Source: Candidatus Thorarchaeota archaeon (lineage in GTDB: Archaea; Asgardarchaeota; Thorarchaeia; Thorarchaeales; Thorarchaeaceae). Taken from it: a stretch of DNA of 37,689 bases. The first letter of the stretch is position 1; every line of letters starts with the position of its first letter. This document shows, piece after piece, positions 1-37,689 of this stretch. Location of the stretch: NCBI GenBank assembly GCA_016840855.1, contig JAEORO010000214.1, positions 1 through 37,689 on the forward strand. Direction: 5' to 3'. Under the pieces are notes generated by a model. It had not been told where the DNA came from. It made no database searches and was given only the letters and a program-made list of their open reading frames with translations. The translations under genes were made by a program, and so were the position numbers.

Positions 1-2
1 CC

Positions 3-314
3 CGTGATGTTGCTAATGAGCTTGCAGACGCTGGTTTAGACCGCATTCAGATCTCTCTTAACGCACAAGATCCTGAAACATATTTTCGGTTGTGCAAACC
101 CAAATTTGGAAGAGGCGCTTTTGAATCTATTCTTGATTTCGTTGAAGAATGTAAGCCATTATTTAAAGTCGAGCTGTCCGCTGTAGACATTCCCGGTATA
201 GATATCGAAGCTTGCCGAGGGATTGCTGAACGATTAGGCGTTGGTTTCAGGGTACGTGTTTTTAAGGGTCCTGAGGGAGCACTTGAAGGCATTCTAAGGA
301 CTCTTGCATCCTAA
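3..314 (+). CDS. TatD-family-associated radical SAM protein, C-terminal part (5' truncated by window edge)
   Basis: Frame is open from base 3: RDVANELADAGLDRIQISLNAQDPETYFRLCKPKFG...AFESILDF...DIEACRGIAERLGVGFRVR. This matches the C-terminal pattern of TatD-associated radical SAM proteins; the CxxxCxxC motif would lie outside the window. Confidence 0.75.
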   Translation, partial: RDVANELADAGLDRIQISLNAQDPETYFRLCKPKFGRGAFESILDFVEECKPLFKVELSAVDIPGIDIEACRGIAERLGVGFRVRVFKGPEGALEGILRTLAS

Positions 315-360
315 TCAGGGAGTGAACAACTATATCTGCAAGATAGAACTGCTTCTATCC

Positions 361-1200
361 ATGACTCTCCGAAACCTTGTCGATGGAATATTTGTTGACA
401 CAGATGGTACCAATGGCGGAAATTATGGGGCTATTGTTCTAGAAGATGAGGTTGTCATGATTGATGCAGGAATGATTCACACTAAAAGCCGCGAAGTAAA
501 GGACTTTTTGATAAAAGAAACCGGTCTACCAATTCTAAAAATCGTATTTACACATTCTCACAGCGATCATGTATTCGGTGCTCAAGCTTTCGAACCAGTG
601 AGTCTTATTGCATCTGCGCCAACTAGGAAACGTTGTGAAGAGAACCTGAAGGGAGATTGGAAAGTTGAAAACCTGAAGAAGAACTATGCTGATGTGAAAG
701 ATGAGCGACCCGATTTATGGCATGCACTTCAGGATCTTTCAATACGTTTACCTGATGTAGTTTTCAAGACCTACATTTTCCTTGGTAATAATGAAGAGAT
801 CTCCGTAAAACTTCTGGGGGGTCACACAGCAGGTTCTGCTACAATTATTTCACACCCACACAATGTAATTTTCATTGGAGATTTGATGTTCAGCGGCCAG
901 TTTCCTTATGGAGGAGACCCTACTTGTGATCCTGACAGATGGATTATGGCTTTGGAAGAGATTCTCAATCTTGGCATTGAAACCATTATCCCAGGACATG
1001 GTCCTGTGTGTGGTTTAACTGAATTGGAGGAATATATGCAGGCTCTTATCGATTTGCGAGCAAATGTTGAAGATGCCACAAGCTCTAGTATGACAGTTCA
1101 GGAGTTCATGAATGAAGGCATGATTCCTCAAGAGATTCAAAACGGAGCTGAACGATTTGCTGAACGTACTTTGAATCATTGGTTTCAATTCTATGGATGA
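361..1200 (+). CDS. MBL-fold metallo-hydrolase (cyclase-like)
   Basis: THSHSDH (HxHxDH), GGHT, GDL and PGHG motifs. ATG at 361 preferred over the track's start at 304. Confidence 0.9.
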   Translation: MTLRNLVDGIFVDTDGTNGGNYGAIVLEDEVVMIDAGMIHTKSREVKDFLIKETGLPILKIVFTHSHSDHVFGAQAFEPVSLIASAPTRKRCEENLKGDWKVENLKKNYADVKDERPDLWHALQDLSIRLPDVVFKTYIFLGNNEEISVKLLGGHTAGSATIISHPHNVIFIGDLMFSGQFPYGGDPTCDPDRWIMALEEILNLGIETIIPGHGPVCGLTELEEYMQALIDLRANVEDATSSSMTVQEFMNEGMIPQEIQNGAERFAERTLNHWFQFYG

Positions 1201-1209
1201 TTGATTTGT

Positions 1210-3123
1210 ATGAATCTTTGGGAGTCTGTGCGGATAAAGGATCTTGAACTAGACAGCCGCTTGATAATGCTTGCAACACACCTTGGCTACTGTGATGAGG
1301 ACGGGATGGTCACTGATCGCCTTGTGGATTTCTACAGCGAACGTGCAAAACACCAGCCTGGCTTGATAATTGTTGGAGGCTGCTATTCTGAGCATCTGGG
1401 AATGAGCACACCAACCATGATCGGCATAAGCAAGGATGAGCACTTAGAGGGTTTACAAAGACTCACAGACGCCATTCATTCGTATGATGTTCCAGTTGCT
1501 GCACAACTTTATCATGCAGGACGATATGCACATTCTATCATATTGGGTGAAAAAGCTGTTTCTTCGTCAGAGGTAAAGTGTCGGTTAACAAGAGAAACAC
1601 CCCGTGCATTAACGCTGGCAGAGATTAATAGGACAATAGAGAATTTTGGTAACGCTGCAAGAAGAGCAAAACATGCAGGATTTGATGCGGTGGAGATCAT
1701 CGGTTCAGCTGGTTATCTCATCAATCAATTTCTAGCAAAAGCGACCAATAAAAGGAACGATGAGTATGGAGGCGACTTCGGTTCTAGATCAAAATTCCCT
1801 CTAGAGATTGTTGCACAAGTGAGAAAGGTTGTTGGATCTAAGTTTCCCATACTATACCGAATGAGTGGAGAAGACTTTGTCTCGGAAGGTCTTACTCTTG
1901 AGGATAACAAGATACTTGCTCCTAAACTTGTCAAGGCAGGCGTAGATTGCTTGAACATAACTGGAGGTTGGCACGAAACTAGAGTTCCTCAGATAACCAT
2001 GAATGTTCCTAGAGGTGGGTACACATACTTGGCAGAAGGGATTGCCAGTGTTGTAGATGTCCCAGTAGTTGCATGCAATCGTATCAACAGTGTGAGGCTT
2101 GCAGAGCGCATTCTGTTAAGAGGTAAAGTCCAGCTTATTGGCATGTCAAGAGGGTTACTTGCAGATCCTGCTCTGCCAACCAAAGCACGTAATGGACTGC
2201 ATTCAGATATACTTCCATGTATTGCATGCAATCAAGGCTGTCTTGACAAAGTCTTCATGATTGAACCTGTTACATGTACACTTAACCCACTTGCAGGAAA
2301 TGAGACGGAACGAAAGCTGGGTCCTTCCGGAATTGGACGGATTGCTATTATTGGAGGCGGAGCTGCAGGGCTGGAGAGTGCTCGTGTGCTTCGATTAAGA
2401 GGTTTTGATGTAACTCTCTTTGAACAAAGCAATCGACTTGGAGGACTACTCAATCTTGCAGCCAAAGTTCCTGGGAGGGGTGAGTTTGCTGCTTATGTGA
2501 TTTATATGGAGCGCGAACTCAAGAAACTTGGTGTTGAGATCAGACTTAATGAACAAGCAACAGTGGGTAAACTCGTCGATTTAGAGTTTGATTGTATCAT
2601 TGTTGCTGCTGGTACTATTGCCGGAGCACCACCAATTGATGGTGTGGAGATGGCTCATGTGACATCTGCATATGATGCCATATCATTTGGTCTGGACAAC
2701 CTAAGCACCGTTTCGATAATAGGAGGAAGTGCCTTAGGTTGCTATGTAGGGCTATATCTTGCATCAAGAGCAAATTCAGTGCATATTTTTGAGTCTGATG
2801 AAGCTCTAGGAGTTGATCTCAGTAGAACAACAAGATGGGTCATTTTGAAGGGTCTCAAAGAAAAAGGAATTCACACTCATCTCAACACCCAGGTGACAGA
2901 GATAGACACCGATTATATTTCATTACTCACTGAAGGTCGATACAGAAAGATGGACACAACAACAGTGGTTCTAGCCACGCGGCCACAACCAAATGACCGT
3001 ATATTGAAACGCCTCTCAAAAACGGGCATTCGCACAGAAGTGGTCGGTTCAGTAAAAGAATCGATGAACCTCCTTGATGTCATACATGATGCTTATGATT
3101 TGGCAAACTCTCTTCAACTCTAA
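1210..3123 (+). CDS. fadH: 2,4-dienoyl-CoA reductase-like NADH:flavin oxidoreductase (OYE barrel, 4Fe-4S cluster, FAD domain)
   Basis: QLYHAGRYA, EIIGSAGYLINQFL, TGGWHETRVPQI, CIACNQGCLD...CTLNP cluster motif and GGGAAG Rossmann motif. ATG at 1210. Confidence 0.85.
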   Translation: MNLWESVRIKDLELDSRLIMLATHLGYCDEDGMVTDRLVDFYSERAKHQPGLIIVGGCYSEHLGMSTPTMIGISKDEHLEGLQRLTDAIHSYDVPVAAQLYHAGRYAHSIILGEKAVSSSEVKCRLTRETPRALTLAEINRTIENFGNAARRAKHAGFDAVEIIGSAGYLINQFLAKATNKRNDEYGGDFGSRSKFPLEIVAQVRKVVGSKFPILYRMSGEDFVSEGLTLEDNKILAPKLVKAGVDCLNITGGWHETRVPQITMNVPRGGYTYLAEGIASVVDVPVVACNRINSVRLAERILLRGKVQLIGMSRGLLADPALPTKARNGLHSDILPCIACNQGCLDKVFMIEPVTCTLNPLAGNETERKLGPSGIGRIAIIGGGAAGLESARVLRLRGFDVTLFEQSNRLGGLLNLAAKVPGRGEFAAYVIYMERELKKLGVEIRLNEQATVGKLVDLEFDCIIVAAGTIAGAPPIDGVEMAHVTSAYDAISFGLDNLSTVSIIGGSALGCYVGLYLASRANSVHIFESDEALGVDLSRTTRWVILKGLKEKGIHTHLNTQVTEIDTDYISLLTEGRYRKMDTTTVVLATRPQPNDRILKRLSKTGIRTEVVGSVKESMNLLDVIHDAYDLANSLQL

Positions 3124-3208
3124 TACATTTCCCTGCCTAAGCGGATATTCTTAAATTGATACAAGCGAAGTCGCACACCAATCTAGATGACTTGGAGACA
3201 AACACACA

Positions 3209-4381
3209 TTGGCTTTCGATGATAACTCTAGTAGTATTATAACATATCCAACGTTTGCTGAATTAAATGACATTCTTTTACTCCACTTTGAAATCGTAAC
3301 AAGTGTCCTTGAGTTCGGCATGCCAACGTTTATTGTTCGTTGGCCTGCTGGTGTCGTTGAAACCAATGAAAAGCAAGATCAGGTCTTCAAAGAGCTAACC
3401 AATTTGACAAAGCCTCTCAAAGTCTGGCCGCTTGTAAGATGGAAGGACAAACAAGAAGGTGAGTACTTCATTAGGTTTGTTCCAATTCAAAAACCAGGTC
3501 CAAGCAACAAGAGGATTAACTATGCCCTATTTATTGCCACTCTAGCAACTATAGCAATTGGAGGCCTTCTTCAAGCCACAAGTCAGGTATTCTTAACTCT
3601 TTTCTACCCTGGTGGCTGGACATATCTCGATATTGCATATGTTACGATTACGTTCATGTTAGCACTCATGGGGATAATCTTCACTCATGAGATGGGGCAC
3701 TATCTCATGTGCAAACGAAAAGGGATTGAGGCATCTCTTCCATATTTCATTCCTGGTCTTCCCCAGATCGGAGGCACCTTTGGAGCATTCATTTCGCAAA
3801 AGAGTCCACCAAACAATAGAGAAGATCTTATCGACATGGGTTTGGCAGGTCCTCTAGCTGGCTTTGCAGTCACTCTGGTTGTACTGTTCGTTGGATACCT
3901 GATGTCTGTGCCGGTTACTGCGCAGGAGCTAATCGCTATTGATGAAACTTTTCCAGGCATGTCTGGGGAACTTGCCACACCTCTTCTTTTCACACTGATT
4001 GGTTATATCTTTACAGACTTCGTCCCTACGGGTGGAACATTGTATATGCATCCCATTGCTTTTGCGGCTTGGGTGGGTATGCTGGTGACAGCCTTGAATC
4101 TGTTTCCAATTGCACAGTTAGACGGTGGCCATGCATTGCGAGCTATAGTTGGTCCCAGATGGCACAAACAGATTGGTTGGGTTGCGCTATTGATAATGTT
4201 GCTCACAGGGTACTATTTGATGGCAATCTTAATACTTGCACTATCATCTGGCGGGGATCATCCTGGTCCGTTGAATGACACAGTAAAGATATCAAATGGT
4301 AGAATTATTGCGTTCATAGCTGCAATGATAATCCTCGTCTTGTGTATTCCACCTCTATGGCAAATGATGGGTCTTTTTTAG
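3209..4381 (+). CDS. Site-2 protease family (M50) intramembrane zinc metalloprotease
   Basis: HEMGH and NLFPIAQLDGG motifs, several TM helices, soluble N-terminal region. Confidence 0.92.
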   Translation: MAFDDNSSSIITYPTFAELNDILLLHFEIVTSVLEFGMPTFIVRWPAGVVETNEKQDQVFKELTNLTKPLKVWPLVRWKDKQEGEYFIRFVPIQKPGPSNKRINYALFIATLATIAIGGLLQATSQVFLTLFYPGGWTYLDIAYVTITFMLALMGIIFTHEMGHYLMCKRKGIEASLPYFIPGLPQIGGTFGAFISQKSPPNNREDLIDMGLAGPLAGFAVTLVVLFVGYLMSVPVTAQELIAIDETFPGMSGELATPLLFTLIGYIFTDFVPTGGTLYMHPIAFAAWVGMLVTALNLFPIAQLDGGHALRAIVGPRWHKQIGWVALLIMLLTGYYLMAILILALSSGGDHPGPLNDTVKISNGRIIAFIAAMIILVLCIPPLWQMMGLF

Positions 4382-4454
4382 GTCAGAAAGTATGTCCTTG
4401 AAAAATCCGTAAAATTAACATGTGCTAGTGCATGCAAAAACGCCGGTTATTATA

Positions 4455-5555
4455 ATGGGCGCTGGACGATTTGTTACTCCCGTCGTAATGTTCATTCTAG
4501 GAATGATTGTAATACTTCAATTGATTTCCACAATTACTGAAGGAATGCCCTCGACTCCTTTGATCCCCGATGTTTTATCAAACAGTTTGGGAACTGATAT
4601 TGTTACGATAATGGTCATCGCCTTCCCAATTCTCTTTCTAGAGTACTACATATTTGCAGTTCCTATCGCAGTAATTCTCTTAATTGCTACTAAGATAATA
4701 AAATCGACTAGATATGAACTAAACATCATGAACATCGGTAGGGATTTTGGAGGTGCGCAAATAGTTCGTCGAGCAGCAGCTCCTGCGCTTTTTGCTGTTG
4801 CATCTGCTGAACTATTTCGTACTCCTCTAAGACTCTACCTCTTCGGTCCTAACTTTGATCCTGCTGTTGAACTTGTTCCAGAGCTTGTACCATTGTTTCC
4901 TGTAGTTGTATCCCTTATGAGTTCACTACTTGCAGTCCCGATAGCACTACTCTTGTTTATGCCCACATGGGTTCTAAATGACGCTGGTGTAGTCACTCAC
5001 TTGAAGTCTGATAGACTGAATTTGCGACAATGTCCAGACACCCAAGGCGTTGGTCGATGGATTGCTAATATGCTTGGAGGATACGCACTCTTAGCTTTCC
5101 CAATAACCATGTTTCTGAATCATTTCTATGAACCTTTGATTCTTCCATGGCTAGAAGGAACAATTTTTTCAAATGAACAGATTTTCTATCAGTTAACAAC
5201 AGGGACTCTCTGGACAATAGGTCTTCCATTCTTTGTCATGACATTTATTCTTCCAGTGATTATATTCAATGAAGCAATGCAAAAGCGATCGACTGTTCGA
5301 ATTTTAAAACTTGCAACGCGATTAGGTGCAAAAATGGTTCGGAAAGAAAGAATTCAGGAAATCAAGCGACTTAGTTCTGTCTATGACGAAGAAAAGGCTG
5401 CAACAGTGGAACTGTACGCTGAAGCTGCAAACAAAGAGATAGTTTCTACGCAGAAGAGTATCAAGTCGAAAAGTAAAACAGCTATCACGTCATCAGATAA
5501 GAAGAGGACAACTATCACGAAGAAAAAGGAGAAGTTCAAGAAGTCAAAGAAATAG
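4455..5555 (+). CDS. Hypothetical polytopic membrane protein with Lys-rich C-terminal tail
   Basis: Long ORF with about 6 hydrophobic segments and a basic tail (KKRTTITKKKEKFKKSKK). Start uncertain (4422 GTG or 4455 ATG). Confidence 0.75.
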   Translation: MGAGRFVTPVVMFILGMIVILQLISTITEGMPSTPLIPDVLSNSLGTDIVTIMVIAFPILFLEYYIFAVPIAVILLIATKIIKSTRYELNIMNIGRDFGGAQIVRRAAAPALFAVASAELFRTPLRLYLFGPNFDPAVELVPELVPLFPVVVSLMSSLLAVPIALLLFMPTWVLNDAGVVTHLKSDRLNLRQCPDTQGVGRWIANMLGGYALLAFPITMFLNHFYEPLILPWLEGTIFSNEQIFYQLTTGTLWTIGLPFFVMTFILPVIIFNEAMQKRSTVRILKLATRLGAKMVRKERIQEIKRLSSVYDEEKAATVELYAEAANKEIVSTQKSIKSKSKTAITSSDKKRTTITKKKEKFKKSKK

Positions 5556-5579
5556 GAGTTATCAAGGAGTTTGCTTCTC

Positions 5580-5738
5580 TCAATGTTTTGCAGTCCTTTC
5601 TTGAGTTTCATATTTATCTAGCGACTGTCTTACTGCTTCTCTCACAAAGGCTGGAAATGATTTCCATGAGTCTTTGACATCTAATCTTTCAAAGCGGTCT
5701 TGGAGCGCCTTTGGAATTCGTACCATTGTGTCTACCAT
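5580..5738 (-). CDS. Ribbon-helix-helix (CopG/Arc/MetJ-like) DNA-binding protein, 52 aa; not in ORF track
   Basis: Hand translation MVDTMVRIPKALQDRFERLDVKDSWKSFPAFVREAVRQSLDKYETQERTAKH*: beta-ribbon TMVRIP, helix A, then S..AFVREAVR helix B. Alternative in-frame ATG at 5750. Confidence 0.8.
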   Translation of the reverse strand: MVDTMVRIPKALQDRFERLDVKDSWKSFPAFVREAVRQSLDKYETQERTAKH

Positions 5739-5784
5739 TGTGCAACTCATCCTGACGCTTGTCTTTTGCTTCTTAAATAGACAA

Positions 5785-5825
5785 GTATATAACCATTCGT
5801 ATACGGGATGTATACAGAGGTATAC
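5785..5825. promoter_or_regulatory. TATA-like box plus three phased GTATAC palindromes (candidate RHH operator)
   Basis: GTATATAA at 5785-5792; GTATAC at 5799, 5810 and 5820 (11 and 10 bp apart), between divergent genes. Confidence 0.6.
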
Positions 5826-5831
5826 ATAGGC

Positions 5832-6128
5832 ATGGTAAGTGAAGGCAGCCCCGCTGTTATGAAGGAAATAACTCCAGAATATCCCCCAAAACGTAGGTTT
5901 TCACGCGGATTTAAGAATCAAAATGAAACTAAACCGCACGAACCTGTCATAAAGGGATGTTTCAACTGTTGTCATCATCTGAGTAAGTTGTACTATTGGA
6001 AACAAAGCCCGTGCGATACATGCCTTCGATCGCCTGCTTATTACTACCGTCTATCAACTCGAGACCTCACCGATTACTGGCAATCCATATCGTCAAGTTG
6101 GACCTCACGGAGGAATATGCTCTATTGA
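5832..6128 (+). CDS. Small Cys-rich putative zinc-binding protein (CxxC...CxxC)
   Basis: CFNCC-x13-CDTC followed by DYW; divergent from the RHH gene. Confidence 0.6.
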   Translation: MVSEGSPAVMKEITPEYPPKRRFSRGFKNQNETKPHEPVIKGCFNCCHHLSKLYYWKQSPCDTCLRSPAYYYRLSTRDLTDYWQSISSSWTSRRNMLY

Positions 6129-6136
6129 GAGAAAAA

Positions 6137-6283
6137 ATGAAGAGAAGCACAGAGGCTTATCCCAGTTCAGTACTTCAGATCATGAGTGTAGATGACCTTC
6201 TCGTCACACTACTGAAAGTAAGTGCTTTCATGTTCTTTCTCTTCATCTTTCTATTCCTACTTGTCGTGGGTGTCACACCTTAA
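6137..6283 (+). CDS. Small single-TM protein (48 aa)
   Basis: MKRSTEAYP...LLVTLLKVSAFMFFLFIFLFLLVVGVTP; ATG lies 8 bp after the stop of the preceding ORF. Confidence 0.45.
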   Translation: MKRSTEAYPSSVLQIMSVDDLLVTLLKVSAFMFFLFIFLFLLVVGVTP

Positions 6284-6344
6284 GATTTCATCTTACACCG
6301 CTTGTATCGATTCCGCATTCGGTCCCAACAGTCTTTGAGCACTA

Positions 6345-6398
6345 GGAGAGCCCGAGGCTTTGGATAATTCTCTCCCGGCCTTCCTCGGGCTTTCCAAA
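6345..6398. terminator. GC-rich stem-loop between convergent genes
   Basis: GGAGAGCCCGAGG (6345-6357) pairs with CCTCGGGCTTTCC (6383-6395), 13 bp including one G-U on the + strand. Confidence 0.5.
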
Positions 6399-6409
6399 CC
6401 TCATCTATT

Positions 6410-7228
6410 TCATCCCTTTCTTTTGATTACTATAAGTAAAATAACAACGACAAGGACTCCTCCTCCAGCAATGAGCAGGATCGTCATATCTGGCGGTTCT
6501 CCATCGCCATTAGTTGTAGTCGTGGTAGTTGTAGTAGTTGGTACCAGCTCTTCAGCAGGTGTGACTATGATGTTGTCAATTGCTGGGCCGGGCATTGAAT
6601 AGAATGAAAACACGTCAGATGATGAGAAAGTCCCAAGAACGAACTCCATTTGGATTGTTCCATTGAATGCTACCGTGAAGTTACCGTCAAGACTTCGAGT
6701 AATGTGAATATGATGCCACCCTGAAACATCTGCTGAATCATATACACTCACAGGTACGATTGAGAAGCTTCCAACGTTTCGTTGATAGAAAATAAAGTCA
6801 TTGTCCCAAGAACCAAAAACACCTGTAACAACCATAATGCCATATTCTGCTGGGGGGCTGTTGATGTCCGTTGGTAACGCTGACACAAATGCAATATAGA
6901 AGTGGTTGTATTCTGTAGCTGCACAATCTACATCAAAGCTCCAATTGCCATAAGCCACATTGCTAGTATGATAAGCTCGACTGGTTTCCTCACCATATAC
7001 ACGCATTGTGTAATCTTCAGCAGTGATATTTGCATCTTCTTGAGTCGCAGGAAGTTCTGTTGAATTCCAGCCATCCACAGTCCATCCATCAAGAATCCCA
7101 TCATTGAAATCATCAGACCATCCGTAAATCTGACTAGCAACAAAGCCAGTGTCAGAACCTACTGTAAGATTTGGCATTGTCAAACACAGAATTACCAGAA
7201 AAACAAGAAAGCCTAACCTTTTCTTCAA
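6410..7228 (-). CDS. Cell-surface protein: signal peptide, beta-rich (possibly ConA-like) domain, poly-Thr linker, C-terminal TM anchor
   Basis: MKKRLGFLVFLVILCL signal, T9 linker, TM helix followed by KRKG. GGAGGAG RBS before the TTG start. Confidence 0.8.
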   Translation of the reverse strand: MKKRLGFLVFLVILCLTMPNLTVGSDTGFVASQIYGWSDDFNDGILDGWTVDGWNSTELPATQEDANITAEDYTMRVYGEETSRAYHTSNVAYGNWSFDVDCAATEYNHFYIAFVSALPTDINSPPAEYGIMVVTGVFGSWDNDFIFYQRNVGSFSIVPVSVYDSADVSGWHHIHITRSLDGNFTVAFNGTIQMEFVLGTFSSSDVFSFYSMPGPAIDNIIVTPAEELVPTTTTTTTTTNGDGEPPDMTILLIAGGGVLVVVILLIVIKRKG

Positions 7229-7301
7229 TACGATCTCTCCTCCATCTTTCTACGCGTTATACTACCTATATGAAAAGTGTTTTGGAACTATGAACAGAAT
7301 T

Positions 7302-7338
7302 AAAAAAAAGGATTTCCCCGGAGGAACCGGGGAACATC
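7302..7338 (-). terminator. Hairpin plus U-tract terminator of tbp
   Basis: Minus strand reads TTCCCCGG-TTCCT-CCGGGGAA followed by ATCC and an 8-T run. Confidence 0.7.
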
Positions 7339-7345
7339 AGATGAA

Positions 7346-7951
7346 TTACCAGTCTTCTTCTTCGTAGTCTTCGAGACCCCAATCCTCGCCTTCTGGGATT
7401 CTCATGACTCCAAGTTCTAGAAGGCGATCCATCACTTTCTCTGCAGCCTCATCAATCTGTGGTTCGAACTTTGCACCTGTTATGACAAGCTTTCCAGAAC
7501 CGAATAACAGAATGACAACCTTTGGGTCTCGCATTCTGTAGATTAGTCCTGGGAACTGCTCTGGTTCATACAGTGTGTTCTCTAGCTTCATAGCTGCAAG
7601 CTCGAGATTAAGTTCTGCTCCTAGACTAGCACTTGCAACAATATTCTGGACAACAATAATTGGTTTGCCGGTAATTTCAATACCAGCTTCCTTAATGTTT
7701 TTGACTATCTTGTGAACTGCACGCTTTGCTTCCTTCTCGCTCTTTGCCCCGGTGCATACCATCTTTCCTGAGTTGAAAATCAGAGTTGCTGTCTTGGGTT
7801 TCTTAAGACGGTACACTAGACCGGGAAATTGCTCGGGGTCGAACTCGACATTGGGCATAGTAGCCGCAATCTCATCGAGATCAAGTCGCTGATTCAAAAT
7901 TACAGAAGCGACAACGTTTTCTATCTTTGTCTTTGGTTGTGGACGTGGCAT
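7346..7951 (-). CDS. tbp: TATA-box-binding protein
   Basis: Two TBP repeats (ENVVAS...EQFPGLVYR...LIFNSGKMVCTGAKS; QNIVAS...YEPEQFPGLIYR...LLFGSGKLVITGAK) and an acidic C-tail. Confidence 0.98.
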   Translation of the reverse strand: MPRPQPKTKIENVVASVILNQRLDLDEIAATMPNVEFDPEQFPGLVYRLKKPKTATLIFNSGKMVCTGAKSEKEAKRAVHKIVKNIKEAGIEITGKPIIVVQNIVASASLGAELNLELAAMKLENTLYEPEQFPGLIYRMRDPKVVILLFGSGKLVITGAKFEPQIDEAAEKVMDRLLELGVMRIPEGEDWGLEDYEEEDW

Positions 7952-7976
7952 CTGCTCTAACCTGCCTTTTTTCTTG

Positions 7977-8025
7977 CCTTATATAGTATATAAGGGACTT
8001 TGAGATTCTATATAAGAGCCTTTTT
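7977..8025 (-). promoter_or_regulatory. tbp promoter (BRE-TATA) with downstream double-TATA palindrome
   Basis: Minus strand AAAAAGGCTC-TTATATAG (8025-8008); palindrome CCTTATATA-G-TATATAAGG at 7977-7995. Confidence 0.65.
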
Positions 8026-8095
8026 AAATGTGAGCAATGGCACATCTATTTTTGTGCGAGCGCTGAATTCTGTTGACCGTTACTGTGCAATCCTG

Positions 8096-8467
8096 TCAAC
8101 AGTCGCTGTCGTTTCTCTTGATAACGATGACTTTGACTTTGACATCTTCTGCAATGTCCCCGAAGGCTTGAAGGAAGTATTTAGATGCGTCTGCCAATCC
8201 CTCCTTCCCTTTGGGCGTCAGATGATATATTATCTGTCTACCCTCTCTGCGACCTTTGATGAAACCTCCCTCTTTTAGTTCCTTCAAGGCGGGATAAATA
8301 GTGCCTGGTGTTGGTTTTGTCCCTCTTCTTGTAGCAATCTTCTCTGCTATCTGTTGGCCATTCATTTCTTCTTTATCAAGCTCCCAAAGGATTTGAAAAG
8401 TAAGGAGTCCTCTCATATCGCAGCACTCAGGGGGACAACATGCTTCACTATCCTTCGGGTCGCTCAT
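8096..8467 (-). CDS. PadR-family winged-helix regulator with N-terminal CCxxxCC
   Basis: MSDPKDSEACCPPECCDMRGLLTFQILWEL...PTPGTIYPALKEL...YHLTPKG. ATG at 8467; the track's longer N-terminus runs through the promoter. Confidence 0.9.
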   Translation of the reverse strand: MSDPKDSEACCPPECCDMRGLLTFQILWELDKEEMNGQQIAEKIATRRGTKPTPGTIYPALKELKEGGFIKGRREGRQIIYHLTPKGKEGLADASKYFLQAFGDIAEDVKVKVIVIKRNDSDC

Positions 8468-8474
8468 GTAAAAA

Positions 8475-8534
8475 TATTGGATGTCCGATACATTTAAATG
8501 TATATATAGGATGTCCAATATTGGACACCCAATA
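8475..8534. promoter_or_regulatory. Bidirectional promoter with three 16-bp pseudo-palindromic operators
   Basis: TATTGGATGTCCGATA (8475), TATAGGATGTCCAATA (8505), TATTGGACACCCAATA (8519); perfect palindrome ATACATTTAAATGTAT at 8488-8503. Confidence 0.75.
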
Positions 8535-8548
8535 TAGATGGTGATTGA

Positions 8549-8692
8549 ATGGCTGAAAATAGAACTCATAAAAAAGCAGTTCCGAAATGTGGAATCAATA
8601 ATCAAATGAATTCTAGAAGGTCCTGTCAACTATCAGTGTGTGGTGACTATAAATTATCAGTAGAAAATCCTATGAAACTGGTGATAGCATGA
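8549..8692 (+). CDS. 47-aa three-cysteine peptide, translationally coupled to arsM; not in ORF track
   Basis: MAENRTHKKAVPKCGINNQMNSRRSCQLSVCGDYKLSVENPMKLVIA*; GGTGA RBS at 8540-8544; its stop overlaps the arsM start (ATGA, 8689-8692). Confidence 0.55.
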   Translation: MAENRTHKKAVPKCGINNQMNSRRSCQLSVCGDYKLSVENPMKLVIA

Positions 8693-9519
8693 CGAAAATG
8701 AAGAAAGTAAGTGAAATGAAACCTGATGAGATTAAAGATGCAGTTAGAGATGCCTACTCTCGTGTAGCGAAGGAAACCTGGACTCCGGATGAACAAACAC
8801 CAAATTGTAGTGATGCAAGTTGTGGTCCTGCACCAAGTCAAACATCCTCAAGTTGTTGTGGTCCTCAGCAAGAAGTCAAAGTCACAAGAGTAAATCTTGC
8901 AGAAGCTCTTGGATATGATACTGAAGGTATGCCAACAGGTGCTACTGAATCCTTCGCTGGGTGTGGAAATCCTGTTGCACTTGCTAGTCTCAAAGAAGGC
9001 GAGGTTGTCCTTGATCTTGGTAGTGGTGCTGGCTTGGATATGTTTGTTGCAAGTAAGAAGGTCGGCGAAACTGGAAAGGTAATTGGTGTAGATATGACTC
9101 CCGCAATGATTGAGAAAGCAAAGCAAAATGCTGAAGAATTAGGAATCACGAATGTTGAATTTCGCTTTGGTGATATTGAGGATATGCCAGTTGAGGATAA
9201 TTCTGTTGACGTTGTAATTAGTAATTGTGTCATTAACTTGGCTCCTGATAAAGGCAAGGTGTTTCGTGAAGCTTATCGTGTTTTGAAACCTGGCGGTCGT
9301 GTGATGGTGTCTGATATAGTCCTCTCTAAACCATTGCCACAAGAAATTCGAGATGAAGTTGTGACGTACACTGGCTGCATTGGAGGTGCAATTCTTGATG
9401 AAGAGTATCTTCAACACATGCGTGATTCAGGATTTCATGATGTCCGGATCACTAGCAAGGCTGGACAGAGTCTCTACGGTGCATATAGTGCATACATTGC
9501 TGGATCAAAGCCTGAGTGA
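8689..9519 (+). CDS. arsM: Arsenite S-adenosylmethionine methyltransferase
   Basis: GCGNP, VLDLGSGAGLD, SNCVINL, GCIGGA and N-terminal SCCG motifs. Confidence 0.92.
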   Translation: MTKMKKVSEMKPDEIKDAVRDAYSRVAKETWTPDEQTPNCSDASCGPAPSQTSSSCCGPQQEVKVTRVNLAEALGYDTEGMPTGATESFAGCGNPVALASLKEGEVVLDLGSGAGLDMFVASKKVGETGKVIGVDMTPAMIEKAKQNAEELGITNVEFRFGDIEDMPVEDNSVDVVISNCVINLAPDKGKVFREAYRVLKPGGRVMVSDIVLSKPLPQEIRDEVVTYTGCIGGAILDEEYLQHMRDSGFHDVRITSKAGQSLYGAYSAYIAGSKPE

Positions 9520-10346
9520 AGGAGAGTTATTTTTTGGATTTTGAGGTTAGTATGGAAACCAGCGGAAATCTTGTCAAAGTGCCTGTCGGTGTCAATGGTC
9601 AAGGTCCTTTCATCTTTGACCTAGACACTGGCGCATCAGCGACAACCCTTTCCAAAAAACTCGCTGAAAAGCTTGGAATCGAAATTCGTAAAAGCAATCG
9701 TTCTGATGCACGTGGTATTGGAGGAGGAGTCCCTACTGAATTCGCAGACGCAACCATCAATCTTGGCGCTCTTGAATTTGAAGTGGATGAGGTCTATGTC
9801 CTAGATCTTGACTCAATGTTACGTTGCGCTGGTGAGCACGGTGGAGTGTTAGGATATACAACTCTGAAGCATTGTACGATGTCACTCAGTTATTCTAAGA
9901 AACGCTTCAAATTGAGCAAAGGTAGTTCCTCATTAAACCTTGAATGGGGAAAGTTCCATTACATCCAAGACACGCACCTTATTGGAATTCCGGTTCATAT
10001 AAACGGAAGCGGCCCCTATGAATTCGTTCTCGATACTGGGGCTGGTAACAGTGTAGTTACGCCAGAACTAGCTAAGAAGCTGGGTCTTGAAGCCAAAGAA
10101 TTCCCTGGTATCGCCCGTGGAATTGGTGGGGATGTTCAACTAAAACTTGCTCCGGTAGAAACATTATCAGTTGGATCAGCACAAATTGAGAATACCCAAT
10201 TAGTCGTTGTAGATCTCTCGCTTGTGTCACCCAAGGGAAAACTGATTGATAATGGTATCATCGGATATGACTTTCTCAGGAATTTTGAAACTATCATCGA
10301 TTATCCCGAACAGCAGTTTTCGTTTATTGACGAGCGCGATTCGTAG
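9516..10346 (+). CDS. Aspartyl protease with two tandem retropepsin-like domains
   Basis: FDLDTGAS...GVLG and FVLDTGAG...GIIGYDFL. GTG start overlaps the arsM stop; alternative ATG at 9552. Confidence 0.88.
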   Translation: MKESYFLDFEVSMETSGNLVKVPVGVNGQGPFIFDLDTGASATTLSKKLAEKLGIEIRKSNRSDARGIGGGVPTEFADATINLGALEFEVDEVYVLDLDSMLRCAGEHGGVLGYTTLKHCTMSLSYSKKRFKLSKGSSSLNLEWGKFHYIQDTHLIGIPVHINGSGPYEFVLDTGAGNSVVTPELAKKLGLEAKEFPGIARGIGGDVQLKLAPVETLSVGSAQIENTQLVVVDLSLVSPKGKLIDNGIIGYDFLRNFETIIDYPEQQFSFIDERDS

Positions 10347-10395
10347 ACTTCGGAAGACACATAGGCAGATTTGTCAGAATATTTGAGCGGTTTTA

Positions 10396-11229
10396 ATGAT
10401 GAGTGAGGAAAGCACCTACCAAGGTTATGATGGTACTACAATGCTCTTGAGAATCTGGAAACCAAAGGGAGATCCCAAGGCGATTGTTCTCGGCCTTCAC
10501 GGTTTAGGGTCTCATAGTGGTCGTCTTGCATACTTAGGTGAAAGATTCATTTCGCATGGTTATACCTTCTATGCTCCTGATTTACGAGCCTTTGGTACGT
10601 TTCCAGGCCGCAAGGGTCATGTAGAGAGATTTGATGAATACATTGAAGATATAGAATCATTAGTGGCATACTTGAAACTCCTTCATCAAGACAAGAAGCT
10701 ATTTCTTTTTGGCCATTCTCTTGGAGCTGTTTTTATCATTCATTATGTTGCCAAACATCCAAGTGAAGCTGATGGAATCCTTATTCCAGCACCAGCAGTT
10801 TCAGAGCGGCTAAAAGTGGGTGGAGCTACAAGAGCAATTGCATCCTTCCTTTCCAAGCTCAATGTCAAGATTTACTTTAGTAACGGTCTTGATTATGAAT
10901 TGATATCAAGGAATCCTGAAATTGTAAAAGACAATAGGGAAGATCCACTCCGATTTGATAAAGCGACACCACGATATGCTATAGAGGGACTAAAGGCAAG
11001 TAAAGAAGCATTTGACTTGGCTAGTAGAATCACTACACCGGTTTTAGTTCAGCAATCTGGCGATGATTTAATCTTGGTTCCTGAACGTAACAAGGAGTTC
11101 TTTGATAATATTGCATCTGAGGACAAAACTTGGAAACTCTATCCTGGACTCTATCATGAACCTTACCATGAAGATGGAAGCGAAGAAGTCTTCGCTGATA
11201 TGTTCAAATGGCTTGAAGAACGAAGGTGA
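10396..11229 (+). CDS. Alpha/beta hydrolase, lysophospholipase/monoacylglycerol lipase-like
   Basis: HGLGSHSGR, GHSLG nucleophile elbow, GLYHE. Confidence 0.9.
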   Translation: MMSEESTYQGYDGTTMLLRIWKPKGDPKAIVLGLHGLGSHSGRLAYLGERFISHGYTFYAPDLRAFGTFPGRKGHVERFDEYIEDIESLVAYLKLLHQDKKLFLFGHSLGAVFIIHYVAKHPSEADGILIPAPAVSERLKVGGATRAIASFLSKLNVKIYFSNGLDYELISRNPEIVKDNREDPLRFDKATPRYAIEGLKASKEAFDLASRITTPVLVQQSGDDLILVPERNKEFFDNIASEDKTWKLYPGLYHEPYHEDGSEEVFADMFKWLEERR

Positions 11230-11250
11230 AATTGAAGAGATAAGTTCCTA

Positions 11251-11670
11251 CTAGTTTTTCCCAAATCCTTTCTCCTGCAGGAATTTACCAAATTTCTTAT
11301 CTATTGATTCAATATGCTTAACAAGCCAATTAATCAGGAATGTATTGATTGAATTACTGAGTGCCTCAGTTGCGCCATCCTGTTCAAAATCCTCTACCAA
11401 ACGGTCCAGTGTAAATGTGAATTCCTCATGCTGTTGCTTGTGAGGAACGAGTCCTGGATAATCTAGTTTCTTCATATGTCTCTCTTCAGTTGAGAAATGG
11501 AACTCAGTATAATCTATCAGAAAATCAAGTGTCTTCAGGATTTTTTCCAAACCACGTGCATGCTTAACAGCTTCTGATAAATCTTTGATCCTTAGTATAA
11601 GCATCTTGTGTTGTTCATCTATCAGGTCGATGCCAACAGAGTAACTATCATTCCATTCGATTTCTGTCAT
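11251..11670 (-). CDS. Bacteriohemerythrin
   Basis: WNDSYSVGIDLIDEQH, HFSTEE, HKQQH, WLVKHIESID. Confidence 0.93.
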   Translation of the reverse strand: MTEIEWNDSYSVGIDLIDEQHKMLILRIKDLSEAVKHARGLEKILKTLDFLIDYTEFHFSTEERHMKKLDYPGLVPHKQQHEEFTFTLDRLVEDFEQDGATEALSNSINTFLINWLVKHIESIDKKFGKFLQEKGFGKN

Positions 11671-11745
11671 GATTTGGTTTTCTCAAGTTACTAGTCATAA
11701 GGATTGTTCTATCGCTATAGTTCTGAACTTTAACTATGAAAAGCC

Positions 11746-11785
11746 TTTTATGCGCGCCGAAGATTCGACGCCGCCAAGCGTCGAG
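11746..11785 (+). promoter_or_regulatory. TATA box plus 16-nt motif GCCGCCAAGCGTCGAG
   Basis: TTTTAT at 11746-11751, 18-nt spacer, motif at 11770-11785; near-identical arrangement at 28445-28486 (-). Confidence 0.6.
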
Positions 11786-11831
11786 ATGACTTAAGATAAG
11801 TCTGTCTCTAATCCATCGAGAGTGACATTGA

Positions 11832-13748
11832 ATGAGCAAAACAAATAGAGTGTTCGCATTCCTTTTCCTGGTTCTCTTTGTGGTTAGTATAGCTACTCCA
11901 GTGGCGTTCCACAAGAACTTCATTCTGGACAAATCCCCAGACAGATTATTTGAACCAGCTTCTACAAATTATATCGTGGATATTACTGTCCGTAATGATG
12001 GGATGGCATTCAATGATGATGACTTTGACTTTCGGGTTAGGAATGGTACAATTGCACTGAACAATGCATTGGTGAGGCTTTACAATGTAACAACAGGTTT
12101 GTTCACTGGCTATGAGGATCAAACAGATGGTAATGGACTTGCACACTTCTCGAATCTGCCGCAAGGTGTCTATCAGTGGAACGTTTCACATCCCTTGGAC
12201 ACAATCACTCCGCAAAAGACTGGGCAAATTACATCTGATGGTCCTGAGGCAAGTGTCCAGATTCTATTTGGCAATATCGACTGGGAGAATGATGATGATG
12301 ACATCAATGCAACTGTACGAGATGTTGAAGGCAGGTTAGCTTACAACCTTAACTTTTCTGTTCATTATGCACTTAACGACTCGATTTGGGCACAGAGTGA
12401 AGTCATAGATGGAAAGGCTGGCTTTGAGGACCTTCCAGAAGGCACCTATACGTGGAAGGTTTCTGTCTTAGGTGGGACTACCTACGATGGCTATTTGCTT
12501 GCAAGTGGAACTGTTCAATCCAATGGGACTCAACTTCTAGAATTCCATAGTGTTGACCAACTGACTGGAAACTCTGATTACCTTGATTTAGAAGTCTTTA
12601 CATACTTTGAAACCAGTATTTCTCCAATTGTAGGTGCAACAATTGAAGTAACATTCAAGAATGGTACTTTCTACGACTCAAAGGTCACACCCGCAAATGG
12701 TACAGTGACCTTCATTGATCTTCCTATTGAATTCATCAATTGGACTATTACTTATATGGGCGAGCCTGTAGGCCTTGGCAATTACTCTTATGATTTAACA
12801 ACGGTTGAAGCGGATGTCAGAAACCCCATCATTACTTTAGCTGATGATCTTGAAGTCCTACTTGGGACAGAAAATGTAACTCTATCTTGGACGATAGAAG
12901 ATGAACATCCCGGCTCAATTCAAGTTTGGGTTAATGGAGTTCTAAATGTAACAACACCTTGGTTAAACACAACCTATGAGTATGTATACAATATCAGTTC
13001 CTCATTTTCGAACTTCATCATTGGCTACTATGAGATTAAATTAAAGGCAATTGATTTGCACTCTAATTATGCAGAAGATATTCTTACCCTTCGATTCTAT
13101 GAGAATGTCACTCCTGTAATTGAAGGTCCTGATCCATTGGAGTTCACTTTTGGTGAAAGAGGCCACTCACTCTCATGGAATGTTACTGATGAATATCCTG
13201 ACAAGTATGTCATTACAAAGGATGGCGAAAATTTCGCAAATGGCACAATCGACCCTGAGGAGCCAGTAATTACAATCAGTCTTGATGGACTTGGAGTTGG
13301 AGTGCATAATTTTACACTTTATGCAAATGATACGAGTGGAAATCTAGCTACCTATAGTGTATTGGTGACTGTGTTGGGTGATGATGTTCTACCAGTGATT
13401 ACGTATACTCCCCCTGATATTCACTATGCTCAAGGTGATAGGAATCAAGTCTACAGTTGGACTGCCACAGATGAATTCATGGACTACTATGTGATTCTTG
13501 TTGATAATGTAGTCGTCGTAACAGATGACTGGACAACAATGAATATTGAATTCGATTTCGGAGGGTTATCTCTGGGTCAGCACAATGTGACTCTACGAGT
13601 TTACGATACCAGTGGTAATATGGCTGAGTCCACGGTGAGGGTATTTGTTTCAGCATCAACAGCTTCAGTATACCTTACGTGGGCTATTCTAATCTCAGTA
13701 GGAGTCATTGCTGTAGTAGCCTTAATCTGGTTCATAAGATATCGTTAG
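11832..13748 (+). CDS. Membrane-anchored surface glycoprotein with repeated beta-sandwich/Ig-like modules
   Basis: Signal peptide; repeated LSW.V.DE.P...Y/H..TL.A.D..GN modules; many NxS/T sequons; C-terminal TM helix followed by RYR. Confidence 0.8.
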   Translation: MSKTNRVFAFLFLVLFVVSIATPVAFHKNFILDKSPDRLFEPASTNYIVDITVRNDGMAFNDDDFDFRVRNGTIALNNALVRLYNVTTGLFTGYEDQTDGNGLAHFSNLPQGVYQWNVSHPLDTITPQKTGQITSDGPEASVQILFGNIDWENDDDDINATVRDVEGRLAYNLNFSVHYALNDSIWAQSEVIDGKAGFEDLPEGTYTWKVSVLGGTTYDGYLLASGTVQSNGTQLLEFHSVDQLTGNSDYLDLEVFTYFETSISPIVGATIEVTFKNGTFYDSKVTPANGTVTFIDLPIEFINWTITYMGEPVGLGNYSYDLTTVEADVRNPIITLADDLEVLLGTENVTLSWTIEDEHPGSIQVWVNGVLNVTTPWLNTTYEYVYNISSSFSNFIIGYYEIKLKAIDLHSNYAEDILTLRFYENVTPVIEGPDPLEFTFGERGHSLSWNVTDEYPDKYVITKDGENFANGTIDPEEPVITISLDGLGVGVHNFTLYANDTSGNLATYSVLVTVLGDDVLPVITYTPPDIHYAQGDRNQVYSWTATDEFMDYYVILVDNVVVVTDDWTTMNIEFDFGGLSLGQHNVTLRVYDTSGNMAESTVRVFVSASTASVYLTWAILISVGVIAVVALIWFIRYR

Positions 13749-13841
13749 AAGGCATGACGGTAACCTATAGCCGTCAGCCTTTTATCTCTAACAATGAAGG
13801 TCTGCAGAGTAGCAACTCTTTTCGTTGTTCAATGAGTAACT

Positions 13842-15149
13842 ATGGTGAATATTGTGAGCTATATCCACATCGGTGACGTGTTAACAGGGAAATACGAAGG
13901 CAAAACAGTACACCTTCGTGGATGGGTCCATCGTATTCGGAAGCAAAAGAAGATGGTATTTGTCCTTCTACGTGATCCCTCAGGTGTTGTACAGACAGTC
14001 ATTAAGAAATCCGTGGTCAGTGAGAAAGAATATGCCGATGCAGAGAGGATGTTGATTGAATCTCTCGTCACAATGGTGGGTATTGTGAAAGCTGATGCTC
14101 GTGCTGAGGGAGGATATGAAATCCAAGTTGAGAAGTTTGAAGTCTTGCACTTCGCAGAGGAGTTCCCAATTACTGAACACCAAAGTATCGAATTCTTGAA
14201 TGATAATCGTCACTTGTGGATGAGGTCTCGTAAACTCACCAATGTACTCAAGATTCGTGATGAGGTGTTCCGGGCTACAAGAGAATACCTTAGAAACGAG
14301 GGTTTCTTCGAAACCACATGTCCGATGTTTGTGTCAACCATGGGTGAGGAAGGAGCAGAACTTTTCGAAGTTGAATACTTTGGAAAGAAGATGTATATGA
14401 CCCAAACGAGCCAGATGCATCTAGAACCCCAATTGTTCGCAATGGAAAAAGTGTTCATTTTAGCACCTTCTTTCCGAGCCGAGAAATCTCGTACCCGAAA
14501 ACATGTCACTGAATTTTGGCATCTCGAGGTGGAGGAGGCATGGTGCGATCATGAATGCAACTTGAAACGGCAGGAAGGTCTCATTAGTCATATGTGCCAC
14601 TCAGTCGCCCAGAACCGTTCCGCTGAACTCAAAGAATTAGAAATAGACCCAGAGCGGTTACTAGCTGTAAATCCACCTTTTGATAGAATGACCTACGAAC
14701 AAGCTATTAGATTTTGTCAAAAAGCTGGACTTGATATAAAATGGGGAGATGATATTCGCGCTGAAGCAGAGGAATTATTGACAAAAGACAGTGATAATTT
14801 CCTCTTTGTTGAATATTATCCCAAAGAAATCAAATCATTCTATATGAAACATAATCCCGACGACCCTCGGACATACAAAAACAGTGACCTTCTAGCTCCT
14901 CGTGGCTTTGGAGAGGTGATTGGGGGTAGTGAGCGTGAAACCGACGCGCAACGTTTGATTGACAATCTTCTCCGTATTGGAGATGATCCGGAGAAATACA
15001 AATGGTACATTGATATCCGCCGATATGGTAGTGTTCAACACTCTGGATTTGGTGTAGGGATTGATAGAATAATAACGTGGATGTTGAAACTCGACCATAT
15101 TCGTGATAGTATCCCATTTCCAAGGACAGTAAGTCGAATATTCCCATAG
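13842..15149 (+). CDS. asnS: Asparagine--tRNA ligase
   Basis: OB fold (LRGWVHRIR...LRDPSG), motif 2 FRAEKSRTRKHVTEFW, GEVIGGSERE, motif 3 HSGFGVGIDR, IPFPR. Confidence 0.93.
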   Translation: MVNIVSYIHIGDVLTGKYEGKTVHLRGWVHRIRKQKKMVFVLLRDPSGVVQTVIKKSVVSEKEYADAERMLIESLVTMVGIVKADARAEGGYEIQVEKFEVLHFAEEFPITEHQSIEFLNDNRHLWMRSRKLTNVLKIRDEVFRATREYLRNEGFFETTCPMFVSTMGEEGAELFEVEYFGKKMYMTQTSQMHLEPQLFAMEKVFILAPSFRAEKSRTRKHVTEFWHLEVEEAWCDHECNLKRQEGLISHMCHSVAQNRSAELKELEIDPERLLAVNPPFDRMTYEQAIRFCQKAGLDIKWGDDIRAEAEELLTKDSDNFLFVEYYPKEIKSFYMKHNPDDPRTYKNSDLLAPRGFGEVIGGSERETDAQRLIDNLLRIGDDPEKYKWYIDIRRYGSVQHSGFGVGIDRIITWMLKLDHIRDSIPFPRTVSRIFP

Positions 15150-15220
15150 CTATGGATTTCTCTTAGAGGCTCAGGTGTATCTTTTCTTTATCGGACACAC
15201 CTACTATTTGTATCTTGGAA

Positions 15221-15592
15221 TTACTGGTTTGTTATGAAGAGATACGTGTAAAGAAGTGCAAATAGTACATGAAGTCCAATAATACTCCATACCATGACAC
15301 TTACTACAGCTGTAAAGTATGCAAATAATTCAGCCACTACCATTAGGATAAATGCAAGATCAAATAGAATGAATATTGCCTGTCTAGTGTCTGAATGTTC
15401 TACATTCCGAACAAGAAATGCAAATACAGCTGCTGCTAGTATCCATGAGGCTGAGTGGCGTCCCATGGTCAGCCCTCCTTCGAGATATGATGCACCTAAT
15501 AGGTCCAGTATCATATCTGGCACAAACATAAGACTAATTCCAAAAAATAAACCCACGATAGTTGTTAGTAAGAAGACTGGTTTTGCTTGCAT
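15221..15592 (-). CDS. Hypothetical 4-TM membrane protein
   Basis: Four hydrophobic helices in 123 aa; GGGAG RBS upstream. Confidence 0.75.
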   Translation of the reverse strand: MQAKPVFLLTTIVGLFFGISLMFVPDMILDLLGASYLEGGLTMGRHSASWILAAAVFAFLVRNVEHSDTRQAIFILFDLAFILMVVAELFAYFTAVVSVMVWSIIGLHVLFALLYTYLFITNQ

Positions 15593-15758
15593 CTCAATCT
15601 CCCAGCATATTTGAGCAGAAGCTTGTATTTATTTATTTTTATAATTTGATTATTTGTCTATTCGATTCTTAGCAATATGAATTAACTTGCAGTAAAAAAA
15701 AGATCAGTTTCTCTGACGAGCACATTGTAATTATTTGTAGAATAAGGTGTGATTTGAT

Positions 15759-15998
15759 TCAAGAAGTCTCACTCGATTCCTGTTGCTTTTTCTCAATCAG
15801 CTCTGCTTGATGAATCCTGACCATTTGGATTGAATATACTAAACCCAGTCCCCCCACGACAACTCCGATTAGCCAGAGTGGACTAGCAAAAGGATGTGCA
15901 AAGATGAGTGTAAGTGTATATAGTAACAAACTGGCAAAGAATATTCCAAATGATACAAGTACTGCATAGAATGACCATGGCATTTGACTGAAACTCAT
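15759..15998 (-). CDS. Small 2-TM membrane protein downstream of ABC operon
   Basis: Two hydrophobic helices and a charged tail; ATG at 15998. Confidence 0.65.
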   Translation of the reverse strand: MSFSQMPWSFYAVLVSFGIFFASLLLYTLTLIFAHPFASPLWLIGVVVGGLGLVYSIQMVRIHQAELIEKKQQESSETS

Positions 15999-16062
15999 GC
16001 TTTCCACTCTCAACTCTCAGGATAACTGCAATAAAGACCTTGTCCAACTCAGAATCTGACAC

Positions 16063-16959
16063 TCACTGGTTAGACTGGAAATTATTATTCTCTTCATCTC
16101 CAGTGCTCAACGGACTTACTAGTAGTCCTTCTGAAGTTGCTTTTAGAACAACTCGTTTCTTGATTCCTGCTAAGCGTCTGATCGTTTCTGGAATCACCAT
16201 TCGCCCCTTCGCATCAATTTCCGTGATGTCACCATAGAGCGTGTGTTTCTGTCCCTCAATGAGACCATCTCTAATTCTCAAGACCCTATCTGCATACTCT
16301 GCAACTCGTGGATTATGGGTGACATTGATGATGGTTGTTCCAAATTCTTCGTTAGTCTTCTTCAGGGCTTCCATGACCATCTCAGTTGTTTCACTATCCA
16401 GCTCTCCTGTAATTTCGTCTCCCAGTAGAAGTTCCGGTTTGTTTGCTAGAGCCACGCAAATTGCACATCTTTGGTTTTCTCCTCCAGACATTTGATTTGG
16501 CTTATGGTGTGCTCTTGGACCCAGTCCCATTGTATCAAGTAACATCTGAGCTCTTTCATTTGCGAGCTTTGTTGGTGCGCCCGCGAGTTTCATAGGTAGA
16601 GTGACATTCTTGAATGCTGTTAGACCAGGTACCAGATTACCAACTTGCCAGATGAAACCGACTTTCTGTCGTCGATAGAGCATGGACCTTCTGTCATCAA
16701 GGATAGAAACGCTGTGACCATCAAAGAGAATCATTCCTGCTGTGGGTTTATCTAGTGCTCCCAACATCTTAAGTAAGGTTGATTTTCCTGACCCACTAGG
16801 TCCAACAATTGATAGGAACTCACCCTCACGCACTTCGAAGTCAACTCCTCTTAAGGCAATGACCTCTTTCTGTCCCCGCCTGTAGACTTTCATTAGGTCT
16901 CTAACAACAACCTTGTATTGCTCCGCGATTTCATCAAGATTTTCTGTCATGATTTTCAC
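16063..16959 (-). CDS. LolD/MacB-type ABC ATPase with C-terminal AbrB/SpoVT-like domain
   Basis: GPSGSGKS, MSGGENQR, LLGDE and VTHN motifs; tail TEIDAKGRMVIPETIRRLAGIKKRVVLKATSEGLLVSP. Confidence 0.9.
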   Translation of the reverse strand: MKIMTENLDEIAEQYKVVVRDLMKVYRRGQKEVIALRGVDFEVREGEFLSIVGPSGSGKSTLLKMLGALDKPTAGMILFDGHSVSILDDRRSMLYRRQKVGFIWQVGNLVPGLTAFKNVTLPMKLAGAPTKLANERAQMLLDTMGLGPRAHHKPNQMSGGENQRCAICVALANKPELLLGDEITGELDSETTEMVMEALKKTNEEFGTTIINVTHNPRVAEYADRVLRIRDGLIEGQKHTLYGDITEIDAKGRMVIPETIRRLAGIKKRVVLKATSEGLLVSPLSTGDEENNNFQSNQ

Positions 16960-19826
16960 CCTGTATATTGAATTTCCTCTGCGATATTGAGCTTAAGTGC
17001 TCGAGACACAACAACATATGTTGCCAGGAGAGACACTATCACAGCAGTACCAATTATTCCTATTAGCAATGGCCAAGGTACTACGAGATTTACTGGAAGT
17101 CTTGTCCATAGCTGATTAGTTGATAGTCCCATGTATAATAGTGGTATGTCTTTTAGTAATAATGCAAGTACAGTTCCCAAAGCCCCACCTATTAATGCTG
17201 CCAGCAGTATTCCAATTGATGTATCAGCTAATGTCGCTACAATCATTGATTTAGTTTCAGCTCCTAATGCCCTTAGAACGGAAAACTGCTTTCTCAGATT
17301 TCTGATTCTGACAGCTGTAACAATAATCATCCCGAATGTGAGATAGATAATCGAGAATATGACATTAAGTGTATACGCTCCAAAGATTGACTGTGTGGCT
17401 CTAGAATCAAGAACTTCATCAATCGATTCTTGAGCCGCTTTTATATCATTGAAACTTGATGGTGCAATGTTGTAGATGTCAGTCATTACTTGAGTATAGT
17501 TAGCATCTGGTGTGAGATCGATATAGAATTTCGTCACACGTGTATTATTAATCCAATTATGTAGTAAACTGATATCCATGATTAGAAAATCAGAAATATC
17601 TGGTTCACCTGGGAAGTATGTATTCTGAATATAACCTCCGATACCATTTGTCATAAGATCAACAATTGTGCAGCTAGTTTCATTATACCATGTAGGACTA
17701 AAGACCTGCAAATCAAGCAATGGAGAGTATTGAGGTATAGGCATACGAGTGACTGGATCGATAGTATAATAGCTAACTGGCTTAAATGTGGTAATGATGT
17801 TGATGCCATCATCTGATGAATCGTTTAGCTTTGGTATGGATAATTGAGGTCGGTCATAATATGTGAAATAATCAAGCCAAAAGGCAGTTTCAATCCAAGA
17901 GTTCGGTTGAACTCCAAATACCGAAATTGAACGATTGACATTTTCCCCTCCGCCGTAGGCATATGCATTCCAATACTGAACATAACCCATGACCTGAAGT
18001 ACCGGACTCACTTGAGCAACGCCGCTAACTTCAGTTATATTTTGAATAAGGTTCATAGTGACATTAGTTAGAGTAGGATCAACTTCAACAGTGATATCAG
18101 CTCCAGTTTCAAACAGGAATACATGTTTCATATGCATATCTCCAGTTGTGGCTGAGAGTGAAGCAAAAAGACCTGCTGTGAAAACCATCGCGATAAACAT
18201 TGTTCCAATAGCTTCAGACTTCTTGAACATCCGAGTTGTCCTTGATATGAGACGAGCGCCAACAACTAATGAGGGTCGTTTAATCCTCGATAGCAACCTC
18301 GACTTAATAATTGCAGTTCCTCTTGACAGCAGCCTAGTAAAGGAGTAAAGAAAGATAGCCATCATAGGTATAATGGTCATTGCAAAGAATGTTGATGCCA
18401 TTGTCGATAAACCGCCAAATGCAAACATAAACATCAACATCAATAGGAGATATCCTGAAACTCCCATAACTAGCATATCGATGGCTGGACTCGCCATTTT
18501 TTCTGATTCAGTCAGAATTTCTCCTTCAAGAACATTATGTGCTTCTGTGGGAGTCATAAGGAGAGCTTTGACAGCAGATGGCATAGCCACGATTAAACCT
18601 ACTATGAATGAAAATGAGAAGACAATAATTATAGCTGTGGGCTCAAGTAACAGGGTGAATCCAGATAGTTGGTCAAAACTGAACACCAGAAGTTCTCTTA
18701 CAGAACCAGACAGAATAGCCGCTAAGAGTCCAGTAAAAACTGCACCTAAGCTCCCAATAATTCCAGTAGTGACTGCACTACTTAATACCCAGAGGAATGC
18801 CTGTATTCCTGACGAACCTCTAGTCTTGATAGTACCAACATCTCTACGTTGTTCATCAGTCAGAAGTTTTGAGTTGTATTGTATAAGCATGACTCCCATG
18901 ATTATCGATGGTATCGAGAACGCAATAGCAACTGCTCGCACACTCATGGACCAAATAGCAAATTCATAAACTGCGTTTTGAATTTTGTAAGAATCGTATC
19001 GAATTATACCAAATGGCAAGGTTTCCTGTTCAATCTGTTTCTTTATGTTCTGAAGGATTTCAATCATTGCTTCTGCATCATTTTGGATAATTCCCATTCT
19101 ATCAAACTTGACCCAGATTCTATCTTGAATACCGTAATAGTCATCATGTGGAAGAAACCCAAATGTTGAGTTCAGTGCTTCAGCAGTAGTAATAATTTGT
19201 AGATATGTGACTTCAGGTTGATTCCAGTACTGTTCCATCATGTAAATATTTGAAATGAATGTGCCAACAATTATGAATGACTTCTCTATTTGAATTTCAG
19301 ACCAATTTCCATCTGACCAATCCTCAACAGTTATGGATACTGTATAATTTCCACCTAATTCAAGGCCTTCTGAGAGAAATAGGCTATTCTCCACAAGACA
19401 TGAATCATTATCATAGGATAAAGTTCCGCTATTCAGATTGATTGCATCAGGAAATGTTTCAAATGCGGTACTATTTATTCCCAAGAATCCTCTTCTACTA
19501 TATCTATAATCTTCAGCATACCAGTCATACATGTTCACGAACGTTATAGGTTCTGTAGCAACTACATAATCCTGCGATTCAACTATCTCTCTAATTTCAT
19601 CAAAAGATGTCGAGCTGGGATTAGAGAAGTTTTGAATATAGAATTGATAACCTAATGAAACCTCCATATCAATTGGTACATCCGCAGTCATGTCGTTAAG
19701 GACAGTTGGGGCGGTGGAGTCCATGTAGAATAGAATTCCACCAAGAACTCCACTTGATAATGAAAAAATCAAGAGTGTTGTCAGAACTTCAGGGGCTCGC
19801 GCAGATAAACGTGCGAATAGAAACAA
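16956..19826 (-). CDS. FtsX/MacB-like ABC permease (duplicated architecture)
   Basis: QRRDVGTIKTRG and LRKQFSVLRALGA coupling motifs; two large extracytoplasmic domains. Confidence 0.88.
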   Translation of the reverse strand: MFLFARLSARAPEVLTTLLIFSLSSGVLGGILFYMDSTAPTVLNDMTADVPIDMEVSLGYQFYIQNFSNPSSTSFDEIREIVESQDYVVATEPITFVNMYDWYAEDYRYSRRGFLGINSTAFETFPDAINLNSGTLSYDNDSCLVENSLFLSEGLELGGNYTVSITVEDWSDGNWSEIQIEKSFIIVGTFISNIYMMEQYWNQPEVTYLQIITTAEALNSTFGFLPHDDYYGIQDRIWVKFDRMGIIQNDAEAMIEILQNIKKQIEQETLPFGIIRYDSYKIQNAVYEFAIWSMSVRAVAIAFSIPSIIMGVMLIQYNSKLLTDEQRRDVGTIKTRGSSGIQAFLWVLSSAVTTGIIGSLGAVFTGLLAAILSGSVRELLVFSFDQLSGFTLLLEPTAIIIVFSFSFIVGLIVAMPSAVKALLMTPTEAHNVLEGEILTESEKMASPAIDMLVMGVSGYLLLMLMFMFAFGGLSTMASTFFAMTIIPMMAIFLYSFTRLLSRGTAIIKSRLLSRIKRPSLVVGARLISRTTRMFKKSEAIGTMFIAMVFTAGLFASLSATTGDMHMKHVFLFETGADITVEVDPTLTNVTMNLIQNITEVSGVAQVSPVLQVMGYVQYWNAYAYGGGENVNRSISVFGVQPNSWIETAFWLDYFTYYDRPQLSIPKLNDSSDDGINIITTFKPVSYYTIDPVTRMPIPQYSPLLDLQVFSPTWYNETSCTIVDLMTNGIGGYIQNTYFPGEPDISDFLIMDISLLHNWINNTRVTKFYIDLTPDANYTQVMTDIYNIAPSSFNDIKAAQESIDEVLDSRATQSIFGAYTLNVIFSIIYLTFGMIIVTAVRIRNLRKQFSVLRALGAETKSMIVATLADTSIGILLAALIGGALGTVLALLLKDIPLLYMGLSTNQLWTRLPVNLVVPWPLLIGIIGTAVIVSLLATYVVVSRALKLNIAEEIQYTG

Positions 19827-22631
19827 CTACACGTCACCTCCATATGGAGCTGCTTCAGCCCATGTTGCATTCAATGTTGATGCAAGATTAATTCGTGACC
19901 CAAGCACAGCTACAATTCCGATGAAAATCACCACTGATACAATGAAAAACGCAAGAACCGATAGAATAGTGCTCCAAGGAATCACTGCAAAAATAGGGAC
20001 AGGGTATATAGTGTACCAAGAAGCCATTCCAGTTGAAGATGAAGCAATGGATGTTGTCAAATACATCGGAGCATAAACCAGTAGGACAATAATGCTGAAC
20101 AACATTAAGACAAGCATCTCTGCTCCTTGAGCTCTTACAATGACTCCAACATCAGCTCCGTTAGATCGCAGGAGTGCAATCTCTCTTCTCCTCTCACGTA
20201 CTCCTTCCAATGCATAAACAGCAAAGGCACCCATAATTGTGCCAACTGTAAGAACTGTCAACATTGTATCAACCGCTCTATCCATATGGTATGATACTTG
20301 GCTTAGATATTCGCCAGTCCTTGTAGTTACCGAATCCCAGGTCCCTTCCCAGAGTACTTGCATTCCTCCATGATTAAGTACATCACGCACAATTTGAGTT
20401 CCATTTGCTCCTTTAACAGTTGAAACACATAGAAATGAATCAGTTTCATTAACAATGTTGATGTGTGTGCTGAGGAAGTCACGATTTACCAATACCCTCT
20501 GCTGACCCACAATCTGATAGTAACTTGGATAAAATGGCGTTGGACCTATTGGTATTGCATCATAGTATATCCAATCATCTCTTGCTGGCATCTCAGGGAT
20601 AGATGTAACAATTCCAAGGATTCTGAAAGAGATCGGTATTGTATCCCCGGAGAGTTGAGTTGCACGCATGATGTCTCCGACCTCAAGATTGAAGTCGTTC
20701 GCAATGTCTGAAGATATTATTGCGCCATCTGGAATTGACGAAAGAGATTCTAACATTCCTCCCATTTCGGATTCATTCAATCTATTACCCAAATAGTGAT
20801 ACCCAATTTTTGAGTACTCAGTAGGATTGACTGCTAGAAACGTATTTCGTCCCTCATATCCGCTAGTCAGATACAAATCAATCTCTGACACTACCGTACT
20901 AGAAGCAACTTGTCCATGATCTGTGACATTTGATATGAAATCGTTCCAGAGATCATATTGCGAACTATCAAGTGCAAATGAAATGTCCGCACCAACACTC
21001 AATCTTGATTGGTATTCAACAGTCACTGGTAACGACGCATCGATGAGAGCACTGTTCCATGAAAGGCATATTGCCAGAACCAGAACCATTGCAGCAGCCC
21101 CGCCAGATGATGCGCCTTTACCAATTCTACGAATGCCTATGGAAGCTGATATTGGCCCAACTATTTTTGTCATATATTTTGATATGATGGTTGAGCCTCT
21201 CCTAAGTAACTTTATTGATAGACTTGCAACTCCAAGAAAGAGTGGGAGTGGAATAATTGGAAGGATCAATCCCAATATTGGATCACTAACGACCGTAGTT
21301 CCTCCAGTAGCTAGAGCGAGTAGAAGCAAACCAGATATCAACACAACTAGTAAATCCCATCTGATGAAGTTGAAACCTTTTACAAGCTTGGCAATTTTTC
21401 CTGTGTTTTCATCAACTGATTTCTTGGTCGAGTAGATCACTCGATACCCACCTAATGTCATCACTGGCAAGATAATCCCAACAAGGACTGAGATTATCAA
21501 TGATTCAATAGAAATCAGAAATGGCTCAGTAATCATCAAATTAAAATTAAAAGTGAAGTATCCGCTGGATGATATTGCTACCCTACTAATTCCTATTCCG
21601 GCGAATATCCCTATGATACAAGAGAGAATAGACAGGATGAATATTTCTCTATTTATAATCTTGTCAAGATCCCCAGTTGCCGCACCTCTTGAGTATAACA
21701 CACTTGACTCGTATCTTCTCTCGTTTACATTATGCCGAATTGCGAGAAATGTGACAAACACAATTAAAACTATAATTCCAGAAGACCTGAAAAGTTGAGC
21801 CATCCTGGCTACCTGAATCCAATACATGTATTGATTAATCGCATCTGCAATATGATTTGACACCCAGTATCTAGACGACCATGGATATTGTGGGTCATAG
21901 TAAGGGTCAAGCTCCCTTATCGCTTGCCCAATCCCGGAAACATATGCTAATGAACCGCCTGCGTTGAAAGGAGTAACTCTAGATCTATCAATATCAATGA
22001 AGACTCTGTGGTTTATTTCTGACATGAGATCTGGATTTACGATTGCGATACTATCATATGACCAATAGTATTGATTGGAAATCTCTGAGTCACCTTGTTT
22101 GTAAACTCCTATGATTTCAACCTCTTGTAAATCATAACCCCAATATGGAGTGAAATTCACAACATCTCCGATATTGAACCCATAATATTTGACGATGCCA
22201 TCTATTACAGCAATTTGCGAGCTATTTGCTCCGGGGAATGCTCCGTCAACGAGTGTGATATAGCCTGGGAATGTATCCATGAACTCTTGAGAAGGTGCTA
22301 TGATGTCCCCAAAAATTAAGTCCTGCCAAGATCCCCACTCGTCAGTATACCAATACTCGATACCTCCCATACTAGTTTGAATTGCCGCAGCCTTTGTGAC
22401 TCCATCGATGTTTTGGATACTGCTGACGTAATTCTGTATGGTTTCTCCTTCTGCAAACATTGCTATTGGTCCAACATCTGCCATATTATTATCCCACTCA
22501 TGGACTGAGTAAGAATCAACATACACTGTGATGCCCATAGCCATTGCAGACGCGAGCAGAAAACAGAGAAGTGTAACACCTTTGCGTCTTACACTATGAA
22601 ATGCCTCATAGCCTGCTGGTACTGCGGCCAT
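19827..22631 (-). CDS. FtsX/MacB-like ABC permease (duplicated architecture)
   Basis: ERRYESSVLYSRGA and ERRREIALLRSNGA motifs; two large extracytoplasmic domains. Confidence 0.88.
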   Translation of the reverse strand: MAAVPAGYEAFHSVRRKGVTLLCFLLASAMAMGITVYVDSYSVHEWDNNMADVGPIAMFAEGETIQNYVSSIQNIDGVTKAAAIQTSMGGIEYWYTDEWGSWQDLIFGDIIAPSQEFMDTFPGYITLVDGAFPGANSSQIAVIDGIVKYYGFNIGDVVNFTPYWGYDLQEVEIIGVYKQGDSEISNQYYWSYDSIAIVNPDLMSEINHRVFIDIDRSRVTPFNAGGSLAYVSGIGQAIRELDPYYDPQYPWSSRYWVSNHIADAINQYMYWIQVARMAQLFRSSGIIVLIVFVTFLAIRHNVNERRYESSVLYSRGAATGDLDKIINREIFILSILSCIIGIFAGIGISRVAISSSGYFTFNFNLMITEPFLISIESLIISVLVGIILPVMTLGGYRVIYSTKKSVDENTGKIAKLVKGFNFIRWDLLVVLISGLLLLALATGGTTVVSDPILGLILPIIPLPLFLGVASLSIKLLRRGSTIISKYMTKIVGPISASIGIRRIGKGASSGGAAAMVLVLAICLSWNSALIDASLPVTVEYQSRLSVGADISFALDSSQYDLWNDFISNVTDHGQVASSTVVSEIDLYLTSGYEGRNTFLAVNPTEYSKIGYHYLGNRLNESEMGGMLESLSSIPDGAIISSDIANDFNLEVGDIMRATQLSGDTIPISFRILGIVTSIPEMPARDDWIYYDAIPIGPTPFYPSYYQIVGQQRVLVNRDFLSTHINIVNETDSFLCVSTVKGANGTQIVRDVLNHGGMQVLWEGTWDSVTTRTGEYLSQVSYHMDRAVDTMLTVLTVGTIMGAFAVYALEGVRERRREIALLRSNGADVGVIVRAQGAEMLVLMLFSIIVLLVYAPMYLTTSIASSSTGMASWYTIYPVPIFAVIPWSTILSVLAFFIVSVVIFIGIVAVLGSRINLASTLNATWAEAAPYGGDV

Positions 22632-22646
22632 TTTCCTTTTCCTCCC

Positions 22647-23333
22647 TCATGGATTCTCTATCATGCCATCTCTCATTCTGTATACATGATCCATTTTTTC
22701 GCCTACTTCTGGGTCGTGAGTCACCGTGATTAGAGTGCCTCCTTCACCTTTTGTCAGTGAAACTAAAATATCCAGAATCTCTTTTCCAGTGTTATAGTCG
22801 AGGTCTCCTGTAGGTTCATCTGCAAGAACAATGACAGAACTTGTTGTACCAGGCGGTTTAGCCAGAGCTCTCGCAATCGCGACTCGTTGCTGTTCTCCTC
22901 CCGACAGTTCATCCGGACGATGCTCAGCTCTCTCCGTTAAACCAACAAGAGATAGCAAGTGATCAACACGGTCTTTTCTCTCATCTTCTGCAACGCCGCC
23001 GATGAGTAACGGGAGTTCTACATTCTCATATGCAGAAAGAACAGGTAAGAGGTTAAAGAATTGAAACACGTAGCTAATCTTATTCCGTCGGACTCTGGTC
23101 AGCTCCCCCTCATCCATGTTCGTGATATCAACTCCATCTAGGACGACTCTACCGTGCGTTGGTCTGTCGAGTGCGCCTATTAGGTTCAGTAATGTAGTCT
23201 TTCCTGAGCCGCTCGGTCCCATAATACCAATGGCGCTTCCTCTTTTGATTTCGAGTGAAACACCTCTCAAGGCGTGAACTTCAATCTCACCCATGGAATA
23301 TACTCTTGATACTTCATCGAGGTCAACAATCAC
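22647..23333 (-). CDS. LolD/MacB-type ABC ATPase
   Basis: [30 protein letters not shown]. Confidence 0.93.
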
Positions 23334-23580
23334 ATCATTGTTCAGAACTACCCACTCCGAAGACTTTCTCGCTATAACCAGAGCTGAGTGCGAAGGCTAA
23401 TAAATTACTCCTTTGAAGTACTAAGAATTGTACTATTTTTCACATAATGAGAAATATGCGCACATATAATCAGTAATTAATGATAGGTGCCATTTTCAAT
23501 ATGTGGAATGAGAAACTTTAAGTTATTCTATGGATATAGAATAGTTAAAGATCGATTGAATTTCAGAGGTGTAGCTTTCA

Positions 23581-24222
23581 TTGTCTGAAGAGATAATGGC
23601 ACGTAAGTACGAATTCTTCAGTTGGCAAGGATTCACTATGGGAGCTATCTTGATGGCCGCATCACTGATTATTCAATCTTTCATCAGCTTTGATGTTGTC
23701 TGGATGGAACGTGCAGTTAGCTATGCCATATACATCATGTTCTCATCGCTCATTGTGGGTATAGCGTCAGGTGGCGTACTAGTCTATCTTTTCCCACCGG
23801 ATCAAGATGTGATTGGAATATCAGGACTTGGTAGTGATGATGTCACTCAGCATCTGTCACTTATTCTCGTTATAATTGCACTAGTACAACCTATCTTCAC
23901 AGGATTCGTGTTCTTTTACGAGTATTTTGCTACTGACCCGTTCATCTTCATCTGGGTTATGCTTGGATTTGCAGCTCCAAGTTTAGGTCTGACTGTTGCT
24001 ATGTTTGAAAGGTCTAGGGCAATAGGAGAAGACCTTAAGGTCTACTTTTCAGTTCATGAAAAACTTGACATGTCAAGCCTAGAGTGGCTGCATGCGATTG
24101 GTCCTCGAACAGCGACATACCGGATGGGTATGCTCGAGAGCGCAGCAAGAAGAGTTGATGGATTGAAAATATCAGGTCACGAGATAATACGAGAGCGCAG
24201 TCACTTCGCTGTCAATCAGTGA
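23581..24222 (+). CDS. Hypothetical membrane protein (4 TM plus soluble C-terminal region)
   Basis: Hydrophobic helices; GAGGTG RBS upstream; start is TTG 23581 or ATG 23596. Confidence 0.75.
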   Translation: MSEEIMARKYEFFSWQGFTMGAILMAASLIIQSFISFDVVWMERAVSYAIYIMFSSLIVGIASGGVLVYLFPPDQDVIGISGLGSDDVTQHLSLILVIIALVQPIFTGFVFFYEYFATDPFIFIWVMLGFAAPSLGLTVAMFERSRAIGEDLKVYFSVHEKLDMSSLEWLHAIGPRTATYRMGMLESAARRVDGLKISGHEIIRERSHFAVNQ

Positions 24223-24224
24223 GA

Positions 24225-24539
24225 TTACGGGGCATGTTTTTTTCGCATATGAACCTCTAAACCCAAATCATTCCATGCCACCCAATTGCATTTCAAGCAA
24301 CTAAAGGATACACTTCCAAGACCGAAACGTGGTGGAGCTTTTTCCTCAAGTTGATATATGGTACCACCATATCCGCTTCTCTTTGTTGAACTAATCTTGA
24401 ATCTCTTCTTAAAGCAGTCAGTACATATGCATAGGTTCTTTCGTGTGTCATTAGCAAAGGTGTCTTCAAGACTTTTAGCTGGTTTGATTGGGTCTACTTC
24501 TTTGCCACAACTTTCACAGTAATCTAACGAGGCAACCAC
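24225..24539 (-). CDS. Small zinc-finger protein (two CxxC motifs plus a C2H2 finger)
   Basis: CESC, CTDC and F-S-C-LK-C-x12-H-x4-H. Confidence 0.8.
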   Translation of the reverse strand: MVASLDYCESCGKEVDPIKPAKSLEDTFANDTRKNLCICTDCFKKRFKISSTKRSGYGGTIYQLEEKAPPRFGLGSVSFSCLKCNWVAWNDLGLEVHMRKKHAP

Positions 24540-24641
24540 CTCTTTTCATGTTCAGGGCATCCGTGTATTAAGAGTCTGGCACTTTGACGACTGATTGTCC
24601 ACTATTTGAATTCTCTGAGTAGCAACTTAACATCTTTGCTC

Positions 24642-25964
24642 TTAAGTAAAACCATGTCCTATTGTATTTTCAAACAGATGAGCAGCTGTAGAAAAGACTT
24701 CTTCAACACCTTCACCAGTGGTACAAGACGTTTCAAGAAATGCGACTGGATGAAGGGCTGCATCATCTCCATAACGTTGAGCTAGCTCTTCTGCAAATCT
24801 GAATCCTTCATCATACCCAACTGGTTCATCTCCCGAGTCCTCACCAGCTTCAGTCCTAAGATCGATTTTGTTTGCCACAATTACGAGTGGTGGCATATCC
24901 TCTGTTGATAGTGTGGCTTCTCTCAGCCAAAAATCAATGCTCTCAAAACTCCATCGATCAGATGCGGAATAAACTATAATCAAAACTTGAGCGTCCCTAT
25001 AGAACTCCTTTCTCTGCACTTTTGCTTTAACAGCAAGATCGAATGACCATACTCTCATTTCAACACGATGACTCTTGCAATCGAAAATACGACCAAAAAT
25101 ATGGTCTGACACAGAACCATCTTCCAGTTTTATTGGAACGATTTCTGCTTTTGCCTTCAGAGTTTCTTTTCCAACACCATCTTCTCCCAACAACAATGTC
25201 TTACATTCAACAATGGGTTTAATCTGATGGGCTGGGACCTCTTGAGTTTCTATTTCTTCGTCCAGTTGCTCTTCTTCTTCGATAGTTTCTGCGATAAGCT
25301 CAATCTCTTCATGTTCAACCTCAATTTCAGCTTCTGGGACTTCTTCTTCAGGTTCTATTATTTCACCAATCCTTGCAAATGATTTTTCGGACGCAACGAT
25401 TTCCTCATTTCCAGCTAGGTTGATACTGATTTCAGCTTTCTTCTCTACAGGTTTCTCCTTTGGTGCGCTTGTCATGAAAGTGTCGCTCAAAGATTCTACT
25501 GCTTGAAGTGCATCAGCTATATCATCAAAGTCTTCAACACTAATCTCGCCTTTCTTGTCAGCACTAACTCCTTGACTCTCAACAAATGTTGCTGCTTGAT
25601 CAGGAGCCTTTCTAAGGAAGCTTCTCTTTTTCTTCTCAGGTTTTTCAGGTTCAACTATTGATTCTGGTTCTTTCATGACTGGTTCTTCAGGAATCACTAC
25701 AGGTTCTGGTGCTTCTTTTTCTTCCAAAACTTCCTCTCTAATGACTCTTCTCGCTTTTGGAAGACCAATACGGTCCAGTACATCTTCAAGCACTCCAGGA
25801 GCCAATCTCTTGCCAAGGTATCGTATATATTTCTGCAGCTCTAGAGCGACATCGTCAAATGATCTCCCTTTCAAAGGAATCTTCTTTTTGACAACCCCCT
25901 TATCACGCACCTCAACATAGGTTGGAGTGAGCGTGAGTGAGATGGTTGTTCCCGGAATTATCAT
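24642..25964 (-). CDS. Rab/Ras-like small GTPase domain (degenerate) with long acidic N-terminal extension
   Basis: KTLLLGEDGVGKET, VWSFD, FYRDAQVLIIVY...SFESIDFW, VANKIDL, ETSC. Confidence 0.88.
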   Translation of the reverse strand: MIIPGTTISLTLTPTYVEVRDKGVVKKKIPLKGRSFDDVALELQKYIRYLGKRLAPGVLEDVLDRIGLPKARRVIREEVLEEKEAPEPVVIPEEPVMKEPESIVEPEKPEKKKRSFLRKAPDQAATFVESQGVSADKKGEISVEDFDDIADALQAVESLSDTFMTSAPKEKPVEKKAEISINLAGNEEIVASEKSFARIGEIIEPEEEVPEAEIEVEHEEIELIAETIEEEEQLDEEIETQEVPAHQIKPIVECKTLLLGEDGVGKETLKAKAEIVPIKLEDGSVSDHIFGRIFDCKSHRVEMRVWSFDLAVKAKVQRKEFYRDAQVLIIVYSASDRWSFESIDFWLREATLSTEDMPPLVIVANKIDLRTEAGEDSGDEPVGYDEGFRFAEELAQRYGDDAALHPVAFLETSCTTGEGVEEVFSTAAHLFENTIGHGFT

Positions 25965-26121
25965 AACCGCTCTGTATCTCCTAGCTAAACGTCAACAACT
26001 GACTTTTGTAGTATCTTAACTGTTTCGTGTGCAAGCCATCTGATGGCCATACTTCAATATAATGAATGAGACAGAAAGCCTAAAATCTTAGCTAGTAGCT
26101 AGCTGATTTCAGGTTGATACG

Positions 26122-26682
26122 ATGGTGGATGTGGATTTCAAAGAGTATGTTGATGTGATTAAAGATTGGCCTGCGCCTGGAAACGTTGTGTGCGACATCA
26201 GCAGGCTTCTTGAACACCCGAATATTTTTCATGAAGCTGTTGTCACATTGGCGAAGCCTTTAGTAGAACTTCGACCCAACAAAGTCATAGGAGTCGAACA
26301 ACGAGGTCTAGCACTGGCTAGTGCCATCGCTTACTATCTTGGATGTGGTATAGTCCCTGCTCGTTCTATTGCATATCTTCCTGAAGATTATGAACGACCA
26401 GTTGAGTATCTTCCCACCGATAGATTTGCTGATAGAAGGCTCGCTATAGTATCAGATTCTATTGATACTGGTGATCGCGTCGCAATAATTGACGACTGGT
26501 TGATTCAAGGGACTTCAGTCCTAGCAATATCGAAAGTTGTTGAAAAACTAGGAGCACATATAGTGGGTATTGCTTGTGTGATAAATAACATGAGCGAAAC
26601 ACGCAGGAAACTGCTTGGTCGACCAGAAGTTCATTCCCTAATTGAAAATCTGCAGACCGACATCTTACATCCTACGGATTAG
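26122..26682 (+). CDS. apt: Adenine phosphoribosyltransferase-like protein (divergent)
   Basis: DWPAPG...DIS, GVEQRGL, VAIIDDWLIQGTS PRPP-loop-like motif. Confidence 0.75.
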   Translation: MVDVDFKEYVDVIKDWPAPGNVVCDISRLLEHPNIFHEAVVTLAKPLVELRPNKVIGVEQRGLALASAIAYYLGCGIVPARSIAYLPEDYERPVEYLPTDRFADRRLAIVSDSIDTGDRVAIIDDWLIQGTSVLAISKVVEKLGAHIVGIACVINNMSETRRKLLGRPEVHSLIENLQTDILHPTD

Positions 26683-26686
26683 AAAC

Positions 26687-26729
26687 AAAAAGAGTGACCG
26701 GAGGCAATCTTTTGCCATCCGGTAACTTT
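26687..26729 (-). terminator. Hairpin terminator between convergent apt-like and fadD genes
   Basis: AGAGTGACCGGAGGCAA pairs imperfectly with TTGCCATCCGGTAACTTT; a T-tract follows on the minus strand. Confidence 0.65.
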
Positions 26730-26734
26730 CAATT

Positions 26735-28411
26735 CTACTCCTTTTGATCACGAAGTTCTCTTCGTAGTATTTTTCCAACTTGCGTCTTTGGCAGGTCTTC
26801 TACAAATTCGATGTCCGTTGGAACTTTGTAGACTGCCATCTTTTCTTTGCAAAATGCTCGAATCTCATCGATAGTCGTTGTTTCACCAGGCTCGAGAACA
26901 ACAAATGCTTTGACTGTTTCCCCTCTAGTTTCATCAGGGATACCAATGACCGCGGCTTCGCGTATCTTTGGATGTTCGAAGAGCACTTCCTCTACTTCAT
27001 TAGGCCAGACTTTGTATCCTGATGCGTTTATCAGGTCCTTTTTCCGGTCCACAATATAGGTCCAACCCTCTTCATCCATTTTTGCGATGTCGCCGGTAAA
27101 CAACCATCCATCTTCGAGGACATCATCAGTTTCGTCAGGCCTATTATGATAGCCCATCATTATTTGAGGCCCTTTCACAGCAAGTTCTCCAATCTCTCCT
27201 ACAGGAAGATCTTTCGAGTGGTCCTCCAAGTCTACAATTTTGCAATCTGTACTTGGGAATGGTAGACCTATTGATCCTACCTTTCGAAGGTTCTTGTCCA
27301 ATGGATTCGAATGTGTCACAGGAGATGCCTCGCTCAGACCATATCCTTCTATGATGAGTGAATTCGTAACATCCTCAAACCTTTTTGTTACCTCAGGAGG
27401 TAAAGCCATTGCTCCTGCAATGGATAGCTTGAGTGAAGTGATGTCATATTTTGATGCCTCTGGGTGGCTGTAGATTGATATTGCCAGAGTTGACACGATT
27501 GGGAAAAAGGTAGGTTTCGTCTTATCAATCAATTCTAGCAAATGTTTGATATCTCTCGCGTTTGGTACCAGTACTATTGTCGATCCCCAAGCAATAGCGA
27601 GATTCATAGAGATAGTCTGACCAAAGATATGCTGTAAAGGAAGGGCTGCAACAAATGATTCCTTTCCTCGTTCAGCTATCCAATCCATCCAGGCTGAACA
27701 CTGTTCGCAATTTGCCTTAAGATTATCATGAGTTAACATTGCAGCTTTGGGAATCCCAGTTGTACCACCTGTAAACTGATAGACAGCAATATCTACGCTC
27801 GAGTTAATGTCTACCGGTGGAGCTTCAGGGACTGTGTCAGCTAACCATGTGTTCCATAGATGATCGCCCTCACGAAGTGGAGGAACTTCCTTCATCTCTT
27901 TCTTATACACAATCTTTGGAGCTAGGATTTGTTTAATCTTACTCATCATGTCCCATGCTGCTGTGACTATCACATTCTCAAGTCCAGTTTCATCACGCAC
28001 AGCTTCAACAATCTTATAGAAGAAGTTGAGAACGACAATAGTCTTTGCTCCACTGTCCTGCAAGTAGACACGCAATTCCTTTGGCATTGCTAGTGGATTG
28101 ATTGGTGTAATAATTGCTCCACATTTCAACGCTCCATAATATGCGATGATGAATTGTGGACAATTATTCAACATAATTGCCACACTATCTCCTTTCTTAA
28201 CACCCAGCTTAGTAAATCCATTTGCTGCTCTATCCACGAGCTCACCGAGCTCTCGGTACGTGATTTTCACTCCTTCATAATATAATGCGATATTTTCTGG
28301 ATAGGTCTTGATAGCATGATCAAGACCTGCCCATAGGGGTCCATCAGGTACCGTGATTTCCTTTGGTGTATCACCAACATAATTCTTGTACCAAGGTCTG
28401 TCCAATTTCAC
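26735..28411 (-). CDS. fadD: Long-chain fatty acid--CoA ligase
   Basis: FTGGTTGIPK, EGYGLSE, TGDI, DRKKDLI...SGYKVWP, PKTQVGK. Confidence 0.92.
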   Translation of the reverse strand: MKLDRPWYKNYVGDTPKEITVPDGPLWAGLDHAIKTYPENIALYYEGVKITYRELGELVDRAANGFTKLGVKKGDSVAIMLNNCPQFIIAYYGALKCGAIITPINPLAMPKELRVYLQDSGAKTIVVLNFFYKIVEAVRDETGLENVIVTAAWDMMSKIKQILAPKIVYKKEMKEVPPLREGDHLWNTWLADTVPEAPPVDINSSVDIAVYQFTGGTTGIPKAAMLTHDNLKANCEQCSAWMDWIAERGKESFVAALPLQHIFGQTISMNLAIAWGSTIVLVPNARDIKHLLELIDKTKPTFFPIVSTLAISIYSHPEASKYDITSLKLSIAGAMALPPEVTKRFEDVTNSLIIEGYGLSEASPVTHSNPLDKNLRKVGSIGLPFPSTDCKIVDLEDHSKDLPVGEIGELAVKGPQIMMGYHNRPDETDDVLEDGWLFTGDIAKMDEEGWTYIVDRKKDLINASGYKVWPNEVEEVLFEHPKIREAAVIGIPDETRGETVKAFVVLEPGETTTIDEIRAFCKEKMAVYKVPTDIEFVEDLPKTQVGKILRRELRDQKE

Positions 28412-28444
28412 ATCTCCTCTCTTCTTCGATCAGAAGCGGATTGG

Positions 28445-28486
28445 CTCGACGTTTGGCGGCACCCATTTATCCTTTCCGATAAAAAA
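28445..28486 (-). promoter_or_regulatory. fadD TATA box plus 16-nt motif GCCGCCAAACGTCGAG
   Basis: Minus strand TTTTTTAT (28486-28479), 18-nt spacer, motif at 28460-28445. Confidence 0.6.
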
Positions 28487-28491
28487 TGACA

Positions 28492-29700
28492 TCATCCATT
28501 AGTTTTGAAACCAAGTGCTTCTCGAAGACACACTTGCATTGTGCGTAACACCAATTGCCTAACATCAACTTCCCTCTCTGAAGATTCCGCCATAGCTTCT
28601 GAAACTATGTCTTGGATCATTTTGTCTTTGCTTCCAATATGAAAAAGAAGATCAGTAAATGGACTAGTGAAGATCTTTTGTGCTAGTAATTGATTTCGAA
28701 AATCATCACCAAAATCTGATTGCCAAAGCCGCTGATATTTTGCTAGCGATTGCGCATCGAAGGCACCATTTTCAAGTGCATATGAAATGACATTAGCTGC
28801 ATGACGTGCAGCTTTCATAGCATACGCAATTCCTCCACCTGTGAGTGGACTGACATGACCTGCAGCGTCTCCTAGGATTAAACATCGATTACTAAATGTT
28901 ACATTAATAGGACCCGCAGTCGGTACTAGTGCTCCTTTCGCTCTACTTAGATCTGTAGATTTTGGTAGTAGGTCTAAACTCTTGAGGTACCGTATGAATG
29001 AATCAAATTCATTAGGAAGTCCTTTCGCGTGGGTTCCTACGACTCCAAGGCCCACATTGATTGTGTCTTGTTTAGGGAAGATCCAACCATACCCTGGCTT
29101 TCCACCAAGGTTTGAAAAGAAGTGGTACTTCAAATCATTTGTATACCTTTCAATGATGGTATTTGGTGCTGCAGGAATTTCGCACACTCTACATGCAGTT
29201 ATACTTGAGTTAGGCCACCGATTGTTAAGTTGAGTTTCACGAGCAACCATACTTGTGACACCATCAGAACCAATGACAGCCTTGCCCTTTACTGACGTAC
29301 CGTCTGCAAGCTCAACTGTTACAGCATCATCTCGAAAAACCACATGTTTAGCTCTTGTACCAGTTAGCGGTAATGCACCTAATGCTATTGCCTCTTCAAG
29401 TAAGACATTGTCAAAATCCATACGCAGCGTCAGTGCCATATCGACTCTCCCTTCAAGAGCAATCTGTCTATTAGGAGAATGAAGTACACCAATTCGTGCA
29501 ATGCCTTTCAAGAAATCAGATGCCCTTGGTTTCAAATATTTGAACTCCTCAATGATACTTCGTGAAAATCCTCCTCCACATGGTTTGTCTCTTGGGAATG
29601 TATCTTTATCAACAATACAGATATTGTGTCCTTTTTCTGCGAGAGAGCGAGATGCTGTAGCTCCACCAGGTCCTGCTCCTATCACAACAACATCATACAT
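28492..29700 (-). CDS. Geranylgeranyl reductase family flavoprotein
   Basis: GAGPGG, RDKPCGG, YGWIFP, GDAAGHVSPLTGGGI. Confidence 0.92.
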   Translation of the reverse strand: MYDVVVIGAGPGGATASRSLAEKGHNICIVDKDTFPRDKPCGGGFSRSIIEEFKYLKPRASDFLKGIARIGVLHSPNRQIALEGRVDMALTLRMDFDNVLLEEAIALGALPLTGTRAKHVVFRDDAVTVELADGTSVKGKAVIGSDGVTSMVARETQLNNRWPNSSITACRVCEIPAAPNTIIERYTNDLKYHFFSNLGGKPGYGWIFPKQDTINVGLGVVGTHAKGLPNEFDSFIRYLKSLDLLPKSTDLSRAKGALVPTAGPINVTFSNRCLILGDAAGHVSPLTGGGIAYAMKAARHAANVISYALENGAFDAQSLAKYQRLWQSDFGDDFRNQLLAQKIFTSPFTDLLFHIGSKDKMIQDIVSEAMAESSEREVDVRQLVLRTMQVCLREALGFKTNG

Positions 29701-29800
29701 ACTTCATACCCACTCGCATGTTTCAGTCTAAATCATACAATCTTAAAAGTTGACCACATCAACCTTATTTACACTTAAAGTTGAAACAAGAGAGAGTATC

Positions 29801-31387
29801 ATGAGTCAGCTTCTTGAAGCACGCAGAAGTCTTCGACGGCGCGTAAACCTAATACCAAAATATGATGTTTTTGTCCATCGTTTCATAACAGCTATATTGA
29901 TTGTAGATATGATACTGATACTCTATGCTATGATCTCAGTTACACTTGGTATGACTCTAGGTGGAGTTGGATTTATTGACTCATTGCCACTTGCCCTGTA
30001 TATTCTACCACTATTTGTATTTCTCCCAATTATGATTCGATCTTATCATCGAGACCGACTTGCCATATGGAATTTCATATTTCTAGTAATATGCACAGTG
30101 TTCTTTGGTATGCTCTCTGTTCTTGTACGAGGTTTCATCCTTTGCTTGGTACTTAATGTTGCCGCGTTATTTCTTGTATTCATTATGGGACGGTTTCGAC
30201 CGAGAGGAACACTTAGAGATGTAGGGAAGAAAGGTGTTGTTTTTCTTATTCTCGCAAACTTATTGGGGCTCGCATTTCCAATTACAACTGTTTTAATGGG
30301 TCAATATCCAATAGCCACAGTAACAGTAGATGCAGTATCTGAAATCCGGTTCAGTGTTCCCTTGGCTGATTTTGACTTTCCATATCAGAATCTTACTCCT
30401 ACACCGCAGTTGCTTTCTGCTATCCAAGTGAATAATTTCTTGGTTGATCTACACATACTTGAAAATGAAGACTCATCTTGGTCAAGACTAAGAACTTGGT
30501 TGGTTGCATTTAATGATACTGAAATATCATATTCAATTACCTTGACTGCAAATCGGGGTATGTTAGCAGGAAATAATCCACACTCATTAGCAACAACTGA
30601 GTTATTAGAAAATGTCTTTGAAAGCCATGGAAATGCTTTGTCACAGCTACTGGACAGCGAGTTGGCAGAAATTACCAATAGACCTGAATTTCTTCTATTT
30701 GATATGACCCTGTCAAGACAAGAATGGCAAGCACTAATGATGCGAACAAGAAACTTAGACCTCATTGGATTTGGAGATTTGATGCGAACATCAATCTATT
30801 CGATCGATAAAACTCGTATCGAGAATGCATCATCGACATTATATGGTGCTGCTATCGCATCGGGTATTTCTTCAGGTTTACTCATTGAAACCTTTGTACT
30901 GGATGACCTTATTGATGGTGACTCATTAACAATGAGTCTCTGTGGAGTTACATCTTCTTCAATTCAAAACTGGGACAGAATATCAGTGTTGTGCAGTCGT
31001 TCACGATTTTCCTTTGAAATGAATGGTGATGTTGGAGAGTATTTGGTGCATTCATATTCGCGTTCAATCAGCAGACTGGAAAACACTTGGAGTATTAGAA
31101 TTGGAGAAACAGGCAACTCTACTGATGTGGTAGGTAGGATTGATAATGTATACGAAGATTTAGGCATATTGGTAAATGATATTGCGCTCGCATCTGGAAA
31201 TGGTGTAGCTCAAATCACTCTAAACTCACTTCCTTCATTCCTAACTGCATTTGGGAATGATTCGCTTTCAACCCTTCGAACATCCATCAATACAGCTCAA
31301 CAAGCAATTGCCACCTATACCTTTAGGATCTATGCATTCCGCGCTGTCTTTATTGCCATTGATTCATTTGATTATATCATGCTTTAG
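29801..31387 (+). CDS. Hypothetical protein: about 5 N-terminal TM helices plus large soluble domain
   Basis: Long ORF with hydrophobic N-terminal third; ATG at 29801 preferred. Confidence 0.75.
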   Translation: MSQLLEARRSLRRRVNLIPKYDVFVHRFITAILIVDMILILYAMISVTLGMTLGGVGFIDSLPLALYILPLFVFLPIMIRSYHRDRLAIWNFIFLVICTVFFGMLSVLVRGFILCLVLNVAALFLVFIMGRFRPRGTLRDVGKKGVVFLILANLLGLAFPITTVLMGQYPIATVTVDAVSEIRFSVPLADFDFPYQNLTPTPQLLSAIQVNNFLVDLHILENEDSSWSRLRTWLVAFNDTEISYSITLTANRGMLAGNNPHSLATTELLENVFESHGNALSQLLDSELAEITNRPEFLLFDMTLSRQEWQALMMRTRNLDLIGFGDLMRTSIYSIDKTRIENASSTLYGAAIASGISSGLLIETFVLDDLIDGDSLTMSLCGVTSSSIQNWDRISVLCSRSRFSFEMNGDVGEYLVHSYSRSISRLENTWSIRIGETGNSTDVVGRIDNVYEDLGILVNDIALASGNGVAQITLNSLPSFLTAFGNDSLSTLRTSINTAQQAIATYTFRIYAFRAVFIAIDSFDYIML

Positions 31388-32294
31388 GTGGCATGACATA
31401 GACCTCAAAGACTCCAGTCCAGATTTCGCTACTAGACTCAGCTTTTATGAGTAAATCTCCTCCGAAATTTACTCCTACTGGACTGGACTTGCCTTTCTTC
31501 CAGACATCTGAGAAAATCAAAGAGTGCAATTTATTTTGAAAATCCTCAGTGACCCTCTGAATCATACCATCGATATATGCCTCATCAATTCCCTGTGGAG
31601 AGAGATCTGCTGTTGTCCTAAACAGTCGCTCCTCACTAATGGCACCTTCAGTCTTATCAAATCTATAGCCAATTCCTCCTACTAGATAGAACTGACCTTG
31701 TGGAACTCGAGGTTCATCTCCGACGACTATCATTGAACCATCTGCTAGAAGGATATAAGTTGGTGCTGCAACATTAAATGGAATCGAGGCTGCTTCAACA
31801 GATACTTCATCCAGTTTCAGCTCTTTTGTCAAATACTCGTGCAAAGTCCTTACTCTACTATCAAATTGAAATGGGGCAATCTCACCAAGATGCAAGATGT
31901 TGCGTGCTTTCCTCAAAATGACATCCAATATGTGTTGAGCACTTTTTAAGAACTCAATACGTTCCTCCTTTTTCAGAAGGATATCACCAGCTGATATTAC
32001 TACTCTTAGAAAATCAACCGTCTTGAATTTGGAAATAATTGTACGACTCAGATAGGTCGATTCCTCTGTTTCTAGAAAACCTTCTTGGGATGCTACCTCG
32101 GATGGAATTGGTTCACCTAAATGGACTTGTACAACTCTGTTGCCTCTCTTAGATTTGAAAAAGATACCAACATCATAAGATTTCCGAGGAATATCTATTA
32201 ATTGCCGTACAAATGTTCCATCTGGAACAATCTCTTTTGCTTGTGCTTTTGCATAAATTTGTGTATATTTTGCAAAGAGATCCGTTCTTGACAT
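31377..32294 (-). CDS. Hypothetical soluble protein
   Basis: 305-aa ORF with GGGAG RBS; no motif recognised. Confidence 0.75.
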   Translation of the reverse strand: MSRTDLFAKYTQIYAKAQAKEIVPDGTFVRQLIDIPRKSYDVGIFFKSKRGNRVVQVHLGEPIPSEVASQEGFLETEESTYLSRTIISKFKTVDFLRVVISAGDILLKKEERIEFLKSAQHILDVILRKARNILHLGEIAPFQFDSRVRTLHEYLTKELKLDEVSVEAASIPFNVAAPTYILLADGSMIVVGDEPRVPQGQFYLVGGIGYRFDKTEGAISEERLFRTTADLSPQGIDEAYIDGMIQRVTEDFQNKLHSLIFSDVWKKGKSSPVGVNFGGDLLIKAESSSEIWTGVFEVYVMPPKA

Positions 32295-32370
32295 TTTCTT
32301 ATCTCCCGTAGTAACTTACTATTTCCAATGATGGCTATTATCATTTCGGGTGATTTACTTCGAGAATTAT

Positions 32371-32496
32371 TTATGCTCCATGACAGTTCGTACAAAGCTG
32401 TAATGGAAGTTCACCGCTTATGACGTAATGAATCGCTAGAAATGCAATGAACCCAATAATGATTACTAATAATATTATCTTGATGAATTTGTTCAT
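32371..32496 (-). CDS. 41-aa single-TM micro-protein ending in CxxCH; not in ORF track
   Basis: Hand translation MNKFIKIILLVIIIGFIAFLAIHYVISGELPLQLCTNCHGA*. Confidence 0.65.
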   Translation of the reverse strand: MNKFIKIILLVIIIGFIAFLAIHYVISGELPLQLCTNCHGA

Positions 32497-32618
32497 TTGT
32501 TATAGATATCGTCACTCTCCTATCTATTTTGCTGCGGACAATGAACAAGAATATGAGCGACAAATTATAAAGCAGGCAAGTAAACAAATCGGCTCGTGCT
32601 CTAGGAAAGGTATTCAAC

Positions 32619-32918
32619 ATGTACAGAAAAAAGATTGGTGTTTTACTTGTTATTTTAGGACTTGTGCTTTTCATAGTTTCTCTATTTTACATCCTTCCTA
32701 TACCTGATTTGTACATCTTTTCCTTATTCATGATGTTCATTGGAGTTGTTCTAATAGGCATCGGAGCCGCATTTGCTAGACGTGCTGACAGGTCTCTTGA
32801 TATTCCAAAAGATAATTGCTACTACTGTCAAGGTACCGGCAAGATCAAAAATGGAGATGAATATGAAACATGCCCTCGTTGCGGTGGAACTGGTCTAGCT
32901 CGAGCCGATGACACATGA
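32619..32918 (+). CDS. 2-TM protein with DnaJ-type zinc finger (two CxxCxGxG), no J domain
   Basis: CYYCQGTG...CPRCGGTG after two TM helices. Confidence 0.85.
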   Translation: MYRKKIGVLLVILGLVLFIVSLFYILPIPDLYIFSLFMMFIGVVLIGIGAAFARRADRSLDIPKDNCYYCQGTGKIKNGDEYETCPRCGGTGLARADDT

Positions 32919-32962
32919 AGAATGTTACATAACTACTCAAACACTACCTGGAGAATACCATT

Positions 32963-33661
32963 ATGACAACACCAATTATTATCGGTCATAAAGGTGCATC
33001 TGGATACGCTCCAGAAAATACTCTGCTCTCATTTAAGCGTGCTTTAGAGTTAGGCGCAAAGATGATTGAGCTTGATGTTCATGAAACAATCGATGGAGAA
33101 TTGGTTTGTATCCATGATTCTACCGTAGATCGCACCACCAACGGGACTGGTGAAGTTCATACACTAACCTACAAAGAATTGCTTACCCTTGATGCAGGCG
33201 AAGGAGAATCTGTTCCTCTTCTTGCTGATGTTCTAAAATTTGCTTCGGGTCGCATCCAAGTTAATATTGAGCTCAAGGTGATTGGGGTAGAACAGACGTT
33301 GCTTGATATGATAAATCGATTGGAAATGCTTCAAGAAGTCATAATCTCCTCCTTCTATCATGGTACACTTCAAATAATACGAGAACTTAACAATTCAATT
33401 CAAACTGCCATCCTGATTAACACCCGCAAAAAAGACCTTGTTCAGTATACGTTAGACTATCGAGCAAATGCTATCAATCCTCTTTACGAATTAGTCACTC
33501 CTGAACTTGTAGATGAAGCACATCAAGCTATTTTGAAAGTCTATCCTTGGACAGTAAATGATACACAGGTTATGAGGGAGCTCCTTGCATTTGGTATTGA
33601 TGGTTTGATTACTGATTTTCCAGACAAAGCAGTAAGTATTCTGAAGGAGCGTGATTATTGA
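32963..33661 (+). CDS. glpQ: Glycerophosphodiester phosphodiesterase
   Basis: GHKGASGYAPENT, ELDVH, HDSTVDRTT, NIELK, WTVND, GLITDFP. Confidence 0.93.
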   Translation: MTTPIIIGHKGASGYAPENTLLSFKRALELGAKMIELDVHETIDGELVCIHDSTVDRTTNGTGEVHTLTYKELLTLDAGEGESVPLLADVLKFASGRIQVNIELKVIGVEQTLLDMINRLEMLQEVIISSFYHGTLQIIRELNNSIQTAILINTRKKDLVQYTLDYRANAINPLYELVTPELVDEAHQAILKVYPWTVNDTQVMRELLAFGIDGLITDFPDKAVSILKERDY

Positions 33662-34404
33662 GTGACTCCTTTAACGAATTCAGTAATCAGCGGAAAAGCT
33701 ACTTCCCTCGTTGGATGACAGCTGATTACATGTTCTGCTCCTTCGATGATATGTATCTCCTTCTTCTTAGATGTAATGCTACGATACGCTAGCTGTCCAC
33801 TTGTTGGATCAATGGTTTTATCCTCATCTCCCTGAAGTATGGCTGTCGGTAGTTTAACTTTAATCATCCTTTCTTTCGCTATTTTCTGGAGCTTGAAGAA
33901 CTCATGATATGCAGAGATCGGTTCTTTGTTATACTTGGTTCTCTTTACATCATAGACGAGTTGCGCAGTTTCAACATCAATTTCTCTATACTTTACAATG
34001 TACTTCAACAAGGGTACTAACTTTGGTAGAAAACCAGGTATCTTTAATGCTGGTGCAATAAGAACCAACCCATCAATTCCAGATTCTTCTGATGCCAATA
34101 ATATTGAAAGTAATCCTCCCATGGAAAACCCAACGACGAAGATATATTTGGGATTCCATGAACGAACAACATCGAATCCTGCCTTGGTTGATTGGTACCA
34201 ATCTTGCCACGATGTTGTCTTCAGATCTTCTGGAGTGGTTCCATGTCCTGCTAGCTGCACAGCAAAGGATGCATATCCTTCATTCGATAGATAATTTCCT
34301 AGAGTAGCTAGTTCATCGGCTGATGCACAAAACCCATGTACTAATAGAAATGCAATAGTTGCCTTGTCAGGTCTAATTGTAATACCATTTACTTCTGGAG
34401 CCAA
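33655..34404 (-). CDS. Carboxylesterase/monoacylglycerol lipase-like alpha/beta hydrolase
   Basis: LVHGF, LAGHGT, GFSMGG, GDED, AEH. Confidence 0.9.
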   Translation of the reverse strand: MAPEVNGITIRPDKATIAFLLVHGFCASADELATLGNYLSNEGYASFAVQLAGHGTTPEDLKTTSWQDWYQSTKAGFDVVRSWNPKYIFVVGFSMGGLLSILLASEESGIDGLVLIAPALKIPGFLPKLVPLLKYIVKYREIDVETAQLVYDVKRTKYNKEPISAYHEFFKLQKIAKERMIKVKLPTAILQGDEDKTIDPTSGQLAYRSITSKKKEIHIIEGAEHVISCHPTREVAFPLITEFVKGVTQ

Positions 34405-34434
34405 TTTCTAGTACATTTCCTTTCTAGTGTATTT

Positions 34435-36372
34435 CTAGATTGACCTCTTAAATTTGAAGCCTTCTCGCAACATTCCTAATCGAATTCCTGCAAGTAGCCA
34501 GCCAATAATTGATAGAATCTCACTACTCACAACAAATGTCACCATGATCGATACCATTAATGCAATCTGCTGAGGTGTGGGAACACCCGCGAATACTATC
34601 ACAACCATAATTACAACTATTGCAGCGACAACAAGGCTTGCCATTGTTGCTATCTTGATTAGTGTGCCTTCAAAGAAATTCCCTTTATCCACTAAATCAT
34701 TTGAAAGATTTAGATTCAATGACATAACTAATACAATGCTAATCGAATAGAGCGCTAGAAGTAAAGCAGCCCCAGTATTAGCTTCGTGAGCTGCACTCAG
34801 GTTGCCTGCAATTGCTGGAATCATGAATGAAAATAGAACACTTGCACCTACTAGCACCCCACCTGTCGAATAGCCTCGACCATAAGAATAGCCAGCAAGT
34901 GACACATTTCTCAAGAGTAGTACCAGCAATGGTAGAGCAATGATAGCAGGTCCTTGCACAGCAGCTGGAATTAGTGGTATCAATGTGATGTTAAACCATC
35001 GATTTGTGGGCCAAAGCGCAAGTGGTCCACTTCCAAAACCACCCAACAAAAATGCAATGATGGCAAATGATGATGCCAGACTAACAACAACTGTTAGAGC
35101 TGCCTGTGAGAAGCCTGTAAGTCCTCTAATCAAAGTTTCAGCGATTAAGAAACATTGAGTGATAATTACTAATATCCATGGGATCAGCACAAGAGGTAGC
35201 AAGACATAGGGGTGGACCATTATGAACACTGCAAGAACTACCATTGGAATCCCTGTAACTATGTCTGTTTTTGCAGTGTACGCAGCTCCCATGAGAAAGA
35301 TTATCCCTGCTGGAGCTGTCACTAGGAAAAAGCCCCATGCACTCACTCCCGCAAAGCGAGCACCAGCCTGACCTGCGGAAACAATTCCAATTAAAGCTAG
35401 AAACAGCATGAACCATTTGATTCCACCTTTGATAATGTCCTCACCAATCGCAGCTGCCTTTAGCTCTCGCGCACCTAGTCGTGGTGCAAGCATTATCCAG
35501 TATAACATCATACTAACTAATCCAAACACAAGAGCTGGATTTGTTTGATATCTAACATTGGTAGCCAGGGTGCTCCAGGGAACCCATACCTCATATCCTC
35601 CTTCGGATGCAATTGGTCCCATGAGTACAGCAGATATGCCTAAGATGAATGTTAAAACTCCTGTAATTGCAAACGCAAATTTTGCTTTCTCAGTACTTCT
35701 TGCATATTCACGAATGGTATCAAATGGTCCCCACCAGAAGAGAAACGCAAACAATTGGCCAAGTAGAAGACTTCCGTATGCTACATAAATGAGAAGAGGG
35801 GATATTGCCTGGCCTACAGCAAGTATCGGAATGAATAATGCGTTAAATGTTCCTGCAAGGATACCAATCCAAGACTTGCTTGAATCAGTATAGACCACTG
35901 CTATTAGTTGCCAAGCAATCACAAAGAAACTTCCCATGAAATAAATTGATGTTAGAAATCCAGGAATGAGTGAGTCACCTATCACAGCGAGGAACTGAGT
36001 TGGGAAGGAATAAGCAAGTACTGCAGCAAGGAGAAATCCTACCCATATGACGTTCACATAACCAGATCCTAGAAAGCTTCCAAGATTTCGAGAACCGAGC
36101 GCTTGTAAAAATAGACAGACCGCCATTAATATCATAAATGCTGTAACATAGATGAAATATTGCGAATCTCCTTCAATCGTCCATACAAATGGTGAAAGTG
36201 TTTGAACTTGCCAATTTAGAGAGGAGATAGGAATCAAGCTTTTCCCGATGAGAAGACCAAATGCCGCAGCAATGATGCCAAATACACTACCAATACTAGC
36301 AAGCTTGCCAATCCTCTCACCTGATCGAAGCGTACTACTCGTTTCCTGTATTGTTGAGCTAATCTCGGCCAT
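34435..36372 (-). CDS. Large hypothetical polytopic membrane protein (roughly 17-19 TM)
   Basis: Almost entirely hydrophobic ORF; ATG at 36372 follows a GAGGA RBS (track start is 36387). Confidence 0.78.
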   Translation of the reverse strand: MAEISSTIQETSSTLRSGERIGKLASIGSVFGIIAAAFGLLIGKSLIPISSLNWQVQTLSPFVWTIEGDSQYFIYVTAFMILMAVCLFLQALGSRNLGSFLGSGYVNVIWVGFLLAAVLAYSFPTQFLAVIGDSLIPGFLTSIYFMGSFFVIAWQLIAVVYTDSSKSWIGILAGTFNALFIPILAVGQAISPLLIYVAYGSLLLGQLFAFLFWWGPFDTIREYARSTEKAKFAFAITGVLTFILGISAVLMGPIASEGGYEVWVPWSTLATNVRYQTNPALVFGLVSMMLYWIMLAPRLGARELKAAAIGEDIIKGGIKWFMLFLALIGIVSAGQAGARFAGVSAWGFFLVTAPAGIIFLMGAAYTAKTDIVTGIPMVVLAVFIMVHPYVLLPLVLIPWILVIITQCFLIAETLIRGLTGFSQAALTVVVSLASSFAIIAFLLGGFGSGPLALWPTNRWFNITLIPLIPAAVQGPAIIALPLLVLLLRNVSLAGYSYGRGYSTGGVLVGASVLFSFMIPAIAGNLSAAHEANTGAALLLALYSISIVLVMSLNLNLSNDLVDKGNFFEGTLIKIATMASLVVAAIVVIMVVIVFAGVPTPQQIALMVSIMVTFVVSSEILSIIGWLLAGIRLGMLREGFKFKRSI

Positions 36373-36719
36373 AACTGAATTCCTCACTTGGTGACGGTCA
36401 CCATCAGTCGCGTGATACGAAGATGAGGGGTATAAATGCCTACCGATTGACGAAAGACCATCATTTGACTCGCTTGCTCTAAACTAAATACGCTATGATA
36501 GATTAACATAGGGCTCAGTCTCATGTTACATAGTATCTTTTGTTTTTGATCGATCAGAGAGAAGAACAGGACTTTATGCTTACTCCATGGTTATTATCAA
36601 ATCTGTTGTGCAACAATCCATTTTGTTTTATTGCCAAAATAACTCTAGATTTGACAGCGCTTCTCTGTAAGACTTAATACCTGCATAATTAGGCAGTATA
36701 CTATAGGTGGTGAATACTT

Positions 36720-36869
36720 ATGGGATCTGATTTTGAATTATATGTGAAAGGAAATCGGATTGAAATGAACGACTTCGTTGCTAGTTTCATAAGTGATGTC
36801 TTAATGGCTATTCTTTCAAATCTTCGGGACATAGATCTAGAAAAAATCACCCTGGTGGAAATTCAGTAG
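36720..36869 (+). CDS. 49-aa protein resembling the C-terminal domain of archaeal MobB; not in ORF track
   Basis: MGSDFELYVKGNRIEMNDFVASFISDVLMAILSNLRDIDLEKITLVEIQ*; strong GGTGGTGA RBS; 29 bp upstream of aor. Confidence 0.7.
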   Translation: MGSDFELYVKGNRIEMNDFVASFISDVLMAILSNLRDIDLEKITLVEIQ

Positions 36870-36898
36870 CTATAACAGGTTTAGGGATATGAATTACA

Positions 36899-37689
36899 AT
36901 GAATGGATGGACCGGTAAGATACTACGAATCAATCTAACCAAACGAACATCTGCAGCCAAGGAAATAGCACCAGATGTCTATTCAAGTTTTGTAGGAGGA
37001 AAAGGACTTGGGGCCTATCTGTTATATCAAGAGTTGCAACCTGGTTGTAATCCTCTTAGTCCTAGTAATGTCTTACTTTTCATGACTGGTCCACTACAAG
37101 GTCTTCCTGCAGTAATGACTGGTAGATGGACACTTGTCACAAAATCTCCATTGACTGGACTATTTCTTGACTCGCATTGTGGAGGTCCTTTAGGTCGCGA
37201 AATAAAGAACTCAGGTTTTGATGCTATATCAGTTGTGGGGAAATCAAAATCTCCTGTAACAATATTAGTTGAAGATAATGTTGTGAGTTTTCGTGATGCC
37301 AAACACCTCTGGGGAATGGGGACACAAGAATCCACTCGATTACTACATGAAACCTCGCCTAAGGATTCCGCCGTATACGTGATTGGTCCTGCAGGTGAAA
37401 ATTTGGTCTTGACTGCGACAGGGTGTTGCGAACTTGCTCATCAGACTGGCCGTGGCGGATCCGGAGCTGTGTGTGGATCAAAGAATCTCAAAGGAATTGT
37501 TGTCCATGGCAGTAAAAGAGTGAATGCAGCCAATCCTGTAGTTCTAAGTAATGTCCGAAAAGCCATGACCAAGAAATGGAATGATAAGGTAGATTATGAT
37601 TTCAGAGATTATGGTACTGCCTCACTTGTTGAAGTTGCGAATGAACGTGGTCAATTTCCGACGCGGAATTGGCGAAATTCCTACTTCGA
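36899..37689 (+). CDS. aor: Aldehyde:ferredoxin oxidoreductase (W/Mo-pterin), N-terminal part (3' truncated)
   Basis: MNGWTGKILRINLT...GGKGLG...TKSPLTG...SHCGG...IGPAGEN...GRGGSGAVCGSKNLK; frame open to the window end. Confidence 0.93.
   Translation, partial: MNGWTGKILRINLTKRTSAAKEIAPDVYSSFVGGKGLGAYLLYQELQPGCNPLSPSNVLLFMTGPLQGLPAVMTGRWTLVTKSPLTGLFLDSHCGGPLGREIKNSGFDAISVVGKSKSPVTILVEDNVVSFRDAKHLWGMGTQESTRLLHETSPKDSAVYVIGPAGENLVLTATGCCELAHQTGRGGSGAVCGSKNLKGIVVHGSKRVNAANPVVLSNVRKAMTKKWNDKVDYDFRDYGTASLVEVANERGQFPTRNWRNSYF

Follow-up and report, generated by a model that had tools for sequence, protein, structure and literature searches.

Layout of the arsM locus

Which regulator controls an arsenite methyltransferase gene that has a PadR-type protein beside it in place of ArsR, and how many of the surrounding genes belong to the same unit? 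The question is raised by a locus in a 37,689-nt stretch of DNA from a Thorarchaeota archaeon (the window). A sequence-only reading had described this locus as a candidate ArsR-independent arsenic module in which PadR senses, a small peptide chaperones, ArsM methylates and a protease degrades. The layout that it gave was largely borne out, as seen in Table 1. The padR gene is divergent from three ORFs, the last of which is open over 9516-10346, and an 18-nt palindrome occurs three times between them. The Cys clusters were found as described in PadR (C10, C11, C15, C16 and C123), in the peptide and in the ArsM N-terminus (C40, C45, C56 and C57). Of the two 4-nt gene overlaps, the ATGA at 8689-8692 is present, while the GTGA at 9516-9519 is present as letters and is probably not the protease start. 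The description as ArsR-independent holds for the neighborhood, where no ArsR gene is adjacent, and not for the genome, which has one true ArsR/SmtB gene elsewhere.

Table 1. Features of the padR-arsM locus, in positions of the window
Feature	Position	Strand	Description	Family or remark
padR	8096-8467	minus	123-aa PadR subfamily-2-type winged-helix regulator	PF03551
Operator O1	8474-8491		ATATTGGATGTCCGATAC	between AT-rich box and padR start codon
AT-rich box	8493-8508		TTTAAATGTATATATA	presumed shared, bidirectional TATA region
Operators O2 and O3	8504-8521 and 8518-8535		overlapping palindromes	arsM side, downstream of AT-rich box
47-codon ORF	8549-8692	plus	3 Cys (C14, C26, C31)	
arsM	8689-9519	plus	276-aa arsenite S-adenosylmethionine methyltransferase	NF008823
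Protease gene	9534-10346	plus	two-domain retropepsin-like aspartic protease, ~270 aa	frame open from 9516, likely start TTG 9534

Identity of the regulator and the methyltransferase

In a Pfam search, the regulator matched PF03551 with 44.5 bits (cut-off 27), and its start codon was confirmed by homologues that are also 123 aa long. A profile of the protein run against the PDB retrieved the PadR chains 5dym (5.1e-9) and 3elk (1.2e-8). The structure model (pLDDT 82.9) has the PadR-type fold: three helices (residues 18-32, 37-48 and 54-66), a beta wing (strands 70-75 and 78-83) and a single long C-terminal helix (85-120). The top Foldseek matches of this model (3elk, 6qfd, 1xma, 5zi8 and LmrR) were all PadR-type, with a probability of 1.00. 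The ArsR-type helix-turn-helix model NF033788 scored 28.5 bits against a cut-off of 55, and neither PF01022 (HTH_5) nor PF12840 (HTH_20) matched the protein at E up to 0.01.

The unusual part of this PadR is its N-terminal tail. Residues 1-17 are disordered in the model (pLDDT < 50) and contain the sequence EACCPPECC, and the last residue of the chain is also a Cys. In an alignment of 29 diverse members, P13, C15 and C16 were invariant and C11 and P12 were at least 90% conserved, and the resulting C-P-P-x-C-C motif is near-invariant among the relatives. C11, C15 and C16 are a candidate tri-thiolate set. At the other end of the chain, most relatives have C-x-C where the window's PadR has one Cys. 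In total, each chain has four to six Cys, made up of CC-x3-CC plus either a C-terminal C-x-C (many Thorarchaeota) or the Cys of a YFC sequence (other lineages), so that the C-terminal positions differ by lineage and the tail motif stays constant. PadR paralogues that adjoin ABC exporters lack the C-P-P-x-C-C motif and are accompanied by other palindromes.

The methyltransferase is a true member of its family, as had been proposed. It scored 316.8 bits with NF008823 (cut-off 263) and 147.3 bits with Methyltransf_31, the SAM-binding Rossmann domain, and it matched the solved enzymes 5evj (2.9e-41) and 4fr0/4fs8 (2.5e-33). The three As(III)-binding Cys of solved ArsM enzymes (5evj, 4kw7/4fr0) aligned with those in its GCGNP, SNCVINL and GCIGGA motifs, and C56, C57, C92, C180 and C230 were invariant in 27 orthologues. 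Elsewhere in the genome, an ACR3-like gene on contig C82 has neither an operator nor an adjoining ArsR gene.

Candidate operators around the presumed promoter

The presumed operator is an 18-nt palindrome, ATATTGG-N4-CCAATAT, and its three copies flank an AT-rich, TATA-like box (8493-8508), which we take to be a TATA box from the geometry of archaeal promoters. When up to two mismatches were allowed, exactly these three sites were found across the whole window, where 0.25 would be expected by chance, and none of 100 shuffled sequences reached three matches. The enrichment was also seen in other genomes: 73 padR-arsM intergenic regions contained 177 sites in 12,364 nt, compared to 27 in the other 434,601 nt. 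The padR-proximal operator was present upstream of padR in 72 of these 73 loci, and an operator also precedes padR in six loci that do not have arsM. In 41/73 loci, a TTTA[AT]A[TA] box begins exactly 1 nt past the padR-proximal operator. The geometry of the operators relative to the TTTAAAT box is fixed across loci.

Conservation of the pair across archaeal genomes

The padR and arsM genes were divergent neighbors in 30/30 loci and in six further genomes, that is, in all 36 related genomes with an orthologue of this PadR. Both genes are absent together from four genomes of the same family (G021, G031, G033 and G035). On a wider scale, in a set of 80 loci from species representatives, padR adjoins arsM in 73, and operators and box are arranged in the same way. 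The set covers Thorarchaeota, Hermodarchaeota, Bathyarchaeota, Methanomethylicota, Hydrothermarchaeales and Methanosarcinaceae. The other seven loci have no scored arsM, and one of them lies on a contig that ends early. No gene for metal transport was a conserved neighbor in the relatives' loci.

The Cys content of the tail varies together with the presence of arsM. The comparison drew on the wider "CDMRG" PadR subfamily, of which 51 metagenome loci had at least 900 nt of upstream sequence. The divergent neighbor was arsM in 0/22 loci with one tail Cys, 3/8 with two and 17/21 with three or more. At the same upstream length, arsM was the neighbor in all 18 cases where the tail ends in P-x-C-C. 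Apart from the three arsM-linked two-Cys tails, the one-Cys and two-Cys relatives adjoin unrelated genes. These three cases indicate that three tail Cys are not strictly required. Since the arsM-linked clade may be a single lineage, the correlation may also count one evolutionary event repeatedly.

The linkage, the operators and the Cys motif together give strong comparative support to the earlier proposal that a Cys-rich PadR, rather than an ArsR, is dedicated to arsM, with operators between the two genes. What is conserved is the divergon of the two genes padR and arsM. The two other genes of the proposed module have much narrower distributions and are considered separately below.

The 47-codon ORF upstream of arsM

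The start of the small ORF is preceded by a Shine-Dalgarno-like GGTGAT (8540-8545), and its 3' end forms the ATGA overlap with arsM. Its product matched no family in Pfam or NCBIfam. An ORF at the same position was open in 24/24 loci with an insert of at least 150 nt, at lengths of 39-53 codons and with many length changes, in a stop-codon count that is biased since it took the longest frame per locus and picked an alternative frame in L012 and L017. All 24 forms keep at least two Cys when the main-frame ORFs of these two loci are counted. The ORF is probably translated; it is fast-evolving and almost limited to one genus.

A role of the peptide as an arsenic chaperone, as the sequence-only reading had it, is possible. 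There is, however, a somewhat less than even chance that the ORF is a translated leader with the sole role of coupling or tuning arsM translation, or a neutral remnant of an insertion, with no arsenic-binding product. Conservation is very low, with a mean identity of 39% and C31 as the one position conserved to 90% or more. The C-terminal residues that the forms share (M/T-V-I/V-x, then stop) are explained by the GGTGAT ribosome site of the next gene read as codons. In addition, the ORF is missing from three genomes of the same genus (L016, L031 and L032) and from most other lineages. We also considered that the peptide might derive from the ArsM N-terminus by duplication and divergence, and rejected this, since 24 peptides aligned by hhalign with 30 ArsM N-termini reached a probability of 0.65%; the lack of homology likewise fits a leader or remnant. 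Against such an origin stand the frame, which stays open despite the length changes, and the Cys kept in every form. Free-standing copies of the Cys-bearing ArsM N-terminus were also found at the same place in other genomes (L010, L018, L023, L025, L028, L034 and L078), which suggests selection for thiol-rich products there.

Other genes with the operator and the nature of the signal

The same operators were found upstream of a nitroreductase/flavin-reductase operon elsewhere in the genome. Two overlapping operators lie behind a TATA-like box upstream of this operon in 9/9 orthologues from the same genus. In one genome (G047), the nitroreductase and flavin-reductase genes, along with a second methyltransferase gene, directly flank padR-arsM. 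An old-yellow-enzyme gene on contig C253 was considered as a further member of the regulon and rejected, as its single site was kept in neither of the two orthologues found among 41 genomes. On contig C110, a perfect operator match is flanked by two genes that belong to no family.

Genes for a nitroreductase and a flavin reductase typically belong to regulons for electrophile or redox stress and not to classical ars operons, which speaks against reading this PadR as an As(III) sensor. The PadR could instead be a general thiol switch that is released through disulfide formation or alkylation by oxidants, quinones, nitro-aromatics or other electrophiles. Then arsM would be one member of a detoxification regulon, and arsenic would not be the specific signal. 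Besides the shared operators and the arrangement in G047, several observations fit such a switch. In other Asgard families, arsM adjoins an HxlR-type regulator in 2/5 loci and an ArsR gene in 0/5, and HxlR regulators respond to redox or electrophile stress. One P-x-C-C member (L272), with only 700 nt of upstream sequence, adjoins an OsmC-like gene. The haloarchaeal PadR-like protein RosR, which has a role in oxidative stress, is among the structures closest to this PadR. However, the near-universal partner across the 80 loci and the 36 genomes is arsM and not a reductase, and the extra Cys are found just in arsM-linked members. Vicinal Cys pairs are classical As(III) ligands, and the old-yellow-enzyme site was not kept. 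On balance, we consider a general thiol switch unlikely, while giving it real weight.

The protease downstream of arsM

The protease is two-domain, as had been claimed. It contains two PF13650 (Asp_protease_2) stretches, with 113 bits in total against a cut-off of 24.3, and a D-T-G motif in each (DLDTGAS and VLDTGAG), which places it in clan AA. It falls below the cut-offs of two subfamilies, TIGR02281 (41.7 against 57.95) and TIGR03698 (32.3 against 57.35). Orthologues start with M-E-x-E-V at the position of TTG 9534, just before which lies an AGGAGAG (9520-9526), and the closest relative has GTA in place of GTG at the supposed overlap with arsM. Homologues in the databases are typically ~270 aa long. 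The start is therefore probably TTG 9534 and not GTG 9516, which would leave a gap of ~14 nt between arsM and the protease gene in place of an overlap, still near enough for co-transcription.

Linkage was conserved for padR and arsM and not, beyond the genus, for the protease. The protease has 286 homologues, and those with a named source among the matches listed are nearly all from Thorarchaeota. In the window's genus, the gene lies behind arsM in 24/24 loci that reach far enough and is present in 27/27 genomes. The two other genomes that have it, G029 and G047, carry it on a contig apart from arsM, and it was found within ~4 kb of arsM in none of the nine relatives examined from outside the genus. 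Among the 73 arsM-bearing loci, it is adjacent in 21, all with genus-type synteny, and lies 2.2 kb off in L094. The housekeeping gene for TBP, on the other side of the locus, shows the same genus-only adjacency.

These distributions bear on the four-part module, in which the PadR would sense, the peptide chaperone and ArsM methylate, and the protease would have one of these three, or proteins damaged by arsenic, as its target. Throughout the window's genus, peptide, arsM and protease keep this order with short gaps between them, and the linkages of peptide and protease arise in that same genus. Nevertheless, we regard such a module as very improbable, given the lack of an adjoining protease outside the genus, its separate contig in G029 and G047, the matching behavior of TBP, and the three genomes L016, L031 and L032, which have the protease without the peptide. 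From gene order, the protease looks like a mere neighbor of padR-arsM, and proteolysis found no support as a part of the module.

Proposed mechanism

We favor a PadR-fold, thiol-based repressor of arsM with As(III) or a comparable thiophilic agent as its inducer, at a probability of roughly 0.6. From the family assignments, the linkage, the conserved operators and the co-variation of tail Cys with arsM, we infer that the PadR binds DNA and represses, and which agent induces it. The PadR would be a small, dimeric winged-helix repressor that binds the ATATTGG-N4-CCAATAT palindromes. The operator between the TATA-like box and the padR start codon would provide autorepression, and the one or two operators that closely follow the box toward arsM would block initiation on that side. 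The flexible N-terminal tail would present its near-invariant C-P-P-x-C-C thiol cluster. Three thiolates bind As(III), as in ArsR repressors. A thiophilic, trivalent metalloid would bind three tail thiolates, upon which the dimer would change, the DNA would be released and arsM would be turned on. The most likely ligand is As(III), and MAs(III) or Sb(III) are possible. In the window's genus, the transcript would also carry the translationally coupled 47-codon Cys ORF, the product of which may bind or hand over arsenic. The protease is probably on the same transcript there, and its role need not concern arsenic. The same PadR would also control the nitroreductase/flavin-reductase operon.

We give very little credence to the reading that the Cys cluster binds a metal such as Zn, Cd, Cu(I) or Hg, or an Fe-S cluster, for structure or for sensing, with the PadR answering to that metal or to redox state and arsM co-regulated on other grounds: the number of Cys per chain would allow it, and ligand-complexed PadR-fold structures such as Rv3488 appear to exist, but the C-terminal Cys positions vary by lineage against a constant tail motif, no metal-transport gene is a conserved neighbor, and a literature search for Rv3488 together with PadR and cadmium found no paper.

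Comparison with known systems

The proposed thiol-based repressor can be compared with the ArsR/SmtB repressors of R773, Acidithiobacillus (ArsR) and Corynebacterium (ArsR1). These are small, dimeric winged-helix repressors encoded beside their ars genes, as the PadR presumably is, and in both cases As(III) is presumed to bind at a cluster of three or more Cys. ArsR lineages differ in where this cluster lies, which shows that As(III) sites arise repeatedly. The PadR differs in its fold family (PF03551 and not ArsR), in its Cys site, which is placed in the disordered N-terminal tail just ahead of helix 1, and in its 18-nt palindromic operator around an archaeal TATA-like box. According to one review, ArsR is often encoded as a bare regulator-arsM pair, it regulates ArsM, and arsenite releases it from DNA (PMC6205960).

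With PadR subfamily-2 (LmrR, Thermoplasma TA0346, Rv3488 and haloarchaeal RosR), the protein shares fold and size, that is, a winged helix-turn-helix plus one long C-terminal helix, as well as a palindromic operator beside its own gene and a detoxification-type target. Known members of this subfamily have drugs or phenolics as ligands or react to oxidative stress. We found none linked to arsenic or arsM, and the paralogues checked lack the C-P-P-x-C-C tail. The protease shares the D-T-G-bearing Asp_protease_2 domain with the retropepsin-like proteases of clan AA (PF13650; TIGR02281 type). It differs from them in having two such domains in a single chain, which makes it a pepsin-like pseudo-dimer, and in being nearly confined to Thorarchaeota among the matches listed. 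The 47-codon ORF resembles ArsD in that a small, Cys-bearing product is encoded just upstream of an arsenic-handling enzyme, and an As(III) hand-over is conceivable by analogy with the transfer from ArsD to ArsA that the same review describes (PMC6205960). Unlike ArsD, the 47-aa product belongs to no sequence family, is fast-evolving and is limited to a genus, so the likeness is conceptual.

In the literature on PadR with arsenic, arsenite or arsM and on Asgard arsM, we did not find a PadR-type arsenic regulator. One apparent match, PMC13732558, was discarded because "PadR" there came from the author name Tirol-Padre. A study on Exiguobacterium gives only a predicted network link of a PadR-like protein with an arsenic-related protein (PMC6016940). 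That arsM is carried by Asgard archaea, Bathyarchaeia and some methanogens is reported in another source (PMC10060404).

Significance

The pairing of a Cys-rich PadR with arsM points to a hitherto undescribed type of sensor for arsenic (or for thiol poisons), to judge from the comparative data. More tentatively, and with somewhat less than even confidence, we suggest that several archaeal phyla sense arsenite through a PadR-fold repressor with a natural tetracysteine tail (CC-P-P-D/E-CC) right in front of its DNA-binding domain. This would be a second, independent arsenic switch that moves together with arsM in a cassette of two genes. In Thorarchaeota, thiol-rich mini-proteins that feed arsenic to ArsM would have been added to it, some of them free-standing copies of the ArsM N-terminal CC segment, and the switch would also command the nitroreductase/flavin-reductase pair.

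In anoxic sediments and paddy soils, the mobility and toxicity of arsenic depend on its methylation. If the PadR-fold thiol switch is real, the regulation of arsM would escape surveys based on arsR for a large share of the archaeal genes, and the compact regulator with its defined 18-nt operator would be usable as an arsenic biosensor part. It would also be a clean new case of convergent metalloid-binding sites on different DNA-binding scaffolds. The operator allows the arsenic or thiol-stress regulon to be predicted in uncultured archaea.

Conservation of the padR-arsM pair

The gene for the Cys-rich PadR-family regulator and its divergent neighbour arsM, which encodes an arsenite methyltransferase, form a conserved unit. 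Homologues of the proteins encoded here bear the source name Thorarchaeota, so the window belongs to an Asgard archaeon. A PadR orthologue was found in 36 of 61 related genomes (E ≤8.5e-30), and all 36 carry arsM, always as the divergent neighbour of padR. Both genes are absent from four genomes of the family (G021, which is 71% complete, G031, G033, and G035). In other families, arsM occurs without this PadR in five genomes. In relatives' loci taken from one representative genome per species (80 loci), arsM was the divergent neighbour of the PadR gene in 73. The names given to these arsM-linked loci are Thorarchaeota, Hermodarchaeota, Bathyarchaeota, Methanomethylicota, Hydrothermarchaeales, and Methanosarcinaceae. 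One of the seven exceptions (L072) lies on a contig that is cut short; the other six (two Bathyarchaeota, two Hydrothermarchaeales, and two Methanoperedens) have unrelated neighbours. A neighbourhood survey of arsM had been suggested in the sequence-only reading, and the padR-arsM link was kept in both samples.

Outside the window's genus, the genes flanking the pair vary by locus, and no conserved neighbouring ars gene other than arsM was found. Percent identities to the window PadR and to the window ArsM co-vary (Spearman 0.71, 71 loci), which fits joint inheritance but also simply tracks phylogeny. At the arsM loci of Asgard genomes without this PadR (L189-L193; G040, G048, G052, and G058), the neighbours are MazE/AbrB-like in two cases, HxlR-type in two, and TrmB plus a CMD protein in one; none of these five loci has an ArsR.

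Features of the window
Feature	Position	Strand	Description
TATA-binding protein (TBP) gene	7346-7951	-	directly adjoins padR
padR	8096-8467	-	123 aa; PF03551, 44.5 bits (cut-off 27)
O1	8474-8491		18-nt palindrome, presumed padR operator
O2	8504-8521		18-nt palindrome, presumed padR operator
O3	8518-8535		18-nt palindrome, presumed padR operator
Small ORF	8549-8692	+	47 codons
arsM	8689-9519	+	276-aa arsenite methyltransferase; NF008823, 316.8 bits (cut-off 263)
Protease	9516-10346 (open frame)	+	two retropepsin-like domains
Two permeases	16063-23333	-	very large, FtsX-type, 956 and 934 aa, each with an ABC ATPase partner
440-aa protein	24642-25964	-	C-terminal Ras/Roc small-GTPase domain (PF00071, 57.4 bits); N-terminal half without family

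Putative operators between padR and arsM

The triple operator described in the sequence-only reading is present: three copies of the palindrome lie between padR and the small ORF, enclosing the AT-rich stretch TTTAAATGTATATATA. Just these three sites in the window match ATATTGGNNNNCCAATAT at up to 2 mismatches, compared with a chance expectation of 0.25, and three were reached in 0 of 100 shuffles. The 73 loci were scanned by scoring 18-mers against the consensus across loci, ATATTGGAYRTCCRATAT, with a threshold of at least 11 of the 14 specified bases. Their padR-arsM intergenic regions contain 177 sites in 12,364 nt, compared with 27 in the other 434,601 nt of the same loci, and 67 of the 73 regions have at least two. 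A TTTA[AT]A[TA] box starts exactly 1 base past the padR-proximal site in 41 of the 73, and the next site follows 4-30 nt on. The six arsM-less loci retain operator sites directly upstream of padR.

In archaeal promoters, the TATA box lies about 26 nt upstream of the start, with the BRE on the upstream side of TATA. If this usual geometry is applied to the positions of the palindromes, O1 would cover the padR start plus the BRE side of the arsM promoter, and the arsM-side start would lie under O2 and O3. From this we infer the layout of an autoregulated repressor.

The PadR protein and its cysteine tail

The AlphaFold model of PadR (pLDDT 82.9) has a winged helix and a single long C-terminal helix. 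Its best structural matches are TA0346, RosR, Rv3488, and LmrR, and a profile search of the PDB matches PadR chains. Residues 1-17, which bear the tail Cys, are modelled as disordered. Every Cys cluster claimed earlier for the regulator, the peptide, and ArsM was found in the translations. In 29 diverse PadR members, P13, C15, and C16 never vary, and conservation of C11 and P12 reaches 90% or more; the resulting tail motif, C-P-P-x-C-C, immediately precedes D-M-R-G, where helix 1 begins. Many Thorarchaeota have an extra C-terminal C-x-C, in place of which other lineages carry a Cys in Y-F-C.

A profile run against 1.84 billion representatives yielded 17 proteins at E ≤1e-30 and 303 at E ≤1e-10. 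Many of this wider PadR subfamily have only one Cys before D-M-R-G. Of 80 metagenome loci of the subfamily (L197-L276), 51 have 900 nt or more of upstream sequence and were counted; the other 29 were excluded. In this archaeal subfamily, one Cys directly before D-M-R-G is invariant, and the operator-like palindromes are of the padR type.

Tail type and linkage to arsM in the 51 counted loci
Tail	Loci with arsM as divergent neighbour
One Cys	0/22
Two Cys	3/8
Three or more Cys	17/21
Ending P-x-C-C	18/18

The four arsM-unlinked tails with three or more Cys all come from a separate 'LCC' subgroup. Neighbours of the one- and two-Cys relatives are LUD-domain, DUF1512, Rieske, ABC-transporter, glyoxalase, or xylose-isomerase-like genes. 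At L272, where the upstream sequence is just 700 nt long, a P-x-C-C member adjoins an OsmC-like gene. The motif is missing from PadR paralogues that the same genomes encode beside ABC exporters, and their palindromes differ. Longer paralogues (175-206 aa; L045-L049), encoded upstream of paired ABC exporter genes, come with a repeated palindrome of their own, TATCG-N-CGATA.

The co-variation of tail Cys with arsM is the best argument for a thiol cluster that would sense the substrate of ArsM, although the counts are not independent if the arsM-linked members are one clade, as they may be. Three-Cys sites sit at differing positions in ArsR proteins of different lineages, and biarsenical dyes bind to the synthetic tetracysteine tag CCPGCC; both facts make it chemically reasonable that the CC-x3-CC tail would hold an As(III) site.

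The small ORF

Of 30 related loci, 24 have 207-487 nt between padR and arsM; the other six, split three and three between the window's genus and other genera, have 80-124 nt. All 24 long gaps contain an ORF of 39-53 codons, which starts a few bases past a GGTGAT-type ribosome site; in 22 of them, its end overlaps the next start by 4 nt. The ATGA overlap with arsM claimed for the window is likewise present. The other two frames have 77 and 115 stops over 1,095 codons, a comparison biased by choosing the longest frame per locus. The small ORF is probably translated, judging from these features. Its product has a mean identity of 39%, with C31 alone at least 90% conserved and at least two Cys in every version; no family was found for it, and no relation to the ArsM N-terminus was detectable. 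The conserved end is the ribosome site of the next gene read as codons. A thiol-based role is plausible, and a purely translational-coupling role is about as likely.

A second mini-ORF, a clear copy of ArsM residues 1-58 with the invariant CC, sits between the small ORF and arsM in six genomes of the genus (L010, L018, L023, L025, L028, and L034). Similar mini-ORFs occur in other Thorarchaeota (L075 and L078), and a peptide-like ORF in L112. The ArsM-N-terminus mini-ORFs are free-standing, about 48-60 aa, and lie between the operator and full-length arsM. In a Bathyarchaeota locus (L120), a predicted membrane mini-protein of 66 aa is encoded between the operators and arsM, in the place of the Thorarchaeota Cys peptide.

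The protease gene

The GTGA overlap at 9516, proposed earlier as the protease start, disagrees with the orthologue starts, the nearest relative, and the homologue length. The N-terminus reads M/V/L-E/D-x-E-V/F/A/I in 20 of 22 orthologous loci (L053 and L071 differ), and the matching window position is TTG 9534, 7 bases past AGGAGAG. In the nearest relative (88% identical), GTA replaces GTG 9516 and the TTG is kept. Homologues in the database are mostly about 270 aa. The gene probably starts at TTG 9534 and not at GTG 9516, so the arsM-protease gap would be about 14 nt, which fits a single transcript.

The protease is present in 27/27 genomes of the genus and follows arsM in 24/24 loci reaching far enough. 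Among 33 genomes of other genera, this query found it in G029 and G047 only, and in neither does it share a contig with padR-arsM. In the 80-locus set, 21 loci have it adjacent, all of genus type, and L094 has it 2.2 kb off. The TBP gene equally adjoins padR in the whole genus and not outside, and therefore genus-level synteny alone is no evidence for an arsenic function of the protease, which is most likely a bystander.

Further operator sites and the inducer

A whole-genome operator scan found one further cluster, with two overlapping sites, on a different contig of the same genome, C168, at about 8655-9860 (L145:3001-4207). The sites lie behind a TATA-like box and before an operon for a nitroreductase (PF00881) and a flavin reductase (PF01613); a TIGR04076-family gene comes next. 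This two-operator arrangement is found in 9/9 same-genus orthologues, with one site in G057; distant paralogues have 3 sites in 19 loci (64,298 nt). The padR-arsM pair of G047 has genes for a nitroreductase, a second methyltransferase, and a flavin reductase directly on its flanks, with three additional operator sites. The inducer of the putative thiol-based repressor may be arsenite. The main rival is that it may be a broader class of thiol-reactive agents, which is favoured by the padR operators before the nitroreductase operon.

A perfect 14-of-14 operator match lies at about 5166 on contig C110 of this genome (L146:3001) between two divergent family-less genes, one of which encodes a membrane protein of 124 aa with a 4-Cys motif at its C-terminus. 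On contig C82 (5201-6160; L180), an ACR3-like arsenite carrier gene (281.2 bits compared with a cut-off of 282.8) lies beside thioredoxin-like, Fe-S, and DsbD-type genes; neither a padR operator nor an adjacent ArsR was found at this locus.

Comparison with known arsenic systems

According to one review, ArsM is under the control of ArsR, operons that contain arsM often have arsR as the only other gene, and ArsD was the first arsenite chaperone (PMC6205960). A second paper reports arsM in Asgard archaea, and no mention of regulators was found in it (PMC10060404). Our literature search found no PadR-type arsenic regulator, but most subscription journals were outside its coverage, so absence is unproven. 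By analogy, padR-arsM may be likened in function to the arsR-arsM pair, but the regulator is of a different family: it is a PadR and fails the ArsR model (28.5 bits, below the cut-off of 55).

The sequence-only reading had proposed a four-part arsenic unit of PadR, a three-Cys peptide, ArsM, and a two-domain aspartyl protease. Its observations were largely right and its interpretation was right in part: the padR-arsM cassette is conserved, whereas the protease linkage is confined to the genus. Narrower and better supported than the four-part proposal, the real finding is an archaeal padR-arsM cassette that spans phyla, has a defined operator, and encodes a putative sensor tail rich in Cys.

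Follow-up and report, generated by a model that had tools for sequence, protein, structure and literature searches.

The stretch of Thorarchaeota DNA analysed here (37,689 nt, in the following referred to as the window) contains a short gene that, judged from its conservation among related genomes, encodes a genuine Thorarchaeota-specific, single-pass membrane micro-protein. The protein and its full-length homologues, which are 38–45 aa long, represent a new micro-protein family, for which an outward-facing His/Cys-x-x-Cys-His site is predicted. Among the possible cofactors of this site, a non-heme metal or a dithiol was ranked first, and a covalently bound c-type heme was ranked second.

Layout and coding status of the micro-ORF

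The micro-ORF is located on the minus strand at positions 32371..32496 (41 codons followed by TAA; the coding part is 32374–32496), with the ATG at 32496–32494 and the TAA at 32373–32371. A preliminary description of this DNA had proposed a 41-aa ORF, and the translation is identical to the residues quoted there; the strand, which was missing from that description, is minus. The ORF fills 126 nt of the 324-nt gap between two divergent genes, and its absence from the ORF track is probably the result of a length cut-off only. The encoded protein begins with a basic flank (MNKFIK, 32479..32496, minus strand), predicted to be cytoplasmic on the basis of its charge and the positive-inside rule, and continues with about 20 hydrophobic residues that include His23 (codon at 32428..32430, minus strand, close to the outer end of the helix). 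After a short linker, it ends with the motif Cys35-Thr-Asn-Cys38-His39 (32380..32394, minus strand), which is followed by only two residues, Gly and Ala, ahead of the stop codon.

The length of the ORF is uninformative, because a complete ATG ORF of at least 41 aa was present in 4,557 of 20,000 mononucleotide shuffles of the 324-nt gap (23%). The micro-ORF is taken as a protein-coding gene because of its conservation, that is, the pN/pS ratio, the divergence at the three codon positions, and the presence of homologues. For eight syntenic copies (28 pairs; the window, L001, L003, L004, L005, L007, L012, and L018), pN/pS was 0.26 in the frame of the micro-ORF (pS 0.667, pN 0.173), compared to 0.65 and 2.67 when the alternative frames were read; this pool takes in two stop-bearing and two motif-altered copies, and it excludes L002 as well as the decayed copies, which were not alignable in frame. 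The mean pairwise differences among the same eight copies were 0.294, 0.092, and 0.463 at codon positions 1, 2, and 3, respectively. Divergence is highest at the third position, followed by the first and the second, which is the pattern expected of a coding sequence. No Rfam match was found for the region at E ≤ 1, and its RNA fold was not more stable than the folds of shuffled sequences (z-score −0.19; 84 of 200 shuffles folded as well), so that a structured RNA at this position was rejected. By these comparative measures, the micro-ORF is a protein-coding gene, or was one until recently.

AlphaFold2, run with an alignment of 19 sequences, predicted one helix comprising residues 3–27 (block pLDDT values of 94, 97, and 91), followed by a tail of low confidence, in which the pLDDT drops from 68 to 51 and only one turn (residues 35–37) is seen. 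This helix, together with the unbroken hydrophobicity of residues 7–27 (32416..32478, minus strand), delimits the transmembrane segment. The earlier claim of a single-pass membrane micro-protein is thus borne out by the conserved reading frame, the hydrophobic stretch, and the predicted helix. In 12 of the 13 members scored, the N-terminal flank has a net charge of +2 or +3 and the C-terminal flank has a net charge of −1 or 0, whereas one member, P0007, lacks such a bias. These charges favour an N-in/C-out orientation and support, as a prediction, the positive-inside topology with an external CxxCH that had been suggested before. In the structural model, His23 is located four residues ahead of the helix end and beside an aromatic residue, which would place it at the outer membrane interface.

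On the downstream side, the neighbouring gene (31377..32294, minus strand) encodes a 305-aa protein that occurs throughout the Thorarchaeota (31 loci) and to which no function could be assigned; these loci also assign the window to the Thorarchaeota. It has no match in Pfam, the PDB, or the Atlas, and its AlphaFold2 model has a pLDDT of 42. The divergent neighbour (32619..32918, plus strand), with orthologues in 28 loci, encodes a protein of 99 aa that combines two TM helices with a pair of CxxCxGxG knuckles, and for which sub-threshold Pfam matches to Anti-TRAP and DnaJ_CXXCXGXG were obtained. Other genes nearby encode a Ras-family GTPase, a geranylgeranyl reductase, an aldehyde:ferredoxin oxidoreductase, and TBP.

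Promoter-like elements were found on both sides of the micro-ORF. An A/T-rich box, AAAATAGATA (32521..32530, minus strand), is located 25–34 nt upstream of the micro-ORF ATG, and a box similar to ACAAAT(A/T)AGG is present in the aligned copies 21–24 nt ahead of the ATG. This spacing exceeds that of a ribosome-binding site but would suit an archaeal TATA box, so that AAAATAGATA might be the TATA box of a transcript with no leader or a very short one. A further conserved element, AAATCACCCGAAATGATAATAG (32335..32356, minus strand), lies between the stop codon of the micro-ORF and the 305-aa gene. In 28 of 29 sequences, a box resembling GATAATAG was found 45–53 nt upstream of the ATG of the 305-aa gene, irrespective of whether the micro-ORF is present or absent, and AAATCACCCGAAATGATAATAG is probably the promoter of the 305-aa gene itself. 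The linkage between the two genes is weak, because the 305-aa gene has its own upstream box also in the absence of the micro-ORF. The possibility of deducing a function of the micro-protein from this downstream gene was rejected in view of the lack of family matches, the unusable AlphaFold2 model, and the weak linkage. On the other side, a conserved TATA-like box of the TTTATAA type, GCGACAAATTATAAAGCAG on the plus strand (32557..32575), lies about 50 nt ahead of the 99-aa gene, which it presumably faces; it was matched by a regular expression in 26 of 29 cases. The distance from this box to the ATG of the 305-aa gene is 79–111 nt in genomes without the micro-ORF and 261–285 nt in genomes with the ORF or a full-length remnant thereof. 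Therefore, the micro-ORF occupies an additional stretch of DNA, about 190 nt in length, that separates two putative promoters. A T-run is absent after its stop codon, and thus transcription might continue into the 305-aa gene.

Conservation of the family and decay at the locus

Database searches yielded only short relatives of the micro-protein. Two relatives of 41–42 aa were retrieved by a word-indexed search of 5.8 billion proteins, five proteins of 29–45 aa were found at E ≤ 1e-3 by a HMMER profile search of 1.84 billion cluster representatives of any length, and 14 proteins of 38–45 aa were matched by the family profile in a larger protein set. Altogether, there are 15 database relatives (P0002–P0016) of 29–45 aa, and the sole taxonomic label among them is "Candidatus Thorarchaeota archaeon", attached to P0008. 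One relative is the 29-aa shortened product of an L007-type copy, and another one is identical to the L004 copy, with Gly instead of Cys38. In the other 13 proteins, the CxxCH is located 0–2 residues from the C-terminus. The anticipated invariance of the CxxCH was thus found in 13 of the 14 full-length homologues, but Cys38 or His39 is missing from three copies that are otherwise intact. The all-length HMMER search revealed no relative of more than 45 aa, and a length-restricted search, which is weak evidence, matched none of 80–2000 aa; fused or longer forms of the family, absent from both searches, were therefore rejected.

The conservation of individual residues was analysed in an alignment of 19 intact ORFs, three motif-mutated copies among them. 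His23, Pro31, Leu32, and Cys35 are invariant in all 19 ORFs, 18 of them retain His39 and 17 retain Cys38, and Phe19, Gly28, Leu34, and His39 are each kept in at least 90%. Pro31-Leu32 (32401..32406, minus strand) are part of the linker G-x-L-P-L-x-L. In contrast to these positions, the xx pair within the CxxCH is free (TN, AN, SN, YN, TQ, SD, or TE), and Gly40 is absent from eight of the 19 ORFs. Four distant full-length homologues, which share 39–50% identity with the window protein and were selected without reference to the motif, all have His23 and all end with a CxxCH (CYNCHTW, CTQCH, CSDCH, and CTECH). Five homologues (P0005, P0007, P0008, P0011, and P0016) stop directly after the His. 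The family signature can be written as a TM helix followed by H-x7-P-L-x-x-C-x-x-C-H at the C-terminus, and the window copy keeps every invariant residue. A C-terminal prenylation box was considered and rejected, because the positions of the Cys residues relative to the C-terminus vary.

His23 and the CxxCH, to which the preliminary description had drawn attention, turned out to be the conserved core of a family that is absent from the libraries, and the view that no family of this form had been described holds for these libraries as well. In Pfam, no family matched the micro-protein at E ≤ 0.01, and only sub-threshold matches were obtained at E ≤ 10. NCBIfam yielded nothing beyond TM-like noise, no metal-binding family in Pfam or NCBIfam matched, and the PDB sequences gave one chance match, to a TetR regulator (E 0.94).

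The state of the gene at the syntenic locus was classified for 28 genomes, that is, the window and 27 further loci. Four loci were outside the classification, L011 with only 95 nt of upstream sequence and L029–L031 with an anchor gene lacking its 5′ end, and tblastn found no match to the micro-protein in them. The ORF and the CxxCH are both intact in four of the 28 genomes (the window, L003 (AB_25), L005 (SMTZ1-45), and L018). Three genomes have an intact ORF with the loss of one motif residue (TGT>GGT in L004, TGT>TCT in L002, and CAT>CCT in L012), and two genomes have a single in-frame stop (TAC>TAG at codon 24 in L001 and GAA>TAA in L007). A recognisable wreck is present in five genomes (L006, L008, L009, L010, and L013), and nothing recognisable was found in the other 14 (L014–L017 and L019–L028). 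Two of the objections foreseen in the preliminary description thus apply in part: the motif is not invariant, and at this locus 24 of the 28 genomes either lack the ORF or have it in a broken or motif-mutated form, although it is conserved across the family. Even L001, the closest relative of the window with a 305-aa neighbour that is 94% identical, carries a stop at codon 24.

In a tree of the 305-aa neighbour, all copies and wrecks of the micro-ORF fall within one clade of 17 rows (support 96/97), and the intact copies are scattered among the broken ones. This scatter implies that the gene is older than the clade and has undergone several losses. In the more distant loci, no distant homologues were found at the corresponding position, and homologues of the family occur at places other than the window locus. 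In L018, a TGA replaces Gly40. Selenocysteine incorporation or another recoding of the in-frame stops (TAG in L001, TAA in L007, and TGA in L018) was rejected, because five homologues also end after the His. On this comparison of genomes, the micro-protein gene is dispensable.

Candidate functions of the Cys/His site

We tentatively favour, at somewhat less than even odds, the explanation that the outward His/Cys-x-x-Cys-His tetrad of a real micro-protein holds a non-heme metal or acts as a dithiol served by CcdA. According to this model, the two or three N-terminal Lys/Arg residues would stay in the cytoplasm, residues 7–27 would cross the membrane, and the last 14 residues would be outside. 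Selection has kept the four putative ligands, His23, Cys35, Cys38, and His39, which are spaced by the fixed G-x-L-P-L-x-L linker. The tail might fold back to the end of the helix, so that the four residues would bind a single cofactor at the surface of the membrane. Such a site would bind a metal ion in the Cys2His2 manner or, alternatively, act as a redox-active dithiol that is kept reduced through CcdA, and the peptide may be a small accessory or sensor subunit of a putative partner.

The non-heme site was ranked first because heme-handling synthases are reportedly absent from the lineage, whereas CcdA, an exporter of reducing power, is reportedly present. The only Thor proteome analysed in the accessible part of PMC7997004 is that of AB_25, which is identical to locus L003 and has an intact copy of the micro-ORF. 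In that part of its table, 9.B.14.1.2 and 9.B.14.1.3 (TC 9.B.14, the CcmC/CcmF/CcsA family) appear in the Heimdall and Loki columns only, and a match to the CcdA-type 5.A.1.2.10 is present in Thor. The Zn/redox CxxC peptide, which had been mentioned earlier as a fallback, is at least as likely as a heme protein.

Several observations argue against a non-heme site. The invariant His after the CxxC, the free xx pair, and the location on the outward side are the classic signature of covalent heme binding, unlike zinc knuckles. AlphaFold2 shows no folded knuckle (pLDDT of the tail 51–68), and no metal-binding family matches. The coordination of one tetrahedral ion by both of the adjacent residues Cys38 and His39 would be unusual, and extracytoplasmic Cys/His metal sites are uncommon. 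Furthermore, the missing maturation machinery was deduced from one incomplete MAG in one paper, and that MAG is not the genome of the window.

The second reading, which we regard as unlikely, is a minimal membrane-anchored c-type cytochrome, with a heme thioether-linked to Cys35 and Cys38 on the outer face, His39 as the proximal ligand, and His23 of the same chain or of a second copy as the distal ligand. It is in line with the retention of the CxxCH in nearly all full-length homologues (13 of 14), including all four distant ones, with a variable xx pair, with the presence of a second invariant His (His23) 11 residues upstream of Cys35, and with the predicted outward orientation of the C-terminus. 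In addition, the sole family resemblance of the micro-protein is to the TM-plus-first-heme part of NapC/NirT (PF03264). This profile matched four of ten members at E ≤ 10 (best E 0.028), and residues 5–39 of P0001 were aligned to profile positions 9–43 with 12.9 bits, compared to a gathering cut-off of 24.1 bits. In an ESM Atlas feature search, PF03264 was annotated on 28 of 30 matches, all in small clusters (top score 0.91), with the recognition value (2239) and the number of shared features (164) both under the guide values of the tool. Both resemblances are thus sub-threshold and may merely restate the combination of a TM helix and a CxxCH.

Proteins of the NapC/NirT/NrfH/CymA type are quinol dehydrogenases of about 170–200 aa with four or five hemes. 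In their first 40 residues, they share with the micro-protein a short basic N-terminus, one TM helix, and a first CxxCH about 10–15 residues past the membrane, on the side that is predicted to be the outer one for the micro-protein. The order at the N-terminus of PF03264, with the first heme motif after a TM anchor, is thus also found in the micro-protein. However, the micro-protein has one CxxCH, ends 0–2 residues later, and has no longer relative among those found. With a score below the cut-off and a single motif, it is, as judged from its sequence, not a member of the NapC/NirT family.

Two other known systems provide points of comparison for heme binding. The exposed 10–14 residues around the CxxCH match the size of microperoxidases and engineered CXXCH peptides; Braun and Thony-Meyer reportedly worked on artificial microperoxidases in 2004. 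Unlike the micro-protein, which is encoded by a natural gene, these peptides are proteolytic or engineered and are not membrane-anchored, and attachment of a heme to the micro-protein would require a synthase, which was not found in Thorarchaeota. Cytochrome b559 consists of PsbE and PsbF, very small single-helix proteins that each have one His near the membrane surface and that hold a heme common to the two chains. By analogy, His23 could belong to a heme shared within an oligomer. However, PsbE and PsbF are subunits of photosystem II with a non-covalent heme and no CxxCH, and neither of the respective Pfam families matched the micro-protein at E ≤ 10. In vitro, bacterial CcsBA attaches heme to CXXCH peptides of 9 to 20 residues, according to the accessible part of PMC8112865.

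Other observations speak against a heme. Three intact copies lack Cys38 or His39, and a tail of 14 residues would leave a heme with hardly any shielding. AB_25, which has an intact copy, is reported without a CcmC/CcmF/CcsA homologue in the accessible part of the inventory. In the accessible parts of the literature on sediments that contain Thorarchaeota, these organisms are cast as anaerobic fermenters or acetogens, cytochromes are unmentioned, and no attribution of cytochrome, heme, or multiheme proteins to Thor was found. A literature search for NrfH in Thorarchaeota had no match, and the matches listed for CXXCH in Asgard archaea contained no such peptide in their titles. According to the accessible part of a 2024 preprint, heme biosynthesis and complexes III/IV mark the Heimdallarchaeia rather than other Asgard archaea. 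Genes for ccm, ccs, or heme synthesis were not detected in Pfam scans of the 34 ORFs of the window, as had been stated before for cytochrome c maturation. The probability of a heme was lowered because the inventory of AB_25, one incomplete MAG, and the silence of the literature both point against the presence of synthases. The heme attachment proposed in the preliminary description is therefore not supported, as far as the accessible part of the AB_25 inventory goes. The bolder idea that the protein is the smallest natural c-type cytochrome, a 38–45 aa anchor with one bis-His heme on about 17 external residues, is one that we consider quite unlikely.

The third reading does not concern the cofactor but the present state of the gene, which may have had an ancestral function and may now be drifting, with no role in the window genome although it has not yet decayed. 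The distribution described above fits such a fading gene: only four of 28 genomes keep both the ORF and the motif, the other 24 show the graded series of a lost residue (3), a stop (2), a wreck (5), or nothing (14), the closest relative L001 is interrupted at codon 24, and intact copies are scattered among broken ones. However, the window copy keeps all invariant residues, the pooled pN/pS is 0.26 despite the inclusion of stop-bearing and motif-altered copies, and distant homologues with 39–50% identity keep the motif, so that we consider this reading improbable.

Even less probable is a cleaved signal peptide. Cleavage by signal peptidase after Ser-Gly(-Gly) would release a secreted peptide of 10–14 residues, (E/Q)LPLQLCxNCH(GA), which might be a signal, a metallophore, or a heme peptide. 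The sequence would allow such a reading, with a KK n-region, a hydrophobic core, and S-G or S-G-G ahead of a conserved Glu/Gln-Leu-Pro-Leu tail. However, the hydrophobic run of about 20 residues is anchor-like, and the C-terminal half, with the invariant His23, is more conserved than is usual for signal peptides.

We also attach little probability, slightly below that of the signal peptide, to the notion that the micro-ORF is either a relic of the 5′ end of a NapC/NirT/NrfH multiheme quinol dehydrogenase gene or a partial inverted copy of the 99-aa zinc-finger gene, and does not represent a separate family. The former would be compatible with the weak leads to PF03264 in Pfam and the Atlas. 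The latter would agree with tblastn matches at some loci of 29–31% identity to TM2 plus the first CxxCxG of the neighbour (E 0.006–0.2, in a tiny database), and the micro-protein resembles the DnaJ-type knuckle of the neighbour in having Cys-x-x-Cys-x-Gly after a TM helix and a short linker (elPLQLCtNchg aligned by hhalign with d.p.ddCYYC.G of the neighbour family). However, neither the all-length HMMER search nor the search for longer proteins yielded a homologue of more than 45 aa, and the stop codon is located 0–2 residues past the His in every full-length member. With regard to the neighbour, hhalign gave a probability of 13.8% over 12 columns, and the inverted DNA repeats between the two genes are only chance matches of 13–15 nt; a partial duplication of the 99-aa gene was rejected on these grounds. 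The micro-protein has one half-knuckle versus two pairs in the neighbour, the predicted side of the membrane is opposite, and PF00684, the DnaJ-type CxxCxGxG zinc finger, did not match it at E ≤ 10. Given the hhalign result and the single CxxC, the micro-protein is, by its sequence features, not a DnaJ-type knuckle.

An ORF that arose by chance within a conserved non-coding element, for instance a promoter or a leader RNA, which the frequency of equally long ORFs in gap shuffles (23%) and the two flanking promoter-like boxes would permit, is the least probable reading of all and close to negligible, given the frame-specific, coding-type divergence, the homologues away from the locus, the lack of an Rfam match, and the fold z-score of −0.19. 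The remaining probability is assigned to something else beyond these six readings.

Implications for the biology of Thorarchaeota

The annotation of archaeal genomes routinely misses small proteins, and this micro-gene, too, escaped the ORF track, although it represents a family whose signature, an invariant His and a C-terminal CxxCH, is unusually clean. Its hosts are Asgard archaea, relatives of the ancestor of eukaryotes, and very little is known about the cell surface and the redox biology of these archaea. The repeated losses at the locus represent a natural knock-out series that can be correlated with gene content.

If the micro-protein binds heme, cytochromes c could be smaller than hitherto assumed, and the view that Thorarchaeota are cytochrome-free would be contradicted. 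In that case, either a Ccm or Ccs system has been overlooked in Thorarchaeota or heme is attached by a novel route, and supposed fermenters from an Asgard lineage thought to lack cytochromes would have a redox-active cell surface. If, instead, the tetrad is a metal site or a dithiol, the micro-protein would offer a natural model, compact in size, for a mini-site tethered to the membrane, and it would be a possible client for the orphan CcdA of these genomes.

The downstream orphan and its upstream element

The 305-aa protein encoded immediately downstream of the micro-ORF on the same strand (positions 31377-32294, minus strand) is conserved in 31 Thorarchaeota loci, at identities of 61-94%. 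It has no match in Pfam, PDB or the Atlas, and AlphaFold2 supplied with 21 sequences yielded no usable fold (pLDDT 42). Judged from these searches, the 305-aa protein is an orphan found throughout the lineage. In the tree of this protein, three of the related loci, L025, L002 and L009, fall within Thorarchaeota clades; their records are labelled Hermodarchaeota (L025) and Promethearchaeota (L002 and L009), and L025 hardly differs from L023. The labels of other phyla may reflect mislabelled bins or differences in naming.

Comparison of the related loci L001-L028 also revealed a strongly conserved non-coding element located 45-53 nt before the start of that gene, which in the window has the form AAATCACCCGAAATGATAATAG (32335-32356, minus strand). 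A core resembling GATAATAG was found within it in 28 of the 29 sequences (the window and L001-L028), regardless of whether the micro-ORF is present. This element probably serves the 305-aa gene as its promoter or as an operator.

The end of the micro-ORF

In L018, the copy of the micro-ORF (3799-3924) has a TGA immediately after the codon for His39, where the others have GGA (Gly), and thus stops exactly at the CxxCH motif. The same ending is seen in five of the database homologues of the micro-protein (P0005, P0007, P0008, P0011, and P0016). The residues beyond the His are dispensable.

Membrane proteins and lipid-flavoured genes nearby

The divergent neighbour of the micro-ORF encodes a 99-aa protein (32619-32918, plus strand) with two TM helices and a tail carrying two CxxCxGxG knuckles, for which the Pfam matches, to Anti-TRAP and to the central domain of DnaJ, were sub-threshold. 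Orthologues are kept in 28 loci. The tail is predicted to be cytoplasmic. The protein looks like a mini zinc finger tethered to the membrane. Two large predicted multi-pass membrane proteins, of 650 aa (34435-36387, minus strand) and 545 aa (29750-31387, plus strand), neither assigned to a Pfam family, flank a lipid-flavoured set of genes, namely, a GDPD phosphodiesterase, an alpha/beta hydrolase, a geranylgeranyl reductase-like FAD enzyme, and an acyl-CoA synthetase.

Other genes of the window

The four-gene cluster at 16063-23333 (minus strand) encodes an ABC ATPase, a pair of FtsX-type permeases of very large size (956 aa and 934 aa), and another ABC ATPase. By Pfam, the cluster is a MacB-like exporter set and not a heme exporter of the CcmAB kind. 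A 276-aa protein (9516-10346, plus strand) contains two aspartyl protease domains of the retropepsin-like type, assigned to PF13650 and PF13975 over two stretches, and adjoins a class I methyltransferase. Finally, a 440-aa protein (24642-25964, minus strand) combines an N-terminal half of about 250 residues lacking an assigned domain with a C-terminal small GTPase domain of the Ras/Roc/Arf type (residues 253-429); such GTPases are a recognised Asgard trait.
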